Virus record (IMG/VR): IMGVR_UViG_3300031669_005808
Length of the DNA stretch: 64,000 nt
Strand: one strand, 5' to 3'
DNA from: a virus
Part shown: positions 1 through 64,000 of the stretch, in pieces
Numbering within the stretch: the stretch's first letter is position 1
Layout: the number at the start of each line of letters is the position of its first letter
Position numbers and translations under genes: made by a program
The notes under the pieces: generated by a model
Told to the model about the DNA's origin: nothing
The model's input: the letters and a program-made list of their open reading frames with translations, nothing else
Database searches by the model: none

Positions 1-125
1 TTCAACTTGAAAGAGTGGATAGAATTAATGCCTAGCTCTTTTTCAATATCCTTAATCTTATTCACAAAAGTAAGAATTTCCTTCTTACTTTTAAAGTTAT
101 CTAAAGGTAATATTATCCTACTCAT
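1..125 (-). CDS. PyrF-like (OMP decarboxylase) N-terminus, runs off the left edge of the window
   Basis: Manual translation from ATG at 125: MSRIILPLDNFKSKKEILTFVNKIKDIEKELGINSIHSFKL. RIILPLD and a downstream FK resemble PyrF strands 1-2. Only 41 codons are visible. Confidence 0.45.
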   Translation of the reverse strand, partial: MSRIILPLDNFKSKKEILTFVNKIKDIEKELGINSIHSFKL

Positions 126-128
126 ATG

Positions 129-878
129 TTATTCCTCCCTTATTAAATTTAATTTTTTATTTAAATTATTGCTTAATACATACTGATTATATGCCTTTGC
201 AGCTTCCAATTCTGTCTTGTAACAACCTAAGGATATACTTTTATATCTTACTTTTATATATGCTCTCCAAGGATTTATCTTATTTTTAATCAAACATACG
301 CCTTTATATCTCAACTTACTAATATTACTTTGAATCAAATTAGAATATGCAACCATATCAATATAATTTAAAGGAAGCCCTAAATTGTTATTTAAAATGA
401 AATCATTATATGCTTTAGCTGCTTCAATGCTCGTATTGAAATACCCTATATTACGTTGTTTCCCAAAAATAGTAATTTGAGCTACCCATCTTTTATTCCC
501 ACGATAAGAAGTACTATGATAAATACCATGGTATTTTCTATTCTTATCCTTTACAGATTTAAGATTATTAATCATTGCATGGCTATGATTCTCCTGGGAA
601 GTGCACCATTCCAAATTACAAACATGATTATTTTCTTTATTGCCATCCTTATGATTCACTTGAAACTCATCCCCACCTCCATTAATGAAGGTTAAAGCTA
701 CCAATCTATGTACTTGAAAAAATTTAGCTTTGCCATCCTTATATAATCTAACAAATAAATATCCATATCTATCCTTGAATTTCTTCAAAAATTTTTTAGT
801 TATATCACTCCAAATTCTACCATAAGAGGTTATTTTATATGAGTACTCATATCCTTCTATAACTTTTAATTCCTCCAT
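129..878 (-). mobile_element. Free-standing HNH homing endonuclease with C-terminal AP2-like DNA-binding domains
   Basis: HRLVALTF...VNHKDGNKENNHVCNLEWCT HNH motif, followed by two AP2-like repeats (RWVAQI..GYFNTSIEAAKAYN; WRAYI..LGCYKTELEAAKAYN). Confidence 0.9.
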
Positions 879-988
879 TTACTTAAACCCCACAAGGCCT
901 CCTCTCCTCTCGCATCTTGTAAACTCTCCACAATACATTCAATCTCAGTTTTACTCATATTATCTAATGGCAATATTATCCTACTCAT
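866..988 (-). pseudogene. Orphan 40-codon duplicate of the pyrF-like 5' end upstream of the HNH gene
   Basis: Translates to MSRIILPLDNMSKTEIECIVESLQDARGEEALWGLSKWRN*. The first 10 aa match the ORF starting at 125, and 17 bp are identical at 109-125 and 972-988. Confidence 0.65.
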
Positions 989-1002
989 GATATGATTTCT
1001 CC

Positions 1003-2328
1003 CTAATATAATGTTAAATATGACTTAGCGTTAAAATTATCCCCTCTATCCGTGATCACCAAAAACTTACCCTCGGTATATTTCAAAATAACCTCATCAG
1101 AAGTGAAATGATTTATCAATCTCATAAACATCTCAAAATCTACTATAAACTCTTTATATATATTCGATTCTGAATCAGAATATTTTACACTTTTGCGAAA
1201 TATATTTAAAATATCTTTCGATTGCCTACCGGAAATACTTTTGATACTTAACTCTAATTGGGTTTCCCCTAATCCCGACACCCCCAATTTTAAGGAGCCT
1301 TTCCCATCCTGTGTAACAATAGCTAACTTCCTGAGACCTCTCAACAAATCCCTCCTAGAAATATGAAAATTATCCTCCTCCAATTTTGAATTCAAAAATT
1401 TATCCACCGATGGAAATTTACATTGAGCCTTCTCAAACCCAAAGTACAAATTCTCATCTCTCAAGATATAGAATTTATCCGTCTCAAATAAATGCGTATT
1501 CTTAATATTGAAATAGGGTAGAATTCTATATAGAATCTCCAAACATTCATATCTTATATGTAAATCCAATCCTCGGCACACATCATATGTATAAATCCCA
1601 ACCGAGGTGAACGAACCTCCGGTCAAACTTCCTCGCTGATAGCTTGCTATAGATAACATATTCTGAACATTATTCTTATGTGTAAAATAACTGATATATT
1701 TTAGAGCATCTCTGAATCTAACAATATCTATCCTTGAAATGAATTTGAAAGTAGTCATCTTGGAATGATAATTGACAATGGAATCATCCAAGGCACTCAG
1801 CTCCAATTTTGTATTCCCTGATTTGAGTTTGATCAATAATTTCTCAGCGTCAAAATTGAATTCTAGAATTGAATCCTCGAACTCATACGCAATCTTATAC
1901 AATACACTCAAGTTAAATACAAAGGATATCCCCCCGGCATTAAAACTTTGCTGGTCATCCGAAGGTTCCGACAAAGGGATAACGACCTCTGAGAATATAT
2001 CTCTAACAAACAAAGATAACTTGAGCCTATCCTTAAATATTGTGAATTTAACCTTTGTCTCATGTGCCAACCCGGATACCACCTTTAAAGCCTTAGTTGC
2101 ATCTTTTAGAAATTTCTGCTCTATCTTAAAGGAGTACTCCCCGAAAGTAGGTCGATTATCAACCAGATTAAAATCTGAAAAATTATTGATATCCGCCCCC
2201 TTAAAGAATTTGTTCTTTAAGGCATCTTTAAGCTCCTCAGAAATATCATCTATAAAGTTATCAATATTATTCAGAGCCGAATTAGGTGGAACAATATACC
2301 CCGAATCAAGCCTCCTATACTCCGACAT
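1003..2328 (-). CDS. DNA polymerase III beta (sliding clamp)-like protein
   Basis: 441 aa with a repeated beta-clamp-like pattern (FPSVDKFL, ISRRDLLRGLRKLAIV, VDFEMFMRLINHFTSDEVIL), located in a replication cluster. Confidence 0.6.
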   Translation of the reverse strand: MSEYRRLDSGYIVPPNSALNNIDNFIDDISEELKDALKNKFFKGADINNFSDFNLVDNRPTFGEYSFKIEQKFLKDATKALKVVSGLAHETKVKFTIFKDRLKLSLFVRDIFSEVVIPLSEPSDDQQSFNAGGISFVFNLSVLYKIAYEFEDSILEFNFDAEKLLIKLKSGNTKLELSALDDSIVNYHSKMTTFKFISRIDIVRFRDALKYISYFTHKNNVQNMLSIASYQRGSLTGGSFTSVGIYTYDVCRGLDLHIRYECLEILYRILPYFNIKNTHLFETDKFYILRDENLYFGFEKAQCKFPSVDKFLNSKLEEDNFHISRRDLLRGLRKLAIVTQDGKGSLKLGVSGLGETQLELSIKSISGRQSKDILNIFRKSVKYSDSESNIYKEFIVDFEMFMRLINHFTSDEVILKYTEGKFLVITDRGDNFNAKSYLTLY

Positions 2329-2641
2329 TTCCAGTTGGCTCCTCTTGTAATAATCCTTTTAACTTATTACTCAGATCTGAGATCTTTGTTATCATGCCTT
2401 GTCTCAGAACATCTAATTCCTCAATGGAATTAACGGAATATTTATCTTGAATGGTCTTAAGAAGGTTACCCCTTTCATTTTGCTTAGTCTCCAAAGAGAC
2501 TCTCAGATTCATATTCTTTGTAGCTATATCATTCTTAACATTGGTTAATTGATTAAACATGCTTGTTAGCTGCTCTTTAGATGCCCCTTTAAGTTGATTC
2601 TCATCCCATAATCCTAAATTCTTTATACTATCCAATAGCAT
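2315..2641 (-). CDS. Hypothetical coiled-coil protein
   Basis: ORF track; overlaps the downstream gene; heptad-rich. Confidence 0.6.
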   Translation of the reverse strand: MLLDSIKNLGLWDENQLKGASKEQLTSMFNQLTNVKNDIATKNMNLRVSLETKQNERGNLLKTIQDKYSVNSIEELDVLRQGMITKISDLSNKLKGLLQEEPTGNVGV

Positions 2642-2653
2642 ATCATTCTCCTT

Positions 2654-3811
2654 TCAAAAACTGACGTCTTGAATACCAAGACTCATATCAATATTATTAT
2701 CCTTCACAAATTTATCCGTTACTCTCTTACCTTCTATCGCTTGCATATATCTTACCAAGTCTCCCTTTCTCTTCAAAGCCTCCTCGCATATACTAACTAT
2801 AGGGCAAAAAATACAATTTGTGGATGGATTATAATTGAGTTCTAAACTCTCTAAAGATACATGTTGTTTAGGACAACGCGACAATTTGGTCTTCAACTCA
2901 TTGTACTTGAGCTTAATACCTAATATTTTGTCTTTTAATTTACTCACATAAGTAGTATCAAACTTGTACATAGAAAGTTCAGCCTTATTCCAATCTATGA
3001 AGCCCACCTCCCCCGGAATCCTATTATATTTTAACTGCAATAAGGAGGCATAGTACATCAATTGTTCTTTTTTTGTATACTTATTGACCTTATACTTACC
3101 ATCTAGGACTACAAAACCATCCTCAATGAACGTGGGCGTGTTGAAAAATCCCTCCATACGATGATTCACATTATATACAAAATCAATGAAGCCATTCATC
3201 TTGACTTGATTTAAAGAGTGCTCAATATACATCTCTGAGAGGATATAATTCAAGATGAGATCCCTCCCCAGAAACATTTCTAATATTGGCTCATATAGAT
3301 CTCCAAGAAACTCCACAAATTTTTTCTCACTACCATAATCATCCTCAATGGATGATCGATTGACAAAAGCTATTTGAGAGGGATCTATCCGCCTATCTAA
3401 TCCATAACTATTCTGAGCCGCGATTAAATCCATTCTCCCCATCTCCGATTTAAAATAATTCCTAGCATTCAAATATTTCGGGTCAAATTGATCGTCTATA
3501 TCTTTAGCCGTCAATAGGTACAAAGCTAGGGTATTTACCCGAAACCATTCTAATATTTGACCATATGTTAAATGTTGATCATAATACAGCCTCTGATTAA
3601 TGAAGGTCTCAAATAACTTCTGAACAATGGTTCCAGGTATGGCTTTAGTCTGATCTATCCGAACTTCCCGAACATTGACAAAAGTAGCATAATTTATGCA
3701 AAACCAGCTCGCCGGACATTCAAAATATTGTCTTAATTTTGACCAACTTATTTTCAGATTGTCTCTTTTTTCAACAAGCATTGAATTCTTTTCTACGAAT
3801 ATATCCGCCAT
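2654..3811 (-). CDS. PD-(D/E)XK exonuclease, Cas4/AddB-like, probable Fe-S staple
   Basis: ISWSKL..ECP (N-terminal Cys), GFID, VLDGKY, QLMYYA and C-terminal CIFCPIVSIC. Confidence 0.75.
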   Translation of the reverse strand: MADIFVEKNSMLVEKRDNLKISWSKLRQYFECPASWFCINYATFVNVREVRIDQTKAIPGTIVQKLFETFINQRLYYDQHLTYGQILEWFRVNTLALYLLTAKDIDDQFDPKYLNARNYFKSEMGRMDLIAAQNSYGLDRRIDPSQIAFVNRSSIEDDYGSEKKFVEFLGDLYEPILEMFLGRDLILNYILSEMYIEHSLNQVKMNGFIDFVYNVNHRMEGFFNTPTFIEDGFVVLDGKYKVNKYTKKEQLMYYASLLQLKYNRIPGEVGFIDWNKAELSMYKFDTTYVSKLKDKILGIKLKYNELKTKLSRCPKQHVSLESLELNYNPSTNCIFCPIVSICEEALKRKGDLVRYMQAIEGKRVTDKFVKDNNIDMSLGIQDVSF

Positions 3812-4908
3812 TAACTCTCCTCCAAATATTTATTAATCATATCTCTAACTTCCTTAGGCATTTCTAAACTTGAATAGTACGCATTAGAATCTATAATTGA
3901 AAACCCTTTATTGACATCCCCGAAATTCTTTTTCACTTGCTCAATAAAATCCTTAATAACCACATTATTTTCAATTTGCTTCTTAAGACTATCTTGTTTA
4001 AATGCTTCCTCAAAGGGGGCATAGTCTATTATCTTATATTCCACGCTAACATTAAATCTACCCTCATCCTCAGTCAAAGTAATCACACTATAAGAAGGCT
4101 TATGTAACTTCTCATATATACTCACTTTATTGAAATAATCCTTCGCCACACGACTAAAAGACCAGGGCTTACTCACCAATTGAGGATGATTCGTTATAGG
4201 GCTTATTCGGTTGTATACAGGAAAAGATTGATGTATATGGCCTAGACACACACAACTAAAATTTGGTATTAAATCCAAAACTTTATCATACCCCGCCACC
4301 GGCCAAAAGAGAAAAATATTAGGGTCTACTAATACATCCATATGTAGAAGTAATAAATTAAATCCCTCCTTAGAGGACGCAAACTCATTCAAGTGAGGTA
4401 AACAATTTATAGTGTCATTTAAAGGAAGATATGGTAAACCCAATATATTTATAGGGATAGAGAATACATTCATGAAGCAATCCCACATAGGGTTTAATTT
4501 AATATTTTCTAAAGAGCTACCGGAGCCCCCCAAATCTTTATGGCTTACCAAAGACGTTAAATTATTTGTAGCCTTCATCAATAAATTGTATGGAGTCTTT
4601 CTTAGCTGACCAAAGGAGGACTCCGGAAGATCATGATTCCCTGGGATACACAACCATTGAATTCCCGATCTTTCAAACATCTCAGTGTAATATGTGATAT
4701 CCTCCGAACAATAAATCTTCGGATTCTTTAAGTGAAATATATCTCCGGATATGATTCCCAAATCAATATCTTGCTCCCTTATATTACTACAAACACAATC
4801 CCATTTCTCCGATATTTGACAATGAAATTTGGAATTTCTGGATTGTGGAATCCTATGTAACGGGTTCAAATGTAAATCTGTTACATGCATTATTTTTCTA
4901 ACTTTCAT
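3811..4908 (-). CDS. sbcD: SbcD/Mre11 family nuclease
   Basis: Phosphoesterase motifs TDLH, SGDIFH, GNHD, LHMD, GHIH; adjacent to an SbcC-like ATPase. Confidence 0.85.
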   Translation of the reverse strand: MKVRKIMHVTDLHLNPLHRIPQSRNSKFHCQISEKWDCVCSNIREQDIDLGIISGDIFHLKNPKIYCSEDITYYTEMFERSGIQWLCIPGNHDLPESSFGQLRKTPYNLLMKATNNLTSLVSHKDLGGSGSSLENIKLNPMWDCFMNVFSIPINILGLPYLPLNDTINCLPHLNEFASSKEGFNLLLLHMDVLVDPNIFLFWPVAGYDKVLDLIPNFSCVCLGHIHQSFPVYNRISPITNHPQLVSKPWSFSRVAKDYFNKVSIYEKLHKPSYSVITLTEDEGRFNVSVEYKIIDYAPFEEAFKQDSLKKQIENNVVIKDFIEQVKKNFGDVNKGFSIIDSNAYYSSLEMPKEVRDMINKYLEES

Positions 4909-4920
4909 TTCATTTAGCTC

Positions 4921-6294
4921 CTAACTTAATAAGGCGTTACAGGTTGGACATATTTTCACAATAGATCTCATATAATTTTCATACTGATCAACCTCATTTT
5001 TGCCTACCTCATTCGTTTCTATATCCTTCTGTATGTCACTTAATGATCCCTCCAAAGTACTAATATGATCCACAAGATCCTGAATATCAATTATACCATC
5101 TTTGCACTCAATTATATGCAAGAACGTATCCAATACAGGAATTATACTTTGTAACTCTCGATCTATTGAGCCTATGGAGTAATCTAGAGAATTATATGCC
5201 TGGATCTGATCCATAACCCCACAAATTTGATTAAACCCAGAGGTATACATCTCCATAACTTCTCCTAATTTCCTATGAATCTCATATTCTGAATGATAAC
5301 GGATTAAGAAATTATCCACTTCAGAATATTCCTGAGATATCTTTGAGATATCTTTATATCCTAAAAAGATATCTATATACTCAAATAACGCGACATTTAA
5401 TTGAGAGGAGTAGTTATAATCTCTCTCAATAATATTAAGCTCATATTGATTCTGAACTAGATTTGCACTCATTGAGATCATGCCTATGTACTCAATGAGA
5501 TCCTCAATATAATTATTTATATTCTTCCCCAAAGTATTCGTGAAATCCGACTCTTTTTGAAGTCTAAATATCTCCATCCCCAGACTATTTAGATTATCAA
5601 AATCCTTGGCCACCCGATTATATAATTCAAGAGAATTCTTACATACATCATACTCCTTAGTTAATGCCTCTAAAATAGATATCTTATTGAAGATATTTTT
5701 ATGTTCTTCTTCAGCCTTTGAAAGTTTTTCATTATTCTCCAGAATCTGAATCTCATTATCCTCGAACTGCCGATTCAACTTGATAGAATCGGCAGTGATC
5801 TTCCTGAGAGCATTCTCATATCTAGTTACATTGAATATCTTATTAAAAAATGAAGTTACTAAAACATCTGATTGGGACACCAGGAACAAAGTATCGTGTT
5901 GTTCTTGAAAATTCAGGTTAAACTTATCCCCCCGCTCAGTCTCCACGATATCAAACCCTAGCTTTATAATCTCCTCCGGAATACTCTTCCCCATCTTTGG
6001 ATAAAATTTATCTTCTTGGTCATCACTGAAAGAGATCCTATAGCTATTCACACTAGCACTTTTCTCTTTCACTATCCTCCGTACCATGCAACCCTCCTTG
6101 AACTCAACAGTCAAGATACATTTCTTCGCCCCTCTCCTAAGATATGTATCCTCCCACTCATTATAAAATAATGCTTGAAGAGCTCTAAAGATTGCACTTT
6201 TTCCTCTATCCGAGGGCCCCACAATTGAAGTCAATCCATCAAACTCAAAAACCTCATCTTTGATGGATTGAAAATTCTGTATATGAAATATCAT
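4921..6294 (-). CDS. SbcC/Rad50 N-terminal half (Walker A, coiled coil, zinc hook)
   Basis: IQNFQSI, Walker A GPSDRGKS, Q-loop NFQEQHD and a long coiled coil. Ends at the CPTC zinc hook with no Walker B or signature motif. Confidence 0.8.
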   Translation of the reverse strand: MIFHIQNFQSIKDEVFEFDGLTSIVGPSDRGKSAIFRALQALFYNEWEDTYLRRGAKKCILTVEFKEGCMVRRIVKEKSASVNSYRISFSDDQEDKFYPKMGKSIPEEIIKLGFDIVETERGDKFNLNFQEQHDTLFLVSQSDVLVTSFFNKIFNVTRYENALRKITADSIKLNRQFEDNEIQILENNEKLSKAEEEHKNIFNKISILEALTKEYDVCKNSLELYNRVAKDFDNLNSLGMEIFRLQKESDFTNTLGKNINNYIEDLIEYIGMISMSANLVQNQYELNIIERDYNYSSQLNVALFEYIDIFLGYKDISKISQEYSEVDNFLIRYHSEYEIHRKLGEVMEMYTSGFNQICGVMDQIQAYNSLDYSIGSIDRELQSIIPVLDTFLHIIECKDGIIDIQDLVDHISTLEGSLSDIQKDIETNEVGKNEVDQYENYMRSIVKICPTCNALLS

Positions 6295-6296
6295 AT

Positions 6297-6515
6297 TTAC
6301 CTCTCCTGTATATTTTGTATTATATCCCTTGCAAGAGTTAGATTTGCGATAATTCGATTTAATTTATCAACGTCTTGAATCGAATTATAATTTATGTTCA
6401 AATTCACCGTACCCCTCTGAGAATCCAATACAATATCATTGCCAACACCATCTAATTTTTCAAATTTTACTCCAAACTTATCTATCGATATACTCATATT
6501 CTCATCCCTCCACAT
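6297..6515 (-). CDS. Hypothetical protein
   Basis: ORF track; tightly packed and co-oriented. Confidence 0.55.
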   Translation of the reverse strand: MWRDENMSISIDKFGVKFEKLDGVGNDIVLDSQRGTVNLNINYNSIQDVDKLNRIIANLTLARDIIQNIQER

Positions 6516-6709
6516 ACAATAAGTTATATCTAATTCTATCTATAGCTTTATCCATTTTATCCGCAATCTTCAATATAATCTTAGGAGTAAGTCTTATACA
6601 ATCACTCAAACATAATATATCAGAGCCAGAAGAGATTTCCTTGGATTTTTTGATATTATGTATGAAAACTTACCTTGATTATCCCCACTTACATTTAACT
6701 CAAAGAACA

Positions 6710-7180
6710 TTATCTATTACTCCCTTTTATTCTTGACTCTAATAGATTATTCAAAGCTTTTATTCTTGATAACTCACTCTCTAACCACTCAACATAAGAC
6801 AATTTCTTTTTTACTGTCAGATACTCACTAAGAATAGGATTCACATCAAATAAATCGAAATAATCCCCCTCAAGATCTACATAGATTTCAACCTTATGCT
6901 TCCCTTGTTTGTATGTGAGTTGATCAAACCAAGTCTCACAGGGAATGCGATCCGAATTATAGTAATTCGCTTTTGCAAAGGAAGTATTGATTTTTTCAAA
7001 CTCCCCAAAATCTATTACAAATTTGAAATACTCATCATTCATACCTCCATATTCAATGCTTAATAGTCTTCCGATCATTCCCTCATCAGGATTGGATCCA
7101 GACATATTAATTCCCTTATTACATCTGAGAACAAGACTAACTCCAGTTTTATACATATCATGTATATATTTCGCTATCAT
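6710..7180 (-). CDS. Hypothetical protein
   Basis: ORF track; co-oriented, RBS present. Confidence 0.6.
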   Translation of the reverse strand: MIAKYIHDMYKTGVSLVLRCNKGINMSGSNPDEGMIGRLLSIEYGGMNDEYFKFVIDFGEFEKINTSFAKANYYNSDRIPCETWFDQLTYKQGKHKVEIYVDLEGDYFDLFDVNPILSEYLTVKKKLSYVEWLESELSRIKALNNLLESRIKGSNR

Positions 7181-7205
7181 TTGATCATTCCTTTCATATC
7201 TTAAA

Positions 7206-7667
7206 TTATTTATTTATTACATCACCTAAATCATCTATCATATGAGTCTTACAGTAATCCAAAATCTCCGGCATCATATCATCGATGGACCCCACCTCAT
7301 CGAAGTTAAGCATATTATCCACCATATCCGAATCTATGAAAGCTAGAACTTGACCCCCAATATCAATAGGGATCCTTTTAATTATATATTCTCTCAATGC
7401 CTCCTCCATAAAATCCACAATTAATTCTCCATGAATGAAAGAATACATATCAATACCCTCTTGATAAAAATCCTTAAAGAATTTATCAAGTTTGGCTAAT
7501 TCAATATCCACCTGTTCCTTGGTATAACTTGAGGATTTAATATACTTCTCATAAGCATAATTTGAAACTCTTTCCATTACCGAGGAGAGTTTCAAATATT
7601 TATCCACATAAATTATGAATATCCCCCGCTTTTTATATGGAATATTTTTCCCTTTTGGCTCCGGCAT
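7206..7667 (-). CDS. Hypothetical protein
   Basis: ORF track; co-oriented. Confidence 0.6.
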   Translation of the reverse strand: MPEPKGKNIPYKKRGIFIIYVDKYLKLSSVMERVSNYAYEKYIKSSSYTKEQVDIELAKLDKFFKDFYQEGIDMYSFIHGELIVDFMEEALREYIIKRIPIDIGGQVLAFIDSDMVDNMLNFDEVGSIDDMMPEILDYCKTHMIDDLGDVINK

Positions 7668-7672
7668 AATTA

Positions 7673-7972
7673 TTATTGCTCCTCAATCAAGACAATTCCA
7701 CCACATATCTTTGTCTCTTTATTGTTAGAGTCTATGAAGGATACCGCTGCACCATCAGTCTCAATATAGAATCGACCTTCCCAGGATTTCATAAGCTCTC
7801 TATCATACCCATATAACGTTATCTTTCTCCTCAATCCCACCCATTTAGATTTTGTGTGTTTCAATTCCTTGCTGCAACCCTTAGTACATCCTGACAAATG
7901 TAAAGATGCAAAAATCATACCTAATGTAATTAGTATCACAAATAATCTAGACCATGAAAAATTTTTAAACAT
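7673..7972 (-). CDS. Lipoprotein-like protein, DUF5052-like
   Basis: Hydrophobic N-terminus plus LSGC lipobox-like motif; GLRRKITLYGY...WEGRF...IVLIEEQ pattern. Confidence 0.5.
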   Translation of the reverse strand: MFKNFSWSRLFVILITLGMIFASLHLSGCTKGCSKELKHTKSKWVGLRRKITLYGYDRELMKSWEGRFYIETDGAAVSFIDSNNKETKICGGIVLIEEQ

Positions 7973-7995
7973 CTTGTTTCTCCTTTAGAATTAAT

Positions 7996-10467
7996 TTAGC
8001 CCATACAAAATTCAAATTTACTTAATTTTAAAATATTATCCTCACAATATATCCTGACTTCTAATTCATCCTTATCCTCCCTCTCCAATAATATTTTAGC
8101 TAAAAATCTCTCTACAAATTTCTCAATATTTCTAAGGATATACCTAGCCCCAAAGGATACATCATAATCATTATCCACTAACCAATCAATAACCACACCA
8201 TCCCAGACAAGTTTTAAATTCAATTCAGATAATTTATCATTTAAATTATCCAGATTTAAGGAAGCAATGCTCCTCAGATCATCCTTAATTAAATCATTGA
8301 AGATTACCACTTCATTTATCCGATTAATAAACTCTGAGGAAAAGCTATTTTTTAATTCCTCCTCAAATAGACTCTTATTACTAGTAATATTATTCCTAAA
8401 ACCCAAAGATTTAAAATTATTCACCACCGAAGTTCCAACATTAGAGGTCATAATAATAACTGTATTCGTAAAATCAACTCTCTTACCTGAGCCATCTGTC
8501 AAACATCCCTCTTCTAAAACTTGAAGAAAACAATTTAGAACCGAAGGATGCGCTTTTTCAATCTCGTCTAATAATACAATACTATAGGGGTTCTGATAGA
8601 CTTTCTCCGTTAATTGGCCTCCCTCGTTATATCCTACATATCCCGGAGGTGATCCTATCAAACGGGAGATGTTATGTTTCTCCATATATTCTGACATATC
8701 AATCCGAATAACCCTATCTCTTGAAGCGAATAATTGCTCGGCTAATAATTTGCTAAGTTCCGTTTTACCTACCCCACTATTCCCTATGAATAGAAAAGAC
8801 CCTATAGGTTTATCTTTATTTATTAACCCCACCCTGGACCTTACAATGGTATCACTAACCGTATCCACGGCATAATCCTGCCCTATAAGCCTGGATTTAA
8901 TATTATTTGATAATTTAATTAATTCTTTATTTTCAGAGCATACACTACTCACCGAAATTCCCGTCCACTCCTGAATTATATGCACAACATCCGAAGTTTG
9001 AGCCTCAAGTATAGCTGAAGAAGAGAATCGAGAAAAATTTGTTAAATCTTCATACTTATCCCACATCATATTAAACTTAGTCTTTACCTTCTCGAATAAT
9101 CCCTCATTCCCAATAGCTTCATAATACTGAAATCTACAAGTAGCAATCTTTAAATATGTTAGCATACGTAACGCTTTATGAGATAATTTATCCCGTCTTA
9201 CCTTAACACGAGAACACACCTCATCCAAAAGATCTATTGCTTTATCCGGAAAATTTCTATAAGGTAAATATTTTTCAGATAAGAATACAATGCTATCTAA
9301 AATATTTTCAGAAATATTGACACCATGATATATTGAATATTGATGGTTAACAATATTCAATATTTTACGTGTATATTCCGAAGTAAAAGGTTTAACTTTA
9401 ACGATCTGAAATCTCCTCGTAAAAGCCCCATCTTTTTCCAAATATTTATGATACTCCTTAAAAGTAGTGGCCCCAATCACTTGAATATCTCCTCTGGATA
9501 ACACAGGTTTTAATATCTGCATAGCATCAAAAGTACTACCTTGATCTCCTGAACCTGTCCCACATAGCATATGTATTTCATCAATAAACAAAATTATATT
9601 TTTTGCCTTAACTACATCCTGAATGATATTTTCTAATCGCTCCTCAAATTGGCCTCTCCACTTTGTACCTGCCACAACAGAATTCAAATTCAAGGATACT
9701 ACTCTGCTATAATATAAATCAGCAGGTACATTATGCACTACAATTCTTTTGGCTAATCCCTCAACTAAAGCCGTCTTTCCAACTCCAGGTTCCCCCAGAA
9801 TGATTACATTACGTTTCATCTTCTTACAAAGGGTTTGGATTACTTTACTTATCTCCTTCTCTCTACCTAAAAAAGGAGGGAATTTACTCTCTTGAGCCCT
9901 AATAGTATAATCCACGGAATATTTATCCAAAAATTCTGTTTTTATATTTTTCGGCTTCAAAGGGGTTCTCTTAACGGATTCGGATTCAACTATATCCATC
10001 CCTCTTGAACGAGATAACTCCGGACTATCCAAAAAATAAATGTTGATCATGATCATTTCGGAATATTCTTCTATAAAGTAGTTCGGAAAAATCTCAGGAG
10101 CCAATTTCAAAGCCGCTACAAAGAGATTAATAGTATTTGCCTGTTGAAAATTCAATTTTTTAGCTTCGTCTACTGCAACCTCTAATAAAGCTTTAGCTTT
10201 ATCGTGAAAAGAGATATCCCTATTATCATCATTATTTCGCACTTTCTCATTATATACATAATTATCAGAATCAGACATTTTCTTAATTAATTTATCAACA
10301 TTGATATGCAATTCATTTAACAAAGAAGAGACTTCAAAAAAATCTTTTTGAAGTAATGTCAATATAAGATTCTCCGGAGATATGTATTTAAGATTGGATA
10401 TCAAACAAGATTGTCTTGTATGAATGATAGATTCTCTAACCTTATCCGTAAATTGTTCAATAAACAT
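7996..10467 (-). CDS. clpC: ClpA/ClpC-type AAA+ chaperone (Clp protease ATPase subunit)
   Basis: Clp-N-like N-terminus; NBD1 GEPGVGKT and LFIDEIH; RNFPDKAIDLLDE; NBD2 GNSGVGKT, LIGSPPGYVGY, LLDEIEKAH; GARYI. Confidence 0.9.
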   Translation of the reverse strand: MFIEQFTDKVRESIIHTRQSCLISNLKYISPENLILTLLQKDFFEVSSLLNELHINVDKLIKKMSDSDNYVYNEKVRNNDDNRDISFHDKAKALLEVAVDEAKKLNFQQANTINLFVAALKLAPEIFPNYFIEEYSEMIMINIYFLDSPELSRSRGMDIVESESVKRTPLKPKNIKTEFLDKYSVDYTIRAQESKFPPFLGREKEISKVIQTLCKKMKRNVIILGEPGVGKTALVEGLAKRIVVHNVPADLYYSRVVSLNLNSVVAGTKWRGQFEERLENIIQDVVKAKNIILFIDEIHMLCGTGSGDQGSTFDAMQILKPVLSRGDIQVIGATTFKEYHKYLEKDGAFTRRFQIVKVKPFTSEYTRKILNIVNHQYSIYHGVNISENILDSIVFLSEKYLPYRNFPDKAIDLLDEVCSRVKVRRDKLSHKALRMLTYLKIATCRFQYYEAIGNEGLFEKVKTKFNMMWDKYEDLTNFSRFSSSAILEAQTSDVVHIIQEWTGISVSSVCSENKELIKLSNNIKSRLIGQDYAVDTVSDTIVRSRVGLINKDKPIGSFLFIGNSGVGKTELSKLLAEQLFASRDRVIRIDMSEYMEKHNISRLIGSPPGYVGYNEGGQLTEKVYQNPYSIVLLDEIEKAHPSVLNCFLQVLEEGCLTDGSGKRVDFTNTVIIMTSNVGTSVVNNFKSLGFRNNITSNKSLFEEELKNSFSSEFINRINEVVIFNDLIKDDLRSIASLNLDNLNDKLSELNLKLVWDGVVIDWLVDNDYDVSFGARYILRNIEKFVERFLAKILLEREDKDELEVRIYCEDNILKLSKFEFCMG

Positions 10468-10517
10468 AATTAAAACCCTTCCTATCTTTAATTTTACTTG
10501 AATAATTTTAAACTCTT

Positions 10518-10727
10518 TTAATAAAAGCGAAGGCCTTTTTGTATATCATCAGACAAAAGGATGCTCACAACTAAGATCCAACTCAATAATCCCAGACATA
10601 AGGAGGATAACACCAACTCAATATGGAAACGCCTGAAATCCCTAACCGATATTTTACTGGATACCACAAAAAGAAACATACCATAAGCTAGAATATACCC
10701 TATAATATAAAATTTTAAGTATTGCAT
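10518..10727 (-). CDS. Small membrane protein
   Basis: Two hydrophobic segments. Confidence 0.55.
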   Translation of the reverse strand: MQYLKFYIIGYILAYGMFLFVVSSKISVRDFRRFHIELVLSSLCLGLLSWILVVSILLSDDIQKGLRFY

Positions 10728-10888
10728 TTTTGCTCCTTTATCAGAACTCTCGATTTATCTCCAGGCTCATACCTCCTCAATATTATATGGGATTCCCCTC
10801 CACACCAATCACATATAATATCGTATTTATCCCCTTTTATAGATTGCCACTCATGATTGCAATCATTACAATGTCTAATATCATACAT
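10715..10888 (-). CDS. Small zinc-ribbon protein (not in ORF track)
   Basis: Manual translation MYDIRHCNDCNHEWQ...ICDWCGGESH..., 57 aa, with a GGAG RBS. Confidence 0.5.
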   Translation of the reverse strand: MYDIRHCNDCNHEWQSIKGDKYDIICDWCGGESHIILRRYEPGDKSRVLIKEQKCNT

Positions 10889-10972
10889 TTTATTTCTCCT
10901 TTGCTACAATTTTAGCCTCAAGTACATTTTCTTTCTCATCATATCTAGGATACTCAATAACATACTCCCTGT

Positions 10973-11344
10973 CTAAAAATATAACCCTTGATTCTTACAA
11001 AAGAGTTCTAACTGTTTTTTATATTCACATGTTTTCATATCAGTTTTCCACACTATAACCTCCCCCACACGATCAAAATATTCCCTAAATACTCTCTTTG
11101 TAAACTCCTTAGGTATTTCTACAAATTGATCATCAGACCATTCAAAAACCTCCAACTTACCCTCAAGATGATTCAAACCTTCTATCCATAAATTCTCAGG
11201 ATTAAATAATTTGGAGCGAACTCCCTTCCGATTCCAAACTATAGAATCTGAAGGGAGCTTATTGAATTCATCTTTAGTTAAGAATTTGAAATTATACATT
11301 ATTCCCCCATCGTAGCATAGTACCCGTCTGCTTTCACATAGCAT
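10973..11344 (-). CDS. Hypothetical protein
   Basis: ORF track; the real start is probably an internal Met. Confidence 0.5.
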   Translation of the reverse strand: MLCESRRVLCYDGGIMYNFKFLTKDEFNKLPSDSIVWNRKGVRSKLFNPENLWIEGLNHLEGKLEVFEWSDDQFVEIPKEFTKRVFREYFDRVGEVIVWKTDMKTCEYKKQLELFCKNQGLYF

Positions 11345-11577
11345 TTATTCTCACCAACATATTTGAAATAAGGTTGTGACCCCGTGAAGAATATTATGGC
11401 CCCCCTTACGCATTCAGCTTCAGATACCTCACAAACGGACTCAATAGGAAGTTTCCACCCATCCGGATTTTGAACTTTTTCAAAGTACTCTTTTAAAGCT
11501 CCTCTTGTCATACCAAATTCAAGAAGGAACTCATCATCTAAGCTTTTTACAATCGAATTAATATAATGCTCTGACAT
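11299..11577 (-). CDS. Hypothetical phage protein
   Basis: Directly downstream of a promoter-motif copy, with RBS. Confidence 0.6.
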   Translation of the reverse strand: MSEHYINSIVKSLDDEFLLEFGMTRGALKEYFEKVQNPDGWKLPIESVCEVSEAECVRGAIIFFTGSQPYFKYVGENKCYVKADGYYATMGE

Positions 11578-11621
11578 TTCAAATCCCCCTTATATTTAAG
11601 TTGATCCTCTAACTGCTCTAT

Positions 11622-11657
11622 ATTATATATTCGATTTGAGTTTGAAGAATTTTACAC
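11622..11657 (-). promoter_or_regulatory. Conserved bipartite promoter-like motif, copy 1
   Basis: GTGTAAAATT-N12-ATCGAATA-TATAAT on the minus strand. Confidence 0.8.
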
Positions 11658-11658
11658 T

Positions 11659-11859
11659 TTAATACCAATCAAACCCTATATCCTCATCGTGAAGAGATAC
11701 TAATACCCAAACCAATAGGCTAAAAGGTCCAAATAGAGATACAATTATAAGGATTGAAAAATCTTCAAACTCACCATCAAATGAATAATTTCCATTCATT
11801 TGATGTAACCCTAAACCATAACTTAAAATTATAGAAATCAAATATAATATCCACCACAT
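11659..11859 (-). CDS. Small membrane protein in a repeat-flanked cassette
   Basis: Two hydrophobic segments; lies between the 89-bp repeats. Confidence 0.6.
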   Translation of the reverse strand: MWWILYLISIILSYGLGLHQMNGNYSFDGEFEDFSILIIVSLFGPFSLLVWVLVSLHDEDIGFDWY

Positions 11860-11903
11860 TTCAAATCCCCCTTATATTTAAGTTGACCATTTAACTGCTC
11901 TAT

Positions 11904-11939
11904 ATTATATATTCGATTTGAGTTTGAAGAATTTTACAC
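11904..11939 (-). promoter_or_regulatory. Conserved bipartite promoter-like motif, copy 2
   Basis: Same motif with exact N12 spacing and TATAAT. Confidence 0.8.
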
Positions 11940-11950
11940 TTTAAGGGAAA

Positions 11951-12679
11951 TTATTTTTTAATGTAGTAACCTCGACCCGAATTCTTATCAATTACAAACT
12001 TCCTGGCCTCCTCCAATTTATGTATATCCATCTGAGTTCGCATATATGTCTCACAACAATGCACGTAATCAATCCATTCCCTATACTTTTCAAGATCATT
12101 CTTAGCAGTCAAGAACTCCATAAACTCCTCTTGAATCTTCTCAAGTTGCTTCCGCTCGGATATATCCGTCATTATAGCTGGAAAATTGAATTTTATTTCA
12201 GAATCGACGCTATATTGTGGATAATACCTCTCAAATTCTATCTCAGATTCCTCCCTCAACTCCTTTGCTAAATCATCCGGGTAATCTTCTTCATAAATGA
12301 CTCTAGATATTCCCGCTGATAATATTGATTTGGTACAATAAGAACAAGGAGTACATTTGACATATAATGTTGACCCCTTCGCACTTATACCGAAATAAGA
12401 AGCCTGTAACAAAGCATTCTCCTCAGCATGTATCGCTCTGCATATCTCATGCCTCTGGCCGGAAGGAATATTCAATTCCTTCCGCCTACATACACCTAAG
12501 TCAATGCAATGAGCAATTTCCGGAGGCTGGCCATTATATCCTGTGGCTATAATCCTATTATCTTTAGTCAATATAGCCCCCACCTTTCTACGTAAACATG
12601 TTGATCTTGAGGCTATACGATCTAACATCCCCATAAAGTATTCATCCCAAGCCGGTCTAATCATATCATTTACCCCCAA
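11951..12679 (-). CDS. dCMP deaminase (ComEB type) fused to a MazG-like helical domain
   Basis: STCLRRKVGA, GYNG, HAEENA, PCSYC. The C-terminal QLEKIQEEFMEF...EWID resembles an all-alpha NTP pyrophosphatase. Confidence 0.8.
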   Translation of the reverse strand: MGVNDMIRPAWDEYFMGMLDRIASRSTCLRRKVGAILTKDNRIIATGYNGQPPEIAHCIDLGVCRRKELNIPSGQRHEICRAIHAEENALLQASYFGISAKGSTLYVKCTPCSYCTKSILSAGISRVIYEEDYPDDLAKELREESEIEFERYYPQYSVDSEIKFNFPAIMTDISERKQLEKIQEEFMEFLTAKNDLEKYREWIDYVHCCETYMRTQMDIHKLEEARKFVIDKNSGRGYYIKK

Positions 12680-13067
12680 TTTTCATATTTCCCCCAATAT
12701 TTTTAGGCATAGACGAGGCCTGAACTAATCCGGCCTTACGAGCTTTCAATTTCAGAATCTCACCTTTATAGGACTCTTCCAATCCTATACTGACATCATG
12801 CGAGAACAAAATTGAATTTTCATTTATAGGGCCTGCCACCTCTTCTTTTGTCAGTGTTATAAGAGGGGATAAATTGATACCTAATTGACCCGTGGGTAAT
12901 TGTTGGATCATAACTGCCATCGGGTTTATCCAGAATAATTCCTCCCCTTGACCATTCATTGAAGGTCTATACTCAAATTCAGTTAAGATATTGGCTCCAC
13001 TACTTAAAACATAACTCTTGACTTTTGATTTGATTGCTCTGCTACCATCACTATTAATTAACTCCAT
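12666..13067 (-). CDS. Hypothetical protein
   Basis: ORF track; overlaps neighbours. Confidence 0.6.
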   Translation of the reverse strand: MELINSDGSRAIKSKVKSYVLSSGANILTEFEYRPSMNGQGEELFWINPMAVMIQQLPTGQLGINLSPLITLTKEEVAGPINENSILFSHDVSIGLEESYKGEILKLKARKAGLVQASSMPKNIGGNMKIGGK

Positions 13068-13318
13068 TATTTTAATCCTCTCTTTTTCTTCGAATCCTTA
13101 TCTAAACCCATATCATGTAAAGTTGGGATATAACTCTTAGGGTTAGACTTCTTTAACGGTTTATATGCGAACTTATCCACCTTAAAATTTGCAGCAGATA
13201 TCACTTTTTTAGATATTGACCCACATTCCGGACAAGCCGAAACTTCAACATCCGAGTATTTACAAAATCTTTCAAATACTTCCTCACACTTTGGACACTC
13301 AAATTCATAAATTGGCAT
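13067..13318 (-). CDS. FmdB-family zinc-ribbon protein
   Basis: MPIYEFECPKCEEVFE...ACPECGS...KKVISA. Confidence 0.8.
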   Translation of the reverse strand: MPIYEFECPKCEEVFERFCKYSDVEVSACPECGSISKKVISAANFKVDKFAYKPLKKSNPKSYIPTLHDMGLDKDSKKKRGLK

Positions 13319-13323
13319 TCTGT

Positions 13324-13725
13324 TTATATCTCCTCCTCACTGGGTTTTACAAAGGTTAAAATAGTTATCTCAGAGATTTCATTCTGTTTAACACCGGAAG
13401 GAGGTATAACACTTTTATTCATAAGGATTGTTTTTTGACCCCAAATTTTGATACCCTCAGGAGGAACCTTAACTGGGTTAATCCCATTCAAATAGCGAAA
13501 ATCTTGCTCAGAATTTAAGCCTCCACCCCACTTATTCAGAGTAGTCCACTCAACCTTTTCTATATCCCTCTCCACAATGAGAGGGATATCCTTGCAATAA
13601 ATTACAATAGGCCCCCTACAATAATCTATATGTCCCATTAAGATTATACTATTCTCATCATAATACAATGAAATCCCATTACTCCACACATTAGGTAATC
13701 TTAAAGCTTGCATTGCTTTTATCAT
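13324..13725 (-). CDS. Hypothetical protein
   Basis: ORF track. Confidence 0.55.
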   Translation of the reverse strand: MIKAMQALRLPNVWSNGISLYYDENSIILMGHIDYCRGPIVIYCKDIPLIVERDIEKVEWTTLNKWGGGLNSEQDFRYLNGINPVKVPPEGIKIWGQKTILMNKSVIPPSGVKQNEISEITILTFVKPSEEEI

Positions 13726-13913
13726 GTTATTTCCTTCTCACTTAAATATTTTATATCTTTATTTCTACTCAAACTAATAATATCTAACTTACCATATATC
13801 TCCAAATTCCTCTTATAATGATTTTTCAAAGAGATCCTATCATGTATAGGGCCTACCAAAATTTCCTCGTTCATCAAATAAATTCCGGCATCCGATTTTT
13901 TCAGGATATCCAA
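13722..13913 (-). CDS. Hypothetical protein
   Basis: ORF track; TTG start. Confidence 0.4.
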   Translation of the reverse strand: MDILKKSDAGIYLMNEEILVGPIHDRISLKNHYKRNLEIYGKLDIISLSRNKDIKYLSEKEIT

Positions 13914-13928
13914 CCCTGATAGAAGGCC

Positions 13929-13963
13929 ACATCAAGAAGATCTTAATTTGATCTTCTTGATGT
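13929..13963. repeat. Perfect inverted repeat, 14-bp stem and 7-nt loop
   Basis: acatcaagaagatc-ttaattt-gatcttcttgatgt. Confidence 0.8.
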
Positions 13964-14060
13964 ATACCGTACCTCTAGATATTTCTCTTCTTCCTCTTAC
14001 AGCCATCCTCTTATCACCATCCTCATATCCGGATTATTCACTCTTAACTCTCCCTTTAAA

Positions 14061-14369
14061 TTATTCAGAATTTTTCCATCTCAAAACAGTAATTGGAGAA
14101 TGCCAATCTAAATCTGGATACACATCTTTCAAATAATCCAGAGCTTCATCAACACTATTACATCCCAAACTCTCATATTCTTCTTTTGTGATATCCAAAG
14201 CTTCTCTATGTATTACCTCAGTTATTTTTCTCACAAGAACCCAATTACGAGAGGGGCAAGCTAAGATGGTTTTAACTCGGTTAAAAAATTTATACCCCTC
14301 TTGAATGAGAATATTCTTATCCTCAATATCTTTTAAATTAACATCACTACTTAATAAAATTCCTTGCAT
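14061..14369 (-). CDS. ASCH-domain-like protein
   Basis: C-terminal KITEVIHREALDITKEEYESLGCNSVDEALDYLKDVYPD...ITVLRW resembles ASCH. Confidence 0.55.
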   Translation of the reverse strand: MQGILLSSDVNLKDIEDKNILIQEGYKFFNRVKTILACPSRNWVLVRKITEVIHREALDITKEEYESLGCNSVDEALDYLKDVYPDLDWHSPITVLRWKNSE

Positions 14370-14501
14370 TTAATTCTCCCTTCTGCTTAGATTAATTTAA
14401 AATCAACAATAAGTTATAACAAGCATATATAAGGCCATTAATAATTTGAATATAGTACTAGACATTTTTTAAATCCTTTCTTAAATTTATAATTTTTTTT
14501 A

Positions 14502-16658
14502 TTATCTGCCTAACCTGGCTAGAGCCGAACTCCATGAATGCTCATAAATGTGCAATCCTTTAGAATGACAAATAAATGATCCTGGTTCCAAATCCGTATC
14601 AACACACATTTGATCCATCAACATCGATAAACCCGCTAAATTCAATGGCATACCGCTATACATGTCCCAGGAATTGTGTACCAATACCGGAACCTCCCCG
14701 GCAAAAAACAAGTGTGAGGGTGTATCCACACTTAGATCATATACAAAATCTTCCTTACTAATTATACCAACACTTTTAACTTTTTTCTTGTAGAAATGTT
14801 GATTCTCAACTCGTTTAGATTTATCCTTACCAAATTCCATAATATGATGACAACCTGAGGATTCTATTATTCTATTCTCAGACCTGAAAAACACTCTTCT
14901 AGACTTCTCGGTATATATTGAATAATTCTTACCTAATCTTTTCATAATATATGAAAAATCTACAATCATATCCTTACTAGTCGTGGTACCCCCATCCCCA
15001 CTAAGCCACCCATCTAAGAATATCTGTAATTTAACAAAATCCAAAGTATACACAAAATTAGGTACGAACTTCACTTTTGAACCATGTACAAATCCTAAAT
15101 CCTGAAATAACATAGCTAAGAACTTGATAGCTATGTTTAAAACCTTACACCCATCCCTATCCTCAGTATTAGGGCAGTATTGAAACTCTTCCTCTAAGAA
15201 TTTCAATACCCTATTCAAATTATAATCCTTTTTATTAGAAATAGCCAATCTTAGGGCATTTCCCTTAGAATTATACCACCCATCAGCCAACCATAACCCC
15301 ATAAAATATAAAAAATCCTCTGATAATTGATACATCCTCGGAAAGATCTGTTTTTGACAACCTAAAGTAAGATTATTTAATTCCTTCAGATGGCTATCCT
15401 GAACACTACTGACCGAAATATACCTCTTATCCCTAAAATTTTCTGTATACTCCACTCCATTCCTTTTAAATATTGCAAAGTCATCTAAGGTTAAATCTTT
15501 AACATACACATTCCCTCTATCCTTGAATAATTGAAATAAGTCTATATAATCACTAGTGTATTCCACTACATTAGAAAAGGATCTAGGTTCCAATAGAAAA
15601 TCCCCTGGCTCTATATCTCTAGCCTCCATAAGTAATTTCAATTCTCCTCTGAGAACAAATATCCTATGGTCTTCAGTTACGGATAATCCTCCCCCACCGA
15701 ATAATTCTATTCTTATTATATCATTTTTAATTTGACGTTGAATATTAGTAACATCTCCCCACATAGGTTCAAATTTATCATCCACAGACATTACTTGAAT
15801 GTTACTACCATTTAAATGTTGTTCATATAAGTTTTCCATATTTGAACGTAATATAATATCATCCACCTTAGCAAATACAGGAGTATCCCCCACTAAACAT
15901 CTATAGTTAATGAACCAATGAATTTTTCCATCTCTAACACGAATATCCGCCCCTCTTAAACATGGAGAATCTGGAAGAGATAAATCCGAAGGCATTGCAA
16001 TCTGCATTACAATCTGATTAGATTGAGGATTTGTTAAAATATACGCGCAAAGATAGTAGTATTGTGGAACATCTACAAATATCTTGCTTGGAGAAATAAC
16101 AATATTCTTCTTGAACCGATTTAATAACTCTCGTACAATTGGATTACGAGTATCATAATCTATTCTAATACTCTCCATAATCCGAGAACCATAAGTATAC
16201 TGTTCATTTTTTGACAAGCTACTGCCAAATAAATAATCACCATAGTATTTCACAACCGCTGATTCCATTGTGGGCTTATTTAATTCATAATCTTCTTTGG
16301 ACACATAATGATCACAGGGTTTTATTTGGTATAATTCCTGCTCTGGTTTGAAAGATGTAACCCTCTCCCCACATTTCGGACATTTGAATTCCGGGTATAT
16401 TATGGGGTCAATAGGATTTGGTATACCTAACTTTGATTCCGGTATTCTTACGATACGTTTGCTCAAATCCGGATCGCAAGGGTTTGCTATCTCAAATAAG
16501 ATTGATTTATATTCCCTTCTTAAGGTTCCCTCAAAACTCCCCTTATCCACTCTCCGAATGTCAGCCAATGCTCGCTCATCGTCAAATATATCATATATAA
16601 GCTGAAACCAAGCATCAGGGATATTATCCGCTTTAATTATATGTGTGCTTAAAGGCAT
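14502..16658 (-). CDS. thyA: Thymidylate synthase (archaeal-type ThyA) containing an intein
   Basis: YTYGSR, catalytic SPCLR, YR|SWD split by the intein, and C-terminal SKGLHIY. Confidence 0.85.
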   Translation of the reverse strand: MPLSTHIIKADNIPDAWFQLIYDIFDDERALADIRRVDKGSFEGTLRREYKSILFEIANPCDPDLSKRIVRIPESKLGIPNPIDPIIYPEFKCPKCGERVTSFKPEQELYQIKPCDHYVSKEDYELNKPTMESAVVKYYGDYLFGSSLSKNEQYTYGSRIMESIRIDYDTRNPIVRELLNRFKKNIVISPSKIFVDVPQYYYLCAYILTNPQSNQIVMQIAMPSDLSLPDSPCLRGADIRVRDGKIHWFINYRCLVGDTPVFAKVDDIILRSNMENLYEQHLNGSNIQVMSVDDKFEPMWGDVTNIQRQIKNDIIRIELFGGGGLSVTEDHRIFVLRGELKLLMEARDIEPGDFLLEPRSFSNVVEYTSDYIDLFQLFKDRGNVYVKDLTLDDFAIFKRNGVEYTENFRDKRYISVSSVQDSHLKELNNLTLGCQKQIFPRMYQLSEDFLYFMGLWLADGWYNSKGNALRLAISNKKDYNLNRVLKFLEEEFQYCPNTEDRDGCKVLNIAIKFLAMLFQDLGFVHGSKVKFVPNFVYTLDFVKLQIFLDGWLSGDGGTTTSKDMIVDFSYIMKRLGKNYSIYTEKSRRVFFRSENRIIESSGCHHIMEFGKDKSKRVENQHFYKKKVKSVGIISKEDFVYDLSVDTPSHLFFAGEVPVLVHNSWDMYSGMPLNLAGLSMLMDQMCVDTDLEPGSFICHSKGLHIYEHSWSSALARLGR
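14673..15899 (-). mobile_element. Intein (409 aa) with LAGLIDADG homing endonuclease in ThyA
   Basis: Starts CLVGDTP, block B VTEDHRIF, LAGLIDADG-like FMGLWLADG and FLDGWLSGDG, ends VYDLSV...VLVHN followed by Ser+1. Confidence 0.92.
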
Positions 16659-16679
16659 ATTAACTTTCCTTTCTTAAAG

Positions 16680-16703
16680 GGAGGAGGTTATATAACCTCC
16701 TCC
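16680..16703. repeat. Perfect 24-bp palindrome upstream of the thyA RBS
   Basis: ggaggaggttatataacctcctcc is its own reverse complement. Confidence 0.8.
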
Positions 16704-16711
16704 TCAAAGAT

Positions 16712-17320
16712 TTAAACTTCAGTATTTGTCTCCATAAGAACATACTCCTCCGAAGGGCCATCCACCTCTAGGATTGTATAATATCTTTCTTCCCCAAAAT
16801 ATATATCCTCCTTAACGGTAGACTCTAATTCCACAAATTTTACCTCAATTATATCCTCCGAAGCCCCCATATTAAAAGCTTCTATATAATTTTTAAGGGT
16901 ATCATCCTTAATATCCTCATCAAAAACTGCAATCTTGATCAAATCTCGTAACTGATAACAAAATGTGACATCCACTCGATCCAAAAATTCAACCTCACCC
17001 TCAGTTATGAGAACCCTATATTTAAAATAAACGTTTGGACCCTTAGCTAAGATTTCCCCATTCAATTCAAATTCAGCAGGAGTTGAGTAATAAAACTTAT
17101 TGCCTGTTTTATCCACCCAAAGAATAGAATTACTCTTATGGAATTTTGACAAGTAACTTTCTTGATCCTTAACCTCATTCACTTCATAGGATGGTATAGG
17201 AAAAGAATTCTTCTTTCCTAAGCCCGTAACGGCTAGTATCTCCCCTCCAGTATAGGGATAAGTTATATAACCGACACTATTTGCTTCTCCAAATTTAACT
17301 CTTTGACCCATAGTATACAT
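16712..17320 (-). CDS. Hypothetical protein
   Basis: ORF track; AAAGGA RBS. Confidence 0.6.
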   Translation of the reverse strand: MYTMGQRVKFGEANSVGYITYPYTGGEILAVTGLGKKNSFPIPSYEVNEVKDQESYLSKFHKSNSILWVDKTGNKFYYSTPAEFELNGEILAKGPNVYFKYRVLITEGEVEFLDRVDVTFCYQLRDLIKIAVFDEDIKDDTLKNYIEAFNMGASEDIIEVKFVELESTVKEDIYFGEERYYTILEVDGPSEEYVLMETNTEV

Positions 17321-17346
17321 AATGATCTTCCTTTCTTAAGTTTTAA

Positions 17347-17544
17347 TTAGACACCTCTATGATAAGACTCACGTTTTTTTCTATTCTTACTCATATAGTC
17401 CGGAACAGAAAAGTGATCCTCATCTATAAAATCACATCTAAATTTCTCCTTTCTACTTGATTGTTTTCCGTGACATTTAATACCTCCAACGTAGGTATAA
17501 GGGCAATCTTTATACTTGCATATCTCATTAGCCTCTAAAATCAT
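17347..17544 (-). CDS. Small Cys-containing hypothetical protein
   Basis: CKYKDC...C...C pattern. Confidence 0.5.
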   Translation of the reverse strand: MILEANEICKYKDCPYTYVGGIKCHGKQSSRKEKFRCDFIDEDHFSVPDYMSKNRKKRESYHRGV

Positions 17545-17640
17545 TTAATATATCGTTCCTTTCTAATGATAATCATAATATACTTTAATCACAACTAAGA
17601 ATATAATAACCCCCAGGATAATATATTCCATACCTTTCCC

Positions 17641-17877
17641 CTAATACAATGATTCTGAAATATCTTCTAAATGATCCTTAAGACTTATCATATCCTCTAG
17701 CAGACTCTTGACATATCTTTCCATTTCATCTATCCCATTCACCAAATCAGTTAGCTTATCCTCCAAACTGGAATGCAATTGAATAGCCGATAACTTATCC
17801 CCAGGATTACAAGTATTTTCCACATCTTCCTCACAACACTCAACCACCACATTTACAAGACTTCTTAAATCTACCAT
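17641..17877 (-). CDS. Hypothetical protein
   Basis: ORF track. Confidence 0.5.
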   Translation of the reverse strand: MVDLRSLVNVVVECCEEDVENTCNPGDKLSAIQLHSSLEDKLTDLVNGIDEMERYVKSLLEDMISLKDHLEDISESLY

Positions 17878-17879
17878 TT

Positions 17880-18227
17880 TTATTTCTCCTTCTGTTTAAA
17901 TAATGAACAGGCTTTATGCCCATTTAAAAATAAATGTTGATTATGATCACTTTCAGGATTCACACAACCGTGTATTCCTATAATATTTCTAGCCCCCATT
18001 ATCAAATCACAATACTCACAATCTTTGCAATAATGAGAATCAAGAGGAAGAATATTTCCCTCATCCTCCGATGGTATGAAAAGTATATGACAGGAATTAC
18101 ATTGTACTAAATCACCTCTTGAATAATCTATAGCCAAGGAGATATCCCCACCTACAGGATTGATGGAGCCTCCTAAGGGCATAGTCACTTTAGAATAACT
18201 ATTAGATCTACATACAGGACAGCTCAT
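17880..18227 (-). CDS. Cys-rich (zinc-binding) hypothetical protein
   Basis: CPVC, CNSC, CKDCEYC motifs. Confidence 0.6.
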   Translation of the reverse strand: MSCPVCRSNSYSKVTMPLGGSINPVGGDISLAIDYSRGDLVQCNSCHILFIPSEDEGNILPLDSHYCKDCEYCDLIMGARNIIGIHGCVNPESDHNQHLFLNGHKACSLFKQKEK

Positions 18228-20773
18228 ATCTTGAAAACCTTTCTATCTTTGAATTCGGCCTGTTTAGAAATATTCCAATTTGATATTCTACGATAATATC
18301 CTACGATTCTGGAGTAAACATCTGTTCCTTCCCCACATTGCGGACAAGTATTATGTTCCCCTCTAATATACCCATGATTTCTACATATCGAAAAAGTAGG
18401 AGTCAAGGATATGAAAGGAAGTTCAGTACTCCTACAAACTTTCATAATGTAATCCTTGACCGTATCTCGATCAATCACTGACTCCCCCAGAAAAGTATGA
18501 AACACAACTCCTCCGGTATATAATTTTTCTATGTCGGATTGATGATTTAAAGCATCTATTACATCAATTTCTTTATCCACTGGAAGAGCCGTCGAATTCG
18601 TATAGTACGAGATATCCCCCCCGGATTGAATAATATCAGGATATTTAGCCTTATCCAATTTAGCAAATCGATAGGTACAACCCTCCGCCGGAGTTGCTTC
18701 CAAATTATACAAATTCCCTGTACTCTCCTGATAAATTGACATCAAATCTTTTAGCATATTTAAAGTCTTGATCATGAGAGTTTTACCCTCGGAAGAATCA
18801 ATACCCTTACCCAATAAATTCAAACACGCCTCATGACCCCCACAAACTCCTATAGTTGAAAAATGGCCTTTAAAGCCGTTCTTAAGATACCTTTTTGTCC
18901 AAGGGAACATATTATGCTTGAGATTATACTCCAACATCTTACGCTTAATTTCATGGCAATCCTTGGCCACCTTGGAATAATGCTTAACCAAATCTAAGAA
19001 CTCTTCTTCATCCCTAGCCATATAGCCTAATCTTGCAAGATTAAGAGTTACTACTTGAATACTTCCCGTTAAATTTCCTGATCCAAATAAACCCCCAACT
19101 TTTTTGATCACCTCTCTTTTATCAAGCCTCAATCGACAATTGTGAGTCATTAATTTATTAGATAACATGAATAAATGAGAATCATCATATACCTCAAAAC
19201 AGTATAATTCTGTATCTTCCCCCGGATCTATTGCCTCGATATTTTTTATGGCATAATATACAAAATCATCATCCTCAAAATCAGGGGTTCTCGCCGAAGC
19301 TGTATTCAAAACAGCATAGGGTACCAATCTGTTATTCCTATCAAAAGGCAGAAACATTCCCACTTCTAAATCTTTAGCTTGAACATTCCCCTGGTTATAT
19401 ACAGGTTGTAAATGATTTTCCCCCATATCAACACTAATATCCGCACCTACATCCACAGTCACCCTATAAATCGTAGTTAGAGGAACTTGTGTGGGGATAG
19501 CCGATACCCAACTCGATCCATTCCAAACATCCACAGTTCCCCCCGCCTTATGAGCTTCCGTGTATATTCGCCTTATACGCCAATCACAGAGATAATTATT
19601 TATTTTTACTAAGACCTTGGTGTCCCCGGTCAAGGGGCACATAGATCGCACATCCTCCGGATTCAAATCCGAGTTAATAAAATTTTGAAAATAAGGTACT
19701 CCATATTTCCCCGTTAAATCCGCTAGAAGATCACCAAATTTGGTATCCCAAGGAAAATCTTCAGTTATATTATAAGTAGGAATGGGATATGAGAATATAG
19801 ATCCATCCCGATCTCCTTTTAATAAAACCTCAACGAAAGCCCTATTGAACATATCCATTTCTTTCTCAAACTCACCATATGTTCTATCTTTCAATTCCCC
19901 GCCAATGATCACAGGTTGATTCTTCATATATTTTGGACAAGCAACGTCCAGAGAAACATTAGAAAACGGCGATTGACTCCCCCAACGGCTCGTAATGTTC
20001 AAATTATATACAAAAGATTGTAAATTGTCATACACTTCTTTGTACGACAATTTATTATAATAGATGAATGGAGCTAAATAAGTATCAATTGAATTAAACG
20101 CTTGTGCTCCGGACCACTCATTTTGAAGTGTACCCAAAAAATTAACCATCTGGTTCAAAGCTGTAGTAAAATTCTTCGGAGGATCTGAAGAGTTATACCC
20201 CGGATTATTAAATCCTTCCAATAACAAATCCTCTAATGACCACCCCGAACAATAAGAACTCAACCCAAATCCTAAGTCATGTATATGAATAAATCCTTGA
20301 CTATGCGCATCCCTTATACTCTCAGGATATTGATTCAGACAATATTTAGCCTGGACTGTTTCCGCAGTATACAAAATCAACCCACCAAAAGAAAATTGGA
20401 TATTTGAGTTCTCTTTGACTCTCCAATCCCCGCGATCAATATAATCCCCCATAGTATGCATAACATCTAGTTGAAGTTGACCCTCCTCCCGCACTATTCT
20501 CCTCTTCTCTCGATACAAAATGAAATTCCTTGCCACCTTTATATACCCTGAACTCATAAGGATTTTCTCAATAGAATCTTGGACCTCCTCTTGAGGGATT
20601 AGCCGCTTCCACTTATACTCAGAAGCTACCATATTGGATAACTCCTTAGTTATCCGTCCCACATCCTCACTTTTGATATCCGATGACTCCAAAGCCTTAG
20701 ATATAACTGTTTCTATCTTCTTAAGATCCCAAGCTTCCAAATCCCCTGCTCGTTTTATAATCTGTTTAGGCAT
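18224..20773 (-). CDS. nrdD: Anaerobic (class III) ribonucleoside-triphosphate reductase with ATP cone and mini-intein
   Basis: ATP cone IIKRAG; HIHDL; QSPFSN; SMC|CRL active site split by the intein; TPAEG; YTNST; zinc CPQCG; glycyl-radical loop SRIVGYY. Confidence 0.92.
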   Translation of the reverse strand: MPKQIIKRAGDLEAWDLKKIETVISKALESSDIKSEDVGRITKELSNMVASEYKWKRLIPQEEVQDSIEKILMSSGYIKVARNFILYREKRRIVREEGQLQLDVMHTMGDYIDRGDWRVKENSNIQFSFGGLILYTAETVQAKYCLNQYPESIRDAHSQGFIHIHDLGFGLSSYCSGWSLEDLLLEGFNNPGYNSSDPPKNFTTALNQMVNFLGTLQNEWSGAQAFNSIDTYLAPFIYYNKLSYKEVYDNLQSFVYNLNITSRWGSQSPFSNVSLDVACPKYMKNQPVIIGGELKDRTYGEFEKEMDMFNRAFVEVLLKGDRDGSIFSYPIPTYNITEDFPWDTKFGDLLADLTGKYGVPYFQNFINSDLNPEDVRSMCPLTGDTKVLVKINNYLCDWRIRRIYTEAHKAGGTVDVWNGSSWVSAIPTQVPLTTIYRVTVDVGADISVDMGENHLQPVYNQGNVQAKDLEVGMFLPFDRNNRLVPYAVLNTASARTPDFEDDDFVYYAIKNIEAIDPGEDTELYCFEVYDDSHLFMLSNKLMTHNCRLRLDKREVIKKVGGLFGSGNLTGSIQVVTLNLARLGYMARDEEEFLDLVKHYSKVAKDCHEIKRKMLEYNLKHNMFPWTKRYLKNGFKGHFSTIGVCGGHEACLNLLGKGIDSSEGKTLMIKTLNMLKDLMSIYQESTGNLYNLEATPAEGCTYRFAKLDKAKYPDIIQSGGDISYYTNSTALPVDKEIDVIDALNHQSDIEKLYTGGVVFHTFLGESVIDRDTVKDYIMKVCRSTELPFISLTPTFSICRNHGYIRGEHNTCPQCGEGTDVYSRIVGYYRRISNWNISKQAEFKDRKVFKI
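19139..19636 (-). mobile_element. Mini-intein (166 aa) in NrdD, Pro-initiated, class-3-like
   Basis: Removing PLTGDTKV...LYCFEV...LMTHN restores VRSMCCRLRLD. No endonuclease domain. Confidence 0.85.
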
Positions 20774-20794
20774 CCCCCATACTTCCTTTCTATG

Positions 20795-21148
20795 CTATTT
20801 AAACAAAACTTGTAATATTTCCTCAGCCCTATCTTTACCCCAAATAATATTATTTGTATTCGTCTCATAAGGTAATTTTACCCCACTTGTTAAAAAATAA
20901 TTCACCAATTTCAAGATATATAATTCTTTAACATCTTTATTTTCATTTATTGCTTTTTTTAAAAGTTCTTTTGCTTCTGTAATACTTTCAAGAGTCATGC
21001 CAACGGATTCCTCTTTAGGAGGTTTTACTTTTGGCATCGGAGTTGTAGATCCATACTCTTCTGGAAACAATCTCTCAAATTGAGGCTTATCCTCAGGAAG
21101 ATTCACCCCATACATTATAACATTTCTTCCAAACCAATCATCGGACAT
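20795..21148 (-). CDS. Hypothetical protein
   Basis: ORF track. Confidence 0.55.
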   Translation of the reverse strand: MSDDWFGRNVIMYGVNLPEDKPQFERLFPEEYGSTTPMPKVKPPKEESVGMTLESITEAKELLKKAINENKDVKELYILKLVNYFLTSGVKLPYETNTNNIIWGKDRAEEILQVLFK

Positions 21149-21264
21149 GATTATATCCTTTCACATATAAGTTAAAATTGTTCAATTTAAAGACAAATAT
21201 ACACCGTTAAACGTCTTCTATTTTTTAATTTATAATTGATGAAACAAAATATCTTTATCCACTC

Positions 21265-21307
21265 TTTAATATAGATTTGATAGCCTTATTATCAAATCTA
21301 TATTAAA
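21265..21307. repeat. Perfect inverted repeat, 18-bp stem and 7-nt loop
   Basis: tttaatatagatttgata-gccttat-tatcaaatctatattaaa. Confidence 0.8.
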
Positions 21308-21315
21308 AGATGTAT

Positions 21316-21348
21316 GGGTTGCTAAGTATCTGAAATATATAGCAACCC
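21316..21348 (-). terminator. Hairpin just downstream of the methyltransferase gene, possible terminator
   Basis: gggttgcta / tagcaaccc 9-bp stem; weak U-tract. Confidence 0.4.
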
Positions 21349-21355
21349 TTTAACT

Positions 21356-22105
21356 CTATTTTACCACTTTTAGAACAATAGTTGAGACATTAGTACCCGA
21401 AGAACTAAAGGATTTCTCAGGTAAATCCTTTATAGAGTATGAGGAGCAAAGGGTTCCCAATTCTTCTATAAAGCTAACAGTTTTTGTATTCGTCCTAAAT
21501 TTAATTGCCGCCGACATAACCGATGCCAGAATCCCACCTGGCTTTAAGAATTTTAAAGCGTGAGAAACATGATCAATATCTTGTTGTCTTGTAAATGGAG
21601 GATTCATCACTATTCTATCATATACCATATTCGGTACCACACTCATAAAGTCCGCCTCCATAACACAATACCCTATGGATCTTAATCCCTTAATATATCC
21701 AAAATTTATATCTATACCTAAAGCATTCTCTTCACCCACGTGATTAATAAGAATCTTAAGAATTCTGCCGCTGCCACAAGAGGGCTCCAAACATAGCATT
21801 TCGGGACTAACCTCAGCCATATCAACCAATTCTTGTGCCAGATCCTCAGGAGTCTCAAAAAATTGAAATTCCTTCTTAAGATCTCTCACTTCTCCGGTTA
21901 GAAGAACACTTTCAATAGCATCTCCAATATCCTCCTCAAATACATGAGCTTTAAGCTTCCTATCCCATTTTCCCCCAAGGAATTCTAAGACCTTATTAAC
22001 TTCCAAATATATTTTTCTATCCAGAGTGATATTAGGTAATCGAAATAAACCACCCTCACAAGATCCCGCATCAATAATATCCAAAATATCTTTTGCTATT
22101 TTCAT
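21356..22105 (-). CDS. N6-adenine-type (NPPF) SAM-dependent methyltransferase, probably DNA
   Basis: FFETP, motif I LEPSCGSG, motif IV IVMNPPF, SFSSSGTNV. Confidence 0.8.
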   Translation of the reverse strand: MKIAKDILDIIDAGSCEGGLFRLPNITLDRKIYLEVNKVLEFLGGKWDRKLKAHVFEEDIGDAIESVLLTGEVRDLKKEFQFFETPEDLAQELVDMAEVSPEMLCLEPSCGSGRILKILINHVGEENALGIDINFGYIKGLRSIGYCVMEADFMSVVPNMVYDRIVMNPPFTRQQDIDHVSHALKFLKPGGILASVMSAAIKFRTNTKTVSFIEELGTLCSSYSIKDLPEKSFSSSGTNVSTIVLKVVK

Positions 22106-22136
22106 GATACCTTCCTTATCTTAAAAATTATCTTAT

Positions 22137-22172
22137 ACTACATATTCGATTTAAGAACTTAAAATTTTACAC
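22137..22172 (-). promoter_or_regulatory. Conserved bipartite promoter-like motif, copy 3
   Basis: GTGTAAAATT-N12-ATCGAATA with a degenerate -10 hexamer; upstream of the MTase gene. Confidence 0.75.
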
Positions 22173-22418
22173 TGGTTTTTTAACATAGTTCAGTTTAATT
22201 TTTGGTTCATCATATTCCTTATCTATCTCTTCATAAATTCCCAAGAGATAAGCTTTATTAAAACTAGTGCAATCAAAAACTCTCATCCACTTCTCATGCT
22301 CGATATCCACCCCTCGATTCCAAGCATCTTTTGTATCACTCAAGGTATCTCTAGGAGGATATGGCCTATCCTTCCACCACTCATGATGATTTTTATATTT
22401 CACTTTATTCTCAGACAT
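22167..22418 (-). CDS. Hypothetical protein
   Basis: ORF track; its stop codon is supplied by GTG-TAA of the motif. Confidence 0.55.
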   Translation of the reverse strand: MSENKVKYKNHHEWWKDRPYPPRDTLSDTKDAWNRGVDIEHEKWMRVFDCTSFNKAYLLGIYEEIDKEYDEPKIKLNYVKKPV

Positions 22419-22421
22419 ACT

Positions 22422-23060
22422 CTACTCCTTCCCCACTTTAAAATTAAGATTAATTCTCTCAATAGCCCGCGTAGGTTGAATATATAAATCATACTCCAAA
22501 TATGTATAAGGGATCTCCAATCTAGCCACATATTCCACCTCAGGAGGATTTTTAGACAGCCAATCAGAATACCAGCACATATCTAAATTCTCAAATTCAA
22601 AGTATTCCTCCGCAGCCTCAAATACATTTGAAAAAACCATATCATCCACTTCAGGATGATTATGCTCATACCAACCAAGCACTAAATCTTTATAATGAGA
22701 TTCAACATATAATTTTTTAGAATAAGGAAATATATGATGCCAAATTCTAGGTCTATCCTCCACCCAATTCATAATTTTAAAATGTTTAGCGATCCAAGAT
22801 CCAAATCTAGCTAATAATCTATCGGATAGTTTGGGATATAATTCCTTCCAACCCCTAAGCCTCAAATGACCCCCAATACTAAAATTTTGAATGGCTTCCC
22901 TATCCTTAAGACTCTGCATATACTCTCGTATCCCCTCTTCTTCCATAGAAAGAAGAGCCTTTGAATTAAGATTAGATTCAAAGGGTTTAAGGAACTCTCT
23001 AATTTCTTGCTCTATAATGAGCAAGAATAATCTTGTATTCATTTGCTCTAATGTATTCAT
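22422..23060 (-). CDS. Stand-alone tail-sheath C-terminal-like domain with a large insertion
   Basis: RLFLLIIEQEIREFLKPFESNLN...EYMQSLKDREAIQNFSI and LYIQPTRAIERINLNF resemble the T4 gp18-type C-terminus (from recall). Confidence 0.55.
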   Translation of the reverse strand: MNTLEQMNTRLFLLIIEQEIREFLKPFESNLNSKALLSMEEEGIREYMQSLKDREAIQNFSIGGHLRLRGWKELYPKLSDRLLARFGSWIAKHFKIMNWVEDRPRIWHHIFPYSKKLYVESHYKDLVLGWYEHNHPEVDDMVFSNVFEAAEEYFEFENLDMCWYSDWLSKNPPEVEYVARLEIPYTYLEYDLYIQPTRAIERINLNFKVGKE

Positions 23061-23063
23061 ATC

Positions 23064-23528
23064 TTATTTTACAACCCCTAAATTTTCATCTTTATTTTTA
23101 CCAACCCAAAATGCAGGAGCCCCAAAATATTTTACAGCCAAATAATATTTATACGCTCTCCGCCTTCTGAGAAATCTCAACCATTTCCATTTGGTTTTTG
23201 CCTCAATCAATCGAAGCATATTACTCAAGAAGATACGATCTGCTTCTTCCTTATCCTTAATGCAAGGTCTTGAGGAATAATAACAAAAATCATGTATTGA
23301 ACAAACTTCCTCAATACTCATAAACCATATTGAATCGGGTATAAAATCAAATTTACCTTGTGCTCCACAACCATTACAGATTCTATCCTTTTCCTCTTCA
23401 GTTAATAGCCAATAATCTCTTGGAGCATATAATATAACCGGAATACCCTTTATTCTGAAAATTTCTTGTTTTGTTTCTTGAATGGATGTATAATCTTTCT
23501 TTTTTGATATAATATTTCGTGTTGACAT
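23064..23528 (-). CDS. CNGCG/HDxxY phage protein, phospholipase A2-like motif
   Basis: ICNGCG, VCSIHDFCYY, ADRIFLSNM. Confidence 0.5.
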   Translation of the reverse strand: MSTRNIISKKKDYTSIQETKQEIFRIKGIPVILYAPRDYWLLTEEEKDRICNGCGAQGKFDFIPDSIWFMSIEEVCSIHDFCYYSSRPCIKDKEEADRIFLSNMLRLIEAKTKWKWLRFLRRRRAYKYYLAVKYFGAPAFWVGKNKDENLGVVK

Positions 23529-23530
23529 CT

Positions 23531-23812
23531 TTATTTCCCCTCTTTCCTATTTATGTAGTATCTCATGTCCTCATAATATCTATTCACTACTATACCTTTA
23601 TCCCCTAAGAAATTCTCGGCATCCTTTAGGATTGCTCGAATATTTTCTTCTACAGCATTCCTACTACCCCATTCTCTCGTATGAACCTTGTCGGATCTGG
23701 GTACTGAAACCACAGGATCTCTGAGAACCGGAAACCCTAAATCACAATCCAGGTAAACTACTGCTCTATATTTAAGATTGTGATAAATAACATATGCCCT
23801 ATATGGTATCAT
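23531..23812 (-). CDS. Hypothetical protein
   Basis: ORF track. Confidence 0.55.
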   Translation of the reverse strand: MIPYRAYVIYHNLKYRAVVYLDCDLGFPVLRDPVVSVPRSDKVHTREWGSRNAVEENIRAILKDAENFLGDKGIVVNRYYEDMRYYINRKEGK

Positions 23813-23829
23813 TTTTTTTATCCTCTATC

Positions 23830-24075
23830 TTAAAATTTAATTTTATAACTCAAATAATATGATTTATCTTGCTTTGATATTTGGAGATTATTGCAAATAT
23901 ATTCTAACCTAGTTTGAAAAGAATTATCCAGACTATAGGCTTTATTTATTAAATGCTTTAAATAATTGGACCGATCCCCCCTATCAATCATCCTCTCAAT
24001 TTTAGTATCTAATGTTTCCAAACCCATCCGATTAACCTTCTTTACTGTCTTTTTCTTATCATTACTCCTTCTCAT
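23830..24075 (-). CDS. Hypothetical basic protein
   Basis: ORF track; GGAGG RBS. Confidence 0.55.
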   Translation of the reverse strand: MRRSNDKKKTVKKVNRMGLETLDTKIERMIDRGDRSNYLKHLINKAYSLDNSFQTRLEYICNNLQISKQDKSYYLSYKIKF

Positions 24076-24115
24076 AATTATCCTCCTTTAAATTAACTTT
24101 TAACAGAATATTTGA

Positions 24116-24189
24116 AGGGTCTGCACCGGAGTTGAACCAGCACATAACACCGTTAAGGTGTCTACTCTCCCTATTGAGTTAACAGACCC
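24116..24189 (-). tRNA. Atypical tRNA or tRNA-like gene: anticodon UAA in a short-variable-loop body with G-1:C73
   Basis: Folds as GGTCTGT/GCAGACC acceptor plus an extra G:C pair, D stem ACTC/GAGT, anticodon stem GACAC/GTGTT with loop CTTAACG, T arm GCTGG-TTCAACT-CCGGT. No CCA encoded. Confidence 0.7.
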
Positions 24190-24201
24190 AGCAACGCCAA
24201 C

Positions 24202-24411
24202 TTATATTCTTTCATTCCAGGAATTGATAGCTTCTGGAATTGTATCTTCCCACTCATCCCAATAATGCCCGTTCTCACATTCACATATATACGAAATTCT
24301 TCCACTATCTCCTGGTTCCCAACTCGCCACTTCAATTTTATTACTGCCACATCTAAGACAAGGAAGCATCTTATCTTCTTTAGAATTAGCATCAAGTTTA
24401 GGATTTAGCAT
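24202..24411 (-). CDS. Lar-family (restriction alleviation) zinc-finger protein
   Basis: LPCLRCGS...ICEC...EAINSWNER pattern. Confidence 0.6.
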   Translation of the reverse strand: MLNPKLDANSKEDKMLPCLRCGSNKIEVASWEPGDSGRISYICECENGHYWDEWEDTIPEAINSWNERI

Positions 24412-24415
24412 ATCT

Positions 24416-25564
24416 TTAATCCTTAATCTTATCTATACTATCCTTTAAACTCAATATAAGTTTTTCCGGATCTGTATATTTCTCGGAGTAAATCATTACT
24501 CTAATAGAATCCTCTAACTTAGCAATCTCATCCCTAGATAATTCTAAAGTGAAAGTAGATCCATCAGATATATAGCAATTACCTTTGATATCAAATTTTT
24601 TATCAATGAAAGCATACTCTATCTTCTCTAATTTGATCCCCTCAAAAAAAGATTCCATTCTCTCTTTAAATGTGTGACTAACTACATCCTCCAAAGTGAT
24701 AATATACTTTAATGTATCTATAATATGTTGTATATCACCTTCAATCCAAGCGGGATTCTGAATAATACAACTTATTTTATTTATATTGTTGTTGGTTAAA
24801 GATAACAATAATTTATTATCCACAAGGAAATAGATAACCTCAGCCATATTTCTATTTATATGAATGGTACTCGGATCTAGTTTGGAGGACTCTAGATAAT
24901 TCAAGAAACTTTTAATCTTATTTTCATACCTATCGTTACGATTTGATCGCTTAACCGGATTATCTCCCGCAGCTTTAGGAGCATTAGATTTTGGACCTAC
25001 AGCTTCCCCTCTATCCACTGCATACTTATACGCCTTATATGAAAGTTTGATATCCTTTGATGGACCTTCCATAAATGCTAAGGATTCCTCATCTGATAAT
25101 CCTTGTTGAATTATATCTGAATCAGGACCATCAAATAATCTAGGCATAATATCGTCTAATACATCCTCAACCAATCCTGACTTTTTTGCATATGTTAAAA
25201 GGTCACTAATTATATTTTCTCGCATTTCTATATCATCCGGATCAGAACTCCCATCCAATACCATATTAAGATAGTCACGTAAAGCATCCTCATCCTCGAT
25301 ATCAAAGGCATAATCCTCCGCAATTCTGGCAACATCGCTATCACCCCATTTAAGAATTAAACTCTCACCTCCTTCTTCCATATTCCGGTTTAAAAGATCA
25401 TTCATATCTTTTAAAAGATCATTCATATCTTTTAAAACAATATTATTCGCTAAAACGGAGTCTATTAACTTACTTATTTCCTTTGAAAGACTACAAGCCC
25501 ATAAACCTAATGCTGATACTATGCTTAATACACCAAAAATAACTAACAATACTACATTACTCAT
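24416..25564 (-). CDS. Hypothetical protein with N-terminal membrane anchor
   Basis: N-terminal TM segment; 21-bp tandem duplication at 25390-25431 (LKDMNDL x2). Confidence 0.65.
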   Translation of the reverse strand: MSNVVLLVIFGVLSIVSALGLWACSLSKEISKLIDSVLANNIVLKDMNDLLKDMNDLLNRNMEEGGESLILKWGDSDVARIAEDYAFDIEDEDALRDYLNMVLDGSSDPDDIEMRENIISDLLTYAKKSGLVEDVLDDIMPRLFDGPDSDIIQQGLSDEESLAFMEGPSKDIKLSYKAYKYAVDRGEAVGPKSNAPKAAGDNPVKRSNRNDRYENKIKSFLNYLESSKLDPSTIHINRNMAEVIYFLVDNKLLLSLTNNNINKISCIIQNPAWIEGDIQHIIDTLKYIITLEDVVSHTFKERMESFFEGIKLEKIEYAFIDKKFDIKGNCYISDGSTFTLELSRDEIAKLEDSIRVMIYSEKYTDPEKLILSLKDSIDKIKD

Positions 25565-25567
25565 AAC

Positions 25568-26230
25568 TTAAATCCTCCATGGATCGATGTAGGGAATGAT
25601 CTTGATATTATCTTTTTTCACCCCCAATTGGTTTAATTGTAAACATAACTCACCCATACCTCCGATATTAAGATAAGGATGGTTAACAACTCGAATATCA
25701 TATGATATTCCACTATTAATAATTAACTCAATACTACGTTTAATATCCTCAATTGAAGGGCACATCACTCCTGAACTATAAGCATAAGAATTAATATCAA
25801 ATGGAGCCTTGATATCCATAGAAATATAACTCAGATATCTCTCCTTAAGCAAAGTAGAGATAGCCTCTGGCCTAGATCCGTTAGTATCCAGTTTTATGGA
25901 TAGGCCTAAATCTCTCTTTAGATATTCAACCATTGGAAGTAGTTTAGGATATATAGTGGGCTCTCCCCCACATATTGAAACATGATTCACAAATTTCCGA
26001 TATTGTTCCTCTTTAAATAAAGAATCAATCTCCTCAAAAGGGACATCTTCAATCGGAATATCTCCATATGCTATATCTTTATTAATGCAAAAAGGACATC
26101 TGAAGTTACATCTCCCTAAGAAGATTATAGAAGTTATATTTCCTGGCCAATCGCTCATGGAAGATTTGATGAATTGTTTTACATTATCAAATACAACATT
26201 ATTGATCATCACAAGTCTCCTCCCCCTCAT
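25568..26230 (-). CDS. nrdG: Anaerobic RNR activating enzyme (radical SAM)
   Basis: SDWPG, CNFRCPFC, CGGEPTI, KLDTNGS, MDIKAP; nrdD lies in the same window. Confidence 0.85.
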   Translation of the reverse strand: MRGRRLVMINNVVFDNVKQFIKSSMSDWPGNITSIIFLGRCNFRCPFCINKDIAYGDIPIEDVPFEEIDSLFKEEQYRKFVNHVSICGGEPTIYPKLLPMVEYLKRDLGLSIKLDTNGSRPEAISTLLKERYLSYISMDIKAPFDINSYAYSSGVMCPSIEDIKRSIELIINSGISYDIRVVNHPYLNIGGMGELCLQLNQLGVKKDNIKIIPYIDPWRI

Positions 26231-26780
26231 TCAATAAAGTTATACTCATTCTATATACCTCAAGAGCGACTTCCGCACAATCCAAAGCATTATGTTTTTC
26301 TGCTCTGCGAATCCCAAAAAATTTGGCTGCATCACTCAAAGAATTTATGTTCTCTGGAAGCATCCCCATCTTCTTTATACAATATGCTATGGTTTGAATA
26401 TCCACTGATCTATAATTTATCTTAGAGTACAAATCAATATTCCCATTATAGTAACACATCTTTTTGAAAAATGAGGTATCAAAACCAATATTCCACCCCG
26501 CAAATCTATATTCATACCCTAATTCCCCAAAAAAGCTCATTAGAACACTATGATATCCTGGAGCCTTTAATGCCTCCTCATATGATATACCATGGATTTT
26601 ATAAGCCTCCTCACTAAAAGCTTGCTTACTCAAAGGCTTAATTCTAGATACAAAAGAGCTAACCACTTCTAAATTTTCATCCACCAAAACAGCTCCAATC
26701 TCAATAGGGTCCGAAATGTAATCAATAACCCCCGTGGTCTCAAAATCTAAAAAACATAATCTACTTTCAGAATTTCTCAC
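26199..26780 (-). CDS. DEDDh 3'-5' exonuclease (DnaQ-like)
   Basis: FLDFETTG, GWNIGFD, HNALDC. Confidence 0.85.
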   Translation of the reverse strand: MRNSESRLCFLDFETTGVIDYISDPIEIGAVLVDENLEVVSSFVSRIKPLSKQAFSEEAYKIHGISYEEALKAPGYHSVLMSFFGELGYEYRFAGWNIGFDTSFFKKMCYYNGNIDLYSKINYRSVDIQTIAYCIKKMGMLPENINSLSDAAKFFGIRRAEKHNALDCAEVALEVYRMSITLLNEGEETCDDQ

Positions 26781-26794
26781 TTCATTTTACTCCT

Positions 26795-26830
26795 ATCTCA
26801 TATTCGATTTAACTGTTAAAAATTTTACAG
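26795..26830 (-). promoter_or_regulatory. Conserved bipartite promoter-like motif, copy 4
   Basis: CTGTAAAATT-N12-ATCGAATA; -10 hexamer degenerate. Confidence 0.7.
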
Positions 26831-26834
26831 ATCC

Positions 26835-27038
26835 TTATAATTGCCTCAAGAAACTTACTAAGAAGCTCTCTACCCTAAATTTACTCTCCGCATATATCAA
26901 CCTCTGTAAATATGTACCTAATACCTCTATATCCTTTCTTAAAATAGTCAATATATTCCGCCCCTCATAAACTAGCCTAAAATCCCAAGTCTTCTCATCT
27001 ATTTTTATAGTAAGCTTACCCCAATCCAATTTATCCAC
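26835..27038 (-). CDS. Hypothetical protein
   Basis: ORF track. Confidence 0.5.
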   Translation of the reverse strand: MDKLDWGKLTIKIDEKTWDFRLVYEGRNILTILRKDIEVLGTYLQRLIYAESKFRVESFLVSFLRQL

Positions 27039-27232
27039 TTACCATTTATTAAGACATTACTTCCAAAAATCATACCTAACTTCCTACTTAAATCATCTGC
27101 TTTCTCTTCAATCCTATCTAACCTGCCAGAATCTAAAACATCGTCCTTTTGATTCTCCTTTCTAAGATCAAAAAATCTTTTAGTGAGTACCCCATCTTCT
27201 GAAGGTGATAAAGTATCCTCAATTTTCGACAT
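27005..27232 (-). CDS. Hypothetical protein
   Basis: ORF track. Confidence 0.5.
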   Translation of the reverse strand: MSKIEDTLSPSEDGVLTKRFFDLRKENQKDDVLDSGRLDRIEEKADDLSRKLGMIFGSNVLINGKWINWIGVSLL

Positions 27233-27731
27233 CTCTTACCTCTTCCTGTAAAATGTAATCCATACGAGATATAGGAAAGAACCGCACTTCATTGAAAAAG
27301 CTAGTCTTTGCTATAATAGGGAATATCGATTGAATAAATGCCAACACGTTCTTAAACTTTGTGCCAACACACAACCCAAATATGCTATCATCTAAGAATA
27401 AGTATAATTGAAATTTGCGCTCCTTAAAGGATATCTTCTGAATGATATTGATATCATAGGGGCTTAGTTTTCTTTGTCTCACCGCTGCATTATTAATCAA
27501 AATATTAAATACAAAATATGCAATATAATTCGTAAGATGTTTTATATTCTCGAATTCTATCGTATCATTCCTATCCAAATTACAAAAATTTGTGATATCG
27601 GATAACAATGTCACATCAATATTTAGAAATCCTCTCGTACATGACTCAATAAAATTCTCAATACTGCTAAAACTCGCTGTCTCTAATTCCCCCGCCTCCT
27701 CTAATAACTCATTAAAAATCAACTTTTTCAT
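27219..27731 (-). CDS. Hypothetical protein
   Basis: ORF track. Confidence 0.6.
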   Translation of the reverse strand: MKKLIFNELLEEAGELETASFSSIENFIESCTRGFLNIDVTLLSDITNFCNLDRNDTIEFENIKHLTNYIAYFVFNILINNAAVRQRKLSPYDINIIQKISFKERKFQLYLFLDDSIFGLCVGTKFKNVLAFIQSIFPIIAKTSFFNEVRFFPISRMDYILQEEVRDVEN

Positions 27732-27746
27732 CTCTCTAACCTCATT

Positions 27747-28412
27747 TTAATCCTGTTTAATTTTTTCAACTTCAATATAGGGTTCCTCCTCAGAACTTGA
27801 TAAGGACTCCGGATCAAAGTCAATACTGTATACTGTAGGGGAATTATAAATGAAGGCTTGCTTATGGGTAACCCCTAAGATATTCAAATTCATATTTTCA
27901 GACAACCCTTTAATGAATTTTAGGGTTGAAGGAATATATTTATCCGCAATGAAACTAAAACTCTCATCATAAACTACAAAAGGATACCTTTTTAACATAA
28001 CATTACACAAAATCTTCATTACAATAGCAACTACCGCCCAGATACCTCCACCATTCGATTTGAGGGTACCTTTATTTCCATCCTTATACAAAACTATCTG
28101 GTGGACATTTATATTTCTCTTGATTGTGGACTCAATCTTAACTTCCAAATTCATATCCCAAAATATAGAGGATAACGCCGAATCTAGTAAACTTTCAATT
28201 TTTTTGATATTCTGAGTGCTAACCATATCTACAATATTTTGAAGATAAGCACTAGATAAATGCATCGCCTGTAAGGTGTGTGCTAAACTATTTTTGAGAC
28301 TCGTCCTTTCATATAATTCTCTGGACATGATTTCAATATCATGCTTCAATACAGCCCTATTCTCATATAACCCTATTAAGCACTCCCCCGCAAAACTTCG
28401 TATGTCTTCCAT
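27747..28412 (-). CDS. SbcC/Rad50 C-terminal half (signature motif, Walker B, H-loop)
   Basis: SNGGG signature-like motif, VVYDESFS Walker B/D-loop, GVTH H-loop; no Walker A. Confidence 0.75.
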   Translation of the reverse strand: MEDIRSFAGECLIGLYENRAVLKHDIEIMSRELYERTSLKNSLAHTLQAMHLSSAYLQNIVDMVSTQNIKKIESLLDSALSSIFWDMNLEVKIESTIKRNINVHQIVLYKDGNKGTLKSNGGGIWAVVAIVMKILCNVMLKRYPFVVYDESFSFIADKYIPSTLKFIKGLSENMNLNILGVTHKQAFIYNSPTVYSIDFDPESLSSSEEEPYIEVEKIKQD

Positions 28413-28445
28413 ATAACTACCTCTAACTTAAATTTTAATAGATAC

Positions 28446-29009
28446 TTAGTACAGCAAGATTGTAACCTTCACTGTAACATCATAATTCCCGCTCGTATTT
28501 ACTGGAACAAAAAACTCAACTAATACTGAGACATCTTCAGAAATCTGTAATATCTCTCTCGTCTCACATAAAGATTTAATTTCTTTCTCAATATTATACG
28601 CCGCAATAGCTAAAGAATGATAATTGCCATTAGGAACAAACTTTAAACCCTCTTCCCCAATTTCATCTATTACTGTGTAATCCCTATGTAATATAACCGG
28701 ACCCCAAGGGTTACTGTATTCCTGATCAAAATTAGGAAAGTAATTGGAATTGAAAGAGGATGATAAAGATACCCCCACAAATCCTTTCCCAAATTGAATG
28801 GAGGAATTATCCTCACAATATGCTTCATTCTTCATATCCTTAATGTAATCAGAATATGAAATAGGTAAAAATTCCATAACTTTGCGTATATCGCTAACTC
28901 TCAAAGGATTAATAACCTTTGATAACTTCCTACCTAAGGAGTTATAATCTTTCTCACTCAAATACCCGTTTTTCTCGTAATACTTTATATCCAAATTCTC
29001 AAAACCCAT
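28446..29009 (-). CDS. Hypothetical protein
   Basis: ORF track. Confidence 0.6.
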   Translation of the reverse strand: MGFENLDIKYYEKNGYLSEKDYNSLGRKLSKVINPLRVSDIRKVMEFLPISYSDYIKDMKNEAYCEDNSSIQFGKGFVGVSLSSSFNSNYFPNFDQEYSNPWGPVILHRDYTVIDEIGEEGLKFVPNGNYHSLAIAAYNIEKEIKSLCETREILQISEDVSVLVEFFVPVNTSGNYDVTVKVTILLY

Positions 29010-29093
29010 ATCATGACACCTCCACTATTAATGATATTCCCATTAATACTTTATTAAAAGATGTTTATCATGATAGGGGTTTTTTTGAATCTC

Positions 29094-30434
29094 TTACAAA
29101 CTTATGTCCTCATCATCTTCCTTATTCATAAGTTTGGATACATCCAGGACTTTTCCCCTCTTATCAATTCTAGTATGATCTTTCTCCGGAGGAGTATCCT
29201 GACCTTTTATCTCATCCTCGGTAAAGTCATTTGAATTTACTTCCTCCAAGATAGATCCTCCATTCTCCGAAATTAATTTATATATGAGTTTTTTTCCATC
29301 CTCTACCGCTTCACTATTATTTATAAATTCCTCCTCACATTTAGGCTTAGATCCGGTTGCAGCCCATTCGGGAATAGCTAATCCTAGATAGGTTAGCTTA
29401 CCCCTAGTTTGTCTCAATCTACCTTGCTTCTTTAAGATGGACATTACATCCCTACCCTCATTCCAACCCCCTTTGATAGCACCTCTAGGGAAATCAAAAT
29501 GAGTGTTATATTTTTGTCTTGGAGTACCAACTTTGTTTTTAACATTCATTACTTTTATTATCTGCCCAATCAATGCTTTCTCACTCTCACCACTAAACAA
29601 ATTAGTTCCAAATTCATCTAATTGCTGTCCACCATAATCTAGCTTCATACGAACTGAAGCGTAGTATCTTAAGGTATTTCCCCCCGTAGTAGTCTCATTA
29701 TCATCATATTGAAAACCAAAACCTTGTCCGGATCCAGATTTATTTCTAGGATTGGTATCGATTTTAGACCTCATTTGATTTGCAAGAATAAGCGCAGCAT
29801 TTTTAATCCTTGCAAATCTTCTAAACTTGACTACCATCCTCCCCACTGTGGCAGCATGTAACCCAATTCTAGGAGTATCGGATAGAGCACACTCGATCAA
29901 AGCCTTAGGCCTCATCGCATCTATAGAATCGATTGCTACAATATCGATATTGGGTAGATCCCATAATTTATCTAATATAACATCCCCCTCCTCAGCAGTA
30001 TCCGGTTGAAATACTATAAAAGTCTCACCATCCTCCTCCAAACCAAAAGTAGTCTTAGCATAGTAAGACTCCCAGCCATTTTCAAAATCGAACAAAATAC
30101 TTAATCCCTTTTTTCTTTGGACCCCAGCACAAGCTGAGTATATAATTGAGGACTTCCCACAATGTTCCGGACCGAATATCTCTGTAATCCTTCTTCTTGG
30201 AAAACCTCCCCCAAATCTACAATTAGTTACCATATCGTAAATGAAATTTCCAGAGGGTATAAATTCCACTGCTTTTCCAGGTTCAGAAATAATATCCGGA
30301 TTAGTTTTTTTAAAGGTCTTTTTTATATCCGCCAGGATGGATTGAGTTGTGGCCTCATTTCCTTTACTTTCGGTATCCTCCTCTTCCTCGAAACTATCAT
30401 CAGTTATACTTTTACTTTTCTTTTTATAAGCCAT
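29094..30434 (-). CDS. recA: RecA/UvsX recombinase
   Basis: GGFPRRRITEIFGPEHCGKS, VFQPDTAEE, IDSI, ANQMR, TTGGNTLRYYASVRM, KNKVGTP. Confidence 0.92.
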   Translation of the reverse strand: MAYKKKSKSITDDSFEEEEDTESKGNEATTQSILADIKKTFKKTNPDIISEPGKAVEFIPSGNFIYDMVTNCRFGGGFPRRRITEIFGPEHCGKSSIIYSACAGVQRKKGLSILFDFENGWESYYAKTTFGLEEDGETFIVFQPDTAEEGDVILDKLWDLPNIDIVAIDSIDAMRPKALIECALSDTPRIGLHAATVGRMVVKFRRFARIKNAALILANQMRSKIDTNPRNKSGSGQGFGFQYDDNETTTGGNTLRYYASVRMKLDYGGQQLDEFGTNLFSGESEKALIGQIIKVMNVKNKVGTPRQKYNTHFDFPRGAIKGGWNEGRDVMSILKKQGRLRQTRGKLTYLGLAIPEWAATGSKPKCEEEFINNSEAVEDGKKLIYKLISENGGSILEEVNSNDFTEDEIKGQDTPPEKDHTRIDKRGKVLDVSKLMNKEDDEDISL

Positions 30435-30786
30435 AAACTATTACTCCTTTTTCTTTAATGCTTTTATCGTATCGCCTTAGGATCTCAATATATCTTAAAG
30501 CTCTCACCTTTGTGAAACCATATTTTTTCATGAGTGCAACCTTAAACAAATATTCCCCTCTGAATTGATACATGCGATACAATTCCTGATCAATGTGAAA
30601 TTCCTGAATCAATATATTTATGATATGCAATATTTCTACCCGACTCATGTTTAAATTCTTTTCCGCGTACCATACAACTTTAAACCTCCCCTCATCTCTT
30701 AATATATCTTTTAGTTTGAAATGGTAAAAGTAAAATCTTCTTATCTTAAGAACTAAACTATTGATGATTGGTTTATAATTGAACAT
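30424..30786 (-). CDS. Hypothetical basic protein
   Basis: ORF track; overlaps the recA start. Confidence 0.55.
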   Translation of the reverse strand: MFNYKPIINSLVLKIRRFYFYHFKLKDILRDEGRFKVVWYAEKNLNMSRVEILHIINILIQEFHIDQELYRMYQFRGEYLFKVALMKKYGFTKVRALRYIEILRRYDKSIKEKGVIVYGL

Positions 30787-30822
30787 CTTAAATTTCCTTT
30801 ACAATAACTTTATTTAGAGCTT

Positions 30823-30905
30823 GGAGAGGGTATACAGTAGCCATGCACCCTCTCCCACACCACGAGTAAATTATTATACAAATTGATCAAAAATGTATAA
30901 TAATT
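30823..30905. repeat. Two adjacent intergenic inverted repeats
   Basis: ggagagggt/accctctcc (30823-30855) and aattattataca/tgtataataatt (30869-30905). Confidence 0.7.
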
Positions 30906-30949
30906 GAACAGCCCACCGTTAGCTCTCATCAAGTATATGTCTTACCCCA

Positions 30950-31567
30950 TTATTCTATCACCTCCGCCTCATTATCAAAAAGATACTTATACATCTCTCT
31001 ATAAAAGGCATATATGGCCATATCATATTCCATAGTATGTTTAAAAGCTAATTCAGCTAGACTCATCCTATCAGGATTACATATATCCCCATACACCCTT
31101 AGATCATCCAAGACCTGATTATATTGAGAGGGATTTGACAGAACAACAACTTGATTGAAATTCTTCGCCGCCGCTCTTAAAAGAGTGACCCCACCAATAT
31201 CAATATTCTCAATTGCATCTTCTAAGGTTATATCCTCTTTTTTAATAACTTCCTGAAAAGGATATAGATTGACAACAACCATATCAATAGGGTGATACCC
31301 ATATTTATCCAAGGTACTCGTATCCTTATCCGAATCCGTGGCTAAAATTCCCCCATAAAGTTTAGGATGTAAAGTCTTCACTCTTCCCTCCAAGATCTCA
31401 GGAGCTCCGGTGTATTCTGATACATCCGTAACGGGGATATCATGTTCCCTTAAATATTTGGCAGTTCCTCCAGTGGATAAGATATCAAACCCATTATTCA
31501 CAAGCCCCTTTGCAAACCAATCCAAATTTGTCTTATCCGACACACTGATTAACGCTAATTTATTCAC
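30950..31567 (-). CDS. purH: IMP cyclohydrolase (N-terminal MGS-like half of PurH only)
   Basis: ALISVSDK, LSTGGTA, GRVKTLHPK, VVVNLYPF, IDIGGVTLLRAAAKN. Stops at 205 aa with no AICAR transformylase domain. Confidence 0.85.
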   Translation of the reverse strand: MNKLALISVSDKTNLDWFAKGLVNNGFDILSTGGTAKYLREHDIPVTDVSEYTGAPEILEGRVKTLHPKLYGGILATDSDKDTSTLDKYGYHPIDMVVVNLYPFQEVIKKEDITLEDAIENIDIGGVTLLRAAAKNFNQVVVLSNPSQYNQVLDDLRVYGDICNPDRMSLAELAFKHTMEYDMAIYAFYREMYKYLFDNEAEVIE

Positions 31568-31728
31568 CCTTTATTCCTTTCATTATGATTTTTATTGATT
31601 CCACACCAGGGAGGAGTGCATGGATTATGATCAAGGCTTTCTAATATAGCTATTCTCCTCTTTGATCTCTCACATATACCTTCTATATCCGTAATTTCTA
31701 AGGTTAATTTTACTTTCTTGCCATTCAT
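31564..31728 (-). CDS. 54-aa ORF whose first 14 aa duplicate the C-terminus of ORF 32044-32244
   Basis: Manual translation MNGKKVKLTLEITDIEGICERSK...; its stop overlaps the purH GTG start. Confidence 0.45.
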   Translation of the reverse strand: MNGKKVKLTLEITDIEGICERSKRRIAILESLDHNPCTPPWCGINKNHNERNKG

Positions 31729-32093
31729 TTTATTCTTCCCCTTTGTATATGTTATTGTATTGAGGATATTTACCTTTAATCACCTTTAAAAATTCAGGAC
31801 GCCCTTGATACATATTATACAAAATTTCTACAGCCTCTTTCTCAGTATTCACAAAAGAAAAACTAGAGGAATCCTTAAACCAGCAAGATTCCCCTTTAGG
31901 GTATGTTTTGCTGATCGGAAACTTAACGATAACTTTCTTAGGTGTCTCTCTTATAACCTCAACTTTTTGTATGGGGCTATAAATTAAATCTGAATGTACA
32001 TATTTATCAACTCTATACATAATTTTCATTTAAATATTCTCCATTAATCAGTAATCTCTAAAGTTAATTTTACTTTCTTGCCATTCATTTTAT
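31691..32093. repeat. 43-bp direct repeat (31691-31733 and 32051-32093) flanking one gene
   Basis: 41/43 identical, period 360. Confidence 0.85.
31730..32029 (-). CDS. Hypothetical protein in a repeat-flanked cassette
   Basis: ORF track. Confidence 0.6.
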   Translation of the reverse strand: MKIMYRVDKYVHSDLIYSPIQKVEVIRETPKKVIVKFPISKTYPKGESCWFKDSSSFSFVNTEKEAVEILYNMYQGRPEFLKVIKGKYPQYNNIYKGEE

Positions 32094-32244
32094 GATCCAC
32101 AAAATCTTTGGGTAGCCTCCTTACTAACTCCCCAAAGATTTCATCCTCTGTGTAAAATCGTAATTCTTTTTCATATATAGCAAATTGGGAGGAAACATAC
32201 TTCCCAATTCTACCATACATTTCCGATTTTAATGGATTACTCAA
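32044..32244 (-). CDS. Hypothetical protein
   Basis: ORF track. Confidence 0.55.
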   Translation of the reverse strand: MSNPLKSEMYGRIGKYVSSQFAIYEKELRFYTEDEIFGELVRRLPKDFVDHKMNGKKVKLTLEITD

Positions 32245-32677
32245 AAATCAAAGCCTCCAATTTGGCTATAACATCCTTTTTGATTTTTTCACTCCGGCCA
32301 TATTTTAAGACATCTAAACATTCTTTCAGGATATCTTTAGGTTTACTTGGATACTTGATATACCTCGTACCTGTTTCTACATAATTTTCTCTACCCTCAT
32401 CCCCATCCTCAAAATCCATATCACTTGTTAACCGAATCTTTGAATCCCCCGCCCAATCAAATATCTTCTCTGACAAATCCTTAAAATACCCCACTGAGGT
32501 TGATTCATCAAAACTAGGCGCGATATGAAAAAAAATACCATGATACAGCTCATAGGGGGATTTGTATCGATTTTTGATAAGTATTTCATTCTTATCAAAT
32601 AACATAAACCAATTTGGCTTCCCTAAATAAAACAACTCTTTTTCCTCTTCTTTTACTAAATAATATTCGATTCCCAT
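32237..32677 (-). CDS. Hypothetical protein
   Basis: ORF track. Confidence 0.6.
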   Translation of the reverse strand: MGIEYYLVKEEEKELFYLGKPNWFMLFDKNEILIKNRYKSPYELYHGIFFHIAPSFDESTSVGYFKDLSEKIFDWAGDSKIRLTSDMDFEDGDEGRENYVETGTRYIKYPSKPKDILKECLDVLKYGRSEKIKKDVIAKLEALIFE

Positions 32678-32688
32678 TTTATTCCTCC

Positions 32689-33279
32689 TTATTTAAGCGA
32701 TCTATTACTCCAAACCCTATCCATGAGCTTCAAGTAACACTGTTTAATTACCTTCGCGTCATATGACGCATTATGTTTTAATGAAGAATCCTCCAAATCT
32801 ATAAATTTTTCACGACTGATATTCGGATCAATACCTTTCAATTTAAACAAGGTGCAAATATCAAAGGGGATATAATATACATTAGAAGGTATATTAAAGG
32901 CATCACCCCAAAGATTGTTAAACAAAACCCAATCATATGCCAAACAATCGGACCAGATCTCCACAGAGGGGAATTCCTTTAACCATATCTCAAGACCCCT
33001 TCTTATCATACCAGTATCACTTCGCATCTTAACATCCGACTTCTCTAACTCGGATAATGTAGGATCAAATCTAATCTTACTATAATATTCACCCTCATCT
33101 TCAGAAGGATAGCTCAAATTAGATATTACATTATCCTTGATCCAATCATCAACTTGATTTTGATCATAATCATTAAATTCCCCATAAAATTCTCTCCCAT
33201 CCATGGCCACAAGCCCTATTGAGATCAAAGTAGTATTTTGATGCAACCCCGTAAATTCAGTATCTAAAAATATTTCCAT
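32689..33279 (-). CDS. DEDD 3'-5' exoribonuclease (Rv2179c-like)
   Basis: IFLDTEFTG, LISIGLV, YDWVLF, HNASYDA. Confidence 0.8.
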   Translation of the reverse strand: MEIFLDTEFTGLHQNTTLISIGLVAMDGREFYGEFNDYDQNQVDDWIKDNVISNLSYPSEDEGEYYSKIRFDPTLSELEKSDVKMRSDTGMIRRGLEIWLKEFPSVEIWSDCLAYDWVLFNNLWGDAFNIPSNVYYIPFDICTLFKLKGIDPNISREKFIDLEDSSLKHNASYDAKVIKQCYLKLMDRVWSNRSLK

Positions 33280-33283
33280 ATTA

Positions 33284-34468
33284 TTATCCTTTCACCACTC
33301 CTAGCGGATATAATTTCACTAAAGGTTTAACTAAATCCTCTTGATTTTTCATAACATCCTCGATATTCTTATATGCCTGAGGAGCTTCTCCAAAATCATA
33401 AATACCTGATTTATTCTTTGTCCAGGTTCTATGAAATACCCCCTCCATACTTCTATCACATTCCTCCAGAGTTAACTTTCTGGAGGCTCCCATCCTGCCC
33501 ATAACTCTTCCCGCACCATGGGAACAACTGCAAAAACTCTCTCTGTTTCCCAGTCCCTCAACAATATACGAGGCTGTACCCATACTCCCCGGAATGATAC
33601 CAATTTCACCCTTTTTAGCTGAAGTGGCGCCCTTTCTATGAACCCAAACATTGTGTCCATAATGATTCTCTAAAGCGGCATAATTATGATGTATGTCAAT
33701 AGCATCCTCAAAGGTGCAATTCCCCACAACCTCCCTAAATGCTTTTTTAACCTCCTCAGAAATCAAATGTCTATTCAATTCAGCAAAATTCAGAGCAGCT
33801 TTCATATCATCAATATATTCCCTGGCCTCACGAGAGCCTATAGGAAGAAAGCCTAAATCCCACTTAGGATCTACCTCAGAATGCCACAACTCATTAAGAT
33901 CATTGGCCTTACCCATATAATGATCACAAACCTTCTTACCAAAATTACGGCTCCCACAATGAATCATAAAATATATTCGACCTAAATCATCTCTCTGAAT
34001 CTCAATAAAATGATTTCCTCCCCCAAGAGTTCCTAATTGAAGACCCATATTGGCCATTTGCTCTTTGAGGATCACTCCAGACCCCATTTTATCTGGAGAA
34101 AAAGATATTGGATTCTCTCGCCAGTTAAATCCTACAGGAACTATCTTATAAATCAAGCCTATGATATCTCTTATTTCATGATCCGTAATTCCCGTTAAAG
34201 AGGTTTTTACCGAAAGCATACCACACCCAATATCCGATCCCACAGCCGCAGGAATAAGACCATCTTTACAAGGCATGACCGAACCGATTGGAACTGACAT
34301 CCCTAAGTGAGCATCCGGCATAAGTGCGATATGATGAAAAGCTAAAGGATGATTTGACGCATTAAGAGCTTGAGTAATTACATTTGAAAACTTTATATCA
34401 AAATCACTCATATCCTCAGCATCTAACCAAGCTTGGATTGGTATTTTACCATCTAATATTTTAATCAT
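33284..34468 (-). CDS. rtcB: RtcB RNA ligase
   Basis: MPDAHLG, VGSDIGCG, LGTLGGGNHFIE, HCGSR, HHNY, HRKGAT, PGSMG, SHGAGR, EAPQAYK. Confidence 0.95.
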   Translation of the reverse strand: MIKILDGKIPIQAWLDAEDMSDFDIKFSNVITQALNASNHPLAFHHIALMPDAHLGMSVPIGSVMPCKDGLIPAAVGSDIGCGMLSVKTSLTGITDHEIRDIIGLIYKIVPVGFNWRENPISFSPDKMGSGVILKEQMANMGLQLGTLGGGNHFIEIQRDDLGRIYFMIHCGSRNFGKKVCDHYMGKANDLNELWHSEVDPKWDLGFLPIGSREAREYIDDMKAALNFAELNRHLISEEVKKAFREVVGNCTFEDAIDIHHNYAALENHYGHNVWVHRKGATSAKKGEIGIIPGSMGTASYIVEGLGNRESFCSCSHGAGRVMGRMGASRKLTLEECDRSMEGVFHRTWTKNKSGIYDFGEAPQAYKNIEDVMKNQEDLVKPLVKLYPLGVVKG

Positions 34469-34528
34469 GACTCTCCCTCTTATAAGTTATCTTGAATTTG
34501 TCTTTAAATAATGCATATATCATGCCTA

Positions 34529-34621
34529 TTATTTTTTTACTTCACCTAAAACAATCCATATTGTAACAAATATTAAAGTTACAATATGAGCAGAAATTAT
34601 TAAAGATGCAATTTCAAACAT
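34529..34621 (-). CDS. 30-aa hydrophobic peptide, copy 2
   Basis: MFEIASLIISAHIVTLIFVTIWIVLGEVKK*, with AGGAG RBS. Confidence 0.55.
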   Translation of the reverse strand: MFEIASLIISAHIVTLIFVTIWIVLGEVKK

Positions 34622-34747
34622 AATATCATTCTCCTATTTTTTCTTTACTTCACCTAAAACAATCCATATTGTAACAAATATTAAAGTTACAATATGAGCA
34701 GAAATTATTAAAGATGCAATTTCAAACATAATATCATTCTCCTATTT
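34536..34747. repeat. Exact tandem duplication, 104 bp identical, period 108
   Basis: 34536-34639 equals 34644-34747 by manual comparison. Confidence 0.92.
34634..34729 (-). CDS. 31-aa hydrophobic peptide, copy 1
   Basis: MFEIASLIISAHIVTLIFVTIWIVLGEVKKK*, with AGGAG RBS. Confidence 0.55.
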   Translation of the reverse strand: MFEIASLIISAHIVTLIFVTIWIVLGEVKKK

Positions 34748-35543
34748 GAATAAATTCTTGAACTTTAAGTTCACCATATTTGCTACCCGCCGATCTTGCC
34801 AAGATATTTGGACGGATTTGAGCCATACCAGAACTATGTGTATGACCACTCAAAACAAGCATATCTTTAATAGCGTCATATTGTGTAGTTTCCAATAACG
34901 CATCTCCCGCCGCCTTGCAGGCAAAATGAGGTAAATAATCCTTATCACTTAAATTACCCTCATGCCAGCAGCACTTATCAAAAGGAGGAACATGAGTTAA
35001 TACGATGACACTCCTGAAAGATTCCAGGGCCTCAAAAGATTTAGTATGCAAATATTTTGAGGCCTCATCCCCCAGTTTATTCAATTCTTTGTGTAAAAGA
35101 TCCTCTGTAGGTTGGAATCTAAAATCATCAATCATGATGTAATCATTCATACTCTTTGTTGCAGAACTACTAAAGAAAGCTCCATATCTTCCATCCGCCC
35201 AGCAATCATGCCCTATTAGACAAGTATCCTTGGATAATTTTACTACTCCTTCCTGAGGAAGATATTTCAATTGAAAATATTTAGAGGTGATAATATTAAC
35301 CTTCTCTTGAACTTTCTCAATTGAGGAACCATAATAATCATGATTTCCTAATACAAAATAGATGGGACAAGAAATATAGTTTAACATGTACTCTAAACTA
35401 CGACATAAATTCGATGAAGTATCTATATCCCCACCAATCAGAATAGCATCCGGCTTCTTTGAATTCAGATTAATGAAGAATTTATCGATTTTATCTCGGC
35501 TTACAAAATTTAAATGTAAATCGGATAGCCATGCAATTTTCAT
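34734..35543 (-). CDS. Icc/CpdA-like metallophosphoesterase
   Basis: SDLH, GGDI, GNHDYY, LTHVPP, GHTH. Confidence 0.8.
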   Translation of the reverse strand: MKIAWLSDLHLNFVSRDKIDKFFINLNSKKPDAILIGGDIDTSSNLCRSLEYMLNYISCPIYFVLGNHDYYGSSIEKVQEKVNIITSKYFQLKYLPQEGVVKLSKDTCLIGHDCWADGRYGAFFSSSATKSMNDYIMIDDFRFQPTEDLLHKELNKLGDEASKYLHTKSFEALESFRSVIVLTHVPPFDKCCWHEGNLSDKDYLPHFACKAAGDALLETTQYDAIKDMLVLSGHTHSSGMAQIRPNILARSAGSKYGELKVQEFIQIGE

Positions 35544-35587
35544 AAACTTACCTCCTTAAATAAATGTTAACTTCTAATCTATCTTAT

Positions 35588-35623
35588 ATTATATATTCGA
35601 TTCGAATTCAAGAAATTTTACAC
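35588..35623 (-). promoter_or_regulatory. Conserved bipartite promoter-like motif, copy 5
   Basis: Exact N12 spacing plus TATAAT. Confidence 0.8.
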
Positions 35624-35630
35624 CTTCCCC

Positions 35631-35939
35631 CTATAAAGATTCTGTACTCACAATAATACTTTTATCCTTATCAATAAGATATCTACCCTGAGCTATACGA
35701 TTTAAAGTCTTAGGAAATATCTTGAAATCCCCTTCCTCTTTAAGCTCAGATTGTTTAATATCGGCAAAAATATCTACACTTAATTTATCGAGAATATTAC
35801 CCACAAGAACCGGATCTGATATCTCAAATATAGGCCCATTATCTAACTCTTCAGTGACTAAATGGGTTGTGGATCGGATATATTTTTCCCCCGCTAAAAT
35901 AGCATCCTTTACCGCATGAGCTCCCACATATTTTCTCAT
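35631..35939 (-). CDS. C-terminal fragment of a PurN-like formyltransferase
   Basis: KYVGAHAVKDAILAGE...THLVTEELDNGPI...E.KIFPKTL. The upstream NIHP catalytic motif and the N-terminal half are absent. May be a pseudogene. Confidence 0.65.
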   Translation of the reverse strand: MRKYVGAHAVKDAILAGEKYIRSTTHLVTEELDNGPIFEISDPVLVGNILDKLSVDIFADIKQSELKEEGDFKIFPKTLNRIAQGRYLIDKDKSIIVSTESL

Positions 35940-35982
35940 ATCCTTCCCCCACTTAAATTTATATTGTATAAGTTAATTAAAA

Positions 35983-36056
35983 AGGGGCTAACGGGATTCG
36001 AACCCGTGATTCTCGCCGTGAAAGGGCGATGTATTAGACCGCTCTACTATAGCCCC
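35983..36056 (-). tRNA. tRNA-Glu (UUC)
   Basis: Acceptor GGGGCTA/TAGCCCC, anticodon arm TCGCC-CTTTCAC-GGCGA, T loop GTTCGAATCC. No CCA encoded. Confidence 0.92.
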
Positions 36057-36215
36057 TTAAAAATAATGAGGAGGTGGAAAGCCAATATAGAGAAAAAGGA
36101 ATGTGAAAAAATCCCTATATGGCAATGTTCCACCCCTGAAATATGTAGGGGGCGAAGGGCCTATATGAGAAAAGAAATATTAAGAATCTCATACAAGCGA
36201 TAACACACCCCCCTC

Positions 36216-36245
36216 AATTCAATCTAACCTCATGAAATTTTACAC
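36216..36245 (-). promoter_or_regulatory. Degenerate 14th copy of the promoter-like motif, upstream of tRNA-Glu
   Basis: GTGTAAAATT-N12-ATTGAATT. Confidence 0.5.
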
Positions 36246-36356
36246 TTGGGAATAAAAATCATCAATCAATACCAGGTCATAATCCTCAATAAAATCTTCA
36301 ACTGAGATATCTTCGGATAATTCACAAGCATATAAGATATTTAACAACTCGTTCAT
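36240..36356 (-). CDS. 38-aa highly acidic peptide (not in ORF track)
   Basis: MNELLNILYACELSEDISVEDFIEDYDLVLIDDFYSQV*; GAGAGGA RBS; directly after motif copy 6. Confidence 0.6.
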   Translation of the reverse strand: MNELLNILYACELSEDISVEDFIEDYDLVLIDDFYSQV

Positions 36357-36399
36357 TTTTTAATTCCTCTCAATTTTATTTTTTATTTTGTTGCCTTAT

Positions 36400-36435
36400 A
36401 TTATATATTCGATTCTCGTCTCCATAATTTTACAC
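36400..36435 (-). promoter_or_regulatory. Conserved bipartite promoter-like motif, copy 6
   Basis: Exact N12 spacing plus TATAAT. Confidence 0.8.
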
Positions 36436-36452
36436 CTGAAACAAATTATTTT

Positions 36453-37376
36453 TCATTTATCTTCTTTCGCCGCCTTTTCAAAGCTTTCCAGATTCTCCAT
36501 CATTACTGACACCTCATCAATAAAATCCAAATATTGAGCTCTAGTGTGAATATTTTCAATGCAAGATTGAGTTAGCTTAAAAATCTTACTTAACATGGCG
36601 TTACAAGCTGTTTTTAAGCACTCTAAAGTCTTAGGAGTATCTGACTTCCCCTCATTTGATAAGCTAGGAAATTCAGGATACTCTGGATATCCTTGTATAG
36701 GTTCTTTAGTGTTCTCTAATACCGTTTTAGGGACATATCTAGATATTGGCTTTATTGAATAGGACCCACTTGGTTTAGGTTTACACTCCTCGGAATTTAT
36801 ATCCACACCCAAAGCCAAATTTTTAGGGTTCCCGGAATCAAACTCTTTATCCGAAACTCCAAGATAACATATCTCAGCAAATCTATGAATCATTTTAGGA
36901 TCATTATTAAAATCCTCACGTATAATCCTATACACCTCATCCCTAGAAAATTTAATACCTTTAATAGGTAAATGAAGGGCACTAAATTTCCCCCTCGCTG
37001 CTCTGCCCTTAATTGCTGAAGGGCTTAATCCCACAATATTTGCTACATCCTTGTAATCCACACAAGTATTCACATGAATTACATAATCAGTATAATCATT
37101 TGATAGGATAAAATTTATTAATGTGTCTCTAGGGATTGCAATATTACATCCTTTAGGATTTGAATTAATTAGAGTACCCTTACTAATCCAAGAACTTATA
37201 ACCGGACGGGAGATATTAAATATATTTTGCAAATCAATCGAGGAATAATAACTTTTACTCCCTAAAACTTCCCCCAATTTAAACATCTGAATTGACCCCA
37301 GATTACTCCAATGATCTTTATCCTCTTTTTTTGAAGCACTCTGATAATATTCTTTTCTTTCCATAGACAAACTCAT
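36453..37376 (-). CDS. Protein with two excisionase/MerR-like HTH domains
   Basis: YSSIDLQNIFNISRPVISSWISKGTL and DYKDVANIVGLSPSAIKGRAARGKF. Confidence 0.65.
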   Translation of the reverse strand: MSLSMERKEYYQSASKKEDKDHWSNLGSIQMFKLGEVLGSKSYYSSIDLQNIFNISRPVISSWISKGTLINSNPKGCNIAIPRDTLINFILSNDYTDYVIHVNTCVDYKDVANIVGLSPSAIKGRAARGKFSALHLPIKGIKFSRDEVYRIIREDFNNDPKMIHRFAEICYLGVSDKEFDSGNPKNLALGVDINSEECKPKPSGSYSIKPISRYVPKTVLENTKEPIQGYPEYPEFPSLSNEGKSDTPKTLECLKTACNAMLSKIFKLTQSCIENIHTRAQYLDFIDEVSVMMENLESFEKAAKEDK

Positions 37377-37392
37377 TTTTTAACTCCTTTAT

Positions 37393-39609
37393 TTAACATT
37401 TATTTGTGTTAATGTACAAATTGTTAGCTTGGATAGCATCCTTGATATGTTTTTCCAAGTTAACAAAGAATGATATGTTACTTTGGATGTTTAAATCCGA
37501 ATCTTTCGGATAATCAATAGCCTCAATCAAAGATATAACAGATTGTTTAATATCCTCTGAACATTTGCTTAAAATTTGAGCAGAGTTTGAAGTTAATTCC
37601 TCCTTTTTTGTATTAACCATATTCTCAATCTCCTTGACTTTGGATAATTCTTCTGCTTTCATTACCCTTCTCCTCAATCTCCTTTTCTTATTTTTCTCCT
37701 CTCTGGTCTTACATAAAGCCTCTTTCGAGATTATAGGCAATATATTGATTTCTGCCTTTTTTATTCTTGCTCGTTCCTTTTTAGCCTCCGCCTTCTTTTT
37801 CTCAACTAATCTCTCGGCTTCTTCCTTCTCTTTCCTAAATTCTCTAATTTTTTTATGTCTCCCCTCCTGTATAAATTTATCCAAAGACCATTTCTCAATG
37901 AGTGTTAAATCATACCCGAAATATGTTTTATGTATTTTACTCTTTAATTTACCTTGTCTTATATACTCTCGAATACACGCATCACTTGTATTAAGCATTT
38001 TAAACGCCGTTGTGATAGTATACCCATCAAGATTCTCGAAATTCTCCCCTCCTGTATTATAATATATCCGACTTACAAAAATTGAGTACGCATCCTGTTC
38101 CTTCTGATATAATGCTTTGAATTCTTTAGAATTCATAATTATAGCAGCATTACCTTGTGTAACAGTCTCCCGTATATCATTATCATACTTGAATATCCTC
38201 TTCTTAAATAAATTGGAAATTGTATATGTATATATACCGGATATTTTGGACATACCGGATAACCTTAAAAAGGGTTGATTCAGTATATTTATCCTTTTAA
38301 ATTTATATGTACTAACTAAATCAGGATATGAACCTAACAAATTCTCAATATCCGTGGAAATCATATACCTTCTTCCCACAAATTTAGGATTTGTTTGAAT
38401 AATTTTATATTTTATTATTTGTCGGCTACACGCCATTGCAAAGAATTCCGGCATCAAATCATATTTTTTAGCTGCCCCTAATATAGTGTAGCACAAAATT
38501 TTATCCGCATCAAATGTAGTTATTTGATCATCTTTAACTCTCTTCTTGACTTCCGGAATCGCCTTTGAACCATCTACCGCAGAAACCTCAATAGAAGATT
38601 CAATCCACATGAAATTCTCAAACTCCTTTTTAAAATAATCCTCAACATCAAATACGTCTATAACATCTGAAGCAATTATTTTCAAATGATTTATATAATC
38701 TCGATATACCTTGCTTTCCACAAACTCCCTTATCACATCTTTTGATATTCTACTCATATCCGTATTATGGATTCTTATAAAATTAGAAAGAGAATAACTA
38801 TTATCGTTTAAGGCATGAGGTCTCAAATTAAGCAGGGACTCAACCTCATTAGAGTTGAAAATCTTTTGATCAAATAATTTTGATTTTCTATCTCTGGAAT
38901 ACTTTATCAACTTAGGGTATTTCTCTATAAATTGCCCGATATCATCCTCAAAATACACAAGAGGATATATTACGCCCCCCTTAGAAGCATGTCTAAATTT
39001 AAAAGATTTGAGCTTTTTTGTAAGCCCCCAAGATTTAACACTGGATCCCATAAGCCCATATTTTTTAATTAAACCTCTAACATTACAAACCCTTGGTAGA
39101 ATATTCGCATGATAATCCGGTATGGTTAATATTTTTTTTGATCCTCCCAGATAATTTGATTTTTGAACACGAGTTTTATACTCATCTGAGAAAGAGTGCA
39201 ATCTTAAAATTCTATAATCAAGATCACACACAATTCCGTTTTTGATATTATATGCAATTTCCTCATATTTACTAATGCTATTAAGGTCTTTCACCCCTAG
39301 ATGAAGATACTCCTCAACATCATCGATGGAATTGAACGTTTTCTTCAAATAAATTTCCCGTTTTTTCTTTCTAGAAACTCCAATTGTTTCTAGAAAATCC
39401 TTTTCAAAAATATTCCAATTAGATTCAAGAATCAAAGGATATTTTTGAGCCGGACTATTGAAATCCTTATAATACTGCACCTCCAAATAACCTCTACTCA
39501 CCCAATAAGCCAAATCCTTGATTAGAACCCCGTACTTCTTTGCTGCTTCTCTTACAGTATACATTGACTTCATTTGCCTCCTATAATTTAGAATTTTTCT
39601 TGCTCTCAA
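37393..39609 (-). CDS. Large basic protein with multiple excisionase-like HTH repeats
   Basis: MYTVREAAKKYGV, YTILGAAKKY, YTITTAFKMLNTSDACIREYIRQGKL; Lys-rich C-terminal helix. Confidence 0.65.
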   Translation of the reverse strand: MRARKILNYRRQMKSMYTVREAAKKYGVLIKDLAYWVSRGYLEVQYYKDFNSPAQKYPLILESNWNIFEKDFLETIGVSRKKKREIYLKKTFNSIDDVEEYLHLGVKDLNSISKYEEIAYNIKNGIVCDLDYRILRLHSFSDEYKTRVQKSNYLGGSKKILTIPDYHANILPRVCNVRGLIKKYGLMGSSVKSWGLTKKLKSFKFRHASKGGVIYPLVYFEDDIGQFIEKYPKLIKYSRDRKSKLFDQKIFNSNEVESLLNLRPHALNDNSYSLSNFIRIHNTDMSRISKDVIREFVESKVYRDYINHLKIIASDVIDVFDVEDYFKKEFENFMWIESSIEVSAVDGSKAIPEVKKRVKDDQITTFDADKILCYTILGAAKKYDLMPEFFAMACSRQIIKYKIIQTNPKFVGRRYMISTDIENLLGSYPDLVSTYKFKRINILNQPFLRLSGMSKISGIYTYTISNLFKKRIFKYDNDIRETVTQGNAAIIMNSKEFKALYQKEQDAYSIFVSRIYYNTGGENFENLDGYTITTAFKMLNTSDACIREYIRQGKLKSKIHKTYFGYDLTLIEKWSLDKFIQEGRHKKIREFRKEKEEAERLVEKKKAEAKKERARIKKAEINILPIISKEALCKTREEKNKKRRLRRRVMKAEELSKVKEIENMVNTKKEELTSNSAQILSKCSEDIKQSVISLIEAIDYPKDSDLNIQSNISFFVNLEKHIKDAIQANNLYINTNKC

Positions 39610-39793
39610 CTTCTTTCATGCAATTAATATACCATGCTACCCCCCGAAGGAACCCAATGGAAAATATACGTTTGCTCACAGGATCATCTAAATTGATCTT
39701 GTATTCATCCCCAATACCCTCCAATAAAATGTCTAATTCTTTATTACCTGGTTCAACTTTTGAACATGTTTTAATTTTTAAATCTTTCTTCAT
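39581..39793 (-). CDS. Hypothetical protein
   Basis: ORF track. Confidence 0.5.
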   Translation of the reverse strand: MKKDLKIKTCSKVEPGNKELDILLEGIGDEYKINLDDPVSKRIFSIGFLRGVAWYINCMKEVESKKNSKL

Positions 39794-39801
39794 TACCCCC
39801 C

Positions 39802-40302
39802 CTAAAATTTGAAATCATATTTTTTAACCAAGGCTATAATATCCTCTTTTAGCCCAGGAATTTCAACTATTGAATTGTGTATTTCCTGACTCTTTAAGTT
39901 ATCACATATCCTTCCATATAAATTATTGACTGAACATGGATGACATCTCCCATTATTTCTTGTATAAGAGCATTGACCACATGCTATCCACTCATAATTT
40001 GCATATAGACAATGAGGGCAAATATTTATATCCGTCAGCATAGAACCATGAACAACCCGATGCGTTAACTCTCTTACAATGTAACGCATAGCTCTATAAG
40101 GTAGTCTTATGATAAATAATCCATCATCAAGAGGTATAATACTTTCTCCCGTAGACCTCACGGTGTATTCATTTTTAAGTATCATGAAATCCACTAGGAA
40201 TTGTCCATACAGTATGTGTTCCTCCAAGTACAAAATATCATATATTACATCAATTCCTCTCTCAATAAAATCCTTAATCCAATCATATAATTTTTTGAAC
40301 AT
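39802..40302 (-). CDS. Cys-rich paralog family member A
   Basis: ICPHC...CGQCSY..NNGRC...IPG. Confidence 0.7.
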   Translation of the reverse strand: MFKKLYDWIKDFIERGIDVIYDILYLEEHILYGQFLVDFMILKNEYTVRSTGESIIPLDDGLFIIRLPYRAMRYIVRELTHRVVHGSMLTDINICPHCLYANYEWIACGQCSYTRNNGRCHPCSVNNLYGRICDNLKSQEIHNSIVEIPGLKEDIIALVKKYDFKF

Positions 40303-40802
40303 TATTCTTTTTCCCCCCTTACCAAATCTTTGATGTTATGTTTCTCAAACAAATCTCTGATATCCTCCGATATACGGGGTATATGCAGTATATCCCGTAT
40401 ATCCCTAGTTTTGAGACAGGATAATATCCTCTGATATCTCCCCGTCTTGGTAGATACACATATCCCATTATTCAACGCATAAGAGCACTGATTACATTTA
40501 AGGGAATGATGTATACAATGAGGACATATTTCTATATCACACAAAGAATCTGGATAATCTGTTATATAAATATAGATCTTACATGCAATCTCAAACATAG
40601 CCCAATAAGGTAAACACAGGATGAATTTCTGATCATTCTCAGGTATCAATTCCATATCGGTGTAGAAACGTACCCTATCGTTTTTGGTCTCCATGAAATC
40701 CTTCAAAAAGGCCCTCAGACGTTTATGCTCCCCACCATAGAGAATGATATCTATTATTGAATTTTTGAACCAATCATATAATTTTTTGAACATTATTCTT
40801 TT
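40279..40802. repeat. 33-bp identical direct repeat (40279-40311 and 40770-40802) covering the RBS/start of paralogs A and B
   Basis: ccaatcatataattttttgaacattattctttt occurs twice; both ORFs start MFKKLYDW. Confidence 0.85.
40302..40793 (-). CDS. Cys-rich paralog family member B
   Basis: ICPHC...CNQCSY..NNGIC...IPR. Confidence 0.7.
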   Translation of the reverse strand: MFKKLYDWFKNSIIDIILYGGEHKRLRAFLKDFMETKNDRVRFYTDMELIPENDQKFILCLPYWAMFEIACKIYIYITDYPDSLCDIEICPHCIHHSLKCNQCSYALNNGICVSTKTGRYQRILSCLKTRDIRDILHIPRISEDIRDLFEKHNIKDLVRGEKE

Positions 40803-41221
40803 CCCCCTATTAATTGTTTTTGACGGAATAATAGGGTATCACCCCTATACACAAAATAAGATGTACCTCCATATACTGTGGTATGAACATAATGGGTTAA
40901 GCTATCAATATCCTCATATGGAACACTCCCCATAAAACTCCAGAATATCTCTAAATCAAAATAATAGAGATGCTTTGAACCATGGCATTGAACCACGAGC
41001 TTATTCATATCCTTAAGCCCATTCATTCCTTTAACCTCACACCCATACAAAGATTTAGCAAACCTTCCTTCGGACAGTATGAACTCAATGAGACCATACT
41101 TAGGATCAAATTCTATATCCCCTGTATAAAATTCTTCATCCTTCAAAGATCTATGGTAAACTACATTGCACTCAACATTATATTCTCTACATTTCTCGTT
41201 CATTTTATATTCCCCCCTCAT
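40793..41221 (-). CDS. Hypothetical protein
   Basis: Directly after motif copy 7. Confidence 0.55.
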   Translation of the reverse strand: MRGEYKMNEKCREYNVECNVVYHRSLKDEEFYTGDIEFDPKYGLIEFILSEGRFAKSLYGCEVKGMNGLKDMNKLVVQCHGSKHLYYFDLEIFWSFMGSVPYEDIDSLTHYVHTTVYGGTSYFVYRGDTLLFRQKQLIGGKE

Positions 41222-41246
41222 TTTGAGTTTTTATTCTATATTCTAT

Positions 41247-41282
41247 ATTATATATTCGATTTATCCTCAGGAAATTTTACAC
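41247..41282 (-). promoter_or_regulatory. Conserved bipartite promoter-like motif, copy 7
   Basis: Exact N12 spacing plus TATAAT; overlaps the 3' end of ORF 41248-42594. Confidence 0.8.
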
Positions 41283-42594
41283 CTTCCAAAGTTTTCAAGA
41301 GTGCTTCCTTGATGCCCGGAATGAGGTTTATCTTTCTCCACCCTAACTTCCTTATGATGGTTTTATAATGAGAATATGGAGAACTACATACCTCATTATT
41401 CTTACCGTAGGTACAAGTATAACAAGTTCGATTTCCAGTATGAATACAATGAGGACATATGGTCGCATCGTAAATATCCGCATTTTTACTCCTCAGATTA
41501 ATTATCAATTCTTTACAAATACGATATTGCTCCTTCTCAGGTAAATTCAAAATGAAATCCATATCTTGTTCCGGGATCAATGTAATTGAGGTTTTCTCAT
41601 AAACGAATTGATTCTTCACCTCCATAAAATTCTTTAAGGCTTCCTTAATACTGGAATTAAAAGGATTATTTAGAAGTAATCTTTCCACCCCCTCATAGAC
41701 AATATTACTCAAAATATCTAATATACCCGGTATCTCGTTGATACGATCTATATCATGTTTGGATCTCAAACGTTCTAAAACAAGACTGTACCTATTGAAA
41801 TCATCATTAGGATTTCCGCACACCTTATTATTCATACTGTAGGTACATTCATTACAATCTAACCTTAAGATTTCTTTATAGTAGATGCAATGAGGGCAAA
41901 TATTTGCATCTACTATCTCCCTTTTGGAATCAAATGTTTTTTTTAATCTAATGAGAATATCCAATTTATCCGCGTAGGGTAAATTGGATATAAATTTTTT
42001 ATCTTGCTCTGGTATCAATACAATATTGGTGTAATCTTGAACAATACGATTCTTCACCTCCATAAAATTCTTTAAGGTGTTCATCACGACCCTCTCTTGA
42101 GCATCTGAGGGAATCTCATTGACCTTAGGTTCCGCCTCTTTTTCTACTTGAATCATATAGTAGTGCTTAGGATCTTCAGGAGCTAATGCGATCACGGGGT
42201 ATTCTGAAAATTGAACAAAGATTATTTCCCCCTTAAGAAATCCAACGACACCCCCTTGTTCAAAGACTCTTAGTTCAAAGTTCAAAAGCTCACAAGGGTT
42301 CAAGCACTCCATGAGTATATCCAAAGCAAACATATCTAATCTACATATTTTCTTAATGGAATTTTCCCCATAAAATCGGACAGTATAGGTATAATACACA
42401 TATTGAGTCACTTCCTTGGAAGGGTAAAAATTGAATTCCCCCTCTTTTAACTTAGACAAAAACTGATCATAAGGTGTGTAATAGAAACAAAGTTTCCTGC
42501 TATATGCCTTATTCTTATTTATAAGATCTATATGTATAGCAGCATTACCTATTCGCACCAAATTTTCATTTTTGAATTGATCAATAAAATTCAT
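41248..42594 (-). CDS. Cys-rich paralog family member C (unrelated N-domain plus two family domains)
   Basis: Two copies of LKNFMEVKN...LIPEQD..FI..LP...ICPHC...C..C.Y..NN.VC...IPG. Confidence 0.75.
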   Translation of the reverse strand: MNFIDQFKNENLVRIGNAAIHIDLINKNKAYSRKLCFYYTPYDQFLSKLKEGEFNFYPSKEVTQYVYYTYTVRFYGENSIKKICRLDMFALDILMECLNPCELLNFELRVFEQGGVVGFLKGEIIFVQFSEYPVIALAPEDPKHYYMIQVEKEAEPKVNEIPSDAQERVVMNTLKNFMEVKNRIVQDYTNIVLIPEQDKKFISNLPYADKLDILIRLKKTFDSKREIVDANICPHCIYYKEILRLDCNECTYSMNNKVCGNPNDDFNRYSLVLERLRSKHDIDRINEIPGILDILSNIVYEGVERLLLNNPFNSSIKEALKNFMEVKNQFVYEKTSITLIPEQDMDFILNLPEKEQYRICKELIINLRSKNADIYDATICPHCIHTGNRTCYTCTYGKNNEVCSSPYSHYKTIIRKLGWRKINLIPGIKEALLKTLEGVKFPEDKSNI

Positions 42595-42673
42595 TTTATT
42601 TCACTCCTTGTTTTTGAATTGTTAAAATTTTTCCTATATTTCTGAGAAACTCAATAAGAATATAATGCTGAAT

Positions 42674-43063
42674 TTAATGCATCAAGGATGCCAGGTATAT
42701 ATATATCAATTTATAAATATTTCTACCCCCTAAACTATCGTATATTTTTCCAAATAAATTATTAAGCTCATATTTATTACATACCCCATTATTTTTGCCA
42801 TAGGGGCAATCCTCACGGACTATACCAACAATATTTGCATATATGCAATGAGGACATAATTCACCATCACACAAAGTATCCCCAACCTTAAGATAATATA
42901 TATTTTTCCTCAGTTGCATCATAATATCAATCTTATTATCTTCTGGTAATTCAAGAATAAAATTCATATCCACCTCTGGTATCAGGATCATTCCTGTATG
43001 CTCTTTGACGAATTGATTCTTCACTTCCATAATATTCTTTAAGATTTCAGTTGTATTACTCAT
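42674..43063 (-). CDS. Cys-rich paralog family member D, C-terminus frameshifted at a (TA)n run
   Basis: LCPHC...CPYGKNNGVC; the family motif IPGILDAL lies out of frame after tatatatatat (42696-42706). Confidence 0.7.
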   Translation of the reverse strand: MSNTTEILKNIMEVKNQFVKEHTGMILIPEVDMNFILELPEDNKIDIMMQLRKNIYYLKVGDTLCDGELCPHCIYANIVGIVREDCPYGKNNGVCNKYELNNLFGKIYDSLGGRNIYKLIYIYLASLMH

Positions 43064-43105
43064 TATATTCCTCCTCTACCAAAGAATTAATCATTGTTAC
43101 CTTAT

Positions 43106-43141
43106 ACTAGATATTCGATTTATATCTAAGAAATTTTACAC
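43106..43141 (-). promoter_or_regulatory. Conserved bipartite promoter-like motif, copy 8
   Basis: Exact N12 spacing; -10 hexamer degenerate. Confidence 0.75.
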
Positions 43142-43614
43142 CTGGTATGAAAAAAAAATTATTCTAAACCTCTGTAGATACTTTTTTCTTCTCAATGATG
43201 ATGCGGCGAAATATCTTTAACACCATCATAATTATCTTTTATTTATATTGTTATGCTTTTATTGATCTTATTCATCTAATATGGTTTTATTTAAATTATA
43301 TGTGCTGATTAATGTTTTATCTATTAATAGACCCCCATCATAATGATGTTAATATTATTACCGCACCCCCCACCATATACCCCCTATACTATATATATGT
43401 ATTCTCGTACCACGTTTGTACCATTTTATTTTCAATTATTTTTCTCTTTAGATATAACCCTCTGATTTATTTGAACAAAAAATCTTAAATATTTTTATTA
43501 CACCCCCTTTATAATTGGTACTATTCGCATTATCTCTCAACATTAAATTTATTGCTCTCATATTCAAGATATTCCCATGCATAATTAATGCCTCTGTACT
43601 CAAGATATTGGATT

Positions 43615-44043
43615 TTACACCTCAGAAGAATTTAAGGCGTCATTTAATGCATCTCTAATGCCAATGATATCCCAAATTCTGTGAATATCATTGCTTCTAA
43701 GCTCATCACGTATTCTTCCATATAAGTCACCATACCAAATACCATAGTTATTACATACACCATTATTCTTTCCATAAGGACAATCAACGCAATCTAAATG
43801 TTTAATTACACTATAAACGCAATGAGGACATATATCAGCATCACCCAAATTTAAATCATCAGTTAAAGCATCCCTAAATTGATCTATATTCGCCTTTATC
43901 CGTCTTATAATCTCTTTTTGAGTATCCTCAGGTAGCTCAAGGATAAAATTCATATCTTGCTCTGATATCAAGACGATGTTGGTGTATTTAAATATGAGAT
44001 TGTTTTCGAGATTCATTATTTGTTTTAATATTTCTTTATACAT
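43615..44043 (-). CDS. Cys-rich paralog family member E
   Basis: ICPHC...CVDCPYGKNNGVC...IGIRDAL. Confidence 0.7.
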   Translation of the reverse strand: MYKEILKQIMNLENNLIFKYTNIVLISEQDMNFILELPEDTQKEIIRRIKANIDQFRDALTDDLNLGDADICPHCVYSVIKHLDCVDCPYGKNNGVCNNYGIWYGDLYGRIRDELRSNDIHRIWDIIGIRDALNDALNSSEV

Positions 44044-44083
44044 TTTAATTCCCCAATCTAAGGATTAATCATTGTCGCCTTAT

Positions 44084-44119
44084 ATTATATATTTGATTTA
44101 TATCCGAGAAATTTTACAC
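44084..44119 (-). promoter_or_regulatory. Conserved bipartite promoter-like motif, copy 9
   Basis: GTGTAAAATT-N12-ATCAAATA-TATAAT. Confidence 0.75.
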
Positions 44120-44131
44120 CTGATGTGAAAT

Positions 44132-44284
44132 AAATTATTCTAAACCCCGTAGGAAAGTAAACTATTTTGGTAGGATATTCTACCTTATGTATATTTTTCA
44201 AACACATAAGGTAGAAAGGTTTAAAAAGATATGCAAAAGGATACAGAAAATTATTCTAAACCCCGTAGGAAAGTAAACTATTTT
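44132..44284. repeat. 37-bp exact direct repeat x2 (44132-44168, 44248-44284) with a 13-bp-stem hairpin between (44178-44216)
   Basis: aaattattctaaaccccgtaggaaagtaaactatttt occurs twice; a partial third copy lies near 43147-43167. Confidence 0.88.
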
Positions 44285-44322
44285 ATGCTTAAGAGGAGAA
44301 ATATTCTACATTTCTCCTTCTT

Positions 44323-44610
44323 TTAATTAATATATTTCTGTTTAGGGTGGATCTCCATACTTTCCACGGAGAACTTACTTTCTGAGTCCTTCTTGGAATT
44401 GCGTTCCTCTAAGCCTTGGATAACTCTAGGTAATAACTCTCCACATAGTTTGAAACTATCTTGACATACCCGCATTAGCTCTGTATATTTCTCCCAGAAT
44501 TTATCCATATCCCCTGAGGCAAGTAGCTCCTTTGTTTCCTTTAACCTCTCATTGATATCATATTTGAGACCTACTAAATCTTGAATTTTTTTTCTATCAC
44601 TGGCCTCCAT
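44323..44610 (-). CDS. Hypothetical helical protein
   Basis: ORF track. Confidence 0.55.
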   Translation of the reverse strand: MEASDRKKIQDLVGLKYDINERLKETKELLASGDMDKFWEKYTELMRVCQDSFKLCGELLPRVIQGLEERNSKKDSESKFSVESMEIHPKQKYIN

Positions 44611-44639
44611 TTAACTATACTCCTTTTATTTGTTGATTG

Positions 44640-45635
44640 TTAATTCACCACATTTATACACATGTCCGGGTACAAAAACAACTTCCCCGGATTCTTAACC
44701 AAGCATTGCGTAGCGTGTCCATTGATATTCTTCTCTAAGTTCTTACGTGTGGTATGGAAATATTTTACAAAATATTTAAAGAAAGACTCAGGATCTTTCT
44801 CATAAAATTTGATCATATACCCCGTTAGAATATCCAATAGCCCATATGGGTAGAAGGTCTTTGATCTCAACGAAAGATGCTTATGATCAAAGGCATCCTT
44901 CAATAACAACTTGAATTGTTTAGATAAGGGTATATCCTTATCATTGAATATGAAATTACTAAATTTTGTATTCTCTATATCCTCCAAATACAAATCCCTA
45001 TAATATTCCTCTCCCTCTATAAACAAAGATTTAAATCCTCCCGCAGCAAGAGATTCCAAATCCATATCTTGTTCTATTACAGGAGGAATTAAATACTTAC
45101 TTTGAAATATTATCCCTATTAATCCTATAAACAGAGCATCCATTGAATCACTATCCTCAATATCCAAAGAATCTGGTAAAACATCTTTGTTCAAAATCTG
45201 AACAAATCTTTTGTAAATGTCCCGAATATGATTCTTTTGTAGTCTCCCCGGATATTTCACTTTTTTATCCGTAGCGAATAACTTAACGAACTTCTTAATA
45301 AAAAAGGGAGAATATCCCACCACATTCACATTGAGATTATAGCATAATTCTAAGAATTCCTGAGTCAAATAAAATTGTAGTTCCGAGGAATAGCTACCAT
45401 ACACGGGTAGCTCAAAGGCTACCGTAAATTCTCCTTCTTGCTCTGATAATATATTACCCAATTGCTCCATCAAGAGGCTTTTGGAGCAATGATATAACCT
45501 ATTGAAATTCTCGGCCTTATATTGCTTGATAGAAAATAACATATCAAGCTTTATCTTATCCCCCTCTAACTCAAATATCGATACCCCTGTGGAAGTTCTC
45601 GATAAATCAAAACCTAAAACCCTATACTTACTCAT
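44640..45635 (-). CDS. RuvC-like Holliday junction resolvase with C-terminal extension
   Basis: VLGFDLSRTSTGVS, AFELP, FIKKFV, DSMDALFIG. Confidence 0.7.
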   Translation of the reverse strand: MSKYRVLGFDLSRTSTGVSIFELEGDKIKLDMLFSIKQYKAENFNRLYHCSKSLLMEQLGNILSEQEGEFTVAFELPVYGSYSSELQFYLTQEFLELCYNLNVNVVGYSPFFIKKFVKLFATDKKVKYPGRLQKNHIRDIYKRFVQILNKDVLPDSLDIEDSDSMDALFIGLIGIIFQSKYLIPPVIEQDMDLESLAAGGFKSLFIEGEEYYRDLYLEDIENTKFSNFIFNDKDIPLSKQFKLLLKDAFDHKHLSLRSKTFYPYGLLDILTGYMIKFYEKDPESFFKYFVKYFHTTRKNLEKNINGHATQCLVKNPGKLFLYPDMCINVVN

Positions 45636-45703
45636 ATTTATCCTTTATTTAAAAATATCTCAGAGGTACAATTAAGTATCTCTGAGATATTCATTAAGTA
45701 TGC

Positions 45704-46780
45704 CTACTTCTTAATTAAATTAGAGAATTCCCCAGATTGAGGAATTCCAGTACCCACCTGGCCCGCCAAATTCACAGCAGGGCCACCTTGATTCATCATA
45801 CCCGAATTAGACCCATTTTGAAAAGGAGTCTGTCTATTCTGAGACATCATATTCGGATTATTTGTCATACCATTTCCAAAAGGATTGTACGCCCCACCAT
45901 TCATCCCTGGTTGACTCATCATAGGGGCCTGAATCGCTCCTATAGTGACAAGAACTTCCTGGTCAGACATAGATTTACCGAATTGCTTTTTCAACTGCGT
46001 ATCATATAACTCCTTAGCTCTCGTTACAATAGTATCCTGTTTCTCTTGGGGTAACATTCTCCAAAGGCTCTCCCTAGTTGGTTGCATAGCCATCTTCTGA
46101 AATTGTAAATCAGAACAAGCTAACAAAACATCGTGCTCAACCAAACCCCATTCCCTATGCATCTGCCGAAGTACCGGGAATTTATCCGTCGAAAAAATGA
46201 ATGCGAACAAATCAAAACCTAGATTATCATAATTCAAAATATTACCAAATTGATCCGTAGAATACTTCAAAACTACTGTTCCAAATTTTTTTCCGGGCTC
46301 TCCAATAGCCTTAGCTGTTTTAGCCAGCACATCCTTATTAGTTGGGGCTAAAAATGATGTGCCAGTAGGTTTATGGAAGAAGGAATGTGCCAATTTAATT
46401 ATTGGGGCGTTATTTGCATCAAATAGAATGAAAGCTATTCTAGCCACCTCATCTTTATTCATTTTGGGTAGACGCTCTAATTTGTTAATTTTCACATCTG
46501 AATCGAAAGATATATCTAAAATACCTGAGTCATCGCCCTCATCTTGAGCTTGAAATTGTTGAGATTGATATGGGACCATTTGCTGTGGTTGTTGAAATTG
46601 AGATTGCTGTGGTTGTTGAAATTGAGATTGCTGTGGTTGTTGAAATTGAGATTGCTGTGGTTGAGGCACATCTAATATTTCAGGTATCTTTGGACCCCCC
46701 TCAGATTTTTGATTTTGTACAGAAATACTCTCTGGTGTTTGTGGTGTTTGTGGTGTTTGATTTAAAAACGGATTTTTCAT
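45704..46780 (-). CDS. Putative phage single-stranded DNA-binding protein with Q/N-rich low-complexity tails
   Basis: Core FIFSTDKF...HREWGL..HD.L..C.D..FQKM recalls large-phage gp32-like SSBs; adjacent to the resolvase. Confidence 0.4.
   Translation of the reverse strand: MKNPFLNQTPQTPQTPESISVQNQKSEGGPKIPEILDVPQPQQSQFQQPQQSQFQQPQQSQFQQPQQMVPYQSQQFQAQDEGDDSGILDISFDSDVKINKLERLPKMNKDEVARIAFILFDANNAPIIKLAHSFFHKPTGTSFLAPTNKDVLAKTAKAIGEPGKKFGTVVLKYSTDQFGNILNYDNLGFDLFAFIFSTDKFPVLRQMHREWGLVEHDVLLACSDLQFQKMAMQPTRESLWRMLPQEKQDTIVTRAKELYDTQLKKQFGKSMSDQEVLVTIGAIQAPMMSQPGMNGGAYNPFGNGMTNNPNMMSQNRQTPFQNGSNSGMMNQGGPAVNLAGQVGTGIPQSGEFSNLIKK
46580..46663. repeat. 24-bp coding tandem repeat x3.5 (QQSQFQQP); also 9-bp x3 at 46733-46759 (QTP)
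   Basis: ttgctgtggttgttgaaattgaga repeated exactly. Confidence 0.9.
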
Positions 46781-46925
46781 ACTAATTTTCTATCTCCTTA
46801 TTTATTCTTTATTTTTTTTCTCTTATATATTCTTACAATCTAACCAATAATACTTTACTAATTTGATGTTTAATATTCTCCCATATTTTTCTCCTTATCA
46901 AACAAATGTGTTTAAAATAGCCATA

Positions 46926-47627
46926 TTATCCAACATGACTCCCCGTAAATTTACTATCATAATTATTATCCCATCCAGCATATTTAGATAATAATCTCAA
47001 TGAACTCTCTGCCCTCATAAACATATTAATCTTTGATGCAATACTATTATCAATCCATCCACTCAAATCCGTTATCTGACTTTTTAACACATCAATATTA
47101 GAATCAATATCCACCACAATAGAATCAATAAATCTCTTAGAATCCGCTAACTTCTTAAATTTGACTCCATGAGCAATCTCATCATGAACAAATACCGAGA
47201 TTGCTCTAGACAAAGAACTTAAGTACATTATTGCTTTCTTGATCAAAGATATATGATCACTACATTGCTCCTTAATTAACTGAATATCATTCCATTTCTC
47301 ATAAATATCAATCAATACTTTATTAACTTCTGTATAGTCTCCACTCTCAAATAATTTAAAATTGATGTACTTTTCCTTCTGAAGATTATGTATCATTGAT
47401 TCAATTCTTAAAACCTCTTTAGTAATACCTCCCAAATCAATGGATTCCAATATAACATCAATTAACTTATATAAATAACCCTTTAGTTCCTCCTCATCTA
47501 TTGAAGCATTATCTAAACTCTCAATATAACTCTTAAAGTCCCTCACTAATACTCTAAGGGTTATAGGGGTATTGAATTGCAACCTTAACTCCGCCAAATC
47601 TTCTTGAATCGAACTATGGTCTCTCAT
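46926..47627 (-). CDS. Hypothetical coiled-coil protein
   Basis: ORF track; helical heptads. Confidence 0.6.
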   Translation of the reverse strand: MRDHSSIQEDLAELRLQFNTPITLRVLVRDFKSYIESLDNASIDEEELKGYLYKLIDVILESIDLGGITKEVLRIESMIHNLQKEKYINFKLFESGDYTEVNKVLIDIYEKWNDIQLIKEQCSDHISLIKKAIMYLSSLSRAISVFVHDEIAHGVKFKKLADSKRFIDSIVVDIDSNIDVLKSQITDLSGWIDNSIASKINMFMRAESSLRLLSKYAGWDNNYDSKFTGSHVG

Positions 47628-47851
47628 ATACTATTTACCTCTGATTTCCTAAATAATGGCAACAATATAAGAAATATTGGTCCAAAATATAGCCCTAAAG
47701 CCGTACATAATATTCTCATCTTAGATCCGAATCCCCTATTTAACAAAGTATTATGTACAAAAATCCCGATTAAAAAATATATGACGGATATTGAACTATA
47801 TATAACATCTAGTCTAAAAATGAATTTTAACAAAATATCAAATTCACTCAT
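47624..47851 (-). CDS. Small membrane protein
   Basis: Two hydrophobic segments. Confidence 0.55.
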   Translation of the reverse strand: MSEFDILLKFIFRLDVIYSSISVIYFLIGIFVHNTLLNRGFGSKMRILCTALGLYFGPIFLILLPLFRKSEVNSI

Positions 47852-48590
47852 TTGGTAACTCCACTATTTCATATTTAATATATTTTTTGAAAGTTGATAT
47901 CAACCATATCTCATACCTATACACAAAATCCCAGTACTCAACATTATTCATATAATTCCCCATCATTTCCATATATTTTGTTATATATCCAAGATATATG
48001 GACTGATCAACCGCATCCATTGTAAATATAGCATCTTTCATGCCAACAACACGAATGGGTAAGAAATTAAATATTATATCATTCCCTCTTTCTTGCGTAA
48101 CAATTTGATTCAATCCCTTATCCCGTTCTAGATAATTCACATCGTCTTGAGATTCTCTAGAGAAGGGGCCACAATAACTAATAAAATATGTTCTATCCGC
48201 CAAATCCCCATTTAATAAATTTGTCAATAGATTTATTGTAGAACCTCTTAAAGTTAGAAGATATCTTGAGATAATATCTAAATAATCGGTTACTACTTGA
48301 GAATTATCCTCCTCTCTTTGAGTTATACCCACCGTCACCGTATAAGATGAATTTGAATAACCTTTATGTTTATTTTTTTCGGTTCTTGATATTCTTTCAA
48401 TATTTACTTCGTAGCTCAGCTCAAGCATCTTGTTCATAAATTGAGCAATATAGCTGAAATTAAATACAACATTGAACATCATTGCTAAATCAAAATATCC
48501 CATATTATGTTGTTGAGTTAAGAAAGTATATTTGAATTTAATATCCTTCCCCGAATTAAACAATACTCCATCTTTATCCACATAAAACAT
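47844..48590 (-). CDS. Hypothetical protein
   Basis: ORF track. Confidence 0.6.
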   Translation of the reverse strand: MFYVDKDGVLFNSGKDIKFKYTFLTQQHNMGYFDLAMMFNVVFNFSYIAQFMNKMLELSYEVNIERISRTEKNKHKGYSNSSYTVTVGITQREEDNSQVVTDYLDIISRYLLTLRGSTINLLTNLLNGDLADRTYFISYCGPFSRESQDDVNYLERDKGLNQIVTQERGNDIIFNFLPIRVVGMKDAIFTMDAVDQSIYLGYITKYMEMMGNYMNNVEYWDFVYRYEIWLISTFKKYIKYEIVELPNE

Positions 48591-48609
48591 ATCAAAATCT
48601 CCTTGTGAC

Positions 48610-49146
48610 TTAACTTAACTTTTTCACTAAGTTAAAATTATCCGGTCTTGATTCCATAATCCTCAAGAACCACTCAACATCTAAAGGCATATAATGATTA
48701 TTGTCTACACCTACATCCCAAGACTTACCAATCGGGGGTAATCCCCCGTGGCTGTGAGCAAAGGCATGGTATGAGTTATAATGACTCCTTGGCCACACCC
48801 TACAACAATGGTGTTGAATGAAAATGAATTTGCCATTTATACTCAACCTCTTTTGCTGAGTAATCTCTTTGAATAAATTTCTGCATTGCCAAACCTGTTT
48901 ATCATGATCCCCCAACACCATTATTTTATTACCCTGTAATCTCTTCAAATATTCTTTGGTCTCCTCAACCGAAGCAAAAGAGAAATCCCCATTAATTATA
49001 ACTGTATCCTTAGGTCTTACTATATTATTCCAATTATCTATTATGCAATTATCATGCTCAGTAATATCATCAAAAGGTCTATGTGAATACTTGATGATAT
49101 TATTATGCCCTAAATGAGGATCTCCCGTAAGATATATATCAGCCAT
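48610..49146 (-). CDS. Calcineurin-like metallophosphoesterase (phage type)
   Basis: TGDPHLGH, RPF, NGDF, LGDHD, HSHG, DVGVD. Confidence 0.8.
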   Translation of the reverse strand: MADIYLTGDPHLGHNNIIKYSHRPFDDITEHDNCIIDNWNNIVRPKDTVIINGDFSFASVEETKEYLKRLQGNKIMVLGDHDKQVWQCRNLFKEITQQKRLSINGKFIFIQHHCCRVWPRSHYNSYHAFAHSHGGLPPIGKSWDVGVDNNHYMPLDVEWFLRIMESRPDNFNLVKKLS

Positions 49147-49154
49147 TATCCTCT

Positions 49155-49520
49155 CTAAAAAATATTATGAACCCCATCTAGTATCTTCATTAATTCAGTA
49201 TCCCCAAGTAATTTGGATTGGTTCATACACATTTCAACACACTCCACACATTCTGGATACATAGAGCAATCCTCAAAATCATCTATTGCCCCATCATCGT
49301 ATTTACTAGGCGTAGGAAAGAATGATTCATTGTCATCAAAGCATTTATTGAAGCATTCATAAGCTCTTTCTGATTCAGCAATCTTAATTTGCTTTATTCT
49401 ATTTTTGTTTACTATACTATTTAGCTCAGGTCTTTTAGGTTCATATTCAAAACTTGACCTTGAATTACATGATACAAGGGTAATTAATACTAACAATATT
49501 ATAATTAATGTACTATCCAT
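49155..49520 (-). CDS. Predicted lipoprotein
   Basis: Hydrophobic N-terminus ending LVSC; Cys-rich C-terminus. Confidence 0.55.
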   Translation of the reverse strand: MDSTLIIILLVLITLVSCNSRSSFEYEPKRPELNSIVNKNRIKQIKIAESERAYECFNKCFDDNESFFPTPSKYDDGAIDDFEDCSMYPECVECVEMCMNQSKLLGDTELMKILDGVHNIF

Positions 49521-49531
49521 AATTTACTCCC

Positions 49532-50353
49532 TTATTCTATAATATGGTCTATCCTTTTAGTGACACAAGATAATCCAAGCAAAGAGAAACCCAAGAGAAG
49601 TAAGGTTGCAGGTTCGGGCACAGGGGCTATACTCCCCATTATACTATCATTTCCGCATTCTATAGTTCCATGTATAGTAAAAGCAGGATTTGATCCAACA
49701 AAAGATTTCAAATCTAAAAGATCAATAGCTAAAGCATAATGATCTCCCCCCTCTAAACCTTGAACATCATCATCCAACAAATCCTCAAAAACCCCAATGG
49801 AATGATTACCCATGAAAATTCCCCCCGAATAATATTGGTAAGGATTAGATTCCTGATTTATTCCCGTGGATACTGTGACTACAGTTGATCCTGGATCTAA
49901 TTGGTATACATCATAACTCCCATGGTCAAGATCCAAATCAAGAACGTAATCATATCCGAAGGTATTCTTGACGTTGGTATTATATCCGCTACCCTCAATA
50001 ATGTCTCCGTATTCAGCATCTTCATCTATATCAATAAATAGATCCCCAAATTCATAAGTATGTCCACTATAATAAACTCCATTCTTAAAATTAACCCCGC
50101 CCACTAAAGTCAACACGTTTTCATTAACAAAGAAGCCCTCAAGATCCCATTTTTGAGCAGCTATGCAACCAGGCTCTACTTCTTGATCCTCACTAGTTCC
50201 ATACCATCCTACCCCCTCATAATTGTAATTCCCATCTTGTATGGTAATATTTTTGCCAAGATCCAAAGGAAAACTGGTGATCTCTAAAGAAAAGGCTTGC
50301 ATAGGGATTAATAATAATACTGCAACCACTAACAAACTAATAATATTTCTCAT
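49532..50353 (-). CDS. PEP-CTERM sorting-domain surface protein
   Basis: Signal peptide, acidic Gly/Tyr-rich body and C-terminal PVPEPATLLLLGFSLLGL..KR. Confidence 0.88.
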   Translation of the reverse strand: MRNIISLLVVAVLLLIPMQAFSLEITSFPLDLGKNITIQDGNYNYEGVGWYGTSEDQEVEPGCIAAQKWDLEGFFVNENVLTLVGGVNFKNGVYYSGHTYEFGDLFIDIDEDAEYGDIIEGSGYNTNVKNTFGYDYVLDLDLDHGSYDVYQLDPGSTVVTVSTGINQESNPYQYYSGGIFMGNHSIGVFEDLLDDDVQGLEGGDHYALAIDLLDLKSFVGSNPAFTIHGTIECGNDSIMGSIAPVPEPATLLLLGFSLLGLSCVTKRIDHIIE

Positions 50354-50464
50354 AATATACTCCTTGTTTTTAATATAATATTAACTACAAATTAACTTAC
50401 TACTAAAAATTACAGCTTTAATTATCTATTCTTAACCTCCTTTCTGCCTCATATCATAGGTGTT

Positions 50465-50500
50465 ATTATATATTCGATCCATCCTCGGAAAATTTTACAC
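50465..50500 (-). promoter_or_regulatory. Conserved bipartite promoter-like motif, copy 10
   Basis: Exact N12 spacing plus TATAAT; upstream of the PEP-CTERM gene. Confidence 0.8.
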
Positions 50501-50846
50501 TTGATATTAATTTTTCTACTGTTCCCCCCATTCTACATATGAGAATGACTAAGAATCCCCAACTAAAAGGTGGCCACATAGGGATACCGAGGAAATTAGG
50601 GTTTACATAATAAATCCACGCCCCGGAACTCATGATAATTATTTCCCCTATAGGAAAAAATGTGAATGCTATGATAAACATTATCAATTCCGATTCAGAT
50701 AATTTAGGAATAAGTAACATCAGAACCAAAATATGAAGGGCTACGAATAATATATTATGCCCCCAAAACATACAAATGGAAGCTGTCATAATTCCAAATA
50801 ATGCAACTTCTATGGTAAATTCATCTATGATTTCAGATCCTTTCAT
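50466..50846 (-). CDS. Four-helix membrane protein
   Basis: Multiple TM segments; GAWIY..P.FLGIPMWPPFSWG. Confidence 0.6.
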   Translation of the reverse strand: MKGSEIIDEFTIEVALFGIMTASICMFWGHNILFVALHILVLMLLIPKLSESELIMFIIAFTFFPIGEIIIMSSGAWIYYVNPNFLGIPMWPPFSWGFLVILICRMGGTVEKLISSVKFSEDGSNI

Positions 50847-51910
50847 ATCAAGACCCCCGCTTTTGCTTTATCGATCACATCTTGAAGTTTATTTATCAAT
50901 AAATTTATATTACTTGGTTTACTTACAGCATTATTTAGATTCCCAAAATGTAATTCCAAGCAATTAATCAATAACCTCTTAATTGCATCTTCATCCGGAG
51001 AATGTTGAAGGTCACTTTTAGCATATACTCCTTCTAAATATTTCTCTTTTACATCAAAATACTCCTCGATCTGCCTTAAGGTCCACTCCCCCCGACGGAT
51101 ACTCTTTAGTTGTTCTCGATTTCTTTCAAGATCCAAATCATGCTCCACCAAAATCTGTTCGGCCTCATTCATAAGGCGAACCAAATTATACGCGAATTTA
51201 AGATCATAGCCGTATTTCACCAAAGGGGGTAATCTCTTTGTAAGACTCTCTTCAGTTGGATAATCTTTAAGTAAGGTCTTGAAATTTATATCCGGACAAG
51301 AAAGCTTAAGATTAGAAAGTACAGTACCTTTGTGATACCATTCTTCTATCGTATCCGAGGAAATATTATGCTCTCGAATGACTTTAACCAAATCAAGAAT
51401 CTTCTTACTCTTAATTTTTGATAATTGTGAAAATGCGTACCCTTTCATTTTATGGAAGGAACCCTTATGTAAAAATAATTTTCTATTTTCCCTAACAAGA
51501 TTACCCACCTTAGAGCAATACAAAACATGCTTCTGAGAAGTGAATATAGAATCAATGATATTTGGATTATTGTCCATAAGTAATTGAAAATATTTAGGTA
51601 TTGAAAATATAGTAATATCATATTCCTTCTTATTGGATTCATCTTTTATGTGATGTTGCTGGTATTGATGAAACCTCTTAATCTGTTTTCCAAATCCATA
51701 AATTTCTCCATCTAGATGAGGAAACACCATATTCAAATAAGGTATACTAAAACCGTAGATATCTATATCCGAAGGTCTAGTTTTGTCCGTGGTATCCGCC
51801 ACCCCATATGATATACTACCCATAATAGTTTCATATTGAATACCCTTTATAATATGATCTGGTGGAGAAATCAGATCCTTACTGTTTAATATTTGAACAA
51901 TTGAGCTCAT
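50843..51910 (-). CDS. Pol-beta-family nucleotidyltransferase (RlaP/PF10127-like)
   Basis: GSISYGVAD...SDIDIYG, NNPNIID, YDLKFAYNLVRL. Confidence 0.75.
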   Translation of the reverse strand: MSSIVQILNSKDLISPPDHIIKGIQYETIMGSISYGVADTTDKTRPSDIDIYGFSIPYLNMVFPHLDGEIYGFGKQIKRFHQYQQHHIKDESNKKEYDITIFSIPKYFQLLMDNNPNIIDSIFTSQKHVLYCSKVGNLVRENRKLFLHKGSFHKMKGYAFSQLSKIKSKKILDLVKVIREHNISSDTIEEWYHKGTVLSNLKLSCPDINFKTLLKDYPTEESLTKRLPPLVKYGYDLKFAYNLVRLMNEAEQILVEHDLDLERNREQLKSIRRGEWTLRQIEEYFDVKEKYLEGVYAKSDLQHSPDEDAIKRLLINCLELHFGNLNNAVSKPSNINLLINKLQDVIDKAKAGVLI

Positions 51911-51938
51911 TATTATATATCTCCTTATATTTACCTAT

Positions 51939-51974
51939 ATTATATATTCGATTTAGACCTAATATATTTTACAC
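51939..51974 (-). promoter_or_regulatory. Conserved bipartite promoter-like motif, copy 11
   Basis: GTGTAAAATA-N12-ATCGAATA-TATAAT. Confidence 0.8.
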
Positions 51975-52200
51975 CTCACTCAAAGAAAGTCTAATTTTCT
52001 TATCTACCCAATTTTCAAAATCTAAATTCCAAAAAGGATCACCAACAGGGTACCATTTATGAGTCCCTGTATCCACAAAATAATACTCTTTCCACCCCAC
52101 TTCTGAATACTAATTTAAATTTTTTCATTTCATTACCCCTTATATTGAATAGCTTCCAATACCTTCTCAGGATTATTCAAATACTACCTCCCTGATCCGT

Positions 52201-52593
52201 TTAAAAATGTGGAGCACTTGCCACAGGGGTTATCTTTCTCAGAGCATCTTTAATGGCATTCTTTTTGCTCTTACTGGCCTCTAATTCCCACATATTACTG
52301 CCGAGATACTTTATACTTGCCCCCGAATCAAACGTGTAGAATTGACGATTTAAAGGAGGTTCCTTGCGTATTGTATCCACCCCGTAGTCTGACCCACTTT
52401 CAAAAATATCCGTTGTTAAATAACTTCCATAAATTAGCATATCCGGCCATTGATTAACTACCGTGTCTCTATTTAATATGAATGTTGCTTTGTCTGTTTC
52501 CATGAATATCCTCCCTATATATAATATTACTGCGATTATTAGTATAACCTTACTCAGATGCAAGAAATATACCCCAAACTCGTATATGTTCAT
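52201..52593 (-). CDS. Hypothetical membrane-anchored protein
   Basis: N-terminal TM segment. Confidence 0.55.
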   Translation of the reverse strand: MNIYEFGVYFLHLSKVILIIAVILYIGRIFMETDKATFILNRDTVVNQWPDMLIYGSYLTTDIFESGSDYGVDTIRKEPPLNRQFYTFDSGASIKYLGSNMWELEASKSKKNAIKDALRKITPVASAPHF

Positions 52594-52605
52594 ATTTGAT
52601 CCCCT

Positions 52606-53040
52606 TTAATCACTCAATGGCATTATCACAAAGATCAATTGATTCTCATATCTCCCAATAAGAATTCTATCCTCTGTTAAAGACCATTGAGGTTTCATCC
52701 TTAATTTATTAAGTCTCCATTGAATCCAACCCACAAATATACCATCAAAAGTACTCTCTATATTCTCTGAATTTGTGAATTCCCACACAAATTTAACTTT
52801 ATCCGTAATAGGCAAGGATGTAAAAACTTTACTCGTTATAGGATAACTTTCAATTTGAGTAAACTTAGAGATAAGACTACTGAAATAATCTTCAGAAATA
52901 TCTATATTTTCAGACTTTTTTGAACTTCGGATTAATCCCGCCTCTGCAATATCTTTTCTTACCAATACTTCCTTATACAAATAGTAATCCTTATATAGTT
53001 GAGGTTTACTTTTAAGCATATGATTTTTTATATACCACAT
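52606..53040 (-). CDS. Hypothetical protein
   Basis: ORF track. Confidence 0.55.
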   Translation of the reverse strand: MWYIKNHMLKSKPQLYKDYYLYKEVLVRKDIAEAGLIRSSKKSENIDISEDYFSSLISKFTQIESYPITSKVFTSLPITDKVKFVWEFTNSENIESTFDGIFVGWIQWRLNKLRMKPQWSLTEDRILIGRYENQLIFVIMPLSD

Positions 53041-54347
53041 TATATTTGATCCTCCATTTTCTCTCGCAATTTAGATACCTCCCGCTTATATTGTTCCAAC
53101 AAGTAATTCGGAGCAGATCTTATAAGATCTCCTTTAAAAGATCTTATATATCTACTGGATGTTAAATATAATTTCTTCCTCGCCCTGGTTATCAAAACAT
53201 AAAATACACACTTATTTGAGAAATCCCAATCATCCACCGTAACATAGGATTTCAAATGAACCCCAAATATATAATCATTCTCCTTTCCCTTATATGAATG
53301 TACTGTGTACAATGTTACCGCTCGCTTACTATCCTCAGACCCCTTATCCCCCCGGTAACTCTCATAAACCTCCTGGGACATTTGAATTGTTTGATAAATG
53401 CTAAAGAACTTATTTACTGAGCTATACCTCTGAAATTCAATATCTTCGGACATTATTTTATATATCTTTGAAAATGTAGATATAGTTTTCACAAAGAAAT
53501 CTCGTTCTATTGTAAGGCTTAATTCTTTATCAGAGTTCTTATCCCCCTCAAATTTTATACTTTTAGTTAATATATCCAAGACCTCCATATTGAAACCTAT
53601 AAAAGATATATCCTTTTTCATAAAAGTTTCTCGTATTGGAACCAGAATATTCTCCATAAAATTATATAGAGCTTGATATTGTTTAGTCTTACTCTTCAAT
53701 GTGAATATATTGACTTTATTGAATATCGAGAAATTTATATCTATAGATAGCTCATAGCTAAGAGCCTGTCTCAACTGCTCAAGAAATTTTGCACCAATCC
53801 CCTTAATGGGCTTTATTACTTCACACAAGGCATTTATATCTTTCGGGTTAAACATCAAAGAATATATTGAATACATAACCTTGAAAGAGGATTGATTCAA
53901 TATGGATCTTGAATCATATTTGATGATATATGGAATCTTCTCAGTTATAAGTCCGGCTTCAAACTCTAGTAGTTGTCTATTAGTTCGGGATAATATGGAG
54001 ATATCTTCATATTGGACCCCTCTTCTTACTAAATTAGATATTTCCCTTGCCACATACCCCGCCTCATGAGTTACGGATTGAAAATCAGAAATAGATATTA
54101 CATTATTCCCATCTGGATTATGGGGTACTGAATCTTTTATTTCAAAATCTTCCCCGAAGTCCTCCTTGAAAGATTCAGCCATCTTGTTAGATAAGCAAAC
54201 CAATTGCTTAGGAGATCGATAATTCTTCAGGATATGGCCCTTCTGTGTCCCCGGTAATAACTTATCCATATGAGTCAATATATCCGGCTCCGCATGACGA
54301 AATAGGTATAATGTCTGTCGTGGATCACCTATCAATGTTAATGACAT
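53040..54347 (-). CDS. UvrD/PcrA SF1 helicase, C-terminal part (motifs III-VI)
   Basis: GDPRQTLYLFRHA (III), NYRSPK (IV), ILSRTN, TVHSYKGKE (V), YVLITRARKKL (VI). Confidence 0.85.
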   Translation of the reverse strand: MSLTLIGDPRQTLYLFRHAEPDILTHMDKLLPGTQKGHILKNYRSPKQLVCLSNKMAESFKEDFGEDFEIKDSVPHNPDGNNVISISDFQSVTHEAGYVAREISNLVRRGVQYEDISILSRTNRQLLEFEAGLITEKIPYIIKYDSRSILNQSSFKVMYSIYSLMFNPKDINALCEVIKPIKGIGAKFLEQLRQALSYELSIDINFSIFNKVNIFTLKSKTKQYQALYNFMENILVPIRETFMKKDISFIGFNMEVLDILTKSIKFEGDKNSDKELSLTIERDFFVKTISTFSKIYKIMSEDIEFQRYSSVNKFFSIYQTIQMSQEVYESYRGDKGSEDSKRAVTLYTVHSYKGKENDYIFGVHLKSYVTVDDWDFSNKCVFYVLITRARKKLYLTSSRYIRSFKGDLIRSAPNYLLEQYKREVSKLREKMEDQI

Positions 54348-54374
54348 TTACTTTACTCCTCTATTAATGATTAT

Positions 54375-54410
54375 ATTGTATATTCGATTCAAATCATGAA
54401 AATTTTACAC
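54375..54410 (-). promoter_or_regulatory. Conserved bipartite promoter-like motif, copy 12, inside the helicase split
   Basis: GTGTAAAATT-N12-ATCGAATA-TACAAT; its GTG-TAA is the stop codon of the N-terminal ORF. Confidence 0.8.
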
Positions 54411-55427
54411 TTGCTTAAGATATCTGGTATAGCTATCTTGATCACAAGTAATCATAAGACTGAATTCCAAAACATCTATATCCTGACTCTCATCTACTAC
54501 ATAATATTTATGCGTATCCCACACCCTATTTCTCGCATTCATATCTTGATTTAAGATGCAAAAAGTTATATATTGCATATCGGAAAAATTCATGCTATTA
54601 GACTGATATTTCTTCTCCATAAAAGTATTAAAAACTTTATAGAAATTCTTATAACTCATCTCAGATTTATCCACATACACATCCACTATATCTCCCGGTG
54701 AATTATCCTCACCCCTTAGCTTTTTGGATATGGAATTCAAGGAGAATTTTTCTAACAATGTATATACTTGAGTAGGATTCTTACCGATTTCCCTAGAATC
54801 GGTAACCTTATCAAATACCCCCCCTCTTTTAAATAATGGTATGCCAAAATAATGCACATCATTGTTCGAATATATCTGATCTATGACTGAGTGAATATTG
54901 TCTACAAATTTCTTTTCTACCTTTGGCATACTAAGAATATTAGATATTATTGATTTAAGCAAATTCCTTGAATGACCCTCATCAATTATAGTTCTCCGTA
55001 TACCAAATAACTTATATAAAATTGCACAGGAGAAAGAATGTATCGTGGATATATGCGGCAAAGGGATATCAGAAATTTCATCCTGAGATACTATATCTTT
55101 GAAAAAGTTAATGTATCTTTCTCGGATTTCATTAGCGGCCTTGTTAGTGAATGTGATCAAGACAATCTCTTCCGGGTAAACTCCATCCTCTATAACCATT
55201 TTCAATGCTTTCGCTAGTAAACTTTGAGTCTTTCCACTGCCACTGGCCGCAACCACCTGAAGTGGCATATCTATATCCTTATTTAAGACCACATCTCTCT
55301 GGTATTCATCCAAGCTGTTCAGTAATTTGGACAGTTTGGATCTGAGAGCTATTGAATAATTATCTAATATGGATATCCCCGGATTTTTAGAAAATTCATC
55401 ATACGTATCAAAAGTTATATCTTGCAT
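54405..55427 (-). CDS. UvrD/PcrA SF1 helicase, N-terminal part (motifs Q, I, Ia, II)
   Basis: LDEYQ, AASGSGKT, ITFTNKAANE, STIHSF, VVDESQD. Confidence 0.85.
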   Translation of the reverse strand: MQDITFDTYDEFSKNPGISILDNYSIALRSKLSKLLNSLDEYQRDVVLNKDIDMPLQVVAASGSGKTQSLLAKALKMVIEDGVYPEEIVLITFTNKAANEIRERYINFFKDIVSQDEISDIPLPHISTIHSFSCAILYKLFGIRRTIIDEGHSRNLLKSIISNILSMPKVEKKFVDNIHSVIDQIYSNNDVHYFGIPLFKRGGVFDKVTDSREIGKNPTQVYTLLEKFSLNSISKKLRGEDNSPGDIVDVYVDKSEMSYKNFYKVFNTFMEKKYQSNSMNFSDMQYITFCILNQDMNARNRVWDTHKYYVVDESQDIDVLEFSLMITCDQDSYTRYLKQV

Positions 55428-56177
55428 TTTTATCCTTTAAATTTAAATAATTTATCTAATCTTGGAGATCGCCCATTTTTATTTAGATTAGTTATCGTAT
55501 CCATCTCTAACAGACATTCAAAATCATCAGGAGCATTATACTCACTCACAAAAACAATATGTCCCTCTCTCGACCTATTTCTACACCACTCCCAAAATTC
55601 AAAATGATTAAAATCTACATCCAAAACTGAAGTACCCGCATATGGTGGATCACAATATATCAAGCTATTATCCGGAATAACCATATCACAATAATTCATA
55701 CACGTAAATTTTACACCACCTAAGGTTTTAGCTTGTTTGACTATAGATCTACTACTCTCTCCCGCAAAGTTCTCCCCTCGTTTATTTTTTGCATACCCTC
55801 CCCACCATTTAGCTCCAAAACTACACAAAAAACCAACAAATCCAACAAACTCATCTTTAAAAATATCCGGATTATCCTTCACACTATAATATAATTCCTT
55901 GGAAACTTCTGTAGGAGGTATCCAACCCTCTTGAACCGCCCTAAGTAAAGCTATCAAATATTTATGCGTATCATTGCCAATTCTTTCCCCCGTAATATTA
56001 CATATAACATTAGCTCCCCCCACAAAAGGTTCTACCCATACCCTATCTCCACGCTCTTTTAGCATTATTGGGAGAATATGTTTTAATACAAAACGTTTAC
56101 TTCCTATATATTTCATTATAATATATCCCCGGATTTTTAGAAAATTCATCATATGTATCAAAAGTTATATCTTGCAT
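55373..56177. repeat. 55-bp direct repeat (55373-55427 and 56123-56177) flanking the Dam-like MTase gene
   Basis: 54/55 identical, period 750; the repeat is the first 55 nt of the helicase N-terminal ORF. Confidence 0.9.
55430..56116 (-). CDS. Dam/D12-class DNA adenine methyltransferase
   Basis: KYIGSK, EPFVGGANV, YCDPPY, FVSEY. The likely start is Met at 56116, since the ORF-track start 56161 lies within the duplicated helicase segment. Confidence 0.85.
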   Translation of the reverse strand: MKYIGSKRFVLKHILPIMLKERGDRVWVEPFVGGANVICNITGERIGNDTHKYLIALLRAVQEGWIPPTEVSKELYYSVKDNPDIFKDEFVGFVGFLCSFGAKWWGGYAKNKRGENFAGESSRSIVKQAKTLGGVKFTCMNYCDMVIPDNSLIYCDPPYAGTSVLDVDFNHFEFWEWCRNRSREGHIVFVSEYNAPDDFECLLEMDTITNLNKNGRSPRLDKLFKFKG

Positions 56178-56356
56178 ACTACACCTTTAGGTTGAACATC
56201 TTTCACCGCGTTAAAAAATTTAGACCTCATCTCATAATTATAAGTGGTCTCATCTTGATCTGAACAGATTAGAGGATTCTGAACAACATCTCTTAACCAC
56301 AAAGCTTCCTCCTCAGTAAGTTCTAAAGTTACACTTATTTTGATTTCTGATTTCAT
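56165..56356 (-). CDS. Hypothetical protein
   Basis: ORF track. Confidence 0.5.
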   Translation of the reverse strand: MKSEIKISVTLELTEEEALWLRDVVQNPLICSDQDETTYNYEMRSKFFNAVKDVQPKGVVCKI

Positions 56357-56359
56357 AAT

Positions 56360-56887
56360 TTATTCCTCCTCATTAGAGTATTTCTCTAAAATTTCTCTAT
56401 CATCCCTATCAATACCCATAGCCTGAAAAACTTTCCAAAGATTTAATCGAGCTTTTAATTCCGAATCTCTCAAAGCTAAGATTCGAACAGCATACAGAGC
56501 CGCATTACAAGCCCCCGAATTACCCATTGACATACACCCCACTGGGACACCTCTAGGCATCTGGACTATAGATAACAAAGCATCCATCCCCTGACCCAAA
56601 CTACCCCCTGGCACTGGAACCCCTATCACGGGTAAATAAGTTTTTGAAGCTATTACACCGGGAAGAGCCGCAGACATTCCCGCTATTGCAATAATCACCT
56701 TACATCCCCGATTTTCAACACATTCAATAATTTCTTTTATCTTATTAGGTGTTCTATGCGCTGAAGCAATGCGAACCTCATAGGATATCTTAAAATATTT
56801 CAAAAGAGATATAGCATTGCTGGCCACCTCCTCATCGGATTTACTTCCCATTATAATTAAAACATCAATATCGCTAACTTCCCTCAT
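56360..56887 (-). CDS. purE: N5-CAIR mutase
   Basis: IMGSKSD, SAHRTP, AGMSAALPGV, PVIGVP, ALLSIVQMPRGVPV, NAALYA. Confidence 0.95.
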   Translation of the reverse strand: MREVSDIDVLIIMGSKSDEEVASNAISLLKYFKISYEVRIASAHRTPNKIKEIIECVENRGCKVIIAIAGMSAALPGVIASKTYLPVIGVPVPGGSLGQGMDALLSIVQMPRGVPVGCMSMGNSGACNAALYAVRILALRDSELKARLNLWKVFQAMGIDRDDREILEKYSNEEE

Positions 56888-56909
56888 ATTATTCCCCCTT
56901 GTATTGATT

Positions 56910-57698
56910 TTACTGATTAATGAATATTTTCTTTAATGTTCTGAGATCCTCACATATCCTCATCTCATCAAAGAGGCTTATCTCATAAGACAACTCATCT
57001 TTATACTCAATAACTATACGTTTATTCATATAATCTATCACATACCTTTTTATAAACCTAGAAGCACCCATCCTTGAAAGATATGCCCCCATTTCACGCA
57101 GAATTGCTCCATGAGACATCCCAAAACTAAAACTCATATATTTATTCAAAATAGACATATGTGCAGCTAATTCACATACATTATTTGGGCAGAAAACATC
57201 ATTCAAATCCTCGGATATCCTCACTTTCTGCCCCCATATCATTAATGTATTCTCATGAGACTGCACAGTATTTATATCTCCTTTACCTAAATAAGTCATA
57301 TATGTAGGATCTAAATCGGATACATTTTGTTGCCGAACTCCGGATTTCGAACAATCTCTAGAGAAAGTATAGTTATCATCACATATTTTCTCTAAGCATA
57401 TTTCAATAGCTTTATGAATATTGAAATACTCCTTTATCTCATGACTATACGCAAAATACAAGCCAGAAGAAAGCTTATTCAAGAAAGAATAATTGGCATC
57501 TGGATTCAAAGATATTGTATAGAACTTATTAGGTTTAATCGTAATCAATTCTTCAATATCCTTTTCAATCATATCCGCCATTGAAACCTGACCTTCTTTC
57601 CTCAGTAATATATTAAAGTCCTCCCTATCAATAATAACATGACCCTTATCTAATTCTAATTTTTCCTCAATCTCAGGATGATTGTGTAACTTATGCAT
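56910..57698 (-). CDS. Hypothetical protein
   Basis: ORF track. Confidence 0.6.
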   Translation of the reverse strand: MHKLHNHPEIEEKLELDKGHVIIDREDFNILLRKEGQVSMADMIEKDIEELITIKPNKFYTISLNPDANYSFLNKLSSGLYFAYSHEIKEYFNIHKAIEICLEKICDDNYTFSRDCSKSGVRQQNVSDLDPTYMTYLGKGDINTVQSHENTLMIWGQKVRISEDLNDVFCPNNVCELAAHMSILNKYMSFSFGMSHGAILREMGAYLSRMGASRFIKRYVIDYMNKRIVIEYKDELSYEISLFDEMRICEDLRTLKKIFINQ

Positions 57699-57701
57699 AA
57701 T

Positions 57702-57905
57702 TTACTCCTCCTCAATTAAAATGTTTAAATTGTCTGAAATGCAATTTTTGCCCCTACCGTAATATTTATCCCTCTTTAATACCACAGTGCTGTATACACT
57801 TAGACACCCACGAATATACTCCGCCAAAAGCCAATCCGGAGTATTAGACTCATTTTCCTTACTATATCTATTAATCAATTGTTCTAACTCTTTCTCAAAA
57901 TTCAT
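57702..57905 (-). CDS. Hypothetical phage protein
   Basis: LEQLINRYSKENESNTPDWLLAEY. Confidence 0.6.
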   Translation of the reverse strand: MNFEKELEQLINRYSKENESNTPDWLLAEYIRGCLSVYSTVVLKRDKYYGRGKNCISDNLNILIEEE

Positions 57906-58753
57906 TATATTTCTAGCTCCTTAAATCTTGAAGTTATATCCGCCACAATCTGAAATTTATTCTTAACACCCTCCAAATCTGCTTCCTCTTTCCTATAAAG
58001 ATCCTTATCTAATCGGCCATTAGGGTCTAATTGATCCAGAACATTCCTCGCACTAAGATCAATAGTATCATATTTGTATGGCCACAATCTAAATGAGCTT
58101 GGAGTAATCTCATCGATCAAAACGACCTCATTATTTATAATGCCATACTCCAACTTCATATCAATAAGTTGCAATTTGAATTGAGCAAAGGCTTCCTCCA
58201 AAGCACAAAATATTGAAACATTCAAAGCTATCATTTCTCGGAAAAGATAACAATCTTTATTCTCAGCTAGATGATTCAGAAATTTATCCTCTAATAGAGG
58301 ATCATGTAAAAAATCATCCTTATAATAAAATTGATTCATTAGTGGTCTAAATACTTGACCCTCCGTGTAAGAGGTATGTTTTAGAATAGATCCCGTGGCT
58401 ATGCGCCGGGATACAACCTCCAAATTTATCTTCTTATCCAGAGCTTTTACTATAGATTCCTTCTCAATAAGAGATTCTATATAATGTGTTGGGATACCTT
58501 TCTTATTCAGATACTCAAATATATCTTTATTTACACCCCAATCAACAAGGGCTTTACCCTGGATTACATCATGCTTCACTCCGTCTCCCGCTGTAATATC
58601 ATCCTTAAATAACATGGATACCACATCTGTGATATCCTCAGGAATACCTGCTTCCTTAAATTTTAACAGTTTGTAAATAACTTTAGTTTTACCTTCACAG
58701 ATAATATCCCCCCACATCATATGTATTTTATTATCAACCTCTTTATATAACAT
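57905..58753 (-). CDS. purC: SAICAR synthetase
   Basis: EGKTKVIY, FKDDITAGDG, IPTHY, LEVVSRRIATGS, KDDFLHDP, DMKLEYG, DEITPSSFRLW, LDKDLYR. Confidence 0.92.
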   Translation of the reverse strand: MLYKEVDNKIHMMWGDIICEGKTKVIYKLLKFKEAGIPEDITDVVSMLFKDDITAGDGVKHDVIQGKALVDWGVNKDIFEYLNKKGIPTHYIESLIEKESIVKALDKKINLEVVSRRIATGSILKHTSYTEGQVFRPLMNQFYYKDDFLHDPLLEDKFLNHLAENKDCYLFREMIALNVSIFCALEEAFAQFKLQLIDMKLEYGIINNEVVLIDEITPSSFRLWPYKYDTIDLSARNVLDQLDPNGRLDKDLYRKEEADLEGVKNKFQIVADITSRFKELEI

Positions 58754-58766
58754 TTTATGACCCTTT

Positions 58767-58802
58767 CTTGCATGTTAGCTTGCATGTTAGCTTGCATGTT
58801 AG
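58767..58802. repeat. 12-bp perfect tandem repeat x3 just upstream of purC
   Basis: cttgcatgttag x3, ending 14 nt from the start codon. Confidence 0.9.
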
Positions 58803-58815
58803 TTAATATGTTGTT

Positions 58816-59073
58816 TTATATTTTCTTTGGGAAAGGAATACTCTTTCCCCGTTTGGAATTCTTCTTTGATTTTGGATCTTCCCCTATTTCCACCCCATCA
58901 TCATAAGTAACCAGAGCGCTAAAAGTATCCGTGGGCTGCGATTGAGGAGTGATATCAATGACCTCAAAATTCACGATAAGATTACCTTTGGTCTGGATCT
59001 CTAGAATAAAATCATCTACCTCCTTTCCTAACTCCTGTATATCTATTTTTGGTATTGTGCAAAATCTGAGCAT
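58816..59073 (-). CDS. Hypothetical protein
   Basis: ORF track. Confidence 0.55.
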   Translation of the reverse strand: MLRFCTIPKIDIQELGKEVDDFILEIQTKGNLIVNFEVIDITPQSQPTDTFSALVTYDDGVEIGEDPKSKKNSKRGKSIPFPKKI

Positions 59074-59075
59074 TT

Positions 59076-59408
59076 TTATTTGTTCCCCTCTTCAAACTCA
59101 TTCCCCACAAATTCAACCACATCAATCAATATATCTCCATTGAAATAATGAGATTTGAGACCTTCTAGATCATCCGGAAATACACTCATCATATGAGTTA
59201 AATAATTGGATTGTGCCTCCTCTAATGTTTTTGGGCTTTTTTCCTCAAATAATACCTCTTCCCATCGACGCATACCCTCCATAGTATTCGGTAGACATGA
59301 AGCTTCTACACCTTGAATCACAGCATCTTTGACGGATTCAGCTCTAACGAATATGTTCTTAATATCATTATCATACAGACTAACATACGTTACAATATAA
59401 TTTTTCAT
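59076..59408 (-). CDS. Hypothetical protein
   Basis: Directly after motif copy 13. Confidence 0.6.
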   Translation of the reverse strand: MKNYIVTYVSLYDNDIKNIFVRAESVKDAVIQGVEASCLPNTMEGMRRWEEVLFEEKSPKTLEEAQSNYLTHMMSVFPDDLEGLKSHYFNGDILIDVVEFVGNEFEEGNK

Positions 59409-59435
59409 AACTTATCCTTTCTTAAATTTGTTTAT

Positions 59436-59471
59436 ATTATATATTCGATTTAACTTTTAAAAATTTTACAG
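59436..59471 (-). promoter_or_regulatory. Conserved bipartite promoter-like motif, copy 13
   Basis: CTGTAAAATT-N12-ATCGAATA-TATAAT. Confidence 0.8.
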
Positions 59472-59606
59472 CCTTATGTCCTTAATCTTCATTGCAAGAA
59501 ACATACCTATAGTTCCAACCCACCAAAACAAACAAGGATCTTTATACCCGATATTCTCCAAAAAACAACCAAAACACAAACTAAGTATTAATGTTAGAAG
59601 GGACAT
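59466..59606 (-). CDS. 46-aa membrane peptide (not in ORF track)
   Basis: MSLLTLILSLCFGCFLENIGYKDPCLFWWVGTIGMFLAMKIKDIRL*; stop lies within the motif. Confidence 0.5.
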   Translation of the reverse strand: MSLLTLILSLCFGCFLENIGYKDPCLFWWVGTIGMFLAMKIKDIRL

Positions 59607-59707
59607 TTTACTACTCCTATCTTAAATTTGTTTATACTGTATATTTAATGCATCAAATATACATCCTTAACTTTAAATTTATGAATTAAGGCGTCTAATA
59701 TGAGGCG

Positions 59708-59893
59708 TTAATTCATCTCTATTATCTCATCAAAGCCCTCCATAAAACTTGGTTTTTCATATTCCTGCATTAATTTTATATACACTTTATTCCAATCGGT
59801 ATTGCCATCTCTAGGATCATTCATTCGCCTCCGTAGATACTCTAACTTTCCCGGACCCCAATCATAGGATATGATATGAGCATCATAAGACAA
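59708..59893 (-). CDS. Hypothetical protein
   Basis: ORF track. Confidence 0.5.
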   Translation of the reverse strand: MSYDAHIISYDWGPGKLEYLRRRMNDPRDGNTDWNKVYIKLMQEYEKPSFMEGFDEIIEMN

Positions 59894-59901
59894 CCGTTCC
59901 T

Positions 59902-61017
59902 TTAAACTTGGAAAAATCCAATTTCATAAGGTTTGTAACGGGCACCGTAGAGTCCCGTAAGAAATCGAGTCAATATATTTCTGGCTGCAATTATATCTGC
60001 GTTACCTGTGTGACCACATTTCAGGCACCGAAATATTTGACCAACTCGATTTCCCATATCGACATGACCACAGCTTGGACATGTTTGGCTGGTATAATAA
60101 GGAGCTACTGAACGAAAACTAACACGGTTAGTTTCGCAAGCTTGCTCTAGCCTTTTTAACCAGTACCTATACGCCCAAGTGCCGATAGAACGTCGCATAT
60201 TTTTACTCAAGCGACGTTTGAGTTTTGATTTAAAATTCATATTCTTTAAAGCTTCAACCACTACTAAATCTATATTCTTGAACTCTTTTATTATCTGTTG
60301 AACAACTTCATCAATTCTTTGTTTAAAAGCTCTTCGGGCTTGTTTCTGACCTTTAGAGCCATGCTGACACCGTTTGATACGTTCTATTAAGGATTCAGTA
60401 TCTAAACCAAATTGAGCACCATTATTAAGAGATGCCAAAGCTTTGATGCCTGTATCAATGCCAATAGCATTAATACCTTCTTTTTTCTTACCCGTATCTA
60501 TCTCAAAACAAAACTGCACATAACTATCTGTAATGATATACGAATTTAACCTCTTGCCCTTAGATGCAATTTTATTATAATGCTTATGAAATTTAATAGG
60601 TAAATCTAAAATATGCTTCTCTCCAACAGAAGCTACATGTAACCATGCATCAAATTCAGTTGTTTCTTTTGAGTCAACTAAATCCGCTATAGTACACGAA
60701 ACGTACATTCTTTTACCTTTATGCACGGGTATCTTCATCTTATTTGGTTTGTTCTTCCAACGCTCCTTAGTAGCCACTATCATGTCTATAGCTTCTCTTG
60801 CCGCTACTTTACGGAGTCTTGCGCTCATCCAAGTATCTTTTGGCAAGTCTACTATGTCTTTTAACAAGTCAGATTTAGAAGGATTACCGTTCTTCCAGAA
60901 ATACTCAATAAAAATATTACATACCTTACCATATTCTGATAATATGGTTTTAAGCTCATCAAGCTTATGCGCTGTAGCAAACTTCAAGCTACATTTAGTT
61001 GAGCGGATTAGTTTCAT
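59902..61017 (-). mobile_element. tnpB: TnpB RNA-guided endonuclease (IS200/IS605/IS607-related); no transposase adjacent
   Basis: RuvC-I IGIDTG, RuvC-II VVVEAL, zinc finger TSQTCPSCG...FRCLKCG, RuvC-III NADIIAARNI. Confidence 0.9.
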
Positions 61018-61097
61018 TTTCTTTCTTCTTTTTCCTATTCCCTGTAAGTATAACCAAATTCTTTTCGTTCATATCTATCCTTGCTAAAGTTTGTTCA

Positions 61098-61124
61098 AGG
61101 ATGCAACCACAGTGGTTGCATCCT
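61098..61124. repeat. 27-bp near-perfect palindrome upstream of tnpB
   Basis: aggatgcaaccac-a-gtggttgcatcct. Confidence 0.8.
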
Positions 61125-61138
61125 CAGGTATTTAATCT

Positions 61139-61267
61139 TTAATCTTCATACTCTATGGCTTCAGCCTCACATAGAGGACACACAAAACTCCCATCCTCAT
61201 CCTGCTCAGCATCATCATACATGCCTTCCCAGTCACAATCACTACAAAACAAATCTTTATTTTCCAT
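61139..61267 (-). CDS. 42-aa acidic zinc-ribbon peptide (not in ORF track)
   Basis: MENKDLFCSDCDWEGMYDDAEQDEDGSFVCPLCEAEAIEYED*. Confidence 0.55.
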   Translation of the reverse strand: MENKDLFCSDCDWEGMYDDAEQDEDGSFVCPLCEAEAIEYED

Positions 61268-61286
61268 TCTCTATATCACTTCCTTT

Positions 61287-62507
61287 CTACATTTTGCATA
61301 CATCATGATCAAAAGCGTACACCCCACAGTCTATAACACTCTGTAAATCAATTATTATAGGGTAAATTGAGGGTTTAATAGACCCCTTTTCTTTTTCAAT
61401 GATATACAGTATTTGTGAGGCATTGGATATCAAATTCAAATTAAAAGTGGAATAAAAATTTCCCCCCACCACAGAAGCTGACCTCCCCTGATTCTCCCTG
61501 ATATCAGGGGAATGAATGTGGCCGGATATCACATAATCCACCAATTTCCCAAGATCATTGTATTTCTTTATGATTCTATTCAATAAAGTGGGATTATATT
61601 TTATGCCATGGAAGAATAATATCTCCTTACCATAGATATTATATAATTTTTCATAATTCCTACTCACATCCATAAATTTAATTCTGTCCGAATGCTGTGA
61701 TAAATACATAGATAGGAACTTATGAATTAGAAAATCAAAATTATGTATCGGATCTCTGTATGGAATGTCTTGATCAAATCTTGACTCATTTCCAAACACG
61801 GATACCACTTCAATATTGTAGTATCGTGCTAAATCCAACAAAAAACCACTTATAATCTGTATGGCTTGGATGAAGGTCTCTGATCTACTATCCGCATTTG
61901 TCAACATTTCATCGATTCGCCGATCACTATTCAACAAATCCCCCGTGCAGGCCACTACAATCTTTGAAACGGAATCTCCTAAAAGGGATCTAACCTTTTT
62001 TGCATACTTCCAAAGTCTTTGTGAGCATATCTCCACGTTATACTCATTGGAATCCAGGGTATCCTCTAAAGTCACCACCTCCCCTATATGAAGATCGGAT
62101 AGTTGAACGATGGCCGTCTTTTCCACGATCTCAATGAGAGTATCCTGAAATTTAAGTTTAAAATGTTTAAGGCTATCCAATTTCATAAGGATATTATCAA
62201 ATAATTCCGATGTAAAATTCAGATATCTATCGTGCTCCCTCAAGACCTTATTCGTTATACGATTTTTATCCTGTAATTTTTGATTAAGAGCTTTGATTTT
62301 TATAAAACTATCGTCGTAGATATCCGTAGGCTGCTTCAATCTATTTTTGTATTTCCTCCTTATGACCCCTATATAATTTTGAAACGTCTTTCTTGATAGG
62401 GTATAATTGAAGTAATTTTTTATCAAAATATAAATGTCCGAGGTTAATAATCCATGGTTCAATTTACTTATGACATAATCATCTAAATCTTTATTCTCAC
62501 TCGCCAT
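61287..62507 (-). CDS. Metallophosphoesterase with N-terminal helical/coiled region
   Basis: QLSDLHIGE, TGDLL, FGNE, FFHG, SGHIHS. Confidence 0.75.
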   Translation of the reverse strand: MASENKDLDDYVISKLNHGLLTSDIYILIKNYFNYTLSRKTFQNYIGVIRRKYKNRLKQPTDIYDDSFIKIKALNQKLQDKNRITNKVLREHDRYLNFTSELFDNILMKLDSLKHFKLKFQDTLIEIVEKTAIVQLSDLHIGEVVTLEDTLDSNEYNVEICSQRLWKYAKKVRSLLGDSVSKIVVACTGDLLNSDRRIDEMLTNADSRSETFIQAIQIISGFLLDLARYYNIEVVSVFGNESRFDQDIPYRDPIHNFDFLIHKFLSMYLSQHSDRIKFMDVSRNYEKLYNIYGKEILFFHGIKYNPTLLNRIIKKYNDLGKLVDYVISGHIHSPDIRENQGRSASVVGGNFYSTFNLNLISNASQILYIIEKEKGSIKPSIYPIIIDLQSVIDCGVYAFDHDVCKM

Positions 62508-62535
62508 TAATAACTTTACCTCCCCAATAACTCCT

Positions 62536-62572
62536 ATTGTTTAAGACCTTATTCTATAAGGTCTTAAACAAT
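62536..62572. repeat. Perfect inverted repeat, 17-bp stem and 3-nt loop
   Basis: attgtttaagaccttat-tct-ataaggtcttaaacaat. Confidence 0.85.
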
Positions 62573-62723
62573 ACATCAACAATATGATATATTTAGAGGA
62601 TATATACCTACACCTACTCTTCTATATGAAGATAGAAGAGTATAATAATTACTCCAAATATTATACATAATAACCTTTCTACCCCCAAGAGAATGATATG
62701 AAGTATTTTACGTTTAACCCCCA

Positions 62724-63149
62724 TTATAATTTTATCTCCTTCACGGTGTATTTATCTCTATACCCCATATTATCAAATAATTTCAAACTACCTGAGTTAT
62801 TAAGGTCTATCCCCGCCCTAATATCTCCATAATTATTTAAAAATGCAAAGTCTTTAATTTCTTCAAGCATACCGGAAGCTATACCCCGCCTCCTAAATTC
62901 TTCCTGCACATATATGAAAGATATCCAAATACCCTCAGTATTAGACTCAGTTATTACTACCCCCCCACACACTTGGGTTGAATTCCGACCTCCATAATAG
63001 ATCCCATAGAAGTAATCCTGCCTACTCGTCATAAAATCAAAATAGTTCTTAGTTAGATTGTAATCCGAGATATACTCCTCCGCAAATTCTATTATACTGC
63101 CCCAATCCCTATCCGGAATCTCATCCCCTCTAAATAATTGATAGCGCAT
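62724..63149 (-). CDS. GNAT acetyltransferase
   Basis: ISFIYVQEEFRRRGIASGML, NSGSLKLFDNMGY. Confidence 0.85.
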   Translation of the reverse strand: MRYQLFRGDEIPDRDWGSIIEFAEEYISDYNLTKNYFDFMTSRQDYFYGIYYGGRNSTQVCGGVVITESNTEGIWISFIYVQEEFRRRGIASGMLEEIKDFAFLNNYGDIRAGIDLNNSGSLKLFDNMGYRDKYTVKEIKL

Positions 63150-63161
63150 AGCTAAATTCTC

Positions 63162-63380
63162 CTACTCCTTACTTCGATTTTTCTTTTTTGCAAGCTTTGC
63201 CATTTTGGCTTTTCTCTTTCTCCTCTTTTGATGAGGTAGCAAGAAGGATCTGTCTTTCTCACCGAGTGAGTTCATCCGAGCGAAATCCAACCTACCCAGA
63301 TAATCCATTTTCACCATGTCTGCAAAGCTTAAGTACAAAGGTAATAATTTATTATATCCCCCACTATTATTTTCATTCAT
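63162..63380 (-). CDS. Hypothetical basic protein
   Basis: ORF track. Confidence 0.5.
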   Translation of the reverse strand: MNENNSGGYNKLLPLYLSFADMVKMDYLGRLDFARMNSLGEKDRSFLLPHQKRRKRKAKMAKLAKKKNRSKE

Positions 63381-63421
63381 TATTATTCCCCTTACTTAAA
63401 ATTATTAATCTGGGTCATACT

Positions 63422-63991
63422 TCAGTCTATTAAATAAACTTCTAACTCTTTATATCCAAATTCCCTGGCCTCTTTACGATCCCATTTGAACACATCAATA
63501 CGCTTATCATACCTTCTATTCATCACATCATTTATCTTGAAAAATTGATTCAAATCTGGAATATATACGAATTTTCCAAAGCCCCAACCATTATGTCTCA
63601 TATTTTGTGATACCGCTACTGTGAAATCATCTACTCTATATCCAGAGGCGGCAATAAATGGATCATCATCACATTGATCCACCGTTGGACTATATGCAGT
63701 TACCTCCAAATTATATGATTTGTAATTTTCCTTAATCCATTTATGAGGGTTGCTCTGGAATTCTTTCAATTTGTGTTGTAGTAATACAATTTCATTAGTC
63801 AAGATTTTATTGCTACTCTTACATTCATTAATTTTTTTCTCATATATCCTAATCTCCCCTCTAAGATCGCTCATTGCATCTTCACGAGATAACAGGAGGG
63901 ATCGCACAGAATCATATTGTAATCTTGATTCAAATAAAGATTGGTTATACCCCCCCATCTTGAAAAACAAAATCCCAATAATGAAGCACAA
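63422..63991 (-). CDS. 3D-domain cell-wall hydrolase-like protein (start may extend beyond the window edge)
   Basis: TM segment plus coiled coil, then LEVTAYS, AASG, VAVS, NDVM...RIDVF. Confidence 0.75.
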   Translation of the reverse strand: MCFIIGILFFKMGGYNQSLFESRLQYDSVRSLLLSREDAMSDLRGEIRIYEKKINECKSSNKILTNEIVLLQHKLKEFQSNPHKWIKENYKSYNLEVTAYSPTVDQCDDDPFIAASGYRVDDFTVAVSQNMRHNGWGFGKFVYIPDLNQFFKINDVMNRRYDKRIDVFKWDRKEAREFGYKELEVYLID

Positions 63992-64000
63992 TACAATAAT

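Follow-up and report, generated by a model that had tools for sequence, protein, structure and literature searches.

Two neighbouring open reading frames on the minus strand of the window (the whole 64,000-nucleotide stretch analysed, IMG/VR virus record IMGVR_UViG_3300031669_005808) carry the parts of one helicase. HelN, the putative N-terminal subunit, is a protein of 340 aa encoded at 55427..54405. It matches PF00580 and runs ...DESQD...YLKQV up to its TAA stop at 54407-54405. HelC, the putative C-terminal subunit, has 435 aa (54347..53040), begins with MSLTLIGDPRQ and matches PF13361. The two frames are separated by a gap of 57 nt (54404-54348, minus strand), the last codon of which is a second in-frame TAA (54350-54348) that abuts the HelC ATG at 54347. 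The gap also contains a Shine-Dalgarno sequence, GAGGAG, at 54361-54356, 8 nt 5' of this ATG.

The SF1A helicases are textbook single-chain motors, whose ATP site and DNA track rely on an intact domain 1A. At this locus, SF1A motifs Q, I, Ia and II-VI are present in canonical order, spread over two polypeptides. HelN contains motif Q (Q43), Walker A (GSGKT, 63-67), motif Ia (TFTNKA, 92-97), TIHS (128-131), the 1B insertion, motif II (DESQD, 312-316) and a conserved tail, CD(E/Q)DSYxR. HelC begins two residues ahead of the motif III strand, the last strand of domain 1A (GDPRQ, with D8 and Q11, plus R17), and continues with motif IV (KNYR, 41-44), domains 2A and 2B, motif V (T348, H350, K353 and G354) and motif VI (T387 and R388). 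HelN covers positions 4-232 of the 271 in PF00580 (E 3e-30), and HelC covers positions 242-268 of the same family followed by PF13361 (E 6e-28). In the alignment to PcrA, HelN corresponds to residues 8-235 and HelC to residues 247-641. The chain break lies in the loop equivalent to PcrA residues ~240-245, inside domain 1A, and subdomains 1A, 1B, 2A and 2B are all covered by the two proteins together, not in one chain. Judged from these sequences, the two ORFs are very likely subunits of a UvrD/PcrA-like SF1A helicase that is split within domain 1A. A sequence-only reading of this DNA had described the two frames, their terminal residues, the partition of the motifs between them, the 57-nt gap with its additional in-frame stop and the GAGGAG ribosome-binding site, all of which are where it had placed them. 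It had also pointed out that the frames are in register, which is true in the window but incidental, as the halves of a related locus, L092, are in different frames.

Most of the gap is occupied by a copy of a promoter-like motif (54369..54410, minus strand), which consists of an upstream box GTGTAAAAT (54410-54402), a 13-nt spacer, the core ATCGAATAT (54388-54380) and a -10-like TACAAT ending at 54375. The motif, [G/C]TGTAAAAT-N13-ATCGAATAT, occurs in 14 copies with the spacer fixed at 13 nt. The plus strand has none, all 14 lying on the minus (coding) strand; the mean for shuffled sequence is 0.1 copies. Every copy is situated 35-58 nt 5' of a ribosome-binding site and start codon. The copy in the gap can be read as TTTTCA-16-TACAAT, a 9/12 match to the sigma-70 type. 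We infer from this arrangement that the motif acts as a promoter, and the copy in the gap would probably give HelC an extra transcript start besides read-through from upstream. Its upstream box overlaps the end of HelN, where GTG-TAA constitutes the last codon and the stop, which bears out the earlier suggestion that the motif supplies the first stop codon. No terminator-like site was found in the 57-nt gap. The motif was searched for in the loci of distant relatives and was not found there.

The 5' end of HelN is bordered by an insertion. A cassette encoding a D12-class adenine methyltransferase (55373..56177, minus strand; PF02086) lies 55 nt into the HelN 5' end and is flanked by a duplicate of that end, 54/55 identical (56177-56123 and 55427-55373). 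In one contig, from run X4, position 55372 is followed directly by 56123 and 750 nt are missing; it would be a methyltransferase-less form, or possibly an assembly artefact at the repeat. The methyltransferase cassette is separate from the helicase split.

Relatives of the two proteins were found mainly in metagenomes. The GenBank phage collection contained no DNA match to the window, and its protein matches, at ~25% identity or less, were to full-length PcrA-like genes. The search of IMG/VR gave a single relative, L001. A scan of metagenome contigs with the C-half alignment, for which two generic patterns were used, recovered nothing closer than distant helicases of 21-29% identity, and a search for longer proteins gave no fused form more than 27% identical to HelC. 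Stand-alone halves are present in metagenomes: at least 23 C halves (33-58% identity) and about 9 N halves were found, with the cut at one shared residue in all of them. HelC's 23 nearest relatives have 419-433 aa, and all more distant matches are full-length (640-760 aa). The closest relatives of HelN have 336-375 aa and end a few residues past the CD(E/Q)DSYxR tail, and fused proteins of 760-830 aa are interspersed among them. A comparison of fused and split forms in related phages had been proposed from the sequence alone; its outcome is that the split forms share one cut. The start of the C half, M-S/T/A-L-T-L-I-G-D, was confirmed at the DNA level in L001, L002, L003, L006 and L092.

On every contig with enough flanking sequence both halves are present, on the same strand and in N-to-C order. 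The distance between them varies from 31 nt to 4.3 kb across relatives, with 0-12 unrelated genes in between. The spacing is 57 nt in the window and in L087, 228 nt in L090/L091, and 31 nt in L092/L093, where the halves are in different frames and GAAGGAG precedes the L092 C half. One 91-aa ORF separates the halves in L006, 7 ORFs over 2.5 kb in the P0009 contig, 6 ORFs over about 3.1 kb in L003, 12 ORFs over 3.4 kb in the P0017 contig, and 4.3 kb including an ATP-dependent DNA ligase in G001. In distant relatives the C half is coupled to whichever ORF lies upstream. In L003 the start of the C half is overlapped by the ORF of an HNH endonuclease (PHROG 1271, E 6e-6; Pfam HNH_2, E 0.0016). The PHROG and Pfam searches assigned no family to the other ORFs at the relatives' junctions, and the 57-nt gap of the window contains no endonuclease-like sequence. 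One relative carries an intein inside its N half.

In the tree of the C part, 24 split forms constitute one clade (SH-aLRT 98) nested among the fused forms P0125, P0133 and P0144. In the tree of the N part, the split forms do not make up one resolved clade: P0136 and P0143 stand beside a fused form, and P0130 and P0138 are unresolved. Some of these outliers may be cut-off gene calls, or there may have been a second split or a re-fusion. The conclusion that the cut arose once, in an ancestor shared by a diverse clade of large phages, rests on the tree of the C part, which supports it, and not on that of the N part. The listed catalytic residues do not vary among 10 stand-alone N halves (29-45% identity) or 16 C halves (33-59% identity). 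HelC differs from that of strain L087 by 19 synonymous and 8 non-synonymous changes, giving a pN/pS of ~0.11. Decayed catalytic residues and a dN/dS near 1 had been named beforehand as marks of a pseudogene; the low pN/pS and the invariant motifs are the opposite. By these comparisons the split is ancient and clade-wide, and the motif copy is not its cause. The idea implied earlier, that the promoter copy made the split, finds no support: the motif is much younger than the cut, and N halves in relatives that have no motif stop at the same point.

The junction is alike across JGI and Logan assemblies of several samples. The JGI contig L087, from another strain, is 97.7% identical to the window over 6.2 kb and has an identical junction; the 57-nt gap is likewise identical in L087 and L088, and the same junction is found in Logan contigs. 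A misassembly, which the sequence-only reading had listed among the findings that would be fatal to the split, is ruled out because five independent assemblies agree on the junction. A second haplotype (L090/L091), in which a 228-nt gap replaces the 57-nt gap, co-circulates with the first in one soil phage population. It lacks the motif core and keeps the Shine-Dalgarno sequence as AAGGAG. The internal promoter is therefore optional, this second haplotype of the same phage being without the core. The 186-nt replacement in it showed no DNA or peptide similarity to the window or its relatives; it holds an open frame of 38-65 codons.

Co-folding, which had been suggested as a check, gave for HelN and HelC an ipSAE of 0.86 in three runs and of 0.00 for the best of 3 controls, although this pass may reflect likeness to solved one-chain PcrA/UvrD/Rep structures. 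When the tool was calibrated, 58 of 80 solved complexes scored this well, as did 2 of 110 mismatched pairs. At least 96% of the contacts agreed between runs, with a partner pLDDT of at least 82. Two segments of HelN, 55-58 and 309-311, are in contact with HelC residues 1-9, and residues 329-339 in the HelN tail also contact HelC. The model supports beta-strand complementation of domain 1A. Neither half alone would form the ATP site. The N-terminal strand of HelC would slot into the sheet of HelN, flanked by its P-loop and Walker B strands, and the conserved tail of HelN would add further inter-chain contacts. The predicted product, a non-covalent heterodimer, would have a composite ATPase site of the normal kind. 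A heterodimer assembled in trans had been the first of two options put forward for this locus. It is now well supported, as far as sequence and modelling go, by the conserved cut, the one clade, the invariant motifs, the co-occurrence of the halves on every testable contig, the pN/pS and the co-fold that passes its controls. As to its origin, the split probably arose by invasion of a free-standing homing endonuclease, an origin hinted at by the HNH enzyme of a single relative, L003. Since this single cut, other genes have inserted at the junction; in the window phage it is in a minimal state of 57 nt with a ribosome-binding site and, in this haplotype only, a copy of the promoter-like motif.

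Three other explanations of the locus have to be weighed against a two-subunit enzyme. The locus might be a recent pseudogene, in which a promoter cassette or a nonsense mutation broke an intact helicase gene whose pieces are decaying. The two in-frame stops, the shared frame of halves only 57 nt apart, the stop provided by the motif and the methyltransferase cassette at the 5' end of the same gene all give this some appeal. However, the cut is at the identical residue in relatives down to 30-33% identity, where N halves end without any motif; the halves of L092 are in different frames; and both halves keep all catalytic residues, with the low pN/pS of the C half. A recent breakage is thus highly improbable. 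A restored single polypeptide, made by stop read-through, bypass of the 57-nt gap or split-intein trans-splicing, is the least probable explanation of all. The bypassed gap of T4 gene 60 is 50 nt, which the in-frame gap of 57 nt resembles. Read-through and bypass of this type were nevertheless rejected: of the two TAA stops the second abuts the ATG, leaving no codon from which a landed ribosome could continue, and relatives have either 31 nt out of frame, as in L092, or up to 4.3 kb with genes in between. For trans-splicing it can be said that the HelN tail begins with Cys, as inteins do, that inteins are present in ThyA of this genome and in one relative's N half, and that split-intein fractured genes are known for phage helicases of another family (PMC2677866). 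Yet Pfam detects no intein domain in either half, and HelC starts at helicase sequence, two residues ahead of the motif III strand, so that a C-intein would not fit. The tail of HelN has only 13 aa, and its Cys is Ser, Ala or Thr in relatives. A split-intein fractured gene was rejected on these grounds.

The halves might also have separate jobs, the C half acting alone from its own promoter, for example by poisoning host UvrD/PcrA or by binding DNA or a partner, and the N half being a separate ATP-binding protein. A full copy of the motif lies directly 5' of the C half with no terminator-like site in the gap, and therefore the halves could be made unequally; in many relatives kilobases lie between them, which would allow separate regulation. 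Against this, the same phage co-circulates in a haplotype without the motif core, the distant relatives lack the motif and have the C half coupled to the upstream ORF, and the halves always occur together in N-to-C order. Moreover, the motif III Gln, the Arg residues of motifs IV and VI and motif V are invariant in C halves, as are Walker A and B in N halves, and such invariance of ATPase motifs in both halves is expected only with a composite ATP site. Separate jobs are therefore unlikely. The same evidence weakens the second of the original options, an early C half that is dominant-negative toward UvrD/PcrA, since the core is lost in one haplotype, no motif is found in distant relatives and the C half retains all ATPase and DNA motifs.

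The balance of sequence comparison and modelling is well in favour of an ancient, functional gene in pieces that encodes a two-subunit helicase rather than a broken gene. In annotation, both ORFs should be named subunits of one helicase, and neither a pseudogene nor two unrelated helicase-domain proteins. A clade in which domain 1A is cut and all catalytic residues are kept suggests that two proteins can together make the motor core by strand complementation; helicases that are split or assemble conditionally could be designed after such a natural enzyme. The junction displays evolution in progress: depending on the relative, its content ranges from 31 nt through 57 nt bearing the promoter-like motif and 228 nt to as many as 12 genes. 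A more speculative proposal, to which we give a rather small chance, is that the conserved cut is used and not just tolerated. The junction would then be a heritable landing pad for cargo deposited by homing endonucleases and other mobile DNA (the ligase, a phosphoesterase, small ORFs and promoters), which would collect there since the halves on either side have to remain together and be expressed. Assembly of the two subunits would in addition gate helicase activity, as they can be transcribed from different promoters, HelC from the added internal promoter in the window haplotype. If this is true, helicase activity could be timed in infection without a dedicated regulator.

A literature search for a split UvrD/PcrA helicase found no description, which does not prove absence, and no paper on a gene-in-pieces UvrD-type helicase was found. 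In Nanoarchaeum equitans, two separate genes encode reverse gyrase, an enzyme that contains a helicase and is active as a non-covalent complex. It is archaeal, not viral, and combines an SF2-like module with a topoisomerase, the split being in the topoisomerase part. That this reverse gyrase is naturally split is mentioned in PMC4117796. PcrA, UvrD and Rep (PDB 1PJR/3PJR, 2IS1 and 1UAA) share the SF1A motif order with the phage enzyme, which is 21-27% identical to the cellular enzymes and whose predicted assembly rebuilds the 1A sheet. They are single chains of 650-730 aa, in contrast to the two chains and the clade-specific tail of the N half described here.

The fractured genes with split inteins and an endonuclease between the parts, which include gp41 DnaB-type helicases (Dassa et al. 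2009, PMC2677866), are also phage-like metagenomic loci where a helicase is broken in two with its order and orientation preserved and foreign ORFs between the parts. Those genes carry pieces of split inteins and their products trans-splice, whereas HelN and HelC contain no intein fragments and the enzyme must therefore work as two chains. The closest parallels are genes in pieces that arose through a free-standing homing endonuclease, for which PMC2677866 gives nrdA of Aeromonas phage Aeh1 (HNH-type gene) and the DNA polymerase genes of T4-like phages. In both cases an essential enzyme of DNA metabolism of a large phage is encoded by two collinear ORFs on the same strand, the catalytic residues are kept and reassembly is presumably non-covalent, and the junction has its own translation and possibly transcription signals. 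An HNH endonuclease lies at the cut in one relative, L003. The present case differs in that the window has no endonuclease, the split is ancient and clade-wide, the junctions have gained 0 to 12 unrelated genes, and the cut of this UvrD/PcrA SF1A helicase is inside the RecA-fold sheet, not between domains. It would add a helicase to the few genes in pieces that are free of inteins.

Every gene of the window, which has a GC content of 31-38% and a strongly negative GC skew all along, lies on the minus strand. HelN, the N-terminal half of a UvrD/PcrA-type helicase with motifs Q, I, Ia and II (55427..54405, 340 aa), ends with DESQD, 24 residues and V, followed by TAA. HelC, the C-terminal half with motifs III-VI (54347..53040, 435 aa), begins with MSLTLIGDPRQ. 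The 57-nt gap between them (54348-54404, minus) contains a second in-frame TAA directly before the HelC ATG (54350-54348, minus) and a GAGGAG ribosome-binding site on the same strand, 8 nt ahead of this ATG. The two reading frames, the gap, the extra stop and the ribosome-binding site are as described in the sequence-only reading, and so is the supply of the first stop by a promoter-like motif: the GTG-TAA of its upstream box is the last codon and stop of HelN. The UvrD N-terminal model of Pfam has 271 positions, of which HelN matches 4-232 and HelC matches 242-268; the match of HelC then continues over the whole UvrD_C model. Both halves match PHROG 1967 (DNA helicase), in consecutive parts of the profile. 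PcrA residues 8-235 are matched by the HelN profile and residues 247-641 by the HelC profile, so that the break lies inside the RecA-like domain 1A, in the loop that joins the helix following motif II to the strand of motif III.

A gene for a D12-class adenine methyltransferase (MTase; 55373-56177, minus) has on either side a copy of the 55 nt with which HelN begins, and the two copies agree at 54 of 55 positions. One contig of a single sequencing run, X4, joins 55372 to 56123 and skips 750 nt, as in an MTase-less phage; contigs with the MTase are also present in this run, so that the two forms may coexist or the assembly may have run across the repeat.

The split is, judging from the related proteins, old and inherited. 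With HelC as the query, 23 proteins of 419-433 aa and 33-58% identity were found; the lower-ranked matches are only full-length helicases of 640-760 aa and at most 28% identity, and a search among longer proteins gave no fused relative with more than 27% identity to HelC. The exhaustive HMMER search for relatives of HelN gave, intermingled, stand-alone N halves (P0121-P0124, P0126, P0127, P0129, P0130; 336-375 aa, 30-46% identity) and fused proteins (P0125, P0131, P0133, P0134, P0141; 760-830 aa); in the latter the break site is uninterrupted (DEAQD, 14 aa, loop, VGDTKQTLY). In all cases the N halves end a few residues past a common tail, CD(E/Q)DSYxR. The C halves all start with M-S/T/A-L-T-L-I-G-D, a start checked on the DNA of the contigs L001, L002, L003, L006 and L092. 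The comparison of fused with split relatives, which had been proposed earlier, placed the 24 split forms in a single clade of the C-part tree (SH-aLRT 98), which branches from within the fused forms. Resolution is lower in the N-part tree: its main group holds nine split forms (support 88), and a few short proteins that lie elsewhere may be truncated calls.

Both halves are also, by their conservation, under selection. In an alignment of 10 N halves and 16 C halves, the Gln of the Q motif, GSGKT, TFTNKA, TIHS and DExQD are invariant in the former, and the Asp and Gln of motif III, KNYR, T-H-KG of motif V and TR of motif VI are invariant in the latter. Another strain (L087, a JGI contig) is 97.7% identical to the window over 6.2 kb; HelN has no differences between the two, and those in HelC, 19 synonymous and 8 non-synonymous, correspond by a crude estimate to a pN/pS of about 0.11. 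A pseudogene, for which decayed catalytic residues and a dN/dS near 1 had been named as signs, is rejected in view of the inherited cut across relatives together with these invariant residues and the HelC ratio. Misassembly, the other objection foreseen, is rejected because the junction agrees in five assemblies. Read-through or bypass is contradicted by the two TAA stops, one of them directly before the ATG, and by the relatives, whose halves are in other frames or kilobases apart. A split intein was likewise rejected, as the halves contain no intein fragments and the C half opens with helicase sequence.

Of the two options put forward in the sequence-only reading, a heterodimer and a C half with a separate role expressed from its own promoter, the co-folding model supports binding of HelN and HelC to each other. 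The co-fold with alignments gave an ipSAE of 0.86 in three runs, and the best of three controls gave 0.00; in the calibration of the tool, 58 of 80 solved complexes attained the mark, as did 2 of 110 mismatched pairs. Contact agreement between runs is at least 96%, and the partner pLDDT is at least 82. The predicted contacts would restore the 1A sheet, with HelC residues 1-9 between the HelN strand that precedes the P-loop (residues 55-58) and the Walker B strand of HelN (residues 309-311); the HelN tail, 329-339, also contacts HelC. The pass may mirror known folds, because the one-chain structures of PcrA, UvrD and Rep are solved.

The gap motif has two parts, [G/C]TGTAAAAT and then ATCGAATAT, always 13 nt apart, and ATAATATAA usually comes after the second. 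The 14 copies in the window are all on the coding strand, with the opposite strand free of them (about 0.1 copies in shuffles), and each lies 35-58 nt upstream of a ribosome-binding site and start codon. The sites, with a fixed N13 spacer, run from 59471 to 1160 on the minus strand (e.g. 51974-51944, 43141-43111, 35623-35593 and 11939-11909). The gap copy conforms well to the set, and a simple sigma-70 scan gives TTTTCA-16-TACAAT for this copy. A promoter is the most economical reading of the motif, probably one of a single temporal class of the phage; since the canonical -35 hexamer is not fitted, a phage-specific factor may read it. Just upstream of one copy, a 371-aa ORF (59902-61017, minus) has a Cas12f1-like TNB domain (TnpB-type, E 7e-18) and, by this match, is a transposon-type nuclease inside the phage. 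Because the split is old and inherited in the relatives, the motif did not create it; it lies in a gene boundary that already existed and overlaps it slightly.

The DNA of the window occurs in soil metagenomes. Among the contigs of four runs compared with it, the junction is unchanged in two runs, one of them a variant strain with 41 differences; in two independent runs 15 nt of the motif core are swapped for 186 nt, as in the JGI contigs L090 and L091. This 228-nt form (L090:1316-1543, also L091), versus the 57 nt with the full motif at 54348-54404, retains both stops (that of HelN and the second TAA), the upstream box, the ribosome-binding site and the ATG start of HelC, and is without ATCGAATAT and the -10-like element. 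The inserted 186 nt contain an open stretch of 65 codons in frame with the helicase and match nothing in the window or the relatives, as DNA or as peptide. The two haplotypes co-circulate in soil samples. L090 and the window share 99.5% identity on the N side of the junction and 94.3% on its C side; divergence passes from 0.5% to 5.7% at the junction, and therefore the gap is also a mosaic breakpoint. Since the 228-nt form is without the motif core, the internal promoter copy is a strain-level accessory, which argues against a separate promoter-dependent role of the C half. In another strain of the same phage (24-kb ENA contig of ERZ27256828), genes for a 435-aa BCS1-like AAA protein (5329-6636) and a 55-aa ORF are inserted downstream of the helicase module; the window is without both.

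Wherever the flank suffices, an N half is followed by a C half on the same strand. They are separated by 31 nt in L092/L093 (two samples; other frame, TTG start), 57 nt in the window and L087/L089, 228 nt in L090/L091 and ENA/Logan contigs of the same phage, one 91-aa ORF in L006, 7 ORFs (2.5 kb) in a contig syntenic with the window (PurE upstream), 6 ORFs (about 3.1 kb) in L003, 12 ORFs (3.4 kb) in the P0017 contig, and 4.3 kb including an ATP-dependent DNA ligase in a 224-kb IMG/VR phage. By this comparison the helicase junction is a hot spot. The last intervening ORF of the JGI contig L003 (4657-5010) encodes a free-standing HNH endonuclease of 117 aa and overlaps the start codon of the C half; a stretch of N and a shift of frame interrupt the L003 N half (792-1454 and 1409-1891). 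The other ORFs between the halves, compared with each other, show no likeness. In the contig that carries P0017 (Logan, SRR29782968), the N half (gene 452-2290) is 612 aa long because of an intein with an HNH domain, and P0132, from the representative search, is a further protein of this type. The helicase of these phages has been a target of several kinds of DNA, with an intein, an HNH gene, cargo genes and an MTase cassette each present in some lineages. The window also encodes a thymidylate synthase with an intein bearing a LAGLIDADG-like domain (14502-16658, minus), an 823-aa ClpB-like double AAA+ protein (7996-10467, minus), and RecA, RtcB, PurE and PurC homologues.

That phage enzymes in pieces work as non-covalent complexes is a known principle; a limited literature search turned up no account of a domain 1A split in a UvrD/PcrA-type helicase, or of this clade. 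By analogy, and with one relative behind it, a free-standing homing endonuclease is the likely origin of the helicase split: the variable content of the junction and the HNH ORF in L003 follow the pattern that PMC2677866 reviews for "genes in pieces" made by such endonucleases.
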